64,000 nt of DNA from Verrucomicrobiota bacterium (GTDB lineage Bacteria; Chlamydiota; Chlamydiia; Chlamydiales; SM23-39), in NCBI GenBank assembly GCA_018968815.1, contig JAGWZL010000002.1:20834-84833 (forward strand), given 5' to 3'. Each line of letters begins with the position of its first letter. Positions within the stretch are counted from its first letter, which is position 1. Below are positions 1 through 64,000 of the stretch, piece by piece. Under the pieces are notes generated by a model, which was not told where the DNA came from, did no database searches, and saw only the letters and a list, made by a program, of their open reading frames with translations. A program made the position numbers and the translations under genes.

Positions 1-428
1 AAGCGATTTTGCGTGGAATGAAGTCTGGATTGCTCTCCACGACAGTGTTTGAGTTGACGTTGGATGGCCATAAGAGCAAAGCGCTCGTCAAAGAGGTGCA
101 ATATCAGCCGGCCAGCTACGAGATCGAGCACATCGACTTTTTGCAAGTGCATGACAATGAGAAGGTGACAGTCAATGTGCCGATTCAATTGGTGGGCGCA
201 GCAGAGTGTGCAGGGGTGAAGTTAGGCGGGTTTCTGCGTCAAGTGATTCGCTCCATGCAAGTGAGGTGCTTGCTGAAAGATATTCCGCAAGAGTTTGCGA
301 TCCATGTGCAAGAGATGGCGATCGCGGAATCGAAAACGTTGGCTGCGATTGCGATGCCAGCTCATGTCAAGCCGCTTTCCAAGATGAATGAAGTGGCTGT
401 TGTCGTGGGTAAAAAAGCGGGAACATAA
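1..428 (+). CDS. rplY: 50S ribosomal protein L25 / Ctc, 5' end cut by the window edge
   Basis: The translation (…ALVKEVQYQPASYEIEHIDFLQV…VPIQLVG…) resembles the L25/Ctc family. The frame is open to position 1. It lies directly upstream of pth, as in many bacteria. Confidence 0.8.
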   Translation, partial: AILRGMKSGLLSTTVFELTLDGHKSKALVKEVQYQPASYEIEHIDFLQVHDNEKVTVNVPIQLVGAAECAGVKLGGFLRQVIRSMQVRCLLKDIPQEFAIHVQEMAIAESKTLAAIAMPAHVKPLSKMNEVAVVVGKKAGT

Positions 429-431
429 TCG

Positions 432-1037
432 GTGGGAGCGCTCATTGTAGGCCTTGGCAATCCTGGCAAAACCTACAAAGGGACGCGTCACAATATTGGT
501 TTTGAAGCTGTAGATTTTCTAGCGAAGAGGCATCGACTCGAATGGAAAAAGCAGCTCAAGTGGAAGGGGATGGTCGCTGAAGGCAAAATTGGCGATGATT
601 CTGCAATCCTGTTAAAGCCGCTGACCTATATGAATCTCAGCGGTGAATCAGTAGTGCTTATGATGCATTACTTTCATATCGATCTGTCTCGGCTGCTCAT
701 CTTGGTGGATGATGTGGCCCTTCCTTTGGGACAGTTGCGGATTCGAATCAATAGTGGTTCAGGCGGACACAACGGCCTGAAGAGCATTGAGGAGAGTTTG
801 CAGACGAATCGGTATCCGCGCCTGAGAATTGGCGTAGGGGATCGAGATGATGGGGACTTGACCGACCATGTGTTGGGCAAGTTTTCTAAGACGGAAGAAA
901 CGCTCCTTCCAAGTGTTTTGGAAAGGGCAGTCCAAGCTGTTGAAATTTGGCTGGACGAAGGTTTAACCAGTGCGATGAATTTTGCGAACAAAGGTTCATC
1001 GACTCCGAGCATTGGAGAAGAAAATGAAGAAACATGA
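432..1037 (+). CDS. pth: peptidyl-tRNA hydrolase
   Basis: GTG start. The N-terminus LIVGLGNPGKTYKGTRHNIGF is the classic Pth signature. Confidence 0.9.
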   Translation: MGALIVGLGNPGKTYKGTRHNIGFEAVDFLAKRHRLEWKKQLKWKGMVAEGKIGDDSAILLKPLTYMNLSGESVVLMMHYFHIDLSRLLILVDDVALPLGQLRIRINSGSGGHNGLKSIEESLQTNRYPRLRIGVGDRDDGDLTDHVLGKFSKTEETLLPSVLERAVQAVEIWLDEGLTSAMNFANKGSSTPSIGEENEET

Positions 1038-1377
1038 GCGGAAAGGGCTCTATGAGGGGATGTATATCCTTAGCGCGACGCTAAGCGATGATTCTCGCAA
1101 AAAGGCCTTTGATAAAATTACGGATGGGATCACCCAAAAAGGGGGAGAGATCCATAAAATCCACGAACAGGGGCGGAAAAAACTTGCCTATGAAATCGAT
1201 GGAAAGCGGGAAGGCTACTATTATGTTCTCTATTTCACGGCGCCCACGCAGGTGATTGGCGATCTTTGGAAAGAGTATCACTTGCATGAGGATCTCATTC
1301 GATTTCTCACCATGCGAACCGAGAAAGTTCTCGAGACTCTCGAATTCAAATCCCTCAAAATGCAAGGTAATTCATGA
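1024..1377 (+). CDS. rpsF: 30S ribosomal protein S6
   Basis: From the internal ATG at 1024 it reads [16 protein letters not shown]…, which is S6-like. It begins the rpsF-rpsR-rplI operon order. Confidence 0.9.
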
Positions 1378-1670
1378 GAAGGCCATCACAGACTCAACAA
1401 GAATATTCGAATCCTTCTGGAGCTGCTGGAGGAGGGGGAGAGCCATCCTCGCCCTTTGCGAAGAGAAAGAAAGCGTGTCCTTTTGTAGCGGCGAAAGCGG
1501 GGCATATTGATTATAAGGATCTTGAAACTCTCAGACAATTTATTACTGAGCGTGGAAAGATTTTGCCGAGGCGGATTACTGGCGTCTCTTATTTTTACCA
1601 AAAGCTTTTGAAGAAGGCGATTAAGCAGGCGCGTCATATGGCGCTGCTTCCATTTGTAGGGGAGGAATAA
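1374..1670 (+). CDS. rpsR: 30S ribosomal protein S18
   Basis: ATGA overlap with rpsF. The motif [26 protein letters not shown] is S18-like. Confidence 0.9.
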
Positions 1671-1671
1671 G

Positions 1672-2199
1672 ATGAAACAGCACTTATTACTTTTGCAAGA
1701 TGTGGAAGCGTTGGGCAAGAAGGGTGAGATTGTCACTGCGAAGCCTGGCTATGTGAGGAACTATCTTTTGCCGAGGGGGCTTGCGATCATTGCGAGTCCG
1801 AACACATTGCGCAAGCAAGAGAGCTTGAGGGCGGAACGGGCGAAGCAAGCTGTGATCGACCGAAAAGAATCGGAAGAGCTGGCGATACAGATCGAGGGGA
1901 TTTCTTTAGAAACGCGCGTCAAAGTGGATCCGGAAGGGCATATGTACGGCTCTGTTTCTGCTGGCGACATTGCGCAGCTGTTCCAAGAGAAGGGGCTGCC
2001 TGTTGAGAAGAAATCTGTTCTTGTGAACAAGCCGATCAAAGAGACAGGCACGCACAAGATTTCACTCAAGCTCAAAGAGGGCGTGAGCGCAACCTGTCAA
2101 CTGATGATTATTCCCGAAGGGGTCGCTCATGTTGGCATCGAAGCAGTGACTGCGCCGCTGCCTGTGGAAGAGAAGAAAGAAGAAGAGCAACCTGAGTAA
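1672..2199 (+). CDS. rplI: 50S ribosomal protein L9
   Basis: The N-terminus LLLQDVEALGKKGEIVTAKPGYVRNYLLPRGLA is L9-like. Confidence 0.9.
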   Translation: MKQHLLLLQDVEALGKKGEIVTAKPGYVRNYLLPRGLAIIASPNTLRKQESLRAERAKQAVIDRKESEELAIQIEGISLETRVKVDPEGHMYGSVSAGDIAQLFQEKGLPVEKKSVLVNKPIKETGTHKISLKLKEGVSATCQLMIIPEGVAHVGIEAVTAPLPVEEKKEEEQPE

Positions 2200-2204
2200 C
2201 TGGC

Positions 2205-2252
2205 ATTCCCCAATCGATCAGCTGTGCCGATAGATTGGGGAATTTGCGTTTT
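2205..2252 (+). terminator. intrinsic terminator after the rpsF-rpsR-rplI operon
   Basis: An 11-bp stem (attccccaatc / gattggggaat) is followed by ttgcgtttt. Confidence 0.5.
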
Positions 2253-2324
2253 AGAGAGTGTCTACAAAGTAGACGCCCTCTCATTCTTGAATGCAATCGG
2301 ATGACTGTGCTACACTCATTCAGC

Positions 2325-3305
2325 ATGAAAATAGTGATCACAGGCGCATCTGGAATGATCGGCTCTTGTCTTGTGCGCCATCTCAATGAGATGGGCCTTG
2401 TCGATCTCGTGCTGATCGATGATCTGAAGACAGGCGATAAGTGGAAAAATCTCGTCGGCAAGCAATTTGACGACATCCTTTCTAAACATGTGCTTTTTGA
2501 TTGGCTGAAAAGCCATGGATCTTCAGTGGATGCAATTGTCCATTTGGGCGCATGTTCTGACACCACCGAAAAAAATGCCGATTACCTCATTGAGAACAAT
2601 TTCCATTATACAGTTCGGCTGGCTGAGTGGGCCCTTACACACAGCAAGCGGTTTATTTACGCCTCTTCGGCGGCCACTTATGGCGATGGGTCGTTGGGTT
2701 TTTGCGATGATGAATCTGCGCTAGAAACGTTGCGGCCTCTCAACATGTATGGCTACTCAAAACATCTGGTCGATCTTTGGATGAAGCGACGCAACGTTTT
2801 GTCAAAAGTGGTGGGACTCAAGTATTTTAATGTGTTTGGTCCGAATGAATATCACAAAGGGCGCATGGCCTCGATGGTGTTGAAGATGATGGACAAATCG
2901 CACGATGGCAGCGCCGTGCATCTTTTCAAATCGAGCGATGCAAAATATCCGGATGGGGGGCAAATGCGCGATTTCATTTACGTGAAAGACGCAGTGAAAA
3001 TGACCGCTTGCTTTCTCGATCCTCAATATCGAAATGTCGGAGGGATTTTCAACATTGGGTTGGGAGTGCCTACGACTTGGAATCAGCTTGCCGATGCATT
3101 TTTTCAAGCGATCGAGAAAAAAACGAACATTGCCTATATCGATATGCCTGCCGATTTGGTGAAGCAATATCAGCAATTTACTTGCGCATCTATGGACAAA
3201 TTCCATAAGATCTTCTCTCAAGATAGCAAAGTCACGCAAACGACGTCGATCGTCGATGCGGTGCGTGATTACGTCAGCTATCTTAAGAGAAATGATCGAT
3301 GGTAA
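2325..3305 (+). CDS. hldD: ADP-L-glycero-D-manno-heptose 6-epimerase
   Basis: MKIVITGASGMIGS Rossmann N-terminus with an SDR epimerase layout (YGYSK). It is adjacent to the hldE-like gene. I chose the internal ATG at 2325. Confidence 0.85.
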   Translation: MKIVITGASGMIGSCLVRHLNEMGLVDLVLIDDLKTGDKWKNLVGKQFDDILSKHVLFDWLKSHGSSVDAIVHLGACSDTTEKNADYLIENNFHYTVRLAEWALTHSKRFIYASSAATYGDGSLGFCDDESALETLRPLNMYGYSKHLVDLWMKRRNVLSKVVGLKYFNVFGPNEYHKGRMASMVLKMMDKSHDGSAVHLFKSSDAKYPDGGQMRDFIYVKDAVKMTACFLDPQYRNVGGIFNIGLGVPTTWNQLADAFFQAIEKKTNIAYIDMPADLVKQYQQFTCASMDKFHKIFSQDSKVTQTTSIVDAVRDYVSYLKRNDRW

Positions 3306-4630
3306 AACTAGGTCGTACATTTATTCATTTCAAGCCGTTCAAGGTGTTGGTGCTGGGCGATTTTATGCTCGACAAATACACAACGGGCAGAGTGAAGAGG
3401 ATTTCTCCTGAGGCGCCTGTTCCTGTGATGGAGGTTCTCAAGCAAGAATCGAGGCCTGGCGGCGCTGGGAACGTCGTGCTCAATTTAACGGCTTTGGGCG
3501 CAAATGTATTTGCGATGGGCCGTATTGGCGATGACGCGGAAGGGGCCGAATTGAAAGCGAGGCTTTTGGGCGTTGATACGAGCGCCTTGCTCACTGAACC
3601 TGGCTATCAAACTCCGGTGAAAAATCGTCTGATTGCGGATAGCCAGCAGCTCATTCGCGTCGATTTTGAAACATTTACCTTAATTCGCGCGGAGATCGAG
3701 GAGATTTGTCTTGAAAAATTGGGCGCGCTGGTGCCCCAAGCCGATATTGTGGCGCTTTCAGATTATGGCAAAGGGTTTTTATCGAACCGGTTGATTCGAA
3801 GGGCAATCGAGCTTGCGAATCAGGCCCACATTCCGTTGATTGTGGATCCGAAAGGGATTGATTTTCAGAAATATCGGGGTGCGACCGTGATTAAGCCGAA
3901 TCTTTCTGAGGCCTATGCTGCGGCGAGAAGGCCTCCGCAGGCGTCGCTTGACGAAGTGGCTCAGGAATTGCGCTCGCTCACCGAATTTTTGCTGATTACG
4001 CGATCAGAAGCGGGGATTTCTATTTTTGACCGAGAGGGGAAGCGGGTCGATTTTCCGGTTCGCGCCAAAGAGGTGAAAGATGTGACGGGGGCGGGGGACA
4101 CGGTGCTGTCGATGCTTTGTCTAGGGCTTGCGAATGGACTCGATATCCAACAAGCCGCCCAACTGGCCAACATCGCAGCAGGGCTGTCGATCGAGCGGGT
4201 AGGGTGCACGCAGATCACTCTCTCAGAACTGGCCGAGAGATTATTGGAAGAAGATTGCGACACCAAAATTTTTGATGAAAGCCACACATTTGCGCTGCAA
4301 CAAGTTCTCAAAGGGAAAAAATATGTGTTGCTCGTTCTCGACAAGGGGCAAATGGTTTCGAATGGACTGTTTCGCACCATTCGGCAACTCTCGCAGCTCG
4401 AAGGGCAGGAACTCATTATTTACGTGCGCGATACGGAACCTCATGATGAATTGATCCACCTTCTCTCCTCATTGCATGAGGTGGACTACATCATTTTGCA
4501 AACTGAGAATTTAAAGCACTTGTGCAGCGCCATCCATCCTCACGAGATTTATTTGATGCAGCAGGATCAGCCGATCAAACTCGAGAACGCGCACAATTTG
4601 CTCAATACTCTCATGCGTCAGTTCGTGTAA
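3299..4630 (+). CDS. hldE: D-beta-D-heptose 7-phosphate kinase (HldE/RfaE domain I) with a degenerate C-terminal nucleotidyltransferase-like domain
   Basis: The ribokinase-like domain reads VLVLGDFMLDKY…RISPEAPVPV…GAGDTV. The C-terminal ~130 aa align in my reading to HldE domain II but lack the HxGH motif. Confidence 0.8.
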   Translation: MVKLGRTFIHFKPFKVLVLGDFMLDKYTTGRVKRISPEAPVPVMEVLKQESRPGGAGNVVLNLTALGANVFAMGRIGDDAEGAELKARLLGVDTSALLTEPGYQTPVKNRLIADSQQLIRVDFETFTLIRAEIEEICLEKLGALVPQADIVALSDYGKGFLSNRLIRRAIELANQAHIPLIVDPKGIDFQKYRGATVIKPNLSEAYAAARRPPQASLDEVAQELRSLTEFLLITRSEAGISIFDREGKRVDFPVRAKEVKDVTGAGDTVLSMLCLGLANGLDIQQAAQLANIAAGLSIERVGCTQITLSELAERLLEEDCDTKIFDESHTFALQQVLKGKKYVLLVLDKGQMVSNGLFRTIRQLSQLEGQELIIYVRDTEPHDELIHLLSSLHEVDYIILQTENLKHLCSAIHPHEIYLMQQDQPIKLENAHNLLNTLMRQFV

Positions 4631-4704
4631 TTTGGATCCGTTTCGAGAGCGCGCACAATTTGCCGAATACTCTCATGCGTCAGTTCGTGTAATTTGGATC
4701 CGTT
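4581..4704. repeat. 62-bp tandem duplication (2 copies, 59/62 identical)
   Basis: Copy 1 is 4581-4642 and copy 2 is 4643-4704. Copy 1 contains the hldE stop codon and copy 2 contains the 3' end of the DUF167 gene. Confidence 0.9.
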
Positions 4705-4903
4705 TCATGCGTGCAGTATGCCCGCTGAGAATGGTGATGTGCGATTTGGCTACTTTGTACTCTTGCGCTAAAAAAGCAATGAGGGCTTCATTAACGCGTC
4801 CTTTTTCTGGTACACCCTTGATCCGCACGCGCAAAACTTCGCCTTCCCATCCCACGATTTCATTTTTTGAGGCGTTGGGGGTCACTTTAACGGTGATGAT
4901 CAT
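4673..4903 (-). CDS. DUF167 (YggU-like) protein
   Basis: 76 aa. MIITVKVTPNASKNEIVGWEGEVLRVRIKGVPEKGRVNEALIAFLA matches the YggU/DUF167 pattern. Confidence 0.75.
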   Translation of the reverse strand: MIITVKVTPNASKNEIVGWEGEVLRVRIKGVPEKGRVNEALIAFLAQEYKVAKSHITILSGHTARMKRIQITRTDA

Positions 4904-4938
4904 TCCCTAAATTTGCCTTTTTTGTTATTTCTGAATCA

Positions 4939-5469
4939 ATGACTCTTGCAACCTACAAACGAAAACGGAATCTCAAAAAATCGAAAGAGCCTGCCGCAGT
5001 GGTTCGAAAAAAACGAGCGGAGGCGCTCTGCTTTGTGGTGCAAAAACATGCCGCTACAAGACTGCACTATGACTTTCGACTCGAAATGAACGGCGTGTTG
5101 AAAAGTTGGGCCATTCCCAAAGGTCCCTCCATGAATCCAAAAGAAAAAAGGCTGGCCGTACAGGTCGAAGACCACCCCTACGACTACAAAGACTTTGAAG
5201 GGGTCATCCCTGAAGGATATGGCGCAGGCGCCGTCATCATTTGGGATCAGGGCACCTATACTTTGGAGGAGAAGAACCCGCGCTCCTGGCACATCACATT
5301 GAAGGGGAAAAAACTCAAAGGGGGGTTTGCTCTCGTTCGTTTCCGAGATAAGAACTGGCTGCTGATCAAAACGAAGGATCGCTATGCCACCACAAAGGAT
5401 GTCACGAAAAAAGATCGCTCCGTGGTTTCCAAAAGAAAATTAGAAACTCTTATGAAACGACCGATTTAG
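4939..5469 (+). CDS. stand-alone DNA ligase D 3'-phosphoesterase (LigD-PE) domain protein
   Basis: FVVQKHAATRLHYDFRLEMNGVLKSWAIPKGPS…VEDHPYDYKDFEGVIPEGYGAG closely matches my memory of the LigD PE domain. Confidence 0.8.
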   Translation: MTLATYKRKRNLKKSKEPAAVVRKKRAEALCFVVQKHAATRLHYDFRLEMNGVLKSWAIPKGPSMNPKEKRLAVQVEDHPYDYKDFEGVIPEGYGAGAVIIWDQGTYTLEEKNPRSWHITLKGKKLKGGFALVRFRDKNWLLIKTKDRYATTKDVTKKDRSVVSKRKLETLMKRPI

Positions 5470-5490
5470 GACTACCAAATTTGGGGTGTT

Positions 5491-5676
5491 TCAGTACTTT
5501 ATACTACAAAATACCCAACAAGCTAGTTTAATAATTTCCAAATCGATTCTATCACAAGCAGTCATACATTTTGCGTACGGCTTTTCTAGTGGGTTCCCAC
5601 CACAGTTCGGTGGGGGGGCTTGTATTGTTGGATAATTAGGTGGGAGACCTGGATCCCTTCTAGTGGGAGCTGCCAT
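5491..5676 (-). CDS. small Cys-rich hypothetical protein (61 aa)
   Basis: A GGAGG sequence lies 4 nt upstream of the ATG. It overlaps the upstream ORF by 17 bp, which suggests coupling. It has 6 Cys and no recognisable family. Confidence 0.4.
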   Translation of the reverse strand: MAAPTRRDPGLPPNYPTIQAPPPNCGGNPLEKPYAKCMTACDRIDLEIIKLACWVFCSIKY

Positions 5677-6190
5677 ACATCCTCCGGTAGTTTGTTCTTT
5701 GTAAATTGAGTTTTTCCATGCAGCGCACGAATTGTTCCTGATGGGACTGATGGGGATGGCCGGAACGTGTTTCAGCTCGTCTCAATGCGCCTATCCATGC
5801 TTTCGGGCGACTGTCAAGTATTTCTCCATCTAACCCAGATATTCCACAATTGTTTGCATATAATTCCGCGATCCTAGCATCGTCGTCATTGCGCCATCCC
5901 GCTACCCAATTTTTCATGGATGGGACTTGTTCTAGACCCGTTTTGACAACCGCATAACCAATGCCTCCAAGCGCTACTTGAGCAGCTACTCCGGTCGCCT
6001 TCTCCGCAATATTTCCAGTCGCTGTTTCTGTAACGTTTGTCAGTTGCTCTGGGTTCTTGATTCCCTGTGTGTCGGAACTGGGATTCTGGGATGAGCGATT
6101 CCCAAAAGTGTGCTTACACAAAGATACAGACCCAGATATAACTTCTCTCCAGGGCACGAATGGTGCTATTGTAGTCCAATCCATGGACAC
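5660..6190 (-). CDS. hypothetical protein (176 aa)
   Basis: A strong AGGAGG sequence precedes the ATG. It has a Gly/Ala-rich hydrophobic segment (AAQVALGGIGYAVV). No family recognised. Confidence 0.5.
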   Translation of the reverse strand: MSMDWTTIAPFVPWREVISGSVSLCKHTFGNRSSQNPSSDTQGIKNPEQLTNVTETATGNIAEKATGVAAQVALGGIGYAVVKTGLEQVPSMKNWVAGWRNDDDARIAELYANNCGISGLDGEILDSRPKAWIGALRRAETRSGHPHQSHQEQFVRCMEKLNLQRTNYRRMYGSSH

Positions 6191-6258
6191 CTCCTAAAAC
6201 GGCAAAAAATATATATGAATGAGTTTTTTTTTGCAAAAAAAATGATTGAGAGAGACTT

Positions 6259-7299
6259 TTAACAGTCCGACCTTTTGATGATGCCTCCACCTAAACAACA
6301 TGCGCCCTGATAAAAGACGACCGACTGGCCGGGGGTGATGGCTCTTTGCGGCTCGTCGAATACGACGCGTCCATTTGCGTACAGCGTGCAGGGGGTGTCG
6401 GTTTGCCGGTAGCGCACTTTGGCGGTGCATTGCAGGGGATAGGCGGGCTCTTGATCGACCCAGGTGAGATCTTGAGCCGATAGCTCAGTGCGGAAAAGGG
6501 CTGGGTGATTGGCGCCCCGCTCCACATAGACCGTATTGCTGGGCAGGTCTTTGGCGACCACATACCAGGCCTCGCCTTCGCCGCCCAGGCCCATCCCTTT
6601 GCGCTGGCCTAATGTGTAAAAGGCGGCTCCTTCGTGCTGGCCCACAATCTGACCGCTGAGCGTCTTGAAAGGACCTGGCTTCGTGCCCAAAAATTGCGCG
6701 AGAAAAGGCCTGAAATCCCGTTTGCCGATGAAACAAATGCCGGTGCTGTCTTTTTTCTCGGCGGTGGCCAGCCCCGCTTCCCGCGCCAGAGCGCGCACTT
6801 CGCTTTTCAGAAGATGGCCGATCGGGAACAACACTTTTTGAAAGGCCTCCCGCTTCACTGCATGGAGAAAATAGCTTTGGTCTTTATCGGGGTCGCGGCC
6901 GCGGAGCAGCTGACCGTTTGGGCTCAGCTGGCAATAGTGGCCGGTCGCCAGGAAGTCGGCGCCTAGGCTCAGCGCTTTTTCTAAAAAAACTTTGAATTTG
7001 ATCTCTTTGTTGCACAGGACGTCGGGATTCGGGGTCAGCCCGGCCCGATAATCGGCCAAAAATTGAGCAAACACCGACTCTCGGTATTCTTGGACAAAAT
7101 TGACATTGTAATAGGGAATTTGAAGGGTCTCGCACACCCGAACCACATCTTCAAAGTCTTTAGACGCGGGACAAGGCCCCTCCTCCTCCCAATTTTTCAT
7201 GAAAAGGCCGATGACCCTGTAACCTAAATTTTTGAGCAAAAGAGCCGAGACCGACGAATCGACCCCCCCTGACATGCCAACGACTACTGTGCTTTTCAT
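6259..7299 (-). CDS. mnmA: tRNA 2-thiouridine(34) synthase MnmA
   Basis: VVVGMSGGVDSSVSA PP-loop and full-length MnmA-like sequence. Confidence 0.95.
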   Translation of the reverse strand: MKSTVVVGMSGGVDSSVSALLLKNLGYRVIGLFMKNWEEEGPCPASKDFEDVVRVCETLQIPYYNVNFVQEYRESVFAQFLADYRAGLTPNPDVLCNKEIKFKVFLEKALSLGADFLATGHYCQLSPNGQLLRGRDPDKDQSYFLHAVKREAFQKVLFPIGHLLKSEVRALAREAGLATAEKKDSTGICFIGKRDFRPFLAQFLGTKPGPFKTLSGQIVGQHEGAAFYTLGQRKGMGLGGEGEAWYVVAKDLPSNTVYVERGANHPALFRTELSAQDLTWVDQEPAYPLQCTAKVRYRQTDTPCTLYANGRVVFDEPQRAITPGQSVVFYQGACCLGGGIIKRSDC

Positions 7300-7396
7300 A
7301 GGGAAGAAGGATACCCTAAAGCCAGGGGCTTTTGCAATACCTCGCTCTGTTGCCCTTTATATGTGGCCTGTCGTCATTTTGGGAGGGCGCCTATGA

Positions 7397-7552
7397 TTAG
7401 TCCCATTTATACGTCACGGTGGTTTTAGACCCTTTCACAACCTCTCTATCCGCATTCAAATGCCAATCTTCAGTATAGGTACCCTGAGCAGTGTAGGTTT
7501 TATTACAGTTCAAGCAAGACAGGAGTACAACAAGTAGCCAAAATATTTTCAC
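7397..7552 (-). CDS. small putative lipoprotein (51 aa, absent from the ORF track)
   Basis: My manual translation gives a GTG start preceded by GGAGGG, then KIFWLLVVLLSC (signal peptide plus lipobox Cys), ending …TVTYKWD*. Confidence 0.4.
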   Translation of the reverse strand: MKIFWLLVVLLSCLNCNKTYTAQGTYTEDWHLNADREVVKGSKTTVTYKWD

Positions 7553-7846
7553 GGGTCCCTCCATTTTGAGAACTCATAGGATACAATCACTGCAATATAA
7601 ATGCCAACCAGCACGAACAGATACGAGACCACTCTCTTTGAAGGGTAATCGATTTGTTGGAGCTTCGAGCAAGCAAAACTCGAGAACCCGGTCGGCCAGC
7701 TCATGAAGATGCTCCAGAACTGCAGAATCTTTGAGATGTGGGGTCCACGCTTGCGGGCTTCTCAGTCCCACGCGTAGAAAAAAATTGATTTATTAATCGG
7801 AATTTTTCTAGAATCCCGCGTTCACTCATCTACAAGGAGATCGAGT

Positions 7847-8284
7847 ATGGAAGAAATTAGTTTGGACAACCTGGATATGATCAACCCTTTTACATATGGT
7901 CGCGATATGCAATCAGATCAAGAGGGTTGGAGATTTGCAGACGTGATTTTGCAAAATAATTGCCATGTTCCATCAAGCGTGAAATGGGACAGAACCATTG
8001 TTCGAAATGCACCAGATCCGCAAACTGATGAAAAAATAGGACAAATTGCTCAAAATCAGCACCTAAAGACTTCTTTCGGTAATAGCGGAGGTAGCGCTAA
8101 TGTTAGGATAGACATATCTTTGGGAGATCCAGATGGCACGAAAGTGAGCGTCACGGCCTCCGGAGAAATTCACGATGATAAAGGAAATTACGTACAAGCA
8201 GCAATCACCAGAGATTATGATGGTCCAGCCAATGTGTCCATATCAGGTGGCGCTAAAAAAGAGAGTTCGGGCAACGATAAGTGA
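7847..8284 (+). CDS. hypothetical protein (145 aa)
   Basis: An AAGGAG sequence lies upstream. Its stop overlaps the GTG start of the next gene (GTGA). Confidence 0.5.
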   Translation: MEEISLDNLDMINPFTYGRDMQSDQEGWRFADVILQNNCHVPSSVKWDRTIVRNAPDPQTDEKIGQIAQNQHLKTSFGNSGGSANVRIDISLGDPDGTKVSVTASGEIHDDKGNYVQAAITRDYDGPANVSISGGAKKESSGNDK

Positions 8285-9219
8285 GTAAAAAGTCTGTCCT
8301 TTTGTTAGTCTTACTTTTATGTGCGTTGACCATCCCATGTGTTTGGATGGTCTCGCATTTCGGCAAGAAGGCGCCAGTTCATGGGACACACCACCTAAAG
8401 TGTTCTCGAGGCTGCTATTTCTTTGCGGTGCCTATATCAAAATTTACAGCTGCAAATCAACCTTGCTTGGATATTCAAGTGAATGAACAGACTGTATCTG
8501 CCATGCTTGATCTCGGGTTCAGGGGACACTGCAAGTTTTCGTCCGAATTTCTGCAACACATTCCAAATAAAATATCCCACGGGTCCACAAAAATGTACGG
8601 CATTCGCGGCACGAAATATGAGGAAAATCTTTTTACGGTTCCTTGCATCCAGATCGGACCGCTTTCATTTTATGAACCTCAACTGCATGAATATAGAGAA
8701 ACATTGAAATCTGATTCACTAATAGTAAGTAATCATTCTGAAATCTCCCCGCCTGAACCAGGTATGCTGGGCTGGCAGCTCTTTGGACAAACCAACCTTC
8801 TCTTAGATTTAAAAAACTCTCAGATCGCTTTTTGCGACAGTGTAGCGACTCTCAAGAAACAGGGGTACAATATCGAACAATGTATGAGGGCCCCCCTTCT
8901 CTTAAAACGCGGCCTTGTCGAATTCAAAGCTCAAACATCTCAAGGGCCGCTCCTTTGTATGCTCGATACAGGCGCCTCTTGGAATATTATCAATAGGGAC
9001 ATCAAAGAAGAAACAGATGCGTACAACGTTGTGACCTACCCCATCTTCAAGATTCACGCGAAGAGTAATCTGGGACCCATAGCATTTCATCCATACCCCA
9101 TCAAACTACCCGTTCATGTTGAAGCGATATTGGGGATGGAATTTTTTGAAGAGTACTGCGTCTTTTTGGATTTTTATGAAAACTACATCTATGTTTGGAA
9201 AGGAACTTCCCTGAATTGA
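8281..9219 (+). CDS. membrane-anchored retropepsin-like (clan AA) aspartic protease, two lobes
   Basis: N-terminal TM segment (VLLLVLLLCALTIPCVWMV). The C-lobe has MLDTGASWNII (a D-T-G-A active-site motif). The N-lobe has a degenerate MLDLGFRG. Confidence 0.55.
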   Translation: MSKKSVLLLVLLLCALTIPCVWMVSHFGKKAPVHGTHHLKCSRGCYFFAVPISKFTAANQPCLDIQVNEQTVSAMLDLGFRGHCKFSSEFLQHIPNKISHGSTKMYGIRGTKYEENLFTVPCIQIGPLSFYEPQLHEYRETLKSDSLIVSNHSEISPPEPGMLGWQLFGQTNLLLDLKNSQIAFCDSVATLKKQGYNIEQCMRAPLLLKRGLVEFKAQTSQGPLLCMLDTGASWNIINRDIKEETDAYNVVTYPIFKIHAKSNLGPIAFHPYPIKLPVHVEAILGMEFFEEYCVFLDFYENYIYVWKGTSLN

Positions 9220-9411
9220 CATCTCGAGGGTCTATGAGAGATCGAGCTCTCTACTAGTCCCTTTGACCCCTATACAACATTTATTTTGGCCGAACCTAGA
9301 CATCAACCTAGGAACCCTAGAAGCCCAACTTTTCTAGGTTGATCACAGCACCTCCAAGGGCTCTTGCAGAAGCGGGCAGGCTACATGCGATTGTAGTGCA
9401 TATAAAAACGG

Positions 9412-10245
9412 GTGCTTATCTACGACCTGAACACCATCGCACCCCCTTCAAGCAACTCATCGTCTCCTCCATCATCGCTTAAGTTTTTCTTGAAAGGGTT
9501 CTTTGCTTTGCTTAACATCCCTTTTATGTATATTTTCTTAGCACAAATTCTCTCGATTCTACTTCCTTGCGGAACTGAAGATACCCTTTCTCCAATTCAA
9601 TGCGACACAGGCTCATTGGAAATGGTTTTTGATACGAATGTCCATGTCGAGACAAGCGTGTCGTATCCGCGCGTCCCAGAAAACAGTCTTCTTGCACGGT
9701 ATGTGAATGAAGTTGTCAGGAAAGAAGCGCACGAATTGCACGATGCATTTGTGCAAGAGATGAGCGCGCCGCAGGAGGAGCTTTGGGAAGAAGATGGAAA
9801 TGAACGAACGTTGCGTTATGAATTAAGTTTAGTTTTTTCTAATCCTGATCTAATGAGCTTTTATGGCAGCAAATATCAATACCTTGGCGGCATGCACGGC
9901 TCTGTCCGATACATAACAAAAACATTCTTCCAGCAAGATCATGCAATTCGCGAACTGTCCTTGGATGATCTTTTCCTGCCTGGATATCGAGAATGGCTTT
10001 TTCAGTATTGCGAAGACTATTTTAAATCAAATCGATGTGGATACTACGATGACGATGACCATTCTTGGATTGGATTCAATCCTGAAGATTTAGATGCTTT
10101 CCTTCTGACTGAAAAAGGACTGCTACTCATTTTTCAGAATTATGTTGTAAGTGGATACGACGATTATCCAATCACTTTGCTCGTCCCCTATACTAAACTC
10201 GCTTCTATCGTAAATCCTGACGGTCCTTTGGCTGTGGACCACTAG
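9412..10245 (+). CDS. DUF3298/DUF4163-like protein; start uncertain (GTG 9412 or ATG 9526)
   Basis: YQYLGGMHGS and a C-terminal …LLLIFQNYVVSGYDDYPITLLVPY resemble the DUF3298 (RsiV/PdaC-type) pattern. A possible lipobox is ILLPCG. Confidence 0.55.
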   Translation: MLIYDLNTIAPPSSNSSSPPSSLKFFLKGFFALLNIPFMYIFLAQILSILLPCGTEDTLSPIQCDTGSLEMVFDTNVHVETSVSYPRVPENSLLARYVNEVVRKEAHELHDAFVQEMSAPQEELWEEDGNERTLRYELSLVFSNPDLMSFYGSKYQYLGGMHGSVRYITKTFFQQDHAIRELSLDDLFLPGYREWLFQYCEDYFKSNRCGYYDDDDHSWIGFNPEDLDAFLLTEKGLLLIFQNYVVSGYDDYPITLLVPYTKLASIVNPDGPLAVDH

Positions 10246-10378
10246 CATGCAAAAAAGCGCGATCATTCACGATATAGGACCTATCTTAATAAAATTTTTT
10301 AAATCCAGTCTCTAGAAAATATTAGAGTGATGTGCTATCATCCCCACATTCAAGCTGGCCTAAACCAAGAGAGGATCA

Positions 10379-11401
10379 ATGAAGAACTGGTTGACTATAG
10401 CCTGTTTATGTGCTGTTTCATTGTCACTGGTTGGAAATGAAAAACCTGCAACCAATGAGGAGATCACAATCGAAGAAACAAATCAGTTCCCCCAATATCT
10501 TTATAAAATTCTTTCTCTGAGGAATTGGCAAGCCACTGAAAGGAGCAAGACCGCTCAGCTGTCAGCTGAAGATGATGCCTTTATCCATTTTTCTACCCAA
10601 GATCAGTTAGAGAGACTCATCGGGAAATATTGGGCTGATGCCCCTCAATTTGTCATCTTAAAAATTGACAGCCAGAAACTAGAAGGGAGATTGGTGTTTG
10701 AAACAAATCCAGGTGGCACTACTCAATATTACCATCTTTATGATGGGTTTATCCCTTTCAGCTCGATTGTTGAGTCCAAAATTATATATCAGCAACCCAT
10801 AGATACCTGTGATCTACAAAAACTAGACATTGTTCAAATTGGGCATCCTGTTCTACGTCAGGTAGCAAGAGAGCTTTCTGTGGAGGAAATTGTAAGTCCT
10901 GAAATTCAAAACCTGATTGAAATAATGAAAGCAACTATGAGAGCTGCGCCAGGAGTTGGATTGGCTGCGCCTCAGATTGGAAAGCCTCTTCAATTAGCGG
11001 TCATTGAGGATATGGATCACAGCCATCTCAATGCTGAGCAACTAGCTGTTCGAGATCGGCATCCAATTCCCTTTCATGTGATCATTAACCCTCGTTTGTA
11101 CATAGAGGAATCTGCGGGTGACGCCGAATTCTTTGAAGGTTGTTTAAGTGTTCCAGAATTTATAGGAATTGTCCCTAGAGCAAAGTCTGTACGCGTAGAA
11201 TGTTTAAATGAACGCGGAGAGCCTGTTGTTATCCAAGCTAAGGGTTGGTATGCTCGTATTTTACAACACGAAATTGATCATCTAAACGGCACACTTTATA
11301 TAGATAAGGCGCAGCTGTCTACTTTGATGACAGTCGAAAACTATGTTAAATTACACAAAGACAAAAGTGTCCAAGAGATTCAGACGGTGTCCACAAAGTA
11401 A
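10379..11401 (+). CDS. def: signal peptide + DUF952 + peptide deformylase fusion
   Basis: The N-terminus MKNWLTIACLCAVSLSLVGNEKP looks Sec-type. A DUF952-like segment follows (YLYKIL…FIHFSTQDQ…YYHLYDG). All Def motifs are intact: GVGLAAPQIG, EGCLSVP and QHEIDHLNG. Confidence 0.8.
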   Translation: MKNWLTIACLCAVSLSLVGNEKPATNEEITIEETNQFPQYLYKILSLRNWQATERSKTAQLSAEDDAFIHFSTQDQLERLIGKYWADAPQFVILKIDSQKLEGRLVFETNPGGTTQYYHLYDGFIPFSSIVESKIIYQQPIDTCDLQKLDIVQIGHPVLRQVARELSVEEIVSPEIQNLIEIMKATMRAAPGVGLAAPQIGKPLQLAVIEDMDHSHLNAEQLAVRDRHPIPFHVIINPRLYIEESAGDAEFFEGCLSVPEFIGIVPRAKSVRVECLNERGEPVVIQAKGWYARILQHEIDHLNGTLYIDKAQLSTLMTVENYVKLHKDKSVQEIQTVSTK

Positions 11402-11529
11402 GAGACTGTCGTTGAAAAGGTGCAACATCAGAGTTTTTGGATTATTTTGAGAGGTTTTCGATCCTTTTTCTGGGGGTCATATACGGAATGTGGATATTAT
11501 TAACATGCAATATTATCATGTTGAAGGAA

Positions 11530-11588
11530 CTGTTCAATATATATTGAACAGCTAAAAATAGTGAACAGCTAAAAATAGTGAACAGCTA
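11530..11588. repeat. 22-bp perfect palindrome overlapping a 17-bp tandem repeat (about 2.5 copies)
   Basis: The palindrome ctgttcaatat|atattgaacag spans 11530-11551. The unit gaacagctaaaaatagt occurs at 11546-11562 and 11563-11579, with a partial third copy to 11588. Confidence 0.85.
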
Positions 11589-11647
11589 TACACGAGTGAA
11601 TTCAAAAGTTGGGCATTTAGCAAAGCCGGCGCGGCAGGTTTAGGCCA
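11587..11647. mobile_element. partial copy (left arm) of the 174-bp MITE-like element seen at 22201-22374
   Basis: About 50 of 61 nt are identical to 22201-22261 (tatacac…tcaaaagttggg…gcaaagc.ggcgc.gca.gttt). Confidence 0.55.
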
Positions 11648-11651
11648 GTCT

Positions 11652-12557
11652 CTAAGAGCGCAACTTTTGGAGTCTCTCGATGCGCTGCTCGAGAGGGGGG
11701 TGGCTCGCAAAGAGGGCCAGCAGCCCTTTTCGGCCATGATGCGAGATCTTGAATGCGGCCATGGCCGGATTTTCCCGCGGATCCTTGATCTCTTGCAAAA
11801 CCCGCAGCTGCTTCAGCGAAGAGATCATCGCCTCTTTGCCAGCCAGGCGGGCGCCCCCTGCATCGGCCTTGTATTCCCGAAAACGGGAATAGGCCGCCAC
11901 CACGAGAGATCCGAGCACCATGAAAATCACCTCAAAGAGGTAGACAAACAGAATGTAGCTCCCAGAAACGGAGCCCGACTCTTGCCGATTCCGGCCCAAA
12001 CCTGACACCGCATAGGCGAGAATCCGGGCGAGAAAAAGAACAAAGGCGTTCACGACCCCCTGCAGCAGCGTCATCGTGACCATGTCGCCATTGGCAATGT
12101 GGGAAATCTCATGCCCAATGACCCCTTCAATCTCCGTTTGCCCCATCCGGTTTAAAAGCCCACTCGACACCGCCACCAACGATCTTGCCTTCGTGGGACC
12201 CGTGGCAAACGCATTCACCTCATTGGAGTGATATAGCCCCACTTCCGGCATGACGGTCAGCCCCGCCTTGCGAGACAGACGATACACCGTGTCGAGCAGA
12301 TGCTTTTCTTCCGGATCGCGCGTCGTATTGGGATCGATCGCTTTCACGCCCATCATCCACTTCGCCATCTTCCTCGAAAGCGCTAAGGAAATGAATGCGC
12401 CCCCCATCCCCCAAATAAAACAAAATAGCAGCAGAGAAGAATAATCAAGGCCGTACGCTTGAATGTAGGGACGGACATTCAAAAGATTCAACACCACTGA
12501 AATCATCATGACGACAAGAAAATTGAGAGCGAGAAACAGAAAAATGCGTTTGACCAT
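11652..12557 (-). CDS. htpX: M48 family protease HtpX
   Basis: HEISHIANGD zinc motif, four TM segments and an HtpX-like layout. The start is either ATG 12557 or GTG 12569. Confidence 0.9.
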   Translation of the reverse strand: MVKRIFLFLALNFLVVMMISVVLNLLNVRPYIQAYGLDYSSLLLFCFIWGMGGAFISLALSRKMAKWMMGVKAIDPNTTRDPEEKHLLDTVYRLSRKAGLTVMPEVGLYHSNEVNAFATGPTKARSLVAVSSGLLNRMGQTEIEGVIGHEISHIANGDMVTMTLLQGVVNAFVLFLARILAYAVSGLGRNRQESGSVSGSYILFVYLFEVIFMVLGSLVVAAYSRFREYKADAGGARLAGKEAMISSLKQLRVLQEIKDPRENPAMAAFKISHHGRKGLLALFASHPPLEQRIERLQKLRS

Positions 12558-12880
12558 GAAATTCCCCACTTTTTTGATGCCCCCATTTTACCGCATCGGC
12601 GAATTTCCATTGCATGAAATTTCGTTTTCTGTCATCAATTCGTTGAATTGGTATTGAAAAAGAGAAATTGGATGGGTAGAATAGCCAAATGCAAGCCGCA
12701 GAAAAAAGAAAATTATGCTTGTCGCGTCATGATCACTTGCAGCGAACCAAATGCTGACGGAGAAATGACAGTGGAAATGGATGTTCAAGGCGATGCAACA
12801 TTGGCCGCTTTTCTCGTCGATAATGCGAGTCAAGCCTTTGAAGATCCATGCGACGCTCAGCAATCGAAGTAGGAGTCTGC

Positions 12881-14248
12881 ATGTCCTCTTTAGAACGACT
12901 GAAACAGTGGTTCGCTTCGCATTCTCACGAAATCAAACAAGACTACTTTTCGCTCCTGCGCTTTCCATCCATTAGCACCGATCCCGATTATGCCAAAGAT
13001 TTGCGAGGCTGCGCAGAATGGCTGCGCAATTACATCACGAGGCATTGCAAAATGAAAGCCGAACTGATCGACACTGTAGGCTATCCCATCGTATACGCAG
13101 AAGATTTAAGAGCAGGCCATGGAGCGCCCACACTGCTCGTCTACGGCCACTACGATGTGCAGCCTGTCGATCCCCTGGAATTGTGGCAGAGCCCTCCCTT
13201 CCAGCCAACCGAGAGAAATGGAAAAATCTACGCACGCGGCGCAGTCGACGACAAAGGACAGATTTTTTTCGCCATCACCGCCATGCGCGCATTCGCTGAT
13301 TGGGGGCAAGAGCTGCCAGTCAACCTCAAATTTTGCATTGAAGGAGAAGAAGAGAGCTTGAGCTTAGGGTTATCCAAAGCCTTGCCCCAACTCAAAGAGA
13401 AACTCAAAGCCGATGCGCTCGCTGTCATCGATTGCGGACAATTCGACGCCACAACTCCCGCCATCACCTTAGGCGGAAGGGGTCTCGTCACGTTAGAGCT
13501 CGTCTTGACCGGATCGAAAGTCGATCTCCACTCCGGAGTTCATGGCGGCCTCGCGTATAACCCCAATCGCGCCATGACAGAGCTTCTCGCCAAAGTATGG
13601 GATGCAAACGGACGTGTGCAAATTCGAGGGTTTTACGACGATGTGTTAGAAATGACAGAAGCAGAGAAAAAATTGTTCGCCGCTCGAAAAGATGAAGAAA
13701 ACTATAGAAAAGAATTCGGCATTGATGCGATAGGCGGAGAAAAGGGACTGCCTCTTTTCGTCAAGGAAGGGTTTAGGCCCACTTTTGAAATCAATGGGAT
13801 CAGCGGAGGCTATACGGGCAAAGGATTTAAGACGGTTATCCCAGCGCACACAACAGCCAAAATTTCTTGCCGCCTCGTTCCCAATCAAAATCCACAGAAA
13901 ATTCTCTCCTCCGTCACCGAGTTCATCAAACAACATGTGCCGCCAGGCATCCGAGTGGAGATCAAACACCCATCCGGCGAAGAGGCCTATCGCGGCTCCG
14001 CAGATTCCCATCTGGCTCGAGCAGCCTCCGTGGCCGCAAGCGAAGTCATGGGCAAAGAGTGCAAACGAGTCGTCAGCGGCGGCTCTGTCCCCATCCTCGC
14101 TGCAATGTGCAAACAGCTCAAAGCCGACATCGTCGGTATGGGACAAGGCCTCCCCACAGATGATATCCACTCGCCCAACGAACATTTCGATTGGACCCGC
14201 TTTGAATGGGGATTTTTAACTTTTGCAAGGACGCTAGAACTTTTATGA
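12881..14248 (+). CDS. M20 family dipeptidase / peptidase
   Basis: An AGGAG sequence lies upstream. VYGHYDVQPVD…RGAVDDKGQ…EGEEE are M20 metal-ligand motifs. Confidence 0.85.
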   Translation: MSSLERLKQWFASHSHEIKQDYFSLLRFPSISTDPDYAKDLRGCAEWLRNYITRHCKMKAELIDTVGYPIVYAEDLRAGHGAPTLLVYGHYDVQPVDPLELWQSPPFQPTERNGKIYARGAVDDKGQIFFAITAMRAFADWGQELPVNLKFCIEGEEESLSLGLSKALPQLKEKLKADALAVIDCGQFDATTPAITLGGRGLVTLELVLTGSKVDLHSGVHGGLAYNPNRAMTELLAKVWDANGRVQIRGFYDDVLEMTEAEKKLFAARKDEENYRKEFGIDAIGGEKGLPLFVKEGFRPTFEINGISGGYTGKGFKTVIPAHTTAKISCRLVPNQNPQKILSSVTEFIKQHVPPGIRVEIKHPSGEEAYRGSADSHLARAASVAASEVMGKECKRVVSGGSVPILAAMCKQLKADIVGMGQGLPTDDIHSPNEHFDWTRFEWGFLTFARTLELL

Positions 14249-15567
14249 TGGAAAAAGCGGCCCGATTCATTCACAAAGAACCTTCTCTCTGGGGGCCCGT
14301 TTTTCTTCTTTGCACCATTGCGCTCGCGGGCAGCGTGGCCGTGCCATACGATTTATTGCTCCTCGCAACAGGCGGCCTCTTTCTTTCCGCTAAGCTGCAG
14401 TTCAGAGGCTGCTGCTACGCCCTTGTCCTTTTGGGCCTGGTCAGCCTGCTCAGACACACTCTGCTCATCACCGATCACCTTTGGTCCCTTGGACTCGAGG
14501 GCTCCATTGGCGTCTCTTTTTTCATCACCGCCATGGCTTTTGAACAAGAAACCCAATCGATCCAACAACTAGAATCGCAAATTCAAACCCGCCAATCGGC
14601 GCTCGCAAACCTCGAAGAAGAAATGAGCAAAGCCCAAGAAGAGGCGCTCAAACAGCAGATCGCACTGCAAGAAAAAATAGCCTTGCTGCAGAAAGAATGC
14701 GAAGAATTACAGGCCGATCACTCTTCGATTTTGATCCTCAATGAGGTGCTCCGCAAAACAGCCGCAAGGCAACACCAAGAGGCCATCGGATTTGAAAAAC
14801 AACTCGGCGAAGCCCAACAAGAACTCGATTGGTGGAAAAAAACCGACGTCCTGGAAGAGATCGAGCGCCTCCAAGCGGCAAAAGAACAGATCCAGCACAG
14901 CAGCGCAGAAGAGATTGAGCGCCTCAAGGCGGCAAAAACACAGATCGAGTGCAGCAGCGCAGAAGAGATTGAGCGCCTCAAGGCGGCAAAAACACAGATC
15001 GAGTGCAGCAGCGCAGAAGAGATCGAGCGCCTCAAGGCGGCAAAAACACAGATCGAGTGCAGCAGCGCAGAAGAGATCGAGCGCCTTAAGGCGGACAAAG
15101 AACAGGTTCAGCACATCAATGAAACCTTAACCCGCATGCATACGCGGGAATTCTTTAAAGTCAAAGACGCTGAAACCGAAATCGAATCGCTGAAATCGCT
15201 GCTCAAAGCGTCCCGGAAAATCGAACCGCAGGTCGTCGTCGCATCCGACGCGGAACCCAAATACCTGCAGTTGAGAGCGCAATTTGAGGAGAAAAATCGG
15301 GTCTTACAACAAGCCCGCGCCGATTTGTTTAAAACCGATACCGAATTACAACAACTCAAAATCGAAAAAGCAGCCCTCGAACTCAAACCCTTCCCCAAAG
15401 AGATCGAAGAAGAACTCTACGAACTCAATGAGCACATAGGAGGCTTAGAAGAGGAAAATCGACAGCTCCAAGATATCGTCACCCACCTCAGCAACGATTC
15501 GCCCGACAGGCGAAAAAAAAAATTGAAGACGGGAAACCCCTCGTCTGACCAAGCGCTTCTTTTTTAA
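14245..15567 (+). CDS. membrane-anchored coiled-coil protein with 18-aa tandem repeats (Inc-like candidate)
   Basis: ATGA overlap with the upstream gene. The N-terminus has several hydrophobic segments. The rest is a long heptad-like, charged sequence. Confidence 0.7.
   Translation: MMEKAARFIHKEPSLWGPVFLLCTIALAGSVAVPYDLLLLATGGLFLSAKLQFRGCCYALVLLGLVSLLRHTLLITDHLWSLGLEGSIGVSFFITAMAFEQETQSIQQLESQIQTRQSALANLEEEMSKAQEEALKQQIALQEKIALLQKECEELQADHSSILILNEVLRKTAARQHQEAIGFEKQLGEAQQELDWWKKTDVLEEIERLQAAKEQIQHSSAEEIERLKAAKTQIECSSAEEIERLKAAKTQIECSSAEEIERLKAAKTQIECSSAEEIERLKADKEQVQHINETLTRMHTREFFKVKDAETEIESLKSLLKASRKIEPQVVVASDAEPKYLQLRAQFEEKNRVLQQARADLFKTDTELQQLKIEKAALELKPFPKEIEEELYELNEHIGGLEEENRQLQDIVTHLSNDSPDRRKKKLKTGNPSSDQALLF
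14851..15120. repeat. 54-bp in-frame tandem repeat, 5 units
   Basis: The units encode (L/A)EEIERL(Q/K)A(A/D)K(E/T)Q(I/V)(Q/E)(H/C)(S/I)(S/N). The three central units are nearly identical, differing only in att/atc. Confidence 0.9.
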
Positions 15568-15571
15568 TGGT

Positions 15572-16438
15572 TTATACCAAAGTCAAAATTTCGTGGCCCG
15601 TTTCGGTGATGAGAAGGGTGTGTTCCCACTGGGCGGAGGGTTTGTGGTCTTTGGTGCGAACGGTCCAGCCGTCTTTGGAATCGAGCACGCTATCCCTCAC
15701 GCCCGCATTGATCATCGGTTCAATGGTGAAGGTCATCCCTGGGACAAAGGGGATCCGGAAGTTGTTGTAATGATGAGGCACTTCGGGGGGCTCGTGGAAG
15801 GCGATGCCGACGCCGTGGCCGACGAATTGGTTGACGACAGAGCAGCCTTGCGAGCGGGCATAATCTTCAATCGCTTTGCCGATTTCCCAAAGTTCATGAC
15901 CTGGTTTGCACACTTGCATGGCTAAATTCAAAGCTTGGAGCGAGGTGCGTACGACCCGTTCTTTTTCTTCGGAGACTTGGCCAATGCATACCATGCGGCT
16001 GGAATCGCCGAAAAAGCCATCGACGATGCAGGAGACATCGATGTTGACGATATCGCCCTCTTGGAGCGGACGTTTGTCGGGAATGCCATGGCAGATCACC
16101 TCATTGAGCGAGGTGCAGATCGTTTTCGGGTAGGGGGGAGAGCCGTAGCCGAGCGGCGCTGGCGTAGCGCCCGCTTTTTTGTGCAGCTCTCTGGACAGTT
16201 CATCCAACTCCAAGGTCGTGACCCCCTCCACGGCCGCTTTGCACAGCGCATCGAGAATTTTGGCAGTCACTTGGCAAGCGGTGCGGATTTTATCGATCTG
16301 CTCCGGAGTTTTAAGGACGATGCCATACTTCGTCAGATACTCCCGAGCCAGAGCAGGCCCCTCCGGCAATTTGGGGTAATGGCATTTTTTCCATTTTTGT
16401 CCGCTTCCGCACCAACAGGGGTCATTTCGTGTAATCAT
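15572..16438 (-). CDS. map: type I methionine aminopeptidase with N-terminal SEC-C zinc motif
   Basis: NDPCWCGSGQKWKKCH at the N-terminus, followed by a MAP fold (…HGIP…DIVNIDV…GHGVG…FTIEP…EHT). Confidence 0.9.
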   Translation of the reverse strand: MITRNDPCWCGSGQKWKKCHYPKLPEGPALAREYLTKYGIVLKTPEQIDKIRTACQVTAKILDALCKAAVEGVTTLELDELSRELHKKAGATPAPLGYGSPPYPKTICTSLNEVICHGIPDKRPLQEGDIVNIDVSCIVDGFFGDSSRMVCIGQVSEEKERVVRTSLQALNLAMQVCKPGHELWEIGKAIEDYARSQGCSVVNQFVGHGVGIAFHEPPEVPHHYNNFRIPFVPGMTFTIEPMINAGVRDSVLDSKDGWTVRTKDHKPSAQWEHTLLITETGHEILTLV

Positions 16439-16442
16439 AGCG

Positions 16443-17156
16443 CTATTTTAAAGGGTAAAAGACTTGGTGTAAATAGAGGCCGTGAGCAGGCGCTGTCACG
16501 CCGGCCCGTTTTCGGTCTTTCGAGGCGAGAATCTCTCCCACCGACTCTATGCCGATTTTACCGCAGCCGACATACACGAGGGTGCCCACGAGGTTGCGCA
16601 CCATTTTATACAAAAATCGATTCCCTTGGATGCGAAAGAATTGCCCATTCCATTCGATCGATTGGAGGGTGCAGATCGGGTCTTTTTCCCGTTCATTGGC
16701 AAAGGCGGTAAAATCGTGCGTGCCGACAAGACGCGAGGCCGCCTCCCTGATTGGGTCCCCATCGAGAGGGTAGCGGCAATGCCAGGAATAGAGCCTGCGG
16801 GTGGGGTCTTGGGCCTCTCCCAAACAGATCTGGTAGCGATACTCCTTCCCAATGGCATCCAGTGTCGGATGAAAGTTTTGGCGCGCAGCTGCTTTGACCC
16901 GAATATCCTTGGGCAAGACTGCATTGAGCCCCCCCTTGATTTTCTGAGGGTCCCATTCTTGGGTCAGCCGAAATTGAACCACTTGCCCTTCGGCATGGAC
17001 GCCCCGATCTGTGCGGCTCGCCGCTTCGGGCAGCGCTCTTTCCCGCGTAATTTGCCAAATGGCCTTCTCCAACTCCTCTTGAATGCTCGGCCCCGCTTTG
17101 GTTTTTTGCCACCCGAAATAGTGGGTGCCGTCGTAGGCGATGATGAGTTTAAGCAT
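16443..17156 (-). CDS. truA: tRNA pseudouridine(38-40) synthase TruA
   Basis: IAYDGTHYFGWQ…SRTDRGVHAEGQV is the TruA signature. Confidence 0.9.
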   Translation of the reverse strand: MLKLIIAYDGTHYFGWQKTKAGPSIQEELEKAIWQITRERALPEAASRTDRGVHAEGQVVQFRLTQEWDPQKIKGGLNAVLPKDIRVKAAARQNFHPTLDAIGKEYRYQICLGEAQDPTRRLYSWHCRYPLDGDPIREAASRLVGTHDFTAFANEREKDPICTLQSIEWNGQFFRIQGNRFLYKMVRNLVGTLVYVGCGKIGIESVGEILASKDRKRAGVTAPAHGLYLHQVFYPLK

Positions 17157-17745
17157 GCTGGCCCATGAAGTCTCTCAGGCCGCTTAAGAACATTTGGACG
17201 GCAATCAGGATCAAAATCAGCCCCATGAGCCTCTCCATGGCCGTAATGCCCCGCCAACCCAGAATTTTTTTCAAAAACGAAGAGCTGAGCAAAATGATGA
17301 GCGAGGCGAGCCAAGCGATCAAAATCGAACTCATCATGACGATCGCGCCCTCTTGTTTGGCATAGATCATCACAGCCGCCAACACGGAGGGGCCCGCGAT
17401 GAGCGGCACCGCCAAAGGGACGATGAACGGTTCGGTATCGTGGCGAAACGATTCGGCCTGATCCGCAGGAGGCGGGAAAATCATCCGAAGGCAGAGGAGA
17501 AACAAAATGATCCCACCGGCCATTTGGATCGTATCTTTTTCAACATGAAGGAATTTCATCAGACCATCCCCGACAAAGTTGAAGAGGATAATGATGAAGA
17601 GCGCAATGACCAGTTCGCGGAAGATCACTATCCGTTGCCGCTTGGGATTCAGCCCCTTTAAAATACTGATATAGAGGGGGATATTCCCAATCGGGTCCAT
17701 GAAGAGAAACAGCGCAAAAGCGGTCGATAGGATTTGTTTGCTCAT
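17149..17745 (-). CDS. MarC family (UPF0056) membrane protein
   Basis: FALFLFMDPIGNIPLYISI motif in a polytopic membrane protein. Confidence 0.85.
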   Translation of the reverse strand: MSKQILSTAFALFLFMDPIGNIPLYISILKGLNPKRQRIVIFRELVIALFIIILFNFVGDGLMKFLHVEKDTIQMAGGIILFLLCLRMIFPPPADQAESFRHDTEPFIVPLAVPLIAGPSVLAAVMIYAKQEGAIVMMSSILIAWLASLIILLSSSFLKKILGWRGITAMERLMGLILILIAVQMFLSGLRDFMGQHA

Positions 17746-17777
17746 GGTTGTATCGTAGCGATTTCACGACTTGATGT

Positions 17778-18803
17778 CTATTGAACCGAGGATTCGATCG
17801 CGCGCCAAAGATTTTTCATAAATTTTTTTTGATCGGCGTTCAGGTGGTGCAGGGCGATAATAATATCGCTGTTTTTATAAAAGGCGGCCTTGGTCCAATT
17901 GGCGGATCCTGTGATGAGGGTTTGGTCGTCGATGTAGATGAATTTGTGGTGGAGCAGTTGCGTCCCTCCGCTGAGCCAAACAGGGACGCCCGCTGCGCGC
18001 AGCTGTTCGATGACTGTGGAGCTGGCGCCCAGTCCCGAGTGCATATCGACAATCACCGCCACTTTCACGCCCCTTTTATGGGCCTCAATGACCTCTTCGA
18101 CCAGGCCTGGATGTGTGAACGTAAATAGGGCGATGCGGATCGATTTGCGCGCCGAGCGGATCGTCTTTCTCAGCTCCGAAAGAGCATGTCCTCTCGGGTC
18201 GGGCAGAAGCCAAATTTCCACCTCCTGGCCTCCCACTCTGGTTTTCAGATAGCCAGAGTCGTAGGGCTTATGTTCTTTCAGGAACTGCGCCACCTGTTTA
18301 TTCACCAGGCCGATCACCAAATTGTCATGCATGCGCAAGGAGGCGCTTGTCATGTTCGCCGATCCGACAAACACAGTCTCATCATCGAGGACTAAAATCT
18401 TCTGGTGCATGAGGCTCCCCTCCGTAACCGGATGGAGCTCTCCTCCTTGCAAATAGCGAAACACTTTGGGCGACCCCTTTGTGTCGTAGTAAATCGTCGT
18501 CGGCACATCGTCTCCGATTTTCTTCGACAGAGCGCCCAGGATGGGCCGGTCGCTGAGGCCGAACATGACCAAATAAATCGAACGGCTCGCCCCCTGAATG
18601 GCGCTGAGCAAAGTAGCCCGAATGTCTTGTTGGCATTGATTGGAGTACAACTTGGGGGCTTCCAGAGGTTTGGGCAGCCCTGGCGTGAGGGAGCGCCAAA
18701 CAAACCAGGACCAAGCTAAAACAAAAAGCAATAACACCCACGGAAACTTCCTCCTTTTCGGAGGGAGCGGGGGAGTTATGCCTGGTGGGAATTTTTTAAC
18801 CAT
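17778..18803 (-). CDS. phospholipase D family protein (two HKD motifs), N-terminal TM segment
   Basis: HQKILVLDDETVFVGSANMT and HHKFIYIDDQTLITGSANWT. Confidence 0.85.
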   Translation of the reverse strand: MVKKFPPGITPPLPPKRRKFPWVLLLFVLAWSWFVWRSLTPGLPKPLEAPKLYSNQCQQDIRATLLSAIQGASRSIYLVMFGLSDRPILGALSKKIGDDVPTTIYYDTKGSPKVFRYLQGGELHPVTEGSLMHQKILVLDDETVFVGSANMTSASLRMHDNLVIGLVNKQVAQFLKEHKPYDSGYLKTRVGGQEVEIWLLPDPRGHALSELRKTIRSARKSIRIALFTFTHPGLVEEVIEAHKRGVKVAVIVDMHSGLGASSTVIEQLRAAGVPVWLSGGTQLLHHKFIYIDDQTLITGSANWTKAAFYKNSDIIIALHHLNADQKKFMKNLWRAIESSVQ

Positions 18804-18886
18804 TTCGGGTAGGCATCTTGCCTGAACCTATCCGACAAATCGATTGCAACTGCTTACCTGGATAGGTTCACCCTCAATCGCGTTTG

Positions 18887-19162
18887 TCAAACTCTTTTGC
18901 CACTTTTGCGCATCTGATGGACAACTGCACTGATCCCTTTCTTATCGATGGTTCTCAAAGCAGCCACAGACAGACGCAAAGTGACGAATCTTTTCTCTTC
19001 AGGAATCCAAAGCCGCTTGGTCTTCAAATTGGGCAAAAACCTGCGGTTTGTGCAGCCGGTGATTTTTAGACCGATCCCTTTTTTCTTCTTCGCAATCCCG
19101 CGTAAAGCATAGCTGCGGCCGAAGCTCGATTTTTTTCCAGTAAGTGCGCATTGTCTTGCCAT
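18887..19162 (-). CDS. rpmB: 50S ribosomal protein L28
   Basis: From the internal ATG it reads MARQCALTGKKSSFG…, which is L28-like. Confidence 0.85.
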   Translation of the reverse strand: MARQCALTGKKSSFGRSYALRGIAKKKKGIGLKITGCTNRRFLPNLKTKRLWIPEEKRFVTLRLSVAALRTIDKKGISAVVHQMRKSGKRV

Positions 19163-19215
19163 AATCGTTCCTTTTTTGCTCACCCAGCATACAGCAGAGA
19201 GCAATTTGTTTGAAG

Positions 19216-21780
19216 TTATAATTTGTTTTTTACTTCATATCCGACGGTGAAATGCTCCCCCTCTTTTTTGCCGGTGAGGAGAAGTTCGCTATGTTTGGGG
19301 ATTTTATTTTCCAAAATCGCGGTGGCAAAGAGGTTCACCACCTCATGCTGGATCAGTCGTTTCAGGGGTCTCGCTCCAAAGGAGGGGTCGTACCCTTCTT
19401 GGGCCAGGTATTTGACCACTTTGGGGTCCCACTTGAGGGAAATGTGCTTTTCTTGCAGCCGGTGCGCGACCCGTCCCAGCTGGATGGAGACGATCGCCTC
19501 CATGTCTTTCAGCTGCAGCGGCAGGAAGGGGAGGATCTCATCGAGCCGGTTCAAGAATTCGGGTCTAAAGGTGGCCTTGAGGACAGGCTCTACGATGGCG
19601 AGCAGCTCCTCTTTCGTCTCCGCTTTTTTCTTTAAAAGTAAATCGGAGCCGAGGTTTGAGGTCATGATGAATAGGGCATTTTTACAGTTGACCTTGCGCC
19701 CTTTGCTGTCGGTGATTCTTCCCTCATCAAAGATTTGTAATAAAATATTGAACACATCGTGGTGAGCCTTTTCGAGCTCATCGAAGAGGACCACCGCATA
19801 CGGTTTTCGGCGTAGAGCCTCTGTCAGCTGGCCCCCCTCCTCATAGCCCACATAGCCCGGCGGCGACCCGACGAGGCGTGACACGCTATGTTTTTCCATA
19901 TATTCGGACATGTCGAGCCGAATGATGGCATCTTCTTTATCGAAGAGCTGTTCGGCGAGCGCTTTGACGAGCTCCGTTTTGCCAACGCCGGTGGGTCCAA
20001 TGAAGAGAAAGACTCCGATCGGCCGCTGTGGGTCGCTGAGGCCCGATCTCGATCTCCGAATGGCTTCGCTGACCGCCTGGATGGCGACAGGTTGGCCGAT
20101 GACCCGTTTTTCCAGGTATTTTTCGAGTTGCAAAATTTTGAGGGTCTCTTTTTCGAGCATTTTATCGACCGGGATGCCGGTCCATTTCGAGACAATTTGG
20201 GCGATGAGGTTTTCGTCGACCTCTTCTTGGAGGAGCCGGTCTTTCAGATCGCCCAACTCTTTTTGGGCCGACTCGATCTGTTTTTCCATGGCGGGGATTT
20301 TTGCGTAGCGGAGCTCGGCGACTTTATTGTAATCGACTTTGCGCTCCGCCTCTTCTTCTTGAAAACGGAGCTTTTCGAGCGCATCTTTTTTCTCTTTCAA
20401 CGTTTGGATGAGCGCTTTTTCTTTGTTCCATTTGGCCCGCAATATGCCGAGCTCCTCTTTGAGCTGGGCGATCCGTTCTTCTGCGTTTTCCTGCGTCGCC
20501 TCTTGCCGGACAATCAGGGCGGCAAGCTCCCGTTCTTTCTGATCGATGGGCAGCGGCAATGACCCGATCTGCATCCGAATGAGGCTCGCCGCCTCATCGA
20601 TCAGATCGATCGCCTTATCGGGCAGGCGTCGATCGGCAATGTAGCGGGAGGAGAGAAAAACTGCTGCATGCAGTGCGTTTTCTAAAATGCGCACGCCGTG
20701 AAAGATTTCAAAGCGCTCTTTCAGACCGCGTAAAATGGCAATGGCGTCTTCCACGCTGGGCTCTGGCACGAGAACAGGCTGGAATCTTCGCTCAAGCGCC
20801 GCGTCTTTCTCGATGTATTTTTGGTACTCATTCAACGTGGTGGCGCCGATGCAGTGCAACAGGCCGCGCGCGAGCGCTGGCTTCAATAAGTTGGCCGCAT
20901 CCATGGAGCCTTCGCTTGCTCCTGCGCCGACGAGGGTATGCACCTCATCGATGAAGAGAATGATGTTCCCTTCGCTTTTTTCAATTTCGTCCAAAATGCT
21001 CTTGAGCCGCTCCTCAAATTCTCCGCGGAATTTGGTGCCGGCGATGAGACTGCCCATATCGAGGACCATGAGCTCTTTTCCCTTCAAAGAGTCGGGGATG
21101 TCATTTTGCACGATGCGGCTGGCAAGACCCTCTGCGATGGCGGTTTTCCCAACGCCCGGCTCTCCAATGAGCATAGGGTTATTTTTCGTGCGGCGGGACA
21201 AGACTTGGATGGTGCGGCGGATCTCTTCATCGCGACCGATGACGGGATCGAGTTTTCCAAGCCGGGCCAGCGCCGTTAAATTCTTGCAATACTTTTCGAG
21301 CGCTTTTAAATTGCCTTCGGCGCTCGGAGAGTCCATCTGTTTCGACCCTCTCAATTTCTTGATTTCGGCCTCCACCTCTTTGAGCGATTTTTTGGCGATT
21401 TTTTTCCATGAGGCAAAAGGCTCAATCGGTTTGTCCCAGTATGCGAGAAACAGGTGATCGCTGCTGATGTAGGTGTCTTTCCAACTTTTGGCGAACTGAC
21501 CCGCTTCCTGCACTTTGTGTTGCAGTCCCACGGAGATTTGGGGGGCGCTCGGCTCTCCTGAATATGTAGGCAGCGTCGCAAGGGCGCTTTCCACCTGGTT
21601 CAATAGCAGCGTGGGGTCGAGGCCGACTGCGGAGATGATGGAGTTAAAATAGCCTTGAGAGTCGAGGAGGAGCGCTCTGAGCAGGTGATTTTCGCTCACT
21701 TCGACATGTTTTTTCGCTTGGGCGTATTGGAACGCTTCTTCAAAGGCTTGGGTGACAGCTTCTGTAAATTGTGGGCTCAT
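19216..21780 (-). CDS. clpB: ATP-dependent chaperone ClpB
   Basis: 854 aa with two AAA+ modules (GEPGVGKTA and GPTGVGKTE) and a coiled-coil middle domain. Confidence 0.95.
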   Translation of the reverse strand: MSPQFTEAVTQAFEEAFQYAQAKKHVEVSENHLLRALLLDSQGYFNSIISAVGLDPTLLLNQVESALATLPTYSGEPSAPQISVGLQHKVQEAGQFAKSWKDTYISSDHLFLAYWDKPIEPFASWKKIAKKSLKEVEAEIKKLRGSKQMDSPSAEGNLKALEKYCKNLTALARLGKLDPVIGRDEEIRRTIQVLSRRTKNNPMLIGEPGVGKTAIAEGLASRIVQNDIPDSLKGKELMVLDMGSLIAGTKFRGEFEERLKSILDEIEKSEGNIILFIDEVHTLVGAGASEGSMDAANLLKPALARGLLHCIGATTLNEYQKYIEKDAALERRFQPVLVPEPSVEDAIAILRGLKERFEIFHGVRILENALHAAVFLSSRYIADRRLPDKAIDLIDEAASLIRMQIGSLPLPIDQKERELAALIVRQEATQENAEERIAQLKEELGILRAKWNKEKALIQTLKEKKDALEKLRFQEEEAERKVDYNKVAELRYAKIPAMEKQIESAQKELGDLKDRLLQEEVDENLIAQIVSKWTGIPVDKMLEKETLKILQLEKYLEKRVIGQPVAIQAVSEAIRRSRSGLSDPQRPIGVFLFIGPTGVGKTELVKALAEQLFDKEDAIIRLDMSEYMEKHSVSRLVGSPPGYVGYEEGGQLTEALRRKPYAVVLFDELEKAHHDVFNILLQIFDEGRITDSKGRKVNCKNALFIMTSNLGSDLLLKKKAETKEELLAIVEPVLKATFRPEFLNRLDEILPFLPLQLKDMEAIVSIQLGRVAHRLQEKHISLKWDPKVVKYLAQEGYDPSFGARPLKRLIQHEVVNLFATAILENKIPKHSELLLTGKKEGEHFTVGYEVKNKL

Positions 21781-22178
21781 TGGGGTACCGCTGCAATTTT
21801 ACGGGCTCGGACGACGGAGCCCGTTAAATGGTTTGTTAATGAGTAGGGATATTCGGGATCGGTGCTGGGGCCGACCTTAATTTCTGTTGGGGTGATCCAC
21901 CCTCCTGAAATCGGGGTGTCTTTGGGGTCGATTTCCCAAAGAGAGTTGTCGCTGAGGCGGATGTATTTTCCCCCTTTCAACACGTCCTGTAAAATGGGGG
22001 ACGAAGTCTTTTGCGCGACCCCTTTTTTGGTATAATGTTCCTCGATCCATTCCCGGAGGGCCATCCGCTCCTGCACATTCAGTTTTGCAAGACCCGTCTG
22101 TTTTTGCTCTGCGGTGCTCATGGAATCAAATGCAGCGGCAGCGGCTAGAATGAAATACAGCATAAAAAACCTCACCAC
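21777..22178 (-). CDS. hypothetical secreted protein
   Basis: Signal-peptide-like N-terminus (FMLYFILAAAAAFDS). ATGA overlap with the clpB start. Confidence 0.5.
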   Translation of the reverse strand: MVRFFMLYFILAAAAAFDSMSTAEQKQTGLAKLNVQERMALREWIEEHYTKKGVAQKTSSPILQDVLKGGKYIRLSDNSLWEIDPKDTPISGGWITPTEIKVGPSTDPEYPYSLTNHLTGSVVRARKIAAVPQ

Positions 22179-22200
22179 GATGATACCGCAACCTGGGGGT

Positions 22201-22374
22201 TATACACAAATGAACTCAAAAGTTGGGAATTTGGCAAAGCTGGCGCCGCATGTTTGGGGCAGCGAAGCGGCGCCGAAGCAGCTCAACTTGAATAAGTTGA
22301 GCGATGCAGGCGGCCCCAAACATGCGGATGTCCGGCTTGAGCCAAAAACCAACTTTTGAGTTCGTTTGTGTATA
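22201..22374. mobile_element. 174-bp MITE-like palindromic element (complete copy)
   Basis: Terminal inverted repeats are tatacacaaatgaactcaaaagttgg (22201-22226) and ccaacttttgagttcgtttgtgtata (22349-22374). It has nested internal inverted repeats (ccgcatgtttggggc / gccccaaacatgcgg) and a central hairpin (ctcaacttgaataagttgag). It abuts the stop codon of the TPR gene. Confidence 0.65.
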
Positions 22375-23898
22375 TCAGCAAGGTTCAGGGCATGCGCGTA
22401 GGAGAGCGGCTCTCAGTTCTTTGAGGGCGCGCGGTTTATGATTTTTGGCGAAGACAATCTTTTCCGCCTTTTGGAGGTATTCCCATGCTTTGTTGTGATT
22501 ATGTCTTTGAAAGTGGATGGCGGATAGATAGTAGTTGACTGTGGCGTCATTGGGGTTCATAGCGATATATTTTTCCAGGATGGGGAGGGCCTCTTTTTCT
22601 CTTCCGATCTGCAGCCAAGTAGTTGCCAAGTGGAATACGCCCTGTCTAAACTTCGGGTATTTTTCGACGATCGCTTCTAATTTCTTCTGTTTTTCTAAAA
22701 TGGAGTCGCGTCGTGCATTGACTTCGGAATAGATGGCTTGAATGGCGTCGGGGCCCGCGCATCCTGCCAAATAATCTTCGGTGACGCTGTCGCTTGCAAT
22801 CGCGTGATCGGGGACAATGCCCCGGATTTTTTCCAAGAGAGCTTTTCCCTCTGTTTCTCGTCCTACAAACAGGTAGTTAAAGCCGAGAAACATATTGAGC
22901 AGGTAATCCTCTTTGAGGAAGGGGCGCGCTTTTTCGTAGAGTTTGATGGCCGATTCGGCATCGCCTCTTTGCCAACTGACGGCGGCCTGGTTCATGAAGG
23001 CAAGACCGATGACTTGCCGCAGGTCTCTTTTTTGCAAACTTCTGGTTTCCATGCCTAGGTACATGTCGGAAGGGACATCGATGCCTCGGGCCGTTGTTTC
23101 GATATTCAAAATGTCCCCATCTGGCGCTACGTAGCGCACATAAATGTGGCCGGGCGGCGTGACGGCTTCCAGTTCAAGGCCTAAGCGTTGCGCCAAGCAA
23201 AGATAGAGGATCGAGACGCCCAAGCAGACCCCGCGTCGGCTATCGAGCACGGAGGGGAGGAAGGTGTAGACATCGATATCTTTGGCATGCAGCGAGTGGG
23301 GGGGAAAGCGAAAGCGCATTTCGGAGAAGATGTAATCGCTAATGGCTCGGATTTTCTCTCGGGGGGTTGCATCTTGCGGGAGCCGTGCGTAAATTTGGAG
23401 CGCCATCAAATCGAGATTGGCTTCATAGCTCAAAATTTTCGGACGCGCCTCTTCGCTGTTGCCGAGTTCGGCCAGCATCAAGCCGCGCGCCAAGTCAATT
23501 TCCTCGATGGGCAATTTGTGCAGGATGGCTTCATCCCAGATGCCGAATCCTTGCAAGTTGCGATTCAGGAGGTGGCGAGAGAGCTTTCCAATCACGAGCA
23601 GCTGTTCTTCGTTGAGGGTGGGTGTTGTGTCCTGCGTGCTGCGGTTGACAAAGTTGATGAGCGGCCTTGGATCTAAAGAGGGCAGCACCAGTTCTGGGTC
23701 CCAATCGCTGCAGCCTCCGCTGAGAAGGTCCCAGGCGTGCTTTAATGCCTGTTTGCCTTCGGGAGTTTTGGGGTAGAGTTCATAAAAGGCGAAGTGTTGG
23801 GAAACGGAAGTGGGGTCTAAAGAGGAGTAAAGCGCTGATAATGAGGCGGCGACCACGCAAACCCAATGCACTGCAAGAGCCTCCCTTTCCCTTAGCAT
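22375..23898 (-). CDS. transglutaminase-like / TPR repeat protein (SirB1-like architecture)
   Basis: The RRGVCLGVSILYLCLAQRLGL…PGHIYVRY core is followed by TPR-like repeats. Confidence 0.65.
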   Translation of the reverse strand: MLREREALAVHWVCVVAASLSALYSSLDPTSVSQHFAFYELYPKTPEGKQALKHAWDLLSGGCSDWDPELVLPSLDPRPLINFVNRSTQDTTPTLNEEQLLVIGKLSRHLLNRNLQGFGIWDEAILHKLPIEEIDLARGLMLAELGNSEEARPKILSYEANLDLMALQIYARLPQDATPREKIRAISDYIFSEMRFRFPPHSLHAKDIDVYTFLPSVLDSRRGVCLGVSILYLCLAQRLGLELEAVTPPGHIYVRYVAPDGDILNIETTARGIDVPSDMYLGMETRSLQKRDLRQVIGLAFMNQAAVSWQRGDAESAIKLYEKARPFLKEDYLLNMFLGFNYLFVGRETEGKALLEKIRGIVPDHAIASDSVTEDYLAGCAGPDAIQAIYSEVNARRDSILEKQKKLEAIVEKYPKFRQGVFHLATTWLQIGREKEALPILEKYIAMNPNDATVNYYLSAIHFQRHNHNKAWEYLQKAEKIVFAKNHKPRALKELRAALLRACPEPC

Positions 23899-23931
23899 AA
23901 ACAGAAACGGTTATTTTGGGAAATCTTCAAC

Positions 23932-25320
23932 CTACAAGGGCAGTTTTTGCAGCAGCTCTCGAAGGGCGCGGTGATGTTGGATCTCTTCGATACTGGGGCG
24001 GTATTGGTAGGTCCAATTCGTCTTCAAGAGGACGCCGGGATGGTTGATTTGTTCCTCTTCGGGATTCTGAGAAACTAGTTCGGGGATCAGGGCCAAGTAT
24101 TCTTGCAGCAAGTGGATGTGAAAGTAGCTGCTTGTGCTGTGCGCGGCGCGCAAAAGGGCGAGCCGCTCTGTTTGGTTCAAGAGGGGCTGGTAGTTCAGGT
24201 GCAAGGCTTCAGCGAACTGCTTTGCCATTTGAGGATAGGTTTTCCACCAAACTGCTAGTGTGGGCATGTCGTGCGTGCCTAAGGTAGTGACGCTCAGCGG
24301 TTCGTATTGTTCCGGTGGGGTATACCGGCCCTCTTCGATTTGCCAAGGCATCACTCTGGTTCCACAAATCCCGAACCGTTTCAGAATGGATGCCATGCCT
24401 TCGAATGTCGTCCCCAAATCCTCTGCAATGGGCAGAAGGGGAGAGGAGCCTAACATCATCTCCAAAATGGCTGTGCCTTGTTGCTCCCAAAGACTGGGTT
24501 CGGCAGGGTAGTAGGAGCCCTCCACCGCCTGTTTGCCCCGTTCAATCCCCCACGTGCGAAAGAAGCCGATCACATGATCCAATCGGTACATGTGGACGAG
24601 CGTTTCTAGCGTGTGCAATCTCCTTTTCCACCAGGCAAATTGAGATTTGCGCATCTCTGCCCAGTTGATGAGGGGAAATCCCCAACGTTGCCCTTGCAAG
24701 TTAAAGGCATCGGGCGGAGAGCCCGCTTCCAAATGCAAATCGAACAGGTGCGGTTCGTCCCACACGTCTGCGCTATCGGGACTGACCAAAAAGGGCAAAT
24801 CCCCCATGAGAAAAACTCCCTGCTCATCGGCGTGCCGTTTGGCCTCTGCCATTTGCTCAAAGGCGTGAAATTGCAAAAAAGTATAGAACTCCACCCGCTT
24901 CGGGTCGGCCGTTGCCCCTTTCGGCCACTGCGTCCATGCCGCCCCGTGATATTGTTCTTTGAGCGCGCGAAAGGCGGCATATGGCGTGAGCCAAGGATGT
25001 TTTTCCGTGAACGATGCCGGAGGCGTTTTGGACAATCGAAACAATTGATCTTGCGACTGAACGCCCAGTTCCCACAGACTCAAATACTTTGGGTGGAGCG
25101 CACAAGAGGAGATCGGATTATACGGGCTTAAATCGTCTCCGCTATCATTGAGAGGGAGAAGCTGAATCACATCAAAGCCCACCTCCTTGCACCAGTCGAT
25201 GAGAGGAATCAGATCTAAAAAGGTGCCGCAGCGGGGACTTCTTTTCGAATGCAACGAAAAGAGAGGCACGCAAATGCCATGATGCGCCCGTTTGCCGATT
25301 TTTGCCCAATGAGTATTCAC
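23932..25320 (-). CDS. malQ: 4-alpha-glucanotransferase
   Basis: GDLPFLVSPDSADVW, YRLDHVIGFFRTW and IAEDLG motifs. It sits next to the T3SS block, as in Chlamydia. Confidence 0.85.
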   Translation of the reverse strand: MNTHWAKIGKRAHHGICVPLFSLHSKRSPRCGTFLDLIPLIDWCKEVGFDVIQLLPLNDSGDDLSPYNPISSCALHPKYLSLWELGVQSQDQLFRLSKTPPASFTEKHPWLTPYAAFRALKEQYHGAAWTQWPKGATADPKRVEFYTFLQFHAFEQMAEAKRHADEQGVFLMGDLPFLVSPDSADVWDEPHLFDLHLEAGSPPDAFNLQGQRWGFPLINWAEMRKSQFAWWKRRLHTLETLVHMYRLDHVIGFFRTWGIERGKQAVEGSYYPAEPSLWEQQGTAILEMMLGSSPLLPIAEDLGTTFEGMASILKRFGICGTRVMPWQIEEGRYTPPEQYEPLSVTTLGTHDMPTLAVWWKTYPQMAKQFAEALHLNYQPLLNQTERLALLRAAHSTSSYFHIHLLQEYLALIPELVSQNPEEEQINHPGVLLKTNWTYQYRPSIEEIQHHRALRELLQKLPL

Positions 25321-25321
25321 T

Positions 25322-25738
25322 TCACATCTCTATGGGTGCGCTTTGCCCCGTCATAATCGCTTTTTGCCACACCTCCGCCATCTCTAAAAAGGCGCCGATG
25401 ATTTGACTCAATCTCTCTGCCGTTAGAATATGCAGCGGATACTTTTGAAATTGAGCGAGCCGGTTCGTGGCCAGAATGTATCCAAAAATGCCAGGCATCG
25501 GATCGGGCAAAGCATTGGCCTTGAGCGCCTCTTTCAAAATATTTTCCCGGAATTTCCCGGGAGGCGTTTCTGCAATCTCCGCAAAAATCCAAAGATTTTC
25601 CTGCGATGTGTCGAGCTGCAGTTGGAGAATCAGATGGGGATGCACCTGAATGCTGCATGCATGTTCTCGGTCGATATGCAACTGCAAGTGAAAGATCGAG
25701 CCCAATTCATGGAGAAGTTCTTCAAAACGGCCAATCAT
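25322..25738 (-). CDS. scc1: type III secretion chaperone (CesT/SycE family, Scc1-like)
   Basis: 138 aa and acidic. It lies immediately downstream of the copN-like gene. The pattern (…LQLD…LWIFAEI…) is CesT-like. Confidence 0.7.
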   Translation of the reverse strand: MIGRFEELLHELGSIFHLQLHIDREHACSIQVHPHLILQLQLDTSQENLWIFAEIAETPPGKFRENILKEALKANALPDPMPGIFGYILATNRLAQFQKYPLHILTAERLSQIIGAFLEMAEVWQKAIMTGQSAPIEM

Positions 25739-26886
25739 TTGTCCTCCTCCTCCTCTTCTTCCATCTGATCTTCCAGCTGCTCAATGGTCATCATCAACGC
25801 GCGCAAGATCTCTTCCCGATGCCGAGGATCCCGAAAATATTTCGGCGCCACCTGCTTGATCGCATCGAGCATTTGCGAATAGATGATCATTTGTGCAGCC
25901 GCCTCCTCAGAAATCCCCAGCGCTTTCGCAGATTGCAGAATCTTGTCCGGATTCGTAAATCGCTCGGCAATCAGTTTCACGAAAATACGCGCAATGATCT
26001 CGAAATCAAGCCGGTTCGGGAATACCAATTCATAAGAACTAAATTCGCGCTGAATCAGCCGCATTCTCGATTGAAAAAAACGAAACACTCCCAAAATCCC
26101 TTGCATCGAACGGGTCTCATCCACAAGCCGCTTCAGCTCAGCCCGCTCAATCGACGGCCCCTTAGACTTCATATCGGCGCCCAACGCATGCAACATAAAA
26201 TGGATCGCAGTCTTTAATTTCGGATACCGAAACTTTTCGGCCAGCTCATCAAATAATTGAATCGGATCCCGAGGATTCGAAATAATGTCTCGATACAGAT
26301 CGCGCAAACTACTGGGAGATCCCAATTCTTTCGAAAACTCGCGCGATTGAGCGCCCATATTTCTTCCCGCGCGAATCTCTTTGCCTTTGTCTTTGCGCAG
26401 CTTCTCTTTTGCCTCTTGGGTGGCTGCAAGTAATTGAGCGTCAGACGTTTCTGTAAGAAATTCGAGGGCTTCATCGGCAAGAGCCGCTTCTTGGTAGACG
26501 GCTTCGACTTTTTTCAAGATCTCGTCGGGGGTGTCGCCTGGGGCGATTTGGGCGCGCAAGACGCGCAGGGTTTTGGGGTTGAGTTCAAAATTATTGCGGT
26601 TGAACCGTTCGGCGACTTCATCGACTTTTTCGACGTCGACGATTTTTTCGACTTCGTCTGTTTCTGTCGTTTCTTCGGGTTTTCCCTCTTTTTTTTGGTG
26701 TAGTTCTTTTAAATTTTTGAAATCGCGCACCTGATTCATGGGATTGAATTCGGAGAGCTCGCAGTATTCGCTTAAATTTTTATTGCTGGAGACCTGCATG
26801 GCTTTGTCTGCGGCGATCTCTTTTTGCAGGGATTTGATTCCTTCTTGGCCGATGGGGAAGATGTTGGAGATGTTTGGTTCTGTCAT
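25735..26886 (-). CDS. copN: type III secretion gatekeeper CopN/SctW-like
   Basis: Size, position between sctV and scc1, and overlapping start/stop codons with its neighbours. The call rests mainly on synteny. Confidence 0.65.
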   Translation of the reverse strand: MTEPNISNIFPIGQEGIKSLQKEIAADKAMQVSSNKNLSEYCELSEFNPMNQVRDFKNLKELHQKKEGKPEETTETDEVEKIVDVEKVDEVAERFNRNNFELNPKTLRVLRAQIAPGDTPDEILKKVEAVYQEAALADEALEFLTETSDAQLLAATQEAKEKLRKDKGKEIRAGRNMGAQSREFSKELGSPSSLRDLYRDIISNPRDPIQLFDELAEKFRYPKLKTAIHFMLHALGADMKSKGPSIERAELKRLVDETRSMQGILGVFRFFQSRMRLIQREFSSYELVFPNRLDFEIIARIFVKLIAERFTNPDKILQSAKALGISEEAAAQMIIYSQMLDAIKQVAPKYFRDPRHREEILRALMMTIEQLEDQMEEEEEEDK

Positions 26887-29009
26887 GAGAGTTGTACACG
26901 GCCTAAGGGTTGGATCCGGATTTCTGGCACAATTTCTTGGTAGGAGACGACAGATAGATCGGGGAATTCTCCTTCGATGAGTTTACGGACAAAGCGGCGC
27001 ACATCGATCGCTGTGAGAAGGACAGGGGGCTGGCCGCCTGGAGGGGTGGGCACGATGGTATTGCGCATCGAGTGGAGAATGAGCTGTACGGAATCGGGAT
27101 CGAGCGCCAAATAGGAGCCGGCGGAGGTTTGTTTGATGGCGCCGCGCACCATGTCTTCGATTTCCGGATCGAGGAGGTAGACTGAGAGCACCGATTGGCC
27201 GAGCGAATATTTGTAGCTGATGTATCGTTTCAAAGAGGAGCGGACATATTCGGTGAGCAGCACGGTATCTTTTTCGGTTTGCGCCCATTCGCTGAGAGCC
27301 TCCAAGATGGTGCGCAGGTCTTTGATGGAGACCTGTTCTTGGACGAGGCGGCGCAGAATTTCGGTGAGTTTTTGTAAGGGGACGAGGCGGGTGACCTCTT
27401 TGACGAGATCGGGGAACGATTTTTCCAGGAACTCGAGGATGGCGCGCACTTCTTGGATGCCGATGAATTCGGAGGCATATTGGCGGTAGAATTTGGAGAG
27501 GTGGAGGATGATCACTTCGAGGCCTGTCCAGAAACGGATGCCTGCTTTTTGCAAGATTTCCTGATACCGTTCATCGACCCAAAGGGCTGGCATGCCGAGC
27601 GATCCTTTTGAAGTGGTGAACGGGATATTGTATCTGCGTAACGTTTCTTCTGTTTCGTTTGTGAGCAGGTGTTTCAGGATGATTTTTCCTCTGACGATGG
27701 GCACTTCATTCAGGTGGATGGCATATTCATTGGGCTCAAAAGTGGGCGAATCGGTTCTCACGTGAACCCCTGGAAAGCGGACTCCTAAATCTTGGTAGAG
27801 AGCGTGGCGCATTTTGGGGATCATCTGGTCGATGAAGGTGAGCCCCTGTTTATCTTTGCGGATGATTTGCGAGATCGCCGACCCCACTTCGAGAACGATG
27901 GGCAACGTGAGCGCATAATCTTCGGGACCGCCGCCTGATACGGCATGGCCGGGGACATCGGTGTCCATGGCGCTGATGCCAGCGGCCGCTTTGGCGGCGA
28001 CTCGTTTTGTGTTGTACCAGAAGACATAGCCAATGGAACCGATGAAGACAGAGAGGATCAAAAAGGGCCAAGCAGGGAATCCTGGGATCCAGGCCATGAG
28101 GACGAGCAGGCCTGCTGCGATCATGAGCGCTTTAGGCTGTTTGAGCAGCTGTTCGGAGATCTCTTTGCCCAAGTGGGCGTCCTTTTTTTCGCTTGAGACG
28201 CGGGTGGTGACAATACCTGCTGTGATGGCGATCATCAGGGCGGGGATCTGGGACACCAGGCCATCGCCGATGGAGAGGAGGGTATAGATTTTGGCCGATT
28301 GGGCGAGTGTCATTTTGTGCATCGTGACCCCGATGATCAGGCCTCCGATGACGTTGATGCACGTGATGACGATCCCTGCAATTGCATCTCCTTTGACGAA
28401 CTTCATGGCGCCGTCCATGGCTCCATAGAGTTGGCTCTCTTTGGTCAATCCGAGGCGCAATTCGCGCGCCTGCTGCTGGTCGATGATTCCTGAGCGCAAG
28501 TCGGCGTCGATGGACATTTGTTTGCCGGGCATGGCGTCTAAGGTAAAGCGGGCTGCCACCTCTGCTACCCTTTCAGCGCCTTTGACGACGACGATGAATT
28601 GGACAATGGTGATGATCAAGAAGACGACGCCCCCGACCACATAATTGCCGCCGACGACGAAGTGTCCGAAGGCGAAGATGATCTTTCCCGCATTGGCGTG
28701 GAGTAGGATCTGACGGGTCGAGGAGATGTTGACCCCCAGTCGATAGAGCGTTGTGAGCAGCAATAGAGAAGGGAACATGGAGAGTTGCACTGCTTTTTGG
28801 ATGTAGATCGCGACGAAAATGAGGCAGATCGACACGGTTAGGTTCACGGAGATCAAGATGTCGATCACATGAGGAGAGACGGGGAAAATCAGCATCATGA
28901 TGATCGCGATGACAACCGCTGCGAGGATGAGATCGCTCGATCTGGAGATGGTGTTCAGGGCTCGGTCGCCCCCTAAAACGCGGGCGAGATTGTCGAAAAA
29001 TTTATTCAT
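26883..29009 (-). CDS. cdsV: type III secretion export gate SctV (CdsV/LcrD)
   Basis: 708 aa of the FHIPEP family (…GDGLVSQIPALMIAITAGIVTTR…). Confidence 0.95.
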   Translation of the reverse strand: MNKFFDNLARVLGGDRALNTISRSSDLILAAVVIAIIMMLIFPVSPHVIDILISVNLTVSICLIFVAIYIQKAVQLSMFPSLLLLTTLYRLGVNISSTRQILLHANAGKIIFAFGHFVVGGNYVVGGVVFLIITIVQFIVVVKGAERVAEVAARFTLDAMPGKQMSIDADLRSGIIDQQQARELRLGLTKESQLYGAMDGAMKFVKGDAIAGIVITCINVIGGLIIGVTMHKMTLAQSAKIYTLLSIGDGLVSQIPALMIAITAGIVTTRVSSEKKDAHLGKEISEQLLKQPKALMIAAGLLVLMAWIPGFPAWPFLILSVFIGSIGYVFWYNTKRVAAKAAAGISAMDTDVPGHAVSGGGPEDYALTLPIVLEVGSAISQIIRKDKQGLTFIDQMIPKMRHALYQDLGVRFPGVHVRTDSPTFEPNEYAIHLNEVPIVRGKIILKHLLTNETEETLRRYNIPFTTSKGSLGMPALWVDERYQEILQKAGIRFWTGLEVIILHLSKFYRQYASEFIGIQEVRAILEFLEKSFPDLVKEVTRLVPLQKLTEILRRLVQEQVSIKDLRTILEALSEWAQTEKDTVLLTEYVRSSLKRYISYKYSLGQSVLSVYLLDPEIEDMVRGAIKQTSAGSYLALDPDSVQLILHSMRNTIVPTPPGGQPPVLLTAIDVRRFVRKLIEGEFPDLSVVSYQEIVPEIRIQPLGRVQLS

Positions 29010-30082
29010 TTAAACAGGTCCATGTTGGCTTCTGGGGGATGTTCCAAAGAGTCGATCCATTTGAGAATTTGGGCAACAGCTTCATATGTATCTTCAGGTA
29101 TATAATCGGAAATTTTCCCTTTACTGTATAGCTCTCTTGCTAAATCTACATTTCTCATGATTGGGATATTGTTTTCGATACCTATTTTTATGATCTGTTC
29201 GGCGAAGACGCCTTTTCCCATGGTGAGAATGATGGGTGCGACCTCTTCAGGGGGGTTATATTTGATGGCGACAGCGATGTGTATGGGGTTGGTGATGATG
29301 GCTCTGGCGCGTCTTGCGGCTCTGGGGCCATCTTGGTAGGCGATTTCGCGGAATAGCTCTCTTCTGCGTCCTTTGATTGCCGGATCGCCTTCTGTATCTT
29401 TGTATTCTTGCTTCACCTCGAACTTTTCCATCTTCATCTCTTTGGCAAAGTTTTTTTTCTGGAAGGCCAGATCGAAAAGGGCGACTAAGATGAAGAAAAT
29501 CCCCACTCTCAAGGCGGCTGTGAACAGGAAGCTATGGACGATGCTGGCGCTGCCGAGGATGGGCATTAAGACAGTTGCAATGATTTGCGGCAGGCTGTGA
29601 ACCACAATGATATAGATGATGATGCCGGCGCCTGTGATTTTGGCAATCGATTTGAGCAGCTCGACCAGCACGCGCATTTTGAATTTGTTTTTGATCCCTT
29701 CGATGGGGTTGAGTTTTTTGAGATCAAATTTCATGGCTTCAAAGGAGAATACAGGTCCATTGACGAGAAAGCTGACGATCACGCCCACAAAGCAGACGAT
29801 GCCCATAATGGGCAGGCTCGTCATGAGAATGATTTTAGAGGCGACCAGGAAAAAGGAGGGGGCTTGCTGCGCGAGCACCTGTTCGTCTTGCTGGGAGGCG
29901 CGAAACATCAGGAGCAGAAAGCTTTCCAAATTGTGGTAGATATAGCTCATGGCCGCAAGGGTGCCCATGATCGAGACAATGAACGTCATAGCAGCAGGCA
30001 TGTCTTGGGCTTTTGCGATTTGCCCCTTTTTGCGCGCATCTTTGAGTTTCTTTGGAGTTGCCTTTTCGGTCTTCTCGGCCAT
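29006..30082 (-). CDS. cdsU: type III secretion switch protein SctU (CdsU/YscU)
   Basis: MAEKTEKATPKKLKDARKKGQIAKAQD N-terminus, four TM segments and an NPIH autocleavage-type motif. Confidence 0.9.
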   Translation of the reverse strand: MAEKTEKATPKKLKDARKKGQIAKAQDMPAAMTFIVSIMGTLAAMSYIYHNLESFLLLMFRASQQDEQVLAQQAPSFFLVASKIILMTSLPIMGIVCFVGVIVSFLVNGPVFSFEAMKFDLKKLNPIEGIKNKFKMRVLVELLKSIAKITGAGIIIYIIVVHSLPQIIATVLMPILGSASIVHSFLFTAALRVGIFFILVALFDLAFQKKNFAKEMKMEKFEVKQEYKDTEGDPAIKGRRRELFREIAYQDGPRAARRARAIITNPIHIAVAIKYNPPEEVAPIILTMGKGVFAEQIIKIGIENNIPIMRNVDLARELYSKGKISDYIPEDTYEAVAQILKWIDSLEHPPEANMDLFK

Positions 30083-30209
30083 GGAATTAGAATACCCAAC
30101 AATTTCAACTGCCGTCAACAATAAGAATGGGGCACTCTTTTTTTTACCACCTTCTCAGGGTCGCAGAGAAGCATAGATATGTTTATAGTATTGATATATC
30201 ATTGTAATC

Positions 30210-31292
30210 ATGCAAACGGCCCACCCCACTTGGATCGAAATCGATCTGAAACAGTTCAGACAGAATATGAGCAGGATTCGCTCTATGATTGGGAAGAGCC
30301 GGTTTTGTTTGCCTGTGAAAGCCAATGCCTATGGCCATGGACTGGCGGGGATCGCGAAAGCGGCCCAGGAGGCAGGTGTTGATTGTTTGGGCGTGTCCTG
30401 TTTGCAAGAAGGGGTGCAGCTCAGAGGGGCGGGGATTTCGATCCCCATTCTCGTATTCGGCGCCATTCATGAAGATCAAATCGAAGATCTCGTGAAGTAT
30501 GATTTGGAATTCTCCATCAGCTCCTCGTTGAAAGCCGATTTGGTGGCGAAAAAGTTGAGTCGAAAATGCCGCGTACACCTAGAAGTCGAAACAGGCATGC
30601 AACGGACAGGGATGCGCCCTCAAACAGCTTTGGCCTTGGCGCAGCATCTGAAGACCATGCCCTGCTTTGATCTCGTCGGAGTCTATTCGCATTTAGCTAC
30701 CGCAGATCGCAAGGCGGATCCGGTCGCCATCGCGCAAATTCAGACTTTTAAGGCGCTAATTCAACACCCCGTTTTTCATCAAGTGTCGGCCCACTTGGCC
30801 AATTCGGGCGGCGTGATCCATTATCCGGAATCCCATCTCGATATGGTGCGCCCAGGATTGATGGCCTATGGCTACCCATCCACGCCTGTTGAGGGAATCG
30901 CCCCCTGTTTTTCTTTAAAGTCGAAAATCTCTTATTTTAAGGTCGTAGAAGCGGGGGTGGGCATCGGATACGGACATCAGTACACAACCCGACAAAGAAC
31001 CCGGGTGGTCACCGTGCCGATCGGATATGGCGATGGGTATCGCAGAGCTTTGTCCCATCGGGGATCTGTACTCATTCGGGGAAAACGTTTTCCCATCGCA
31101 GGAGCCATTTGCATGGATCAGTTCATGGTCGATATCGGCCAACATGAAGCTTTTGTTGGAGAAGAAGTCGTCCTGATCGGCAAACAGGGCCATGGAGAAA
31201 TCCCCCTCACCGAAATCGCCGCCCTTTGCGATACCATTCCCTACGAGGTTCTGTGTCTGTTGAATGGACGCATCCCAAGGATTTTTATATGA
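30210..31292 (+). CDS. alr: alanine racemase
   Basis: LPVKANAYGHG PLP-lysine motif and full-length Alr-like sequence. Confidence 0.9.
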   Translation: MQTAHPTWIEIDLKQFRQNMSRIRSMIGKSRFCLPVKANAYGHGLAGIAKAAQEAGVDCLGVSCLQEGVQLRGAGISIPILVFGAIHEDQIEDLVKYDLEFSISSSLKADLVAKKLSRKCRVHLEVETGMQRTGMRPQTALALAQHLKTMPCFDLVGVYSHLATADRKADPVAIAQIQTFKALIQHPVFHQVSAHLANSGGVIHYPESHLDMVRPGLMAYGYPSTPVEGIAPCFSLKSKISYFKVVEAGVGIGYGHQYTTRQRTRVVTVPIGYGDGYRRALSHRGSVLIRGKRFPIAGAICMDQFMVDIGQHEAFVGEEVVLIGKQGHGEIPLTEIAALCDTIPYEVLCLLNGRIPRIFI

Positions 31293-33022
31293 CGTTGTTA
31301 TTGAGCTGCCAATCCATTTCTAAAGCCTACTCTACGCGGCTCTTGTTTACCGATCTTTCACTGAGTATTTTTGCAAAAGATCGGATCGGTTTGATTGGGC
31401 CGAATGGGGCTGGAAAGACCACGCTTTTGAAGATTTTGGCGGGGTTAGAAACGCCCGATACGGGGATTTTGTCCCCTAGAAAAGGCTTGCGGGTGGGCTA
31501 TGTGCCTCAAGCATGCGAATTTCCCCCTCTGCCCGTTGAAAAAATCCTCGTCGATGTGATCCAGGAGGATCTACCCGCGTATGAAAAAGAACGGCTTGCC
31601 CAAATGTGGCTCAGCAAACTGGGATTTACAGGGAATCTTCCTCATGCAACAGATCTTTCGGGGGGATGGAAAAAACGGCTGGGACTGGCCTGCGCGCTCA
31701 TTTCCGAACCCGACCTTATTTTCTACGATGAACCCACCAACCATTTAGATGTGGAAGGCATTGTGTGGCTGGAAAAATTTCTCACTCGAGAGTCGCCCAC
31801 GTATCTGCTCGTCAGCCATGATCGCTATTTTCTGCAAAATGTGACGAACCAAATCGTTGAAATCGACCCGGCCTATCCCAAGGGGATGTTTGCCATTGAG
31901 GGCACCTATGCCCGGTTTTTGGAGAAGAAGGGCGAATTTTTGGCTGGGCAGCTGCAGCAGGAACGCTCGCTGGGAACCAAGATGCGCCGAGAAACCGAAT
32001 GGCTGCGCCAAGGAGTCAAGGCGCGAACCACTAAATCCCAATCGAGAATCGATGCGGCTGAAGAGGTCTTGGCGGAACACTCCGCCGTCAGGGCCCGCAA
32101 CCGTTCCAAGCGGGCAGAAATCGACTTCGCCGCCACCGAACGGCAAACACGCAAGCTTCTCACAGCAAAAAACTTAAAGAAAGAGGTGGGGGGGAAGGTG
32201 TTATTTCAGGGGCTGGACCTGCTTTTGTCTCCTGGCTCGCGCCTTGGGCTTCTTGGGCCGAATGGTTCTGGGAAAACGACATTGCTCAGAATGTTGGCTG
32301 GGGAGGTAGAGCCCGATCAAGGGACGATCAAGCGGGCGGATGATTTAAAGACGGTCTATTTTGATCAGATGCGCGCTCAGCTGCCCCTCGATTTGCGTCT
32401 GCGCGATGCGCTCTCGCCGAAAGGGGATTATGTTTCGTTTCGAGGCCAAGAGGTGCATGTGAATGGGTGGTGCAAGCGGTTTCTTTTTTCGCCGGATCAT
32501 TTGGAACTGCCGATTGGGACGCTATCTGGGGGCGAGCGGGCGCGCATTGCGGTGGCGCATTTGATGCTGCAGCCGGCCGATGTGCTTCTGCTCGATGAAC
32601 CGACCAATGATTTGGACATTGCGACTTTAGAGACGTTGGAAGAGAGTTTGCTCGAATTTCCAGGGGCGGTGGTGCTCATCACGCACGATCGGTGCATGCT
32701 CGATCGGATCTGCAATGGATTCATCACACTGGGCGGCGAAGAAGGGAGAGCTGAACCGGAGAAACAAGAGGCGAAAAGAGAAGAAAAGCCGAAAGGCAAA
32801 CTCTCCTATATGGAAAAGAAGGAGTTTGAAGCCATTGAGGGGAAAATCGCGAAATGGGAAAACGAAGTGAAAGAACTCAACCAGCTGTTAGAGAGCCGCG
32901 AGGTGGCCCAAGATGCAAAGAAATTGAACGAGATATGTCAGGCCATTGGCGTGGCCGAAAATCAAATCGAGCAACTCTATCTGCGGTTTGCTGAACTCGA
33001 CAAAAAACTACAAGGTTTTTAA
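31289..33022 (+). CDS. ABC-F family ATPase (Uup/EttA-like)
   Basis: Two Walker A motifs (GPNGAGKTT and GPNGSGKTT), two LSGG signatures and a C-terminal coiled coil. ATGA overlap with alr. Confidence 0.9.
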   Translation: MTLLLSCQSISKAYSTRLLFTDLSLSIFAKDRIGLIGPNGAGKTTLLKILAGLETPDTGILSPRKGLRVGYVPQACEFPPLPVEKILVDVIQEDLPAYEKERLAQMWLSKLGFTGNLPHATDLSGGWKKRLGLACALISEPDLIFYDEPTNHLDVEGIVWLEKFLTRESPTYLLVSHDRYFLQNVTNQIVEIDPAYPKGMFAIEGTYARFLEKKGEFLAGQLQQERSLGTKMRRETEWLRQGVKARTTKSQSRIDAAEEVLAEHSAVRARNRSKRAEIDFAATERQTRKLLTAKNLKKEVGGKVLFQGLDLLLSPGSRLGLLGPNGSGKTTLLRMLAGEVEPDQGTIKRADDLKTVYFDQMRAQLPLDLRLRDALSPKGDYVSFRGQEVHVNGWCKRFLFSPDHLELPIGTLSGGERARIAVAHLMLQPADVLLLDEPTNDLDIATLETLEESLLEFPGAVVLITHDRCMLDRICNGFITLGGEEGRAEPEKQEAKREEKPKGKLSYMEKKEFEAIEGKIAKWENEVKELNQLLESREVAQDAKKLNEICQAIGVAENQIEQLYLRFAELDKKLQGF

Positions 33023-33316
33023 CTCTGGGCTGGCGAAAGAAACCTTTGTAACAGAGCGGCAAAGGCCGGTTCTTTGCGCGTTTATGAGGTCCTCCTCAGT
33101 GAAGCTTAAAACGACGGTTTGCCGTGCTGTAGGATATGTCGATGTTGTGACCTCTAGAAAGATCTTATTTGCCCGGAGATCTTCTGGGGTCAGTTCTGTG
33201 ACATCGAGTCGAATAATCCCATTCTGGTAGGTGGCCTTTTTATTATACCAGTTAGAAGAACATATCTTTGGTGGCACATCATGATACACGATGTGTGATG
33301 AGGTATGTGTTATCAT
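33008..33316 (-). CDS. hypothetical protein (102 aa)
   Basis: ORF only, with no family recognised. It is the last gene of the accessory patch. Confidence 0.35.
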   Translation of the reverse strand: MITHTSSHIVYHDVPPKICSSNWYNKKATYQNGIIRLDVTELTPEDLRANKIFLEVTTSTYPTARQTVVLSFTEEDLINAQRTGLCRSVTKVSFASPELKTL

Positions 33317-33337
33317 CTGTGGTCCTTCACATTCATT

Positions 33338-34003
33338 TTATGATTCAACGTCTGATTCTCCCGTGCGTTCATGGTCAGGTCTTTCGGGAGGTGCGTGTGC
33401 AACAGGGGGGTGAAGATGTTTCAGTAGTGCATCCATAGAGGTGTTTATGCCTTGAATAGATTGTTCATCGTTTTGTATATGGACAGGATGTGTCATCCGG
33501 AACCTCTCGAAGATGGATTGTCCGAATACACGCTCACATACATCATAGATTCGACGATAGAGATCGATCTTTTCTCGATCTTCTGCCGTGCGGATACGAT
33601 GCGCTGCGCATTCAATTTGTTCCGGCAGGGCCTCATAACGCCATTGCACATACTCAGGATCAAAAGAAATAGAAATAACTCGCCATCCTTTGGAACGGAA
33701 CGGAACCCATGTCTCTATATGACCTGCATCTCTCTCTTTTTGAGTCAGCTTGCAAAAATATAGCTTAAAGAGATCGTTGTGGGGCTCATACACGATCCGC
33801 GAGTCTACCGGCCAGTCCGCCCGGTCCGCCAAGTCCGCCCGGTCCGCCCGGTCTGCCCGGTCTGCCCGGTCTGCCAAGTCCGCCAGGTTCTCCCAGTCCG
33901 CCAAGTCCGCCAGGTTCTCCCAGTCCGCCCGGTTCTCCGAGAGCTCCCCTGGATAAGGATTGATGCACCAGATCAGAGGGTTAGATTGAAGTGATCCTCT
34001 CAT
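33338..34003 (-). CDS. hypothetical protein with (A-D-R/L / W-E-N) tripeptide repeats
   Basis: ATGA overlap with the upstream ORF at 34000-34003. It contains the 9-bp repeat tract. Confidence 0.5.
   Translation of the reverse strand: MRGSLQSNPLIWCINPYPGELSENRADWENLADLADWENLADLADRADRADRADRADLADRADWPVDSRIVYEPHNDLFKLYFCKLTQKERDAGHIETWVPFRSKGWRVISISFDPEYVQWRYEALPEQIECAAHRIRTAEDREKIDLYRRIYDVCERVFGQSIFERFRMTHPVHIQNDEQSIQGINTSMDALLKHLHPPVAHAPPERPDHERTGESDVES
33812..33938. repeat. 9-bp in-frame microsatellite-like tandem repeat (~14 units)
   Basis: gtccgcccg / gtccgccaa / gtctgcccg / gttctccca units encoding …WENLADLADWENLADLADRADRADRADRADLADRADW…. Confidence 0.85.
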
Positions 34004-34560
34004 GGTGGCGTACCTGTGGATGAGGGGGGTAATCGCTCGACTGCCTTTGCGTAGGTCGTATATATGCTTAGCAGGCAACGCTGGCTACCCATGGTGGCTT
34101 TCAGTGCCTGAGGTTGAGGTGAGGATGGATCCTGGGCTTTTATCCAGTAACGCCTGTACTGTTGTGCAAGAAAGTCACACATGTCCCCTCGTATCTGGCC
34201 CGGCACTATGGTGTCTGGGAGCTGCTTCAAGAGCTCACATAGAGTGTCAGATTGTAAGTTGGCGCCTATCTTTTGGGTGACTGCTGTGTATTTTGGGCTG
34301 TTGCGTATCGCTTGGCTGATTCCTTTGGATCGTAACTTGTTATTGATTGTTTGGATGGCCTCTTCGTACACTTGCACGATTGCTTGACTGCTCTCCTGAG
34401 AGGCAATCTTGTCGTTAAACTGTGCGGGAGGCAGCGCATCTGTGAAGTCCATACACTGTGCGGGAGGCAGTGCATCTGTGAAGTCCATCCAAGCAGCGCT
34501 GTAATATTGTTTATACAGGCTCTGCACACACGCAAGGAGATCTTTTTGCGCGCTACTCAT
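34000..34560 (-). CDS. hypothetical protein (186 aa) with a 12-aa duplicated motif
   Basis: ORF translationally coupled to the downstream gene. It contains MDFTDALPPAQ twice. Confidence 0.5.
   Translation of the reverse strand: MSSAQKDLLACVQSLYKQYYSAAWMDFTDALPPAQCMDFTDALPPAQFNDKIASQESSQAIVQVYEEAIQTINNKLRSKGISQAIRNSPKYTAVTQKIGANLQSDTLCELLKQLPDTIVPGQIRGDMCDFLAQQYRRYWIKAQDPSSPQPQALKATMGSQRCLLSIYTTYAKAVERLPPSSTGTPP
34420..34491. repeat. 36-bp tandem duplication (2 units)
   Basis: The two copies of ctgtgcgggaggcag(c/t)gcatctgtgaagtccat(aca/cca) differ at only 2 of 36 positions. Confidence 0.85.
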
Positions 34561-34611
34561 GGTGTTGTGTTCTCAATGAGTTTTAGCGAAACAAACTGAC
34601 GCATCGATTTC

Positions 34612-34635
34612 CGTTTTTGGATTCATTTGTGTATA
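34612..34635. mobile_element. solo terminal remnant of the 22201-type MITE
   Basis: ccgtttttggattcatttgtgtata compares with the right terminus ccaacttttgagttcgtttgtgtata. The 14-nt ttcatttgtgtata equals the reverse complement of the left terminus at 22201. Confidence 0.45.
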
Positions 34636-34704
34636 ACAGCAAGATACTTTACGCTCGGTGGGTAGAAAAAGTCAAGTCTCACCTATTCAGAGCTATAGAG
34701 GGCG

Positions 34705-35799
34705 TTAACTGTGAAAAAATAAAATTACATCGCCATCATGAACGATATATTCGCGCCCCTCGGATCTCGCTTTTCCAGATTCCCGCGCTCCAACACGGCC
34801 CTTGTAGCGCATCATATCTTCAAAAGAGACCACTTCAGCGCGGATGAACCCTTTTTCGATATCGGAGTGAATTTTTCCTGCTGCCTCTGCAGCGGGCGTC
34901 CCCTTTTTGATCGTCCATGCGCGGGTTTCGATCTCTCCCGTTGTGATATAGGTGATCAGATCGAGCAGCGAAAAGGCCTCTCGAATCAGTCGGTCGAGCC
35001 CCGATTCCTTGAGGCCAAGACTTTCTAAAAATTCCTTGGCGTCTTTTTCGTCGAGGCGAGAAATCTCCTCCTCAATGCGTGCGCAGATCGGAACGATGCG
35101 AGAACCCTCTTTGGCGGCGTATGCGCGCACCGCTTGGACGAGCGGATTATCGAGAGCGGGCACATCGGACTCTCCCACGTTGCACACATACAGCACCTTT
35201 TTTTTCGTTAAAAAGTTATACTGCTTGCAAATCTCTTCTTCCTCAGGCGTCAGGGTCAAGATGCGCATGGGCAAGTTTTGATTGAGGTGCGCCGCGCATT
35301 TTTTCAAAAGATCCACAGCGGGCTGCAACTCCTTTTTCCCTTTGGCCTGTTTTTCGAGCCGCGACAGGGTGTTTTCTACCATTTGGAGATCCGCCAAGAT
35401 GAGCTCCAGCGTAATCACCTCGATGTCGTCCAGCGGATTGACCTTCCCTGACACGTGGATCACGTTGGGATCTTCAAAGCAGCGCACCACTTGGACGATC
35501 GCGTCTGTTTCTCGAATGTGTGAAAGAAATTGATTGCCCAGCCCTTCTCCTTGCGAGGCGCCCTTCACAAGCCCTGCAATATCGACAAAGGACACTGTTG
35601 CGGGAATGATCTTTTTGCTGTGGGATTGCTCCGAAAGAGCGTGCAAACGGGGATCGGCTACTTGGACCACGCCCACATTGGGATCAATCGTGCAAAAAGG
35701 ATAGTTCTCCGAAGGGATCTGTTTACGAGTCAATGCATTGAAAAGCGTCGATTTTCCCACATTCGGAAGCCCTACAATGCCGCAAGAAAGATTTGTCAT
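34705..35799 (-). CDS. ychF: ribosome-binding ATPase YchF
   Basis: [18 protein letters not shown] and full-length YchF-like sequence. Confidence 0.95.
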
Positions 35800-36284
35800 A
35801 GCCTTTTACCTAAAAGTTGTTCTGCTAAAATTGTGTTTCCTTCCCCAAGCGCCTTTCGGATCCGGGAAGAGGAGATCGGCGCCCCCTCAAAAAGCACTTT
35901 GGGGATATATTCCACTGCGATCTTCCTCTCAAGGCCGTACAGGCGCACCGCCTCCATCGTTCCCCCGCGATCCTTGCCAAACACAGACCCTTCCCCCAAA
36001 ATAATGTGGCTCAAATCAAAATGATCGAGCAGCTCATCAAAGCGCATCTGCGCAAACTCCGCCGTAAAGGGGACGACGAGCACTTGATCGGCATACTCCC
36101 TCAACTGCTTCAGGCGCTCCTCGTAAGAAATGAGCAGCTCAGGCGCAGGCGGACGGATCAGCCCTTGCGGGTGGTTCGAAAACGTCAAAATCGTTGCATG
36201 GGGCAGCTCTCTAAGACGCCGCAAGAGCGCCTGGTGGCCTAAATGGACTCCATCAAAAAAACCGATCGTCAGAGCTGTTTTCAT
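35796..36284 (-). CDS. ribF: FAD synthetase (FMN adenylyltransferase) domain only; no riboflavin kinase domain
   Basis: GFFDGVHLGHQALL…SSSRIR is the RibF N-terminal module. The ORF ends at 162 aa. Confidence 0.8.
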   Translation of the reverse strand: MKTALTIGFFDGVHLGHQALLRRLRELPHATILTFSNHPQGLIRPPAPELLISYEERLKQLREYADQVLVVPFTAEFAQMRFDELLDHFDLSHIILGEGSVFGKDRGGTMEAVRLYGLERKIAVEYIPKVLFEGAPISSSRIRKALGEGNTILAEQLLGKRL

Positions 36285-36994
36285 AGGCGCCTCAGATGAG
36301 GAGTGATGTCAAATTCTCTGTCTTTTAACAGAGCTTGAGGCACGCAATCTTCCAGTCGAAAACATCCCGAGCGGGTGCGGGTGAGCTCAAAAAGATGGGC
36401 GCCGCAACCTAACCCTTGCCCAAGATCGTGGGCCAGCGAGCGGATATAAGTCCCCTTCGAGCAGGTCACTTTGATGTCTACCATCGGATAGTTGTATTGC
36501 AGCAATTCAATCGCGACACGCACCAAAACAGGCTGTCTTTCGATCACAATGCCGCGCCGCGCGAGATCGTAGAGCTTTTTGCCGCCCACTTTTTTGGCCG
36601 AATACATCGGCGGCGTTTGCAAAATGTCCCCCTGAAAAGCGCTGAGCGCAAGCTCCACTTCCGCCAAGGTAGGCACTTTGTCACTGCGCTCCACAATGGC
36701 CCCTTCTAAATCATAGGTCTCTGTTGTCAGACCTAACTGAATGGTGGCTCTGTATTCTTTGTCGCTCGATAAAAATTCATGGCTGCGCCGCGTCATCTCT
36801 TTGCCGATGAGCATGACCATCACCCCCGTGGCAAATGGATCGAGGGTCCCCGCATGGCCAATCTTTTCGATCCCGGTGAGCCTACGGAGGAGAGACACCA
36901 GATAAAAAGAGGTGGACTGGGGCGCTTTATCGACTAGCAGAATGCCGTTAAGAATGTTGCTCACGCGAATTACGCTCTTTTTCGAGCTCTCCAA
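36281..36994 (-). CDS. truB: tRNA pseudouridine(55) synthase TruB
   Basis: GILLVDKAPQSTSF…GHAGTLDPFATGV. The start is uncertain (a possible GTG at 36964). Confidence 0.9.
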   Translation of the reverse strand: MESSKKSVIRVSNILNGILLVDKAPQSTSFYLVSLLRRLTGIEKIGHAGTLDPFATGVMVMLIGKEMTRRSHEFLSSDKEYRATIQLGLTTETYDLEGAIVERSDKVPTLAEVELALSAFQGDILQTPPMYSAKKVGGKKLYDLARRGIVIERQPVLVRVAIELLQYNYPMVDIKVTCSKGTYIRSLAHDLGQGLGCGAHLFELTRTRSGCFRLEDCVPQALLKDREFDITPHLRRL

Positions 36995-37319
36995 GAATTT
37001 GTTGGATTTTCATGTGTTCTTCGCTCGAGGTGTCGAGGCGAAATTGCAGCTCAGGGAAATAGCGCAGCTGCACCTTTTTCGCGGCATGAACCGCAATGAA
37101 CCCAGCTGCAGAATTGAGCGCCGCTAACACCCTCGATTTTTCCTCTTCAGAACAGATGAGGCTGACAAACACCTTGGCGTGATGCAAATCGGCAGAGGTG
37201 TCGACATGGGTGATCGAGACAAAAGTGGTCACATTGGGGTTGCGCACCTCTTTTTGCACCACCTCAAAGATCACCTCTTTGAGAAGAGAATTCACACGGG
37301 CGAGCCTGTTTTTTTTCAC
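36948..37319 (-). CDS. rbfA: ribosome-binding factor A
   Basis: RLARVNSLLKEVIFEVV…, a GTG start, and the conserved infB-rbfA-truB order. Confidence 0.85.
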   Translation of the reverse strand: MKKNRLARVNSLLKEVIFEVVQKEVRNPNVTTFVSITHVDTSADLHHAKVFVSLICSEEEKSRVLAALNSAAGFIAVHAAKKVQLRYFPELQFRLDTSSEEHMKIQQILGELEKERNSREQHS

Positions 37320-39655
37320 TATAGATCCTGCTCAAGATAGGTGATTTCATAAGCTTGCAGGAGATCGCCCTCTTTAATGTCCCCTTGGCCCTCTAAAAGA
37401 ATCCCGCATTCAAATCCTTTTTGCACCTCTTTCACATCTTCTTTCATCCGCTTTAAAGAGGCGATTTTCCCTTTCCAGATGATCTCGCCGTCGCGCACTT
37501 GGCGTACCAAATGCTGCCGCTTGATGTTCCCTTCGGTGATTTGGCAACCGGCAATGAGGCCGAGCTGCGAAGATTTAAAGACCGTTTTGACAAGAGCCTC
37601 TCCCGTATCGTTTTCTTGCTCGATCTTATCGAGCAGTTGACGCATCCGCTGTTTGACCTCATCAATGAGGTGGTAGATCACGTCTTGGGTATAGACAGGC
37701 ACTTTTTTCTGCTTGATCAAATCATCGGCGTGGCTCTCGATACTCGTGTGGAAACCCACGATCGTCGCTTTGGATGCGGCCGCAAGCGCGATATCCGATT
37801 CGGAGATTTCACCCACACCGTCGTTGACAATTTCGAGACGCACCTTGTCGGAGCGGATTTTGGAGAGCGATGTTTTGAGCGCCTCCAGCGAGCCTTGTAC
37901 GTCGGCGCGTAAGATGAGCGGCAAGATCTTCTTCTCGCCACTTTCTTTTTTCGCCATCATCTTCTCAAGGCTGCCCAATTTGGGTTTCGCAGCTGTCTCT
38001 CGTTTAAAGCCTTCGGCCCTTGCAGAGGCGAGTTCGCGCGCCTCTTTCTCATTTTTGACAACGATGAATTCATTGCCCGCTTCCGCCAATTCTGAAAGTC
38101 CTGTAATTTTCACGGGCGTTGAGGGGCCTGCCTCTTCAATCATTTTTCCATGATCGTCTTGCATGGTCTTGATTCTGCCTGAATAATGGCCAAACACAAT
38201 CGCATCGCCTTTGCGCAGGGTTCCGTTTTGCACGAGAACGGTCGCCACAGCGCCGAGACCTTTATGCATTTCTGATTCGAGCACGGTGCCGCGCGCTCTT
38301 GCCTTTGGATTGGCTCTCAGCTCGAGAATCTCCGCTTGCAGCGCGATCATCTCCAAAAGCTCTACGATCCCTTGGCCTGACACAGCCGAGCAATTCACGG
38401 TAATGGTGGTTCCACCCCACGCCTCCGGCAAAAGTTCCCGGTCGGCCAGATCCCGATACACTTTTTGCGCATCGAAGTTGGGCTTGTCGCATTTATTGAG
38501 GGCCACTAAGATCGGCACATTCGCTTCGCGAGCCTGCCGGATGGCCTCTTCTGTTTGGGCTCGAATCCCCTCATCGCCGGCAATGACGAGGATGACGATA
38601 TCGGTGACGTTTGCGCCTCTAGAACGCATTTCAAAAAAGGCTTCGTGACCTGGAGTGTCGAGAATCGCGACATCGCCCGCATTGGTCTTCACCCTGAAGG
38701 CGCCAATGTGTTGCGTAATCGCCCCCGCCTCGCCAGCCACTCGATTCGACTTGCGGATATAGTCGATGAGCGAGGTTTTGCCGTGATCGACGTGGCCCAT
38801 GAAGGCAACAACGGGACAGCGGAGCACGAGATCGTCTGCAGTCGTCGCATCGACCTCTTGTCGAATGGTCTGATCGGTAATCCGGATCCTCTCTTGTTCA
38901 GAGCGATCAATTTTGATCTCGCAGTCAAAATCGTGGCCCAAAAGCTGGACCACCGTCTCATCATCGAGGTAGTCGTTGAGCGTCAAGGTGATGCCCTGCA
39001 TGAACAGCTTGGCGATGAGTTGCGAGGCTTTCAGCTTCATCTCTTGCGCAAGGTCTTTGATGGTAATGGGCAGGCGTACCGTCAATGACTTGGGTCGAAT
39101 AATCTCTTCTTGTGCGGCTCTGCGCATCGGTTTGTGGGCGCGCCGTTTGCGCCACGCCTCGTTGTCGATGTCGCGCAGACCTTGTCTGTCGCGTGAATCG
39201 AAGCGGGTCTCTTCCTTGCGTTTGGCCAGGCGCAGTTCTTTCGCAGGCTCTTTGCGGGTCGCTCCAAGGGCCGGTTTAAAGGAAGGCGCTTCCACAACGG
39301 GTGCGGGGGAGGGCTTGACCTCGGCAGGTTTGGGGGGCTCTACTTTCTCTACGGCAGGCGGAGTTGTAGGGGAGAGCTCAACCTTCGGTTCCTCAGGCGC
39401 TGGCGCCACCGGCTCTTCTTCAACCGGTTCGGGCGCTCTCGTCGCCGCTTCTTCGGGATTGGCGATAATGCGCGCCCTTTTCTTTTTGGGCGGCTCGCTT
39501 TCTTTTTCTTTGACGGCCAAATCTTCTTTCAGACGAGACAATTTTTTCTTTGGCTCGGTGTCCTCAGGAACAGCGGCAGGCCCAATCTTTTTCTTCACCT
39601 TAAAGGCTTCGGCAAGCTGGGTGTTTTTAATATTTAATTTTAGATGTTTACCCAA
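37319..39655 (-). CDS. infB: translation initiation factor IF-2
   Basis: [13 protein letters not shown]-domain. TTG start. The N-terminus [10 protein letters not shown] resembles chlamydial IF2. Confidence 0.95.
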
Positions 39656-39658
39656 CGA

Positions 39659-40933
39659 CTATCCCTTTTTTTTCTGAATTTGGTCCATTATGCGGCCGGC
39701 TAAATCGTAGTAATTGACGCCAGGTACTTTTGAAGAAATGTCTGCGGGAACGGCCTGCATAAATTTACGCAGCGTATCGTATCCTGCGCCAATCAAGCTT
39801 TCCAAAATCAGTCCGCTGACCCCTTCAATTTTCAACTTCTCATCAAAGGCCTCATTCTCAGATTCGCCGAGCTCTGCCATTTGAATGGTGAGAAGTTTTT
39901 GATATTCGCTGATCTTTTGTACGTCGATTTCTTTCCCAATCATCTGACCGATGAGCCTTGCATTCATCCCTTTTTTGCCGATGACCGTTGGATAATCTTC
40001 GTCCATGACCACCATCCACACGCGATCTGGGAGATCTTTCATTTTCCGGACCACGGCAGGCGCCAAAAGATTTTCGAGCAGTTGAATCGGATCGTCTGAG
40101 TAGGGCACTACATCGATCTTTTCGTTATTGAGCTCTCGAATGATGTTCTTGATGCGCGTTCCACGCACGCCCACACAGGTTCCTACAGGATCGACTTTTG
40201 GATCGTAAGAGCGCACGGCCAGTTTGGTTCTGTAGCCTGGATCGCGAACAATCTTTTCGATGGAGACCGTTTTGTCGTGCAATTCGGGCACTTCCTGCTC
40301 AAATAATTGCTTGACAAACTCGGGGTGGCTGCGAGTCAGGATGACTTCCGCCCCGCCCATATCGGTATCGCGCACTTCTAAGAGAAGCGCTTGCACCTTT
40401 TCGCCCGGATTATACCGTTCCAACTTAGGGTAGTTGCGTTCGGGGAGGATCGCTTCCACTTTCCCGAGGTCGACCACGATGGTTCTGCCTCTGATGAAGC
40501 GTTTGACGGTACCGGAGATGATCTCTCCGGCCCGGTGACGGTATTCCTCATAAATCACGTCCCGTTCCGCTCCTTTGAGCTTCTGGGTGATGATTTGTCT
40601 CGCCGCTTGAGCCGCAATCCGTCCGAAATCTTGCGGGGTAATCGAAATCTCCAGCCACTGCCCGACTCCGCATTCGGGCTCAAGGGCCCGCGCATCGGCC
40701 AGGGAGATTTCATCGGCAGGGTGTTCGACTTTTTCGACGATCTTTTTCTGGGTGAAGACCTCAATTTCCCCTGTTTTCGGGTTGATCTCCACGCTGACTT
40801 TTTCGCCTAAACCTTTGACGCTTTTGCGGGCAGCTGCTCGAAGGGAGTCTGCAATCGCATTGATGACAATCTCCCGTTTGATCCCTTTTTCGCGCTCTAG
40901 GTATTCAAAAATCGCAATGAGGTCCTTATTCAT
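39659..40933 (-). CDS. nusA: transcription termination/antitermination factor NusA
   Basis: S1 and KH domains with a NusA-like N-terminus (…[10 protein letters not shown]…). Confidence 0.95.
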
Positions 40934-42689
40934 CGATTTCCTCGTCTTCCTCTTCTCGCTCTTCTCGGGAAGCTTTTTTCTTTTTCTTTTTAGATTTTTG
41001 ACCGACGACGATATCGTCTCGGTTCAATTGGTTCTTCTCAATCAAATATTCTTTAATAGAGAGGGCAATCTTCTTGTGTTCTGGATCGAGTTTGATCACT
41101 TTTGCGGTGACTGTATCGCCTTTTTGGATCACATCTTCGACCTTCGCAAAGGGTTGATCGGACAGTTCGGTCACGTGAATCAACGCTTCGATGCCGTTGT
41201 CGAGCTGAACAAACGCGCCGAACGCGGTTGTTTTGGTCACAACGCCATGCACGAGCGTTCCTACAGGCAAGGTCTTCTCAATGGTTTCCCAAGGATTGAC
41301 GCTGAGCTGTTTGACGCCGAGGGTGATTTTTTTGCTCTCCTTATCTACAGAGAGAATGATCGCCTCTACTTTGTCGCCCTTTTTCAGGACTTCGGAGGGG
41401 TGAGAGACCTTTTTAATCCAGCTCAAGTCAGAGATATGGATGAGGCCGTCTACGCCGGGCTCGAGTTCGACAAAGGCGCCGTAGTTGGTCAGGTTGCGGA
41501 TCTCGGCGATGACACTGCTGCTCACCGGATATTTTTTCTCCACATCTTCCCAAGGGTTGCGCTCGGTTTGTTTAATGCCCAAAGAGATTTTGCCCTCTTC
41601 TTTTTGAACGGAGAGGACAATGGCCTCCACTTCATCGCCTACATTGACCATTTCGCTAGGCTCGGTGATGTTTTTCGTCCAGGACATTTCTGAAACGTGG
41701 ATCAGCCCTTCGATGCCGGGCTCAATTTCGATAAAGGCGCCGTAGGAGACCAGATTGACGATCTTCCCGCGCACTCGAGTGCCGAGGGGATATCGCTTCT
41801 CGATTTCTTCCCATGGGTTTTCCTCTTTTTGTTTGAGGCCCAAGGCGACTCTTCCTTTCTCTCGATCGACGTGGAGAATGACCACATCGAGCTCTTGTCC
41901 CATTTGGACGAGCTCGGATGGGTGTTTGATTCGTTTCCAGGTCATGTCGGTGATGTGCAGAAGTCCGTCGATGCCGTCGAGATCGAGGAAGACGCCGAAG
42001 TCGGTGACGTTTTTCACAACGCCTGTGCGTACTTCGCCTTCTTTGATGTTTTCGAGCAGTTCGGCCTTTTTCGAGACGCGCTCTTCTTCGAGCAGCTCTC
42101 TGCGGGATACGACAATGTTTTTTCTCTCAATATTGATTTTGAGGATTTTGAAATCATAGGTTTTGCCGACAAAGTCATCTAAATTCTTGATGCGCTTGTT
42201 GTCGATTTGCGAGCCGGGCAAGAAGGCCTCCATGCCGATATCGACCATGAGACCGCCTTTGACTTTGCGGATCACTTTGCCTTTGACGATAGAGCCCTCT
42301 TTGCAATGGTTGACGATATGTTCCCACTGTCTAAACTTGCGCGCCTTGTCTTTGGAAAGGACGATCTGGCCGTCGTCGCCTTCGGCTGCGTCGAGGTATA
42401 CTTCGGTTTCGCCGCCGAGGATGATTTCTTCGGGTTCGGCGAATTCTGCGATGGGTACAAGGCCTTCCGATTTGAGACCCACATCCACCACGATGTAGTC
42501 TTTGGTGATTTCAACGATTCGCCCTTTTAAAATTTGTCCTACATTTAAGAGGGACAGGGTGTTTTCCGATTCCGCTTTTTTTCCGTAAAGAAGATCGCGG
42601 AACTGACGGGCTTCGTGTTCTTGGAAATCGACATCGTCGAGAACGTTACTGCTATTCCAATCGTGGTTAGGGGTGGGGTTTTTAGACAT
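40926..42689 (-). CDS. rpsA: 30S ribosomal protein S1
   Basis: Six S1 repeats in a 587-aa protein. Confidence 0.95.
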
Positions 42690-42825
42690 GGGTTTTGGGT
42701 TTCTCCTGTTTATAAAAAAGACAAAGCCGCTGCGACAGATAGTGGCAGAATACGACTCTGTCTGGTTAAAGGAAAAAGGTTAACAGTAGGGGAGAATAAA
42801 TGCAAGGAGTTCCCAGAATTAAAGC

Positions 42826-42906
42826 AAAATTTGGGCCCGGTTCAAAGTTGGGTAACAGTTTTTTTCAAAAAACTGTTGCTCAACTTTGAACCGGGCCCAA
42901 AATTTT
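42826..42906. repeat. 81-bp near-perfect palindrome in the rpsA/43146 divergent intergenic region
   Basis: aaaatttgggcccggttcaaagttgggtaacagttttt - ttc - aaaaactgttgctcaactttgaaccgggcccaaaatttt. Confidence 0.8.
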
Positions 42907-43145
42907 ATGAGATCGGTTCCGATCCCACCTCGCAAAAGAATAATTACGAATTTCTAAATGTTTTTTTTTTTTGAAATTTATTGCACACTTTTTTGTCTAT
43001 GCATCCACCTGTGGACGAGTGATTTTCGAAAAATCATTTCATGCAAAACTAAATCGAAAAAATTGTTAAACAAAATTTTTTCTTTATTTTTTTAAACGTA
43101 TTTCGATAGATTGAAAATTTCTAACATGAGCGATGAGGAGCCAAC

Positions 43146-45014
43146 ATGTTTGCACAATTAGAAGAGCAACTGGAATTTGAGTTTCAGTTCGCTTGCCCTT
43201 ATATTGAAGCGGAGTATTACCGCGAAGGGGCGCAAGATCTGATTCGCAGGCTGGTGCCCAACGACCTTTTAGAAGAGGGGGGGGTGGATTTGCCCTTGCA
43301 AAGAGCCCGCTTCGCAGACATTTTGCCGCTCATCAGCTGGTCTGAACTGACCAAGGCGCCTTGTGCTTTATCTGTTTTACTCCTTTGTAAATACAGGCTC
43401 AACGCGTGCCACTTCTTTTATGATATGGTGAGCCGTTGGCTATTGCCCCAAAAAAGGGTCAATGTAGAACTTTTTTTTGCCTCCGATGTGCGCCTGCCCC
43501 ATCTTTCTGACGATCTCCTTTGCGTGGCCGAGATTGTCGTCCATTTAAAAAGTGCGGCCGATGTGGAAGAGGTGCGCCGCAATTTGCATGCGATCGAAAC
43601 CGAAATCCGACTCGGCGTCGTCTCCAATTATCATGCGCGCAGAATCTTGGAATTCAAAGGTCTTTCTACCGACGGAAAAACGGCGATGATTCAAGAAAAG
43701 ATCGGGTCGCTCATTCAAAGCCATTCTAAAGATTTTGATCAGGGCATTTTTTCTCAAATGCAGCAGTTTCTGATTTGCGTGCGAGAGGATTTTAAAACGC
43801 TGCGCGATTATCACCATATTAGCCGCATTATTTCGAATCTGCACAGTTTGCGCAAATTCATCAAACAAAACGTTCTCGCATATCCAAATAAACGGCATGT
43901 GATTTTCAAATTCTTAAAAACCAAACTGACGCACACGGGGCAACGAGAAAAGCCGGTGTTAGGCGTGCTGGCCGCGCTCAATTTTTTGCGCGAGCATGAA
44001 GTGTTTGAAATCGCCCATTTAATGAGCGCCATTCAGAAAAACTTGCCGCGCGTCAAATTGGTAGAGGGTTCTTCCTTTGTCGATCGCGCCGAAGAGAAGA
44101 CTCTGTATTTAGAGATTGAAAAACCTGAGGGGACCGATTTCACATTAGAAGAGATTCAGCTGCTTAAAATCTCTTTGCCCGATCAAGTGAAGGGGCATAT
44201 CGAGCAGCTGGCCCATCCCATTTTTATGCCGCGCAATGAAGAAGAGGTGCTCCGCAACATTATGGCGCTCTCTCGACAGCTCCGTTTTGTGGGCGATTTG
44301 CCGCACATCATCATTTCTTTCGACGAGCAAAAAGGGGATGATCTTTGCTTTTCGGTGATCCTATTGCGCGTGATTGGAGAAAGCGAGCCGAGTTTGCAAG
44401 AGCTTTTCCAAAGCAAGAAATCGCCTTTAAAATACATCCCAGATCGAGTGCGCCGAGTGGGCCATGTGCGCCGCAAATACGTGAAAGAGGCGACTGTCTT
44501 CCGGACGAAATTGCCAAGCACTCAATTCTTGCGCTCCGATCGTTCGGTGGATCTCATCAAAGCGCGCAGCTTTATTTTGGCGGAAGTGGCCAACGTGGTG
44601 GGCGAGGTGAGAGATTATAATGGCGGCATGATTTTCAAACTCAATGAATCGCTCTCTTGTCTCAAAAATGTGTTGGGCAAACAGGCCGATCCGATTTTGC
44701 TTGAGAAGTTTTTTTATTCGATCGTGCCCATTGAAATGCGCAGCAGTTTGGAAACCGAGCCGCTGAAACAATTTTATCTCACGCTGATGCAGTCGGTCAA
44801 AAGCGAGTCGCTCCAAGTGCGTCAAGAGCCGACGCGGATTTATGTGGCGGCGCCGAAGAAAAAGCGGACGTTGGAATTTTCTGCGCCGCCGCACCAACTC
44901 GTTTCTTTTCAGATGGACATCCACGATGTAGCGTACATGGGATATTTGTTTGTCTCTGACTCGAAAGAAGAGCAAAGCGCATTTCTGGCAGCGATGGAGC
45001 GCGCTTTTCTTTAA
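43146..45014 (+). CDS. hypothetical protein (622 aa)
   Basis: Long ORF with a GAGGAG sequence upstream and an AT-rich promoter region. No family recognised. Confidence 0.6.
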   Translation: MFAQLEEQLEFEFQFACPYIEAEYYREGAQDLIRRLVPNDLLEEGGVDLPLQRARFADILPLISWSELTKAPCALSVLLLCKYRLNACHFFYDMVSRWLLPQKRVNVELFFASDVRLPHLSDDLLCVAEIVVHLKSAADVEEVRRNLHAIETEIRLGVVSNYHARRILEFKGLSTDGKTAMIQEKIGSLIQSHSKDFDQGIFSQMQQFLICVREDFKTLRDYHHISRIISNLHSLRKFIKQNVLAYPNKRHVIFKFLKTKLTHTGQREKPVLGVLAALNFLREHEVFEIAHLMSAIQKNLPRVKLVEGSSFVDRAEEKTLYLEIEKPEGTDFTLEEIQLLKISLPDQVKGHIEQLAHPIFMPRNEEEVLRNIMALSRQLRFVGDLPHIIISFDEQKGDDLCFSVILLRVIGESEPSLQELFQSKKSPLKYIPDRVRRVGHVRRKYVKEATVFRTKLPSTQFLRSDRSVDLIKARSFILAEVANVVGEVRDYNGGMIFKLNESLSCLKNVLGKQADPILLEKFFYSIVPIEMRSSLETEPLKQFYLTLMQSVKSESLQVRQEPTRIYVAAPKKKRTLEFSAPPHQLVSFQMDIHDVAYMGYLFVSDSKEEQSAFLAAMERAFL

Positions 45015-45028
45015 TCGCGAAGTTCAAT

Positions 45029-45742
45029 ATGATGTCGGGAATGGCGCCATTTCCGATTCAAATCTATCCATCGATTTTATCAGGAGATTTTGGGAGACTT
45101 GCCGATGAAGCAAAGCGCCTCGAACTGGCAGGCGCGGATGCGATTCATGTCGACATCATGGATGGACATTTTGTTCCTAATTTAACATTAGGTCCGCGCG
45201 CACTCGCCGCCATCCGCAGAGCGACCCGTCTTTTTCTCGATGTCCACATCATGATTTATAATCCATTCGATTTTATCGAAGTGTTGGTGCAGTCAGGCGC
45301 CGATCGGATCACCTTCCATTTTGAAGCGACAGAAGATGTGGAAGATACCATCGCTTTCATCCGCAAATGCGGAAAAAAAGCGGGACTTGCTTTCCGTCCC
45401 GAAACCTCTTTCTCGATGGTGCCCAAGTATCTCGACCAATGCGATCTCATCTTGCTCATGACGGTTAGTCCCGGATTTGGCGGGCAACAGTTTATGCCGG
45501 AGGTGCTAGAGAAAGTGAAACTCGCGCGCACTGCTTGTGAAAAGCGGGGGATTCATCAAGGAGGCATCATCAAGCCTGGCGTCGCTCTTCCCCCCTTTGA
45601 TATCCAAGTCGATGGCGGCATCAATGCTGAAACAGCGCCGCTTTGCGTGAAGGCGGGCGCCAATGTGCTGGTGAGCGGCGATTATTTATTCCGTCAGCCA
45701 GATATGAAAAAAGCGATAGAAGGATTGCGCGGCAGTTCATGA
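45029..45742 (+). CDS. rpe: ribulose-phosphate 3-epimerase
   Basis: IYPSILSGDF…HVDIMDGHFVPN…VDGGI. Confidence 0.9.
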   Translation: MMSGMAPFPIQIYPSILSGDFGRLADEAKRLELAGADAIHVDIMDGHFVPNLTLGPRALAAIRRATRLFLDVHIMIYNPFDFIEVLVQSGADRITFHFEATEDVEDTIAFIRKCGKKAGLAFRPETSFSMVPKYLDQCDLILLMTVSPGFGGQQFMPEVLEKVKLARTACEKRGIHQGGIIKPGVALPPFDIQVDGGINAETAPLCVKAGANVLVSGDYLFRQPDMKKAIEGLRGSS

Positions 45743-46716
45743 ATCGAGCTTCAGTGAAGAAAGTGGTTGTGATCGGAGGCGGGACGGGAAATTTTGTGGT
45801 CCTGAAAGGGCTCAAAAAATATCCCCTCGATCTCACAGCGATTGTGTCCATGGCGGATGATGGGGGAAGCACAGGCATTTTGCGCGATGAACTGGGCGTT
45901 TTGCCGCCTGGAGATGTCAGACAGTGTCTGGTCGCGCTCTCCAATTCGAGCCGTCTGATGCGCTCGCTCATGAATTACCGCTTTGAAAATGGAGGGCTCG
46001 GCGGGCACTCTTTTGGCAATTTGCTCCTCTCCGCTTTGGAAAAGGTGACCGGTAGTTTTGAAAAAGCGGTCGAAGAGGCGGGGAAGATCCTTTATATTCG
46101 GGGAAAAGTGATTCCTGTCACGACGCACCAAGTGCGGCTCAAAATGGTGCTCAACAACCGAAAAGTTCTCGAAGGAGAAAAAGAGGTCTACCTCTCTAAA
46201 GAGATCGATCAAGGCTACAAGACAATTTATTTGGAGCCTTTCCCCAAAGTCAATCCCAGAGTCATTGAAGAGATTCAAACGGCCGATCTGATTGTCATCG
46301 GGCCAGGTGGATTGCACACTTCGCTCATCCCCAACTTGCTCGTCGAAGGAGTGTGCGAGGCGATTGCACAAAGCGATGCCAAGAAAGTGTACGTGGTCAA
46401 TTTAATGAATCGGAAAGGGCAAACAACCGGTTATAAAACTTCTAATTATCTGGGTGAACTCGTTCGATATATGGGCAAAGATTTGTTCGATCATATTTTG
46501 ATCAACGTGCAAAAACCAGCTAAAGAGCTCATTGATGTATATGCCGAAGAGGGGGATCTCGTTGAGAATGATCTGGACGATGAACGAGTTGTGAAGGCCG
46601 ATCTATTAGGCCGCTTGGCTCAAGAGTCGAAGCGCGATTTTCTGAAGCGCAATTTGATCCGGCACGATTCGAAGAAATTGGCAGAGGAGTTAATTAAGAT
46701 TGTTGATCATCTTTGA
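45739..46716 (+). CDS. YvcK/CofD-like (UPF0052) gluconeogenesis factor family protein
   Basis: ATGA overlap with rpe. VVVIGGGTGNFVVLKGLK…MADDGGSTG…GPGGLHTSLIPNLL. Confidence 0.85.
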   Translation: MNRASVKKVVVIGGGTGNFVVLKGLKKYPLDLTAIVSMADDGGSTGILRDELGVLPPGDVRQCLVALSNSSRLMRSLMNYRFENGGLGGHSFGNLLLSALEKVTGSFEKAVEEAGKILYIRGKVIPVTTHQVRLKMVLNNRKVLEGEKEVYLSKEIDQGYKTIYLEPFPKVNPRVIEEIQTADLIVIGPGGLHTSLIPNLLVEGVCEAIAQSDAKKVYVVNLMNRKGQTTGYKTSNYLGELVRYMGKDLFDHILINVQKPAKELIDVYAEEGDLVENDLDDERVVKADLLGRLAQESKRDFLKRNLIRHDSKKLAEELIKIVDHL

Positions 46717-47353
46717 TCTCGACGATACGTTAATTGATACATCTGGGGCCATCACTCCTTATAAATTGCGCAAGTGTTTGGAGGGGTTTGTGGCTGCGGG
46801 TCTTCAATTGGGTGATTTTGAGACCCATTTGCAGCAGCTGATTCAAATCAATGAGGAGGCGAGCGGATCGAAGGAGGCCCTCCGTGAATTTTTGTTGCGT
46901 CAGGGGGGATCTTCGACGCTTTTATCGGCTGCGTTGCAGGAGATGACGCGGCCTTTGCCTGCTGGGTTTGTTGTTCCGACCACGCCTCATGCGAAGGAAA
47001 TTTTGAAAATTTGCTCGCAAAAGCACCGTGTGGCGCTTGTCACGGGGGGTCATCCCCCTTTTCAGATGGAGAAGCTGGAAAAAGCTGGTATTGATAGGTC
47101 GTTTTTTAGTAAGATAGCAATCCCGGAAGATTCTATAAAAAAACCTTTTTACGAGGCTTTGTTAAGAGAATTTTCAATCAGGCCGCAAGAAGTTGTGGTG
47201 TGTGGAGACCGGATTGCGATGGATTTGGCGCCGGCCCATGCGCTGGGCTGTCAAACGGTGCATATGCGATGGGGAAGGGGAAAAAAGCTGGCAACGGAAC
47301 AGTGGGTGACCCACTCGATTGTTGAATTAAGCGAGTTAACACGGATTATATAA
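46700..47353 (+). CDS. HAD superfamily hydrolase
   Basis: IIFDLDDTLIDT motif I and GDR..MDL motif IV. TTG start with a GAGGAG sequence upstream. Confidence 0.7.
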   Translation: MLIIFDLDDTLIDTSGAITPYKLRKCLEGFVAAGLQLGDFETHLQQLIQINEEASGSKEALREFLLRQGGSSTLLSAALQEMTRPLPAGFVVPTTPHAKEILKICSQKHRVALVTGGHPPFQMEKLEKAGIDRSFFSKIAIPEDSIKKPFYEALLREFSIRPQEVVVCGDRIAMDLAPAHALGCQTVHMRWGRGKKLATEQWVTHSIVELSELTRII

Positions 47354-47356
47354 GGT

Positions 47357-47908
47357 ATGACAACAGCGAATCAGATTACGCCGGGCATGACGCTCAATAT
47401 TGATGGCAAGATTTTCCGGGTGGAGTCGAGTGTCAAGGTGACAGCTCCGAAGGGGACGCCGTTCATTAAGACGAAGCTGCGCAATTTGATCACAGATGAG
47501 ACGATTGAAAAGAATTTCAAGCTCGATCAAATCGTGCAAGAGGTGTCGCTGCTCGAACGGAACCTAGAGTTTTTATATCCGGAAGGGAAGGAATATCTTT
47601 TTCTCGACGTCGGCAATTTAGAGCAAGTGCTGGTCCCTTCAGCGATTCTCTCTGATAAGGTGGACTACCTCAAAGAGGGGATTCAGGTCAAGGCGATGTT
47701 CTATGGCGAGACGATTTTCGCTGTCGAGCTGCCTCAATTTTTAGAGATTATGGTGGTCAAAACGGAAGGGGCTGAAACGGCGGCGGAGCAGGCGACCAAA
47801 AAAGCGGTATTGGAAACGGGTGCGAAGATCGATGTGCCTTTATTTATTGAAAGTGGCGATGTGATCAAAGTGGACACCCAAGTGAACGAATATATACAAC
47901 GAGTTTAA
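47357..47908 (+). CDS. efp: elongation factor P
   Basis: 183 aa with an EF-P-like sequence (…TAPKGTPFIKTKLRN…). Confidence 0.9.
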   Translation: MTTANQITPGMTLNIDGKIFRVESSVKVTAPKGTPFIKTKLRNLITDETIEKNFKLDQIVQEVSLLERNLEFLYPEGKEYLFLDVGNLEQVLVPSAILSDKVDYLKEGIQVKAMFYGETIFAVELPQFLEIMVVKTEGAETAAEQATKKAVLETGAKIDVPLFIESGDVIKVDTQVNEYIQRV

Positions 47909-47910
47909 AA

Positions 47911-48357
47911 GTGGAACTTGAGCAAATTAAAGAACTGATGCGCTGTCTTGAGGAGAGCAAGCTGTCCAAGCTTGTCTATAAAAAAGGGGACGTTGAGCTC
48001 CATCTTGAGAAGGAGTCGTTTGCCGCTCCCATGCCGCGGCCTCGCACAGTTCCTGCTGAAACAGAGTCGGCCTTTCAATCTGAAGTTCCCTTGAAGGGAG
48101 AGAGGGGGGGCAATGTAGCTCCTGGCACGTATGTGACCTCTCCGATGGTGGGCACTTTTTATGCATCGCCCGGACCGGATCAGCCGGTGTTTGTGAAGGT
48201 GGGTGACTCTGTAGATGAAAATACAGTGGTTTGCATTGTTGAGGCGATGAAGGTGTTGAATGAGGTGAAAGCGGGCATCAGCGGCACTGTGGCAGAAATC
48301 CTTGCTGAGAACGCGCAAGCGGTCGAATTTGGAACCCGTCTTTTGCGGATTGTCTAA
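47911..48357 (+). CDS. accB: biotin carboxyl carrier protein AccB
   Basis: CIVEAMKVLNEV biotinylation motif. GTG start. Confidence 0.9.
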   Translation: MELEQIKELMRCLEESKLSKLVYKKGDVELHLEKESFAAPMPRPRTVPAETESAFQSEVPLKGERGGNVAPGTYVTSPMVGTFYASPGPDQPVFVKVGDSVDENTVVCIVEAMKVLNEVKAGISGTVAEILAENAQAVEFGTRLLRIV

Positions 48358-49715
48358 TGCAAAAAGTGTTGATTGCCAACAGAGGGGAAATTGCGGTTCG
48401 GATCATTCGAGCTTGCCACGACTTAGGTCTTGCCACGGTGGCGGTCTATTCGGAAGCGGATTCGGAAGCGATGCACGTGCACATGGCCGATGAGGCGATT
48501 TGTATCGGCGAGCCCCCTTCTACGAAGTCTTACTTGAAAGTGGCCAACTTGATCGCCGCTTGTGAAATCACTCATGCCGATGCGGTCCATCCGGGCTATG
48601 GCTTTTTGAGTGAAAATGCCAATTTTGCCTCTATCTGCGAAAGCTGTGGTCTCACTTTCATTGGTCCCTCTTCAAGAGCGATTGCGGCGCTGGGCGATAA
48701 AGCGCAGGCGAAGGCGACTGCCAAAAAGGTCAAATGTCCTGTGATTCCGGGTTCAGATGGGGTGGTTCCCAATGTGGATGCGGGTCTGAAGGAGGCGCGT
48801 AAATTTGGGTTTCCCATTTTCATCAAGGCGGTTGCGGGTGGCGGCGGCAAAGGGATCCGCATTGCTTTTTCAGAGGAAGATTTTGTAAAAAAATTCATGG
48901 CGGCGCGCGCTGAGGCTGAAGTGAGTTTCAACAACCCTGACGTTTATTTGGAAAAGATGATCGTCAATCCTCGCCATGTCGAGGTGCAAGTGATGGGGGA
49001 TCAGCATGGCAACTATGTGTATTTGGGTGAAAGGGATTGCACGATCCAGCGCAGAAGGCAAAAGCTGATTGAGGAGGCGCCGAGTCCAAAAATCGACGAT
49101 TCTCTGCGGAGGAAAATGGGGGAGGCTGCTGTCAGTATCGTGAAAGCGGCCGGGTACTATTCTGTGGGGACTGTGGAATTCTTGCTGGATGAGCAGGGGC
49201 AATTCTATTTCATGGAGGTCAATACCCGTATTCAGGTGGAACATACGATTACGGAAGAGCTGACAGGGATTGATCTTGTTCAATATCAACTCCGTATTGC
49301 GCGGGGAGAGAAATTGAATGTGAAGCAAAAAGATATCGAGTTTAAGGGACATGTATTCGAATTTCGCATCAATGCGGAACATCCGGCGCAAGGATTTGCT
49401 CCCTCGCCCGGATTGCTTGAGCATTATATTCCACCTGGAGGGCCGCATGTGCGTATTGATAGCGCTTGCTATGGCGGTTACCGGATCCCTCCGAATTACG
49501 ACTCGATGATTGCGAAATTAATTGTGAAGGGGCGAACGCGTGAAGAGGCGATCCGCCATGCGAAACGTGCGCTGAGAGAGTTTCATATTGCGGGTGTTCA
49601 TACGACGATTCCTTTTCATCAATATATGCTTGAAGATAAGAGGTTTTTAACGAATGAGTACACGATTAGTTATATTGACAATTTGCTTGCTGAGGGCTGC
49701 AACTTTAACCGCTGA
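48357..49715 (+). CDS. accC: biotin carboxylase AccC
   Basis: MQKVLIANRGEIAVRIIRAC… and full-length AccC-like sequence. Confidence 0.95.
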   Translation: MQKVLIANRGEIAVRIIRACHDLGLATVAVYSEADSEAMHVHMADEAICIGEPPSTKSYLKVANLIAACEITHADAVHPGYGFLSENANFASICESCGLTFIGPSSRAIAALGDKAQAKATAKKVKCPVIPGSDGVVPNVDAGLKEARKFGFPIFIKAVAGGGGKGIRIAFSEEDFVKKFMAARAEAEVSFNNPDVYLEKMIVNPRHVEVQVMGDQHGNYVYLGERDCTIQRRRQKLIEEAPSPKIDDSLRRKMGEAAVSIVKAAGYYSVGTVEFLLDEQGQFYFMEVNTRIQVEHTITEELTGIDLVQYQLRIARGEKLNVKQKDIEFKGHVFEFRINAEHPAQGFAPSPGLLEHYIPPGGPHVRIDSACYGGYRIPPNYDSMIAKLIVKGRTREEAIRHAKRALREFHIAGVHTTIPFHQYMLEDKRFLTNEYTISYIDNLLAEGCNFNR

Positions 49716-49719
49716 AACG

Positions 49720-50247
49720 ATGGATGCAAATTTAAAATCGCTTTTGAGTCGGGAGGAGATTGCTGAGAAGGTGAAGGGGCTGTCTCAGCAAATTGAGCGC
49801 GATTATCAGGGGAAAGACCTTGTGATTGTGATGGTATTGAAGGGGGCGCTTTGTCTTGTGGCCGATTTGATCCGGGAGCTGAATTTACCATTAGATGTAC
49901 AGACTGTGCAGTGTTCCAGTTATGGGGCGGGCGGCACGAAGCGTGGGGCATTGACTGTGCTGGGGGCGGAGCGGCTGAAGATTCACAATCGGGATGTGTT
50001 GATTGTGGATGACATTTTTGATTCAGGGCAAACGATGGTGACGCTGGAGAATGTGTTAAGAGAGATGGGACCTCGTTCGCTCAAGACGTGTGTGCTTTTG
50101 TATAAGCAAGATGTGCCGAAAGTGACGGATGTTCGGCCTGATTATGTTCTTTTTGATATTCCCGATTTATTTGTTGTGGGCTATGGGCTTGACTTCAAGG
50201 AGAGGTATCGGGGGCTTCCGGGTGTTTACGTTTTAGAATCTCCATGA
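49720..50247 (+). CDS. hpt: hypoxanthine(-guanine) phosphoribosyltransferase
   Basis: VLIVDDIFDSGQTM PRPP-binding motif. I chose the internal ATG at 49720. Confidence 0.85.
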   Translation: MDANLKSLLSREEIAEKVKGLSQQIERDYQGKDLVIVMVLKGALCLVADLIRELNLPLDVQTVQCSSYGAGGTKRGALTVLGAERLKIHNRDVLIVDDIFDSGQTMVTLENVLREMGPRSLKTCVLLYKQDVPKVTDVRPDYVLFDIPDLFVVGYGLDFKERYRGLPGVYVLESP

Positions 50248-51128
50248 AAGGGATCCTTCTTGCAGGTGGCCGTGGGACGCGTCTGTATCCGGCGACGATT
50301 GCGTTATGCAAGCAGCTGTTGCCGGTTTATGATAAGCCGATGATCTATTATCCTCTGTCTGTTTTGATGCAGGCGGGGATTCGGGATATTTTGATTATTT
50401 CCACGCCTGAAGACATTTCTCGTTTTGAGCGTCTTTTTGGGGATGGCGAGCAGTTGGGTCTTCATTTTGAGTATGCCGTTCAGCCGAAGCCGCAAGGGCT
50501 TGCGCAGGCTTTTCTTGTAGGCGCTGATTTTGTTGGGAATGAGCCTGTGGCTCTTATTTTAGGCGACAATCTTTTCTATGGGAATCAGTTTCCCATGATT
50601 TTGCAAGAGGGGGCGGCGCTGACGGAGGGGGGGTTGATTTTTGGGTATCAGGTGAAAGATCCGCAGCGTTACGGTGTGGTGCATTTTGATGCTCAGATGC
50701 GAGTGCTGGGGATTGAAGAAAAGCCGCGGCATCCCAAGTCTTCCTATGCAGTTCCGGGGCTTTATTTTTATGGGCCTGATGTGGTGCAGATTGCGGGCTC
50801 TTTGAAGCCGAGTGGGCGTGGGGAGCTTGAGATTACCGATGTGAATCGCGTCTATTTTGAGCAAGGGAGGCTCCATGTGCGTCTTTTAGGGCGGGGCCAT
50901 GCATGGCTTGACACGGGGACTTTTGATGCTTTGCATCAAGCGGCCTCTTTTGTGCAAGCGATCCAAGAGAGGCAGGGGATCAAAATTGCCTGTATTGAGG
51001 AGATCGCGTATCAAATGGGGTATATTGATCATCAGCAGCTCTTCAAGCTGGCCGATCGGTATGCTCAAAACGAATATGGCGAGTATCTCAAAAAGATCGA
51101 AAATATAACCGCTCGGCGGTTAAAATAA
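50244..51128 (+). CDS. rfbA: glucose-1-phosphate thymidylyltransferase
   Basis: MKGILLAGGRGTRLYPAT… is RmlA-like throughout. Confidence 0.9.
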   Translation: MKGILLAGGRGTRLYPATIALCKQLLPVYDKPMIYYPLSVLMQAGIRDILIISTPEDISRFERLFGDGEQLGLHFEYAVQPKPQGLAQAFLVGADFVGNEPVALILGDNLFYGNQFPMILQEGAALTEGGLIFGYQVKDPQRYGVVHFDAQMRVLGIEEKPRHPKSSYAVPGLYFYGPDVVQIAGSLKPSGRGELEITDVNRVYFEQGRLHVRLLGRGHAWLDTGTFDALHQAASFVQAIQERQGIKIACIEEIAYQMGYIDHQQLFKLADRYAQNEYGEYLKKIENITARRLK

Positions 51129-51132
51129 TCAG

Positions 51133-51834
51133 TTAAAAATTTTCTAAAGATTTGGTTTTGCGGTAGTGTTTTTCGATGCCGTTGGCGATTTCATCGGGAT
51201 CATCGGTGAGATGAATGAGGTCGAAATCGCTCTGTTTGATATTCCCTTGAGCTAAAACGGTCTGTTTGAGCCAGTCGAGCATTCCTTTCCAGTACTCTTT
51301 GCCGACGAGATAGACCGGGAAATAGTGAATTTTGCCTGTTTGGATCAGCGTCAGCGCTTCGAAGAGCTCATCGAGAGTGCCAAAGCCTCCTGGGAGCACG
51401 ACGAAGGCTTGCGCGTATCGGACAAACATCACCTTCCGAACAAAAAAATAGCGAAAATTGAGTTCATATTTTGGGTCGATGTAGGGATTCGGTCTTGGCT
51501 CGGAGGGGAGTTTGATGCAAAGACCGCACGAGCGTCCTTGTGCTTTTTGTGCCCCTTGATTGGCGCACTCCATAATACCTGGACCGCCCCCTGTGATGAT
51601 GCCAAATCCTTTGGCGACGATTTTCTTCGCGATGGTTTCGGCTAAATCGTAGTATTTTGGCTCTTTAGGGTGTTGGTTGGTGGAGCCGAAGATCGCAACA
51701 GACGGGCCCAGAAACGTCATCGTTTCAAAGCCATCCACAAATTCGGCCATGATCCGAAAGACGCGCCAAGCGTCGATCGAATGAGCCTGCTTATGCGGCT
51801 GAACAAAACCTTCCGGGTAACGGCTGTCGCTCAT
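51133..51834 (-). CDS. LOG family (TIGR00730) nucleotide phosphoribohydrolase-like protein
   Basis: PGGFGTLDELFEALTLIQTGK and GGGPGIME motifs. Start uncertain. Confidence 0.8.
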   Translation of the reverse strand: MSDSRYPEGFVQPHKQAHSIDAWRVFRIMAEFVDGFETMTFLGPSVAIFGSTNQHPKEPKYYDLAETIAKKIVAKGFGIITGGGPGIMECANQGAQKAQGRSCGLCIKLPSEPRPNPYIDPKYELNFRYFFVRKVMFVRYAQAFVVLPGGFGTLDELFEALTLIQTGKIHYFPVYLVGKEYWKGMLDWLKQTVLAQGNIKQSDFDLIHLTDDPDEIANGIEKHYRKTKSLENF

Positions 51835-51882
51835 GTCTTTCACCTGCATGCAACATATACCGGTTCCGCATTTGTCGCGCAA

Positions 51883-52791
51883 TCACGACCCAGTATGGGT
51901 CTGTTTCCTGCGGTGTTTTCTGCGGAGCGCAATTTGAGCGGTTCGGCCGTAGGCCACTTCATGTAAGTTTTCAATGGCGATAAAGGCGCTGGGATCTTCT
52001 CTCAGCACAATCTCTTTGAGCTCTGCCAAATCAAGCCTTTCGACGATGATGAACAAAATGTCCCGATCTTCGCCCGAATAGCCCCCCTTGCCCTTAATGA
52101 AGGTCAGCCCTAGGCCCAATTCATGGGTAATCATTTTGCTCAGTTTATCGGGCTTGGAGCACATGATGAGCACCGATTTGAGCTCCTCCAATCCCGCAAT
52201 GACGATGTCCATCATTTTGAAGGCGACGATATAGGTCATGAGCGATCGCAACGCAATGTGCCAATCGTGAAAAATCGCCCCATACGCTGCAAAAATGAAG
52301 ATGTTGATGACAAAGATCACCTGCCCAACCGTAAATCCTTTCTTGCGATTGATCAAAATCGCCAAAATTTCGGTGCCATCGGTGCAGCCGCCATTGCGAA
52401 TGATCAGCCCGGCGCCCGCGCCCAGCATAGCGCCTCCAATCACAATCGCTTCCAAGGGATCGGCGTTAAAGGTGTTGGATGTCTTGATCAACAAAAGAAA
52501 AAGGGCGAACAAAAGAACCGCCACGAACATTTGAATCACAAAAGTTCTGCGAATGAATTTGTAGGCCAGATAAATGAAAGGAATATTGAGGATCAAGAGG
52601 AAAACAGAGAGGTATGCATTGCCAATCAGACGGGCTAAGATCATGGAAATACCGATGACGCCGCCGTCGATCAAATCGTTCGGCAAGAGGAAAATGCGGA
52701 TGGCGATGGCGGCAAAGGCAGCGCCAAAGGCCATGCCCACGTAGTTGAGCAAATATTGGTAGAATTTTTTTGACGGTGCAGTCGTTACCAT
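51883..52791 (-). CDS. YitT family (DUF2179) membrane protein
   Basis: Polytopic N-terminal domain plus a C-terminal DUF2179-like module (…[17 protein letters not shown]…). The start was trimmed to avoid overlapping tRNA-Asp. Confidence 0.8.
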
Positions 52792-52794
52792 AAA

Positions 52795-52868
52795 CGCGGG
52801 AGACGGGGCTCGAACCCGCAACTTCCGCCGTGACAGGGCGGCGCTCTAACCAATTGAACTACTCCCGC
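52795..52868 (-). tRNA. tRNA-Asp (GTC)
   Basis: A manual cloverleaf fold gives acceptor GCGGGAG/CTCCCGC, anticodon arm CCGCC-CTGTCAC-GGCGG and T-loop TTCGAGC. Confidence 0.9.
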
Positions 52869-52890
52869 GAAGGAGCCATTTACAAGCTAT

Positions 52891-52963
52891 TGGGCGCAAC
52901 AGGACTCGAACCTATGACCACCTGTGTGTAAGACAGGCGCTCTACCAACTGAGCTATACGCCC
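52891..52963 (-). tRNA. tRNA-Val (TAC)
   Basis: A manual cloverleaf fold gives acceptor GGGCGTA/TGCGCCC, anticodon arm CCTGT-CTTACAC-ACAGG and T-loop TTCGAGT. Confidence 0.9.
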
Positions 52964-53045
52964 TTTGTAAACGAACATTCATCTTACTCTCTTGCAAACA
53001 TTTTTCTCAAGGGGAAATAGGAAAATTGTGATATAAACATAGACC

Positions 53046-53573
53046 ATGTGCGCACTGGTCGAGCTCATCCGCGTGAGTCCCAAGATTCGTTTGGACATCC
53101 GTTATGCGACGGCCCGCAATTTCACAGGCCGGCCTGTTTATCGTTCGTCCCGTTGTTTTTTGCTTCAGAAAACGGCGGAGAGGCTGCATCGGGTGCAAGA
53201 AAATTTAGAAAGAATGGGGTTCGGGCTTCTTGTGTATGATGGGTATCGGCCCCACTCCGTGCAAAAGATTTTTTGGTCTTTAGTGCCCGATTCGCGGTTT
53301 GTGGGCGATCCGGCCATTGGGTCGCCGCATAATCGTGGGGCGGCCGTGGATCTGACGCTGGATGGGTGTCAGATGCCGACCGACTTTGACGACTTTTCCG
53401 AGAGGGCGTCTCATTCTTACCAAGGGGCTCCCTTGGAGGCGCTCAAAAATCGGGATCTGCTCAAACGGGCGATGGAGGCGGAAGGGTTTGTTTCATTGGA
53501 AACCGAATGGTGGCATTATGAGGAGCCGGATGCGAAGAGTTATCCTATTTTGGACGTTGATCTCCCTATCTAG
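53046..53573 (+). CDS. ddpX: D-alanyl-D-alanine dipeptidase (VanX/DdpX, M15D)
   Basis: DIRYATARNFTG…YDGYRP…SPHNRGAAVDLTL…EWWHY. Confidence 0.8.
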   Translation: MCALVELIRVSPKIRLDIRYATARNFTGRPVYRSSRCFLLQKTAERLHRVQENLERMGFGLLVYDGYRPHSVQKIFWSLVPDSRFVGDPAIGSPHNRGAAVDLTLDGCQMPTDFDDFSERASHSYQGAPLEALKNRDLLKRAMEAEGFVSLETEWWHYEEPDAKSYPILDVDLPI

Positions 53574-53886
53574 CTGCGGGCCTGTTGCAATGGACGATGT
53601 GCGTTGCGAGGGGGAGGCTCAAACGCGGCTTCTGGCCAAAGAGCTGCGATCTATTGAGACCCAGGAAGATTTGCAAAAAGCGATCCCTAAGTTGAGGAAA
53701 AGGTACAATAAAATCGCCGATTTGCTGATAGAGGCCAAACATGTTTCTGGCGAGGAGATGGACGGGTCTGAGGCGAGCGAAGAGCTTTTTGCGGAGCTTG
53801 CGCGGATTTATGAAATGCCTGGCGGGAGGGAGGCGATTGAGTTGGCCCAGGCCCAGGCTCTGCAGCGGTTGCAGGCGGAACTATAG
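53530..53886 (+). CDS. putative lipoprotein (118 aa)
   Basis: An AGGAG sequence lies before the ATG at 53530. MRRVILFWTLISLSSC is a signal peptide plus lipobox. It overlaps the 3' end of ddpX. Confidence 0.45.
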   Translation: MRRVILFWTLISLSSCGPVAMDDVRCEGEAQTRLLAKELRSIETQEDLQKAIPKLRKRYNKIADLLIEAKHVSGEEMDGSEASEELFAELARIYEMPGGREAIELAQAQALQRLQAEL

Positions 53887-54657
53887 CAAATCTTTTTCTG
53901 TCAAATGACGAAATTTTTCGAAGGTATTTTGACAGGTCAATTCGTTGACTTGGATGGGGACGATGGCGATGTAGCCTTGTTCGAGAAGAGCGACATCGCT
54001 CTCGGGGTCTTCTTCGACCGCTCCCCAAGCGCCGCCCAGCCAATAGTAGGGGGCGCCTTCGGGGTGGAGTCTGCGGTCTGGCGCTTCTCTCCAGTAGCCT
54101 TTTCCCTGTTTGGCCATGCGAACGCCTAGGATTCTATCTTTGGCATGCAAGGGGAAGTTGACATTGAGCAGAGTGCCTTTAGGGAGCGGGTGATTTAAGA
54201 AGTGTTGGATGATGGGGAAAATATATTTTTCTGTCGCGCACAAGGGAGGTTCTTCGAAATCGGAGAAGGAGAATGCGATTCCGGGGATGTCTTTGAATAT
54301 TCCTTCGATGACGCCGCCGATGGTGCCGCTGTACAAGACTGTGCGGCCGGAATTGGAGCCGCGATTGATGCCGGAGATGATCATATCGGGTTTTTTTTCC
54401 AGCAATACGGCAAGCGCCATTTTGATGCAGTCGGCGGGGGTTCCATTCAGCGACCAGGCGGGGGTTTCTTTGTCCCAGGGGACGGGGCGAATGTGGAGGG
54501 GTTTTGTCCATGTGATCGAGAGACCGGATCCAGACCTTTCGTGATGAGGGGCGACGATGGCTACATTGGCGTGTGTGTGTACCGCTTGCCAAAGGTGCTT
54601 GATTCCTGGTGCGTTGATGCCGTCGTCATTGGTGATTAAGAGGAAGGGTTGAGTCAT
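53881..54657 (-). CDS. surE: 5'/3'-nucleotidase SurE
   Basis: LLITNDDGINAPGI… is SurE-like throughout. Confidence 0.9.
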   Translation of the reverse strand: MTQPFLLITNDDGINAPGIKHLWQAVHTHANVAIVAPHHERSGSGLSITWTKPLHIRPVPWDKETPAWSLNGTPADCIKMALAVLLEKKPDMIISGINRGSNSGRTVLYSGTIGGVIEGIFKDIPGIAFSFSDFEEPPLCATEKYIFPIIQHFLNHPLPKGTLLNVNFPLHAKDRILGVRMAKQGKGYWREAPDRRLHPEGAPYYWLGGAWGAVEEDPESDVALLEQGYIAIVPIQVNELTCQNTFEKFRHLTEKDLL

Positions 54658-56105
54658 GGTTCTACCGCCAGATTCAATCGTTTGCGCATGATGAACGAGA
54701 CGCCTTCAATCGCGATGAGACTTAAAATGAAACCGATCACGAGGGAAGGTAATGGGAAGGGGAGTTGTGTTTCGAAGTAGGGCCATACGGCGGCGACGAG
54801 GCCGCCTACCAGGATGCCTGCGAAGGCGCCGTATTTATTGAGGTTTTTGCGGTACAAAGACAAGAGGAGAAGCGGACCGAAAGAGGCGCCGAGACCGGAC
54901 CAAGAGTATCGCACGAGTTCGAAAATTGTGGAGATTTTGAAGAAGGCGATGACAAAACCGATGCAGCAGACGAAAATGACGCCGGCTCTTGAGATCCAGA
55001 GGAGTTCTCGGGAGCTGGCTTGTCTTCGGAAGATTCTTTTGTAGAGATCTTCTGACAAGTTGGAGGCGACGATGAGGATTTGAGCGGCCATTACGTTGGT
55101 GGTGGCGGCGAGCACGGCGCACAACACGAGTCCTGCAAACAGTGGGGGCAGGGTGGTTTGTACGATGTTTAAGATGACCTGTTCTGGGTGGGAGAGGCCT
55201 TGAGGGAATACGTAGACGCCGAGCAAGCCGACGAGAGTGGCGGCGGTGAGGGCGATGATTTGCCAGCTGATGCCGAGGTATTTGGCTTTATAGATTTCAT
55301 CGACTTTGCGGATGCCCATAAATTTGGTGATGATGTGGGGTTGGCCGAAGTATCCGAGTCCCCAGCCGGCTGCGGTCATGAGGGCGGACCAGATGGAGAG
55401 GGTTTTCCATTCGGGGAGGAGGGAGGTGCTGAGGTGGTTGGCTTTGACGGCGTGGAGGATGGGGGCCATCCCGCCGTAAGAGGCGATTAAGTAGGTGGGG
55501 ATGATGACGATGACGCCGAGGAGGAAGAAGCCTTGGAAGAGGTCGATCCAGGCGACGGTTTTGTATCCACCCATGAACACGTAGGTCATGACGATGATGA
55601 GGCCGATGGAGATGCCGACGAAATAGTGGAGTTGGAAGAGGCGTTCGACCAAGATGCCCATTCCGACGAGGCCGGAGGAGATATAGAATGTGAAGAAGAG
55701 GATGGACATGATGGCGGAGACTAAGCGGATGCTGCCGGAGAGATCGGAAAATCGGCTTTCGAAGTAACCGCTCATGGTGAGGTTGCCCATTTGTTCGGTG
55801 ACGGTGCGAATTTTGGGTGCGACGAATTGCCAATTTAAGAACATGCCGACGACGAGGCCGATGGCGGCCCAAGCGGAAATGAGACCTCCTGTGAAGATTG
55901 AGGCTGGGTATGCGAGGAAGAGCCAGCTGCTCATATCGCTTGCGTGGGCGGATAGGGCGGTGAGCCAGAAATTTAGGGAGCGGTTGCCGATGAGGAAATC
56001 TTTATCGGTTCTCTGTTTGCGATAGGAGAGGAGAGCGATGCACATGAGAACAATGAAGTAACCGGCAAAGGTTCCAACTTCTAGGATGGCGTCACCGAAT
56101 TCCAT
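54654..56105 (-). CDS. sodium:solute symporter family transporter (PutP/PanF-like)
   Basis: 483 aa with about 13 TM segments and an SSF-like sequence. Confidence 0.85.
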   Translation of the reverse strand: MEFGDAILEVGTFAGYFIVLMCIALLSYRKQRTDKDFLIGNRSLNFWLTALSAHASDMSSWLFLAYPASIFTGGLISAWAAIGLVVGMFLNWQFVAPKIRTVTEQMGNLTMSGYFESRFSDLSGSIRLVSAIMSILFFTFYISSGLVGMGILVERLFQLHYFVGISIGLIIVMTYVFMGGYKTVAWIDLFQGFFLLGVIVIIPTYLIASYGGMAPILHAVKANHLSTSLLPEWKTLSIWSALMTAAGWGLGYFGQPHIITKFMGIRKVDEIYKAKYLGISWQIIALTAATLVGLLGVYVFPQGLSHPEQVILNIVQTTLPPLFAGLVLCAVLAATTNVMAAQILIVASNLSEDLYKRIFRRQASSRELLWISRAGVIFVCCIGFVIAFFKISTIFELVRYSWSGLGASFGPLLLLSLYRKNLNKYGAFAGILVGGLVAAVWPYFETQLPFPLPSLVIGFILSLIAIEGVSFIMRKRLNLAVEP

Positions 56106-56139
56106 AAGAGCTAAGGATACTGTGTATTGAGAATATATT

Positions 56140-56892
56140 TCAAGGTTTTGCTGCCTTATTGGATCCGTAGAGTAGGCCGGCTTTTGCTAGATTACTTTTT
56201 GCGTGGGGGAAGTGGGATTGCATGTTTTGGATGATTTGTTCAACGGCTTTTCTTTTAGAGTTTTGGCCGACGGGGCATTGGCAGGTGATGCGTGCGAAGC
56301 CGTATTGTTTGGCGAATTCTTTCAAGGAGTCTTCGGCTATGTAGATGAGGGGTCTGATGATGGTGACGCCGTAGTCGTGCATGAAGACTTTGGGCAAGTT
56401 GGCGGCGAACTCGCCTTTATGGAGCAAGTTGAGGAGGAGTGTTTGGGCGCTATCGTCTCTGTGGTGGCCGAAGGCGATGGTGGTGGCTCCGACCTCTTTG
56501 GCGGCGTTAAAGATGAGGGTGCGTCTTTCTCTGGAGCATCTGTAGCATTCTAAGTCTTCCCGTTTTTGTGTGGAGGATCTGGTGATGAAGGGGATATTGA
56601 GTTCGTGGCAAATGGTTTTTAAGAATCCCGTATCGATGCCGGCGCCGCAGGAGAATTCGCCGTCGACGTGGATGGCGAAGAGTTGGAAGTTGGGGAAGCC
56701 TCTGCCTCTAATGGCGTGGAGGAGAAAGAGGAGGCTGAGGGAGTCTTTGCCGCCGCTTAGGGCGATGGCGAGTTTATCGGTATTTTTATCGAGCAAGGAG
56801 AAATCGAAGAGGGCTTTTCTGAGGGTGCTTTCGAGTTCTTTGCCTAGGGTAGACCATGGGGGTTTTGCGAGGGGTATCCCGATATTGATCAT
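56140..56892 (-). CDS. ttcA: PP-loop ATPase of the TtcA family (tRNA 2-thiocytidine-type)
   Basis: ALSGGKDSLSL PP-loop, CYRCSRERR and CQCP cysteine pairs, and GHHRDD. I chose the internal ATG at 56892. Confidence 0.75.
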   Translation of the reverse strand: MINIGIPLAKPPWSTLGKELESTLRKALFDFSLLDKNTDKLAIALSGGKDSLSLLFLLHAIRGRGFPNFQLFAIHVDGEFSCGAGIDTGFLKTICHELNIPFITRSSTQKREDLECYRCSRERRTLIFNAAKEVGATTIAFGHHRDDSAQTLLLNLLHKGEFAANLPKVFMHDYGVTIIRPLIYIAEDSLKEFAKQYGFARITCQCPVGQNSKRKAVEQIIQNMQSHFPHAKSNLAKAGLLYGSNKAAKP

Positions 56893-56962
56893 AGAATGAT
56901 TGGACAATTTTGATTTTCCTATGATAGAATATGGGGGATTAAAATTGAACTGAAAGAAAGAT

Positions 56963-57220
56963 ATGAAGAAGGCTGGACGAAACGACCCCTGTCCTTGTGG
57001 GTCTGGGAAGAAGTTTAAGAAGTGCTGTGAGAGCATGATGCTTGGGGGTCGGTATATGGCGACCAGAGTGGATTTGGGGGCATCGCAGCAGATTCAGAAG
57101 ACGGTGAATATGGCGTCGTTTTTTCACAACCGGCTCTCGCAGACGCCGAAGAAGCCGATGCCGCCTGAGGCGATAGAGCCAGAGCAAGAAAATTTAGCGG
57201 AAAAAGAGAAGATTTGTTAG
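56963..57220 (+). CDS. small SEC-C motif protein
   Basis: The N-terminus reads [18 protein letters not shown]. Confidence 0.6.
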
Positions 57221-57233
57221 ATTTGTGACCTTT

Positions 57234-57306
57234 GCTGGCGTAGCTCAATTGGTAGAGCGCCCGACTTGTAATCGGATGGTTGAGGGTTCAAGTCCTTTCG
57301 CCAGCA
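57234..57306 (+). tRNA. tRNA-Thr (TGT)
   Basis: Acceptor GCTGGCG/CGCCAGC is perfect, the anticodon loop is CTTGTAA and the T-loop is TTCAAGT. The stems contain some wobble or mismatched pairs. Confidence 0.85.
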
Positions 57307-57317
57307 AGCTTTTGAAC

Positions 57318-57399
57318 GGGGGTGTCGCATAGCGGCAATTGCAGGGGACTGTAAATCCCCCACCTTCGGGTTTCGGCGGTTCGAGTCCGCCCGCCCCCA
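57318..57399 (+). tRNA. tRNA-Tyr (GTA), class II with long variable arm
   Basis: Acceptor GGGGGTG/CGCCCCC, anticodon arm GGGGA-CTGTAAA-TCCCC, a variable-arm hairpin and T-arm GGCGG-TTCGAGT-CCGCC. Confidence 0.9.
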
Positions 57400-57551
57400 A
57401 TAAGCAAAAAGCCAGGCCTTTGCCTGGCTTTTTTGCTTTTGGGGGTGGGAAAAACGCCCCTTGAATGGGGCGTTTTTAGGATGAGAAATGAGAACGCTGT
57501 CGTTTCGGCAGCGGGCGAATCGGCGGGAAGCCCGGAGTCCGCCCGCCCCCA
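57400..57551. repeat. repeat block R0: two bidirectional terminator hairpins plus a 74-nt pseudo-tRNA module ending in an exact 17-nt copy of the tRNA-Tyr 3' end
   Basis: Hairpin 1 is gccagg-cctttg-cctggc+T6 (57411-57434). Hairpin 2 is aaaaacgcccc-ttgaat-ggggcgttttt (57450-57477). gagtccgcccgccccca at 57535-57551 equals 57383-57399. Confidence 0.85.
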
Positions 57552-57585
57552 ATTCTCATAGACAAAATCACCAAAAAATAACTTC

Positions 57586-57609
57586 GAAAAAGGCGCCTCT
57601 TCGGCGCCT
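57586..57609 (-). terminator. intrinsic terminator downstream of dinD
   Basis: On the minus strand, aggcgcc-gaag-aggcgcct is followed by ttttcg. Confidence 0.55.
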
Positions 57610-57706
57610 CATTTACGCAAATTTTACGCACTTGACCACACGAATCCTTAGAGCAATTTCCAATAAGAGTTCTTAGAATCGGAAAATAAAAACCATTTCC
57701 CACGAT

Positions 57707-64000: not shown

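Follow-up and report, generated by a model that had tools for sequence, protein, structure and literature searches.

A 74-nucleotide sequence that ends like a tRNA occurs three times behind a tRNA-Tyr gene in the window (the whole 64-kb stretch of chlamydial DNA that was analysed). The question raised by this locus is whether such a module is the remains of a tRNA gene, a recombination (att) site or part of a structured RNA, all three of which the first-pass annotation had offered. Comparison with related genomes shows that each 74-mer is the core and tail of a structured non-coding tRNA-trailer element of about 111 nt, which is lineage-specific in environmental Chlamydiae. The element is real and non-trivial, and it is neither a tRNA relic nor a simple scar.

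The repeated module and the element that contains it

A pattern search finds the 74-mer without mismatch at 57478-57551 and 58733-58806 and with a single mismatch at 61800-61873, as had been reported, against a chance expectation from shuffles of 0 matches; the whole source genome (1.74 Mb in 51 contigs, 88% complete) contains no copy beyond these three. The module had also been described as better conserved than its neighbours. This holds when block 3 is compared with blocks 1 and 2 (12/81 differences in the hairpin-1/2 stretch and 1/74 in the module, Fisher p = 0.0026) but not between blocks 1 and 2 (3/80 and 0/74, not significant), and the roughly ten differences that had been placed between the first two blocks in fact separate block 3 from the other two. 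The sole difference within the 74-mer, T57482 versus C61804, sits in a base pair of the inferred fold, where it changes U.G to C-G and so leaves the structure unaffected. That the three cores are nearly identical is put down to selection on the fold, possibly with help from gene conversion.

ARAGORN identifies no tRNAs in the region other than a tRNA-Thr and tRNA-Tyr pair. The last 17 nt of tRNA-Tyr (57383-57399, GAGTCCGCCCGCCCCCA) are copied in every element, and of the 74-mer only its own last 17 nt, at the tRNA-Tyr-like 3' strand noted by the first-pass annotation, are tRNA-Tyr sequence (positions 57-73). The tRNA genes and the three copies of the element are arranged as follows.

57233..57307, + strand: tRNA-Thr(TGT), first of the tRNA pair (ARAGORN; Rfam tRNA model, 69.8 bits)
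57318..57399, + strand: tRNA-Tyr(GTA) (ARAGORN; Rfam, 52.2 bits)
57390..57449, + strand: H1, a long hairpin of which the tRNA 3' strand forms part (inverted repeat, terminator scan, RNA fold)
57441..57551, + strand: element copy 1, complete, 111 nt (model R1, 93.6 bits; fold; covariation)
57441-57449, + strand: a' of copy 1
57450-57477, + strand: H2 of copy 1, with A5/T5 tracts
57479-57484, + strand: hex5 of copy 1, GGATGA
57485-57487, + strand: junction GAA of copy 1
57488-57520, + strand: stem-loop SL1 of copy 1, with tandem G.A pairs
57521-57523, + strand: CGG of copy 1
57524-57534, + strand: hairpin X of copy 1, CGGGAAGCCCG
57535-57551, + strand: tail of copy 1, equal to tRNA positions 57-73
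58695..58806, + strand: element copy 2 with a', H2, core and tail (R1, 93.6 bits), including the 74-mer at 58733-58806
61762..61873, + strand: element copy 3 (R1, 93.8 bits), including the 74-mer at 61800-61873

Copy 1 starts 42 nt past tRNA-Tyr. H1 contains an inner terminator-like hairpin (57406-57433), and its 3' arm terminates in the 9-mer GGGGGTGGG (57441-57449), which is also a', the 5' strand of the closing helix of the element. The 74-mer represents the 3' two-thirds of the element, and in copy 3 the H1/H2 part is more diverged than the core. The tail agrees with the tRNA-Tyr end at 17/17 nt in all three copies and encodes no CCA. a' is complementary to tRNA positions 64-72 and hex5 to positions 57-62, with the terminator-like H2 between them, and the ends of the element zip into a helix of about 16 bp. 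A pairing of GGGGCG in hairpin 2 with CGCCCC at the 3' end, as first proposed, is unsupported: the partner of the 3' strand is GGGGGTGGG, which lies upstream of hairpin 2, together with GGATGA at 57479-57484. The supposed T-arm (ggcgg...ccgcc) likewise finds no backing in the comparison and does not covary in other tRNA types, whereas the hairpin cgctgtc-gtttc-ggcagcg is real, corresponds to SL1 and covaries in relatives.

Neither ARAGORN nor the Rfam tRNA model (E <= 10) calls a tRNA over 57478-57551, and no cloverleaf is present. Rfam 15 over 56500-62500 (E <= 10) returns the two tRNAs and palindrome-driven miRNA noise, with no RtT, tmRNA or ribozyme, and blastn against phage and plasmid collections gives no match. 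Several other candidates were judged by eye and rejected. The conserved strands misfit the cores of hammerhead and twister ribozymes, the tandem G.A pairs have no adjoining 3-nt bulge as a K-turn would, and the antisense of the tail, considered as a primer-binding site, lacks the TGG needed for a CCA end. A small ORF at 57488-57676 was dropped as coding since the three copies continue into unrelated sequence.

Distribution, fold and covariation

Searched at the DNA level, 100 genomes of the family gave partial matches, whose loci were then read for architecture, and the covariance model R1 was built from alignment A1. R1 finds the element in 27/103 genomes and 12/53 genera of the source family; among about 131 genomes that represent 26 other families of the class, just one has it. 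A pattern scan of 185,579 species leads to Chlamydiae/Parachlamydiales MAGs, a few being catalogued under different names. The element resides behind five kinds of tRNA, namely Tyr, Leu(CAA), Leu(TAG), Phe and Met(CAT). A same-strand tRNA lies at most 200 nt upstream in 30/46 instances, and the remainder are internal to arrays or located at contig ends. The common architecture consists of the tRNA, H1, a', A5-H2-T5, an A followed by hex5 (GGAnnn), GAA[A/G]TGA, a variable SL1, GAA[T/C]CGG, stem X with or without long inserts, and a tail that equals the local tRNA from G57 on. There are three units at the present locus, and tandem arrays occur in four relatives (G099:C130, G026:C4, G038:C9 and G052:C13). 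The source genome holds two more elements, one behind tRNA-Leu(TAG) on contig C23 and one behind tRNA-Phe on contig C15. The tRNA-Phe element (L064, G000:C15, 1034-1126) ends in ...TGGCCACCA, that is with CCA after the tail, and the tRNA gene itself has no CCA.

Covariation in this set is strong, and the arms of the element change with the tRNA that is served. In the alignment of 46 instances, double changes are seen at 17/17 modelled pairs of H2 and SL1. The alignment is fitted to R1, so the pairing percentages inherit the fit of the model: 92.5% of the H2/SL1 cells are paired, compared to 44-54% when the partner strand is slid, and 0/500 shuffles reach 92.5%. The three-way junction is lined by two conserved strands, GAARUGA and GAAYCGG, whose fourth bases pair with each other (A-U 21, G-C 17, C-G 1, G.U 2, mismatch 2) and extend SL1 by A-U, U-A and tandem G.A/A.G. 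Stem X appears as CGGG:CCCG, CGGA:UCCG, CUUUC:GAAAG, CCCC:GGGG and GCCC:GGGU.

The most telling covariation is the long-range pairing of hex5 and a'. The partner of hex5 is tail positions 57-62. The fourth hex5 base, the one in which copy 3 differs from the other two, tracks tRNA base 59. It is C for a T-loop with GAGTCC, with U (a G.U pair) in copies 1 and 2 of the window, A in 5/5 Phe loci (GATTCC) and U in 2/2 Met loci (GAATCC). a' follows the acceptor strand, reading GCCGGUG, GCCGGCG, GCCGAUG, GGGGGUG, GGCCAGA and others. The folding energy of 57438-57551 is -60.5 kcal/mol (z = -4.39). The search for covariation and excess conservation in other genomes, which the first-pass annotation had named as a possible refutation of its module, was thus run, and its outcome spoke against refutation.

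Trailer RNA or mobile DNA

The element is favoured to be a tRNA-trailer RNA rather than folded DNA, a reading for which E. coli offers a precedent. Its most likely function, to which about even confidence is given, would be that of a processed trailer RNA. SL1 contains 25 G.U against 13 A.C combinations, which favours an RNA of the + strand. Short-form elements carry cUUCGg and CUUG-type tetraloops, and the junction is purine-rich with tandem G.A pairs beside it. It is proposed that the acceptor-like closing helix lets the enzymes that process tRNA ends excise a discrete small RNA. RNase P would cut the 5' side and 3' trimming enzymes the tail, and the junction core would be the working part, probably binding a protein. 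The earlier suggestion of a tRNA-like small RNA comes nearest to this reading: it survives as a structured trailer element of RtT/TLR type whose closing helix is acceptor-like, the RNA form being predicted. The core sits behind two terminator-like hairpins, H1 and H2 (with invariant A5/T5), and the terminator/promoter scan finds no promoter-like site for it at the locus; its transcription would therefore depend on read-through, as argued by analogy only. An antisense role as the 3' UTR of the adjacent Bro-N gene was considered and dropped, as that gene has its own terminator (57603-57585) and the G.U excess favours the + strand. A closing helix that duplicates a segment of a tRNA gene would also suit folded single-stranded DNA, that is, a recombination site.

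The tail may have a second role. As a spare copy of a tRNA 3' end it would present a target for tRNA-directed integrative elements, which would explain why three cassettes start exactly past the three tails. The use of the tails as integration points is partly shown. The array is composed as follows.

57552..58637: cassette 1, with a Bro-N-domain gene at 57707-58558 (- strand) that has its own terminator
58620..58652, + strand: R* copy 1, AAAGTTCTGAATGC + GTCCAGCCGCCCCCA (repeat families D2 and D3)
58807..61704: cassette 2, with an ORF at 58912-59634 (+ strand), a DUF4431 gene at 59624-60418 (- strand) and a RhuM-family gene at 60452-61621 (- strand)
61687..61719, + strand: R* copy 2, 93% identical to the first (D3)
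61874..63043: cassette 3, with a Gp49/HigB-like gene at 62000-62357, an HTH antitoxin-like gene at 62345-62641 and an HNH gene at 62638-62970
63026..63115, + strand: third R* (core 63044-63058), then the palindromic terminator-like hairpin H1', which no element follows

Within 5.8 kb the tRNA end occurs in seven direct copies, which bound the three cassettes. Each cassette begins directly after a module tail and closes with R*, a T-arm-like sequence with an altered loop. The first two R* are followed by H1, and beyond the third there is only the hairpin H1', probably the original trailer of tRNA-Tyr, and then ordinary sequence. The R* tail GTCCAGCCGCCCCCA equals the tRNA-Tyr end of another species of the genus (G096) and is found as a variant or loose tRNA end in a metagenome run (X3). 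As the element tails match the host and the R* tail comes from the tRNA-Tyr of another species, the cassettes are of foreign origin. The motif R*, made up of AAAGTTCTGAWTRCGTCC and a variant acceptor strand, adjoins the start of a Bro-N/RhuM-type gene in every case; it is also present at five loci outside the window (L007, L040, L014, L056 and L074:3150-3185), with a tail unlike the host tRNA-Tyr. TTTYCCGGA is the left end of both cassette 2 and cassette 3; in two other genomes element tails are followed by a related one, CATCCCCGGAGAC. Four relatives (G093, G026, G102 and G084) encode Bro-N homologues of 38-48% identity behind elements, on the opposite strand and beside R*. The Bro-N protein matches phrog_8036 (function unassigned), and no relative with a solved structure was found by sequence. 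Public short-read contigs from four DNA runs support every junction of unique and repeated sequence; they break inside the repeats, and the order of the cassettes is accordingly that of the MAG contig alone.

A few further features of the array deserve mention. The Gp49/HigB-like toxin gene consists of two overlapping frames (62000-62206 and 62133-62357), probably as a result of a frameshift, and its HTH partner (62345-62641) is intact. The RhuM-family gene contains, in frame, a near-perfect palindrome of 180 bp (60869-61047; 81-nt arms, 89% complementary). This MITE-like repeat is present at 25 or more places in the source genome, several of which coincide with contig ends; in the metagenome contigs its depth is elevated and loose ends are numerous. 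Past the array, an open-ended ORF (63259-63999) has a bilobed hydrophobic stretch near its N-terminus that by eye is like that of chlamydial inclusion-membrane proteins.

The facts on mobile DNA fit either a resident trailer element with a spare attachment tail or a small mobile unit. The latter is the main rival reading, rated as possible but less likely than the trailer RNA: the unit H1-a'-H2-core-tail, with or without cargo and R*, would be an integrative element that has no integrase and uses a structured recombination site. Its folded single strand would rebuild the duplex of the tRNA 57-73 segment, which a recombinase acting in trans or the host XerCD would recombine with the tRNA gene or with another tail, in the manner of integron attC sites or of CTX phage with its folded attP. 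The cassette array would then have arisen by successive insertions. The arrays of diverged units in relatives (G099:C130 and G026:C4) look more like successive insertions than like a fixed gene. The element has been re-addressed to five kinds of tRNA in all three of its tRNA-matched segments, and one short-form core is joined to Tyr as well as Leu tails in relatives, as expected of a recombination junction. The direct repeat shared with the tRNA begins exactly at G57 in at least 12 loci, and three cargo-free loci (L041, L058 and L044) carry a second copy of the native terminator after the tail, as if after an insertion. The combination R*-H1-a'-H2-core recurs beside Bro-N-type genes in four relatives (G084, G026, G100 and G013), and the foreign tail of R* points to horizontal arrival. 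Furthermore, the + strand has the GC skew of a leading strand and would therefore be the lagging-strand template, which is transiently single-stranded.

Set against these points is the lack of a recombinase that travels with the element. PF00589 finds no integrase in the window, which is without any recombinase, and the source genome (88% complete) encodes only two tyrosine recombinases, both XerC/D-like and on other contigs, and no serine recombinase; PF01548, searched in this genome only, finds no IS110-type DEDD recombinase. The genomes G003 and G089 likewise have just two XerC/D-like enzymes and no serine recombinase. Some relatives encode tyrosine integrases of about 370 aa, with no consistent association to the element, and no enzyme was found to accompany it consistently among the relatives examined. 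In G084 the 3' end of one element adjoins a large serine recombinase fragment (L069, G084:C1, 5646-6802); this fragment retains the Recombinase and zinc-ribbon domains, the catalytic domain was not found, and a YhcG/PDDEXK nuclease gene is nearby. In the four DNA runs, whose contigs break in the repeats, neither an excision joint nor a pair of empty and filled sites was seen. The purine-rich junction, the tandem G.A pairs and the UUCG-type loops are more typical of RNA, and the presence of the element behind tRNA-Leu(CAA) in many genera fits a long residence. A further proposal is that of a re-addressable landing pad or mobile unit without its own integrase, in which a' and hex5, paired with the tail, would rebuild the duplex of tRNA 57-73 as a structure-specific recombination site for the host XerCD or another enzyme. 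Such a role is considered improbable, and if true would provide chlamydiae with a platform similar to an integron, on which gene cassettes are captured downstream of tRNA genes.

That the modules are plain att scars is very unlikely. They would then be attL, attR or attP leftovers of tyrosine-integrase islands piled up at tRNA-Tyr, alike through recent duplication or gene conversion, with a functionless fold upstream. In its favour are the seven tRNA-end copies clustered in 5.8 kb and a cargo that resembles that of mobile elements, and tycheposon islands contain arrays of partial tRNAs (bioRxiv 10.1101/2020.12.28.424599). A real integrase island also lies in the tRNA-Tyr of G026, and its left arm (TTCTCATAGACAAAATCA...TTACGCAAATTTTACGCAC, including the repeated TTACGCAAATTTTACGCAC) resembles the left 90 nt of cassette 1 (57552-57640), with the junction at 57551/57552. 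The island itself (L062, G026:C74, 1631-12553) measures 10.8 kb, encodes a tyrosine integrase of 363 aa and is bounded by a repeat of about 52 nt that reaches back to the anticodon loop; it displaces the H1-H2 trailer, and the core is diverged there. The att option of the first-pass annotation is therefore sound in so far as the 17-nt tail joins foreign DNA, but an att scar leaves the covarying fold upstream of the tail unexplained. Neutral scars would not retain compensatory changes across 12 genera and five tRNA types, units are found free of cargo and in genomes without an integrase, and inverted arms matched to the tRNA are not a product of integrase recombination. The scar reading is thus largely refuted by the covariation. 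Finally, a decayed tRNA-Tyr paralogue, suggested by the 17-nt identity to the tRNA-Tyr 3' end and the GGCGG before it, is almost certainly wrong, as ARAGORN and the Rfam tRNA model are silent on any cloverleaf, the identity (positions 57-73 only) stops sharply at G57 and the core recurs behind tRNAs for Leu, Phe and Met, in each case joined to the matching tail.

Comparison with known systems

Integron attC sites and the folded attP of CTX phage are recombination sites that act as folded single strands and are conserved in structure. Similar to these, the chlamydial array is punctuated by imperfect palindromic, structure-conserved sites between cassettes that include toxin-antitoxin genes, and the fold of one strand could rebuild a duplex target. 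Unlike an integron, the locus has no IntI-type integrase with attI and no attC R and L boxes, the conserved boxes being GAARTGA and GAAYCGG; the site is matched to a tRNA, and single-strand recombination is here a supposition. The bridge- and seek-RNAs of IS110/IS1111 elements belong with a DEDD recombinase, which the source genome lacks in the search described above.

CIMEs exemplify the tandem accretion of integrative elements at tRNA genes. The chlamydial locus resembles such accretions, the islands of tyrosine integrases and tycheposons in that partial tRNA 3' ends bound cassettes of mobile type behind a tRNA gene, and one junction in the window matches a real integrase island in G026. Direct repeats of the tRNA 3' end thus surround foreign DNA as they would at the att sites of a tyrosine integrase, but an integrase is absent from within the repeats and from the window, the genome having two XerC/D-like genes only. 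A covarying fold and inverted arms matched to the tRNA are moreover not needed by the att sites of such integrases.

The closest likeness is to the tRNA-linked repeats (TLRs) of E. coli, a term rarely used in the open literature that was searched. They were already known in E. coli in 1978, and to this day they largely lack an explanation. There are 22 of them at ten loci, with 1-5 per locus; they lie behind tRNA or rRNA genes, and their last 18-19 nt are those of the gene in front (Stenum et al. 2021, PMC8144298). Those of the rrn operons (RrA/B/F) have a terminator on either side, arise by processing of read-through transcripts and bind both Hfq and CsrA (PMC8144298). The RtT RNA (rttR) of the tyrT-tyrV operon belongs to the same background (Egan and Landy 1978; Bosl and Kersten 1991, as cited in PMC8144298). 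The tyrT units are built of short hairpins and start with GGGGAAGGAT, the exact complement of their own tail ATCCTTCCCC.

The chlamydial element is of the same design. In both cases the unit lies right behind a tRNA (or 5S in E. coli) on the same strand, opens with a stretch complementary to its tail, contains several short hairpins and ends in a copy of the last 17-19 nt of the gene (17 in the chlamydial element). Between one and five units occur per locus, terminators flank them, and the function is largely unexplained. The chlamydial unit differs in that its 5' arm contains the A5-hairpin-T5 module H2 and its core is a defined three-way junction, in its occurrence in another phylum and in the interleaving of units with cassettes at this locus. 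Its tail has no CCA because these tRNA genes do not encode CCA. Transcription has been shown in E. coli, whereas that of the chlamydial element is predicted. Homology between the two was considered on account of a shared AGGATGAGAA string and a similar hairpin but finds no support, since the core model R2 gives no significant match: at the tyrT locus of E. coli it scores at most 10.9 bits, and this only via the shared AGGAUGAGAA string. In the reverse direction RF00391 (RtT) has no match in the window at E <= 10. By the RF00391 and R2 searches the two have no detectable sequence homology, and the assignment, made by design, is secure.

The existence of a sequence-unrelated chlamydial family with the same design, whose arms are re-matched to each tRNA, suggests a widespread solution to a problem posed by tRNA operons or by resident elements. 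The family offers a well-defined fold, in which a three-way junction with two conserved strands is shut by a closing helix. The use of the tails as joints of mobile cassettes links two topics that are mostly handled separately, trailer RNAs in tRNA operons and the choice of tRNA genes by integrating DNA, and the locus at 57441-61873 contributes an element interleaved with cassettes together with a large comparative set.
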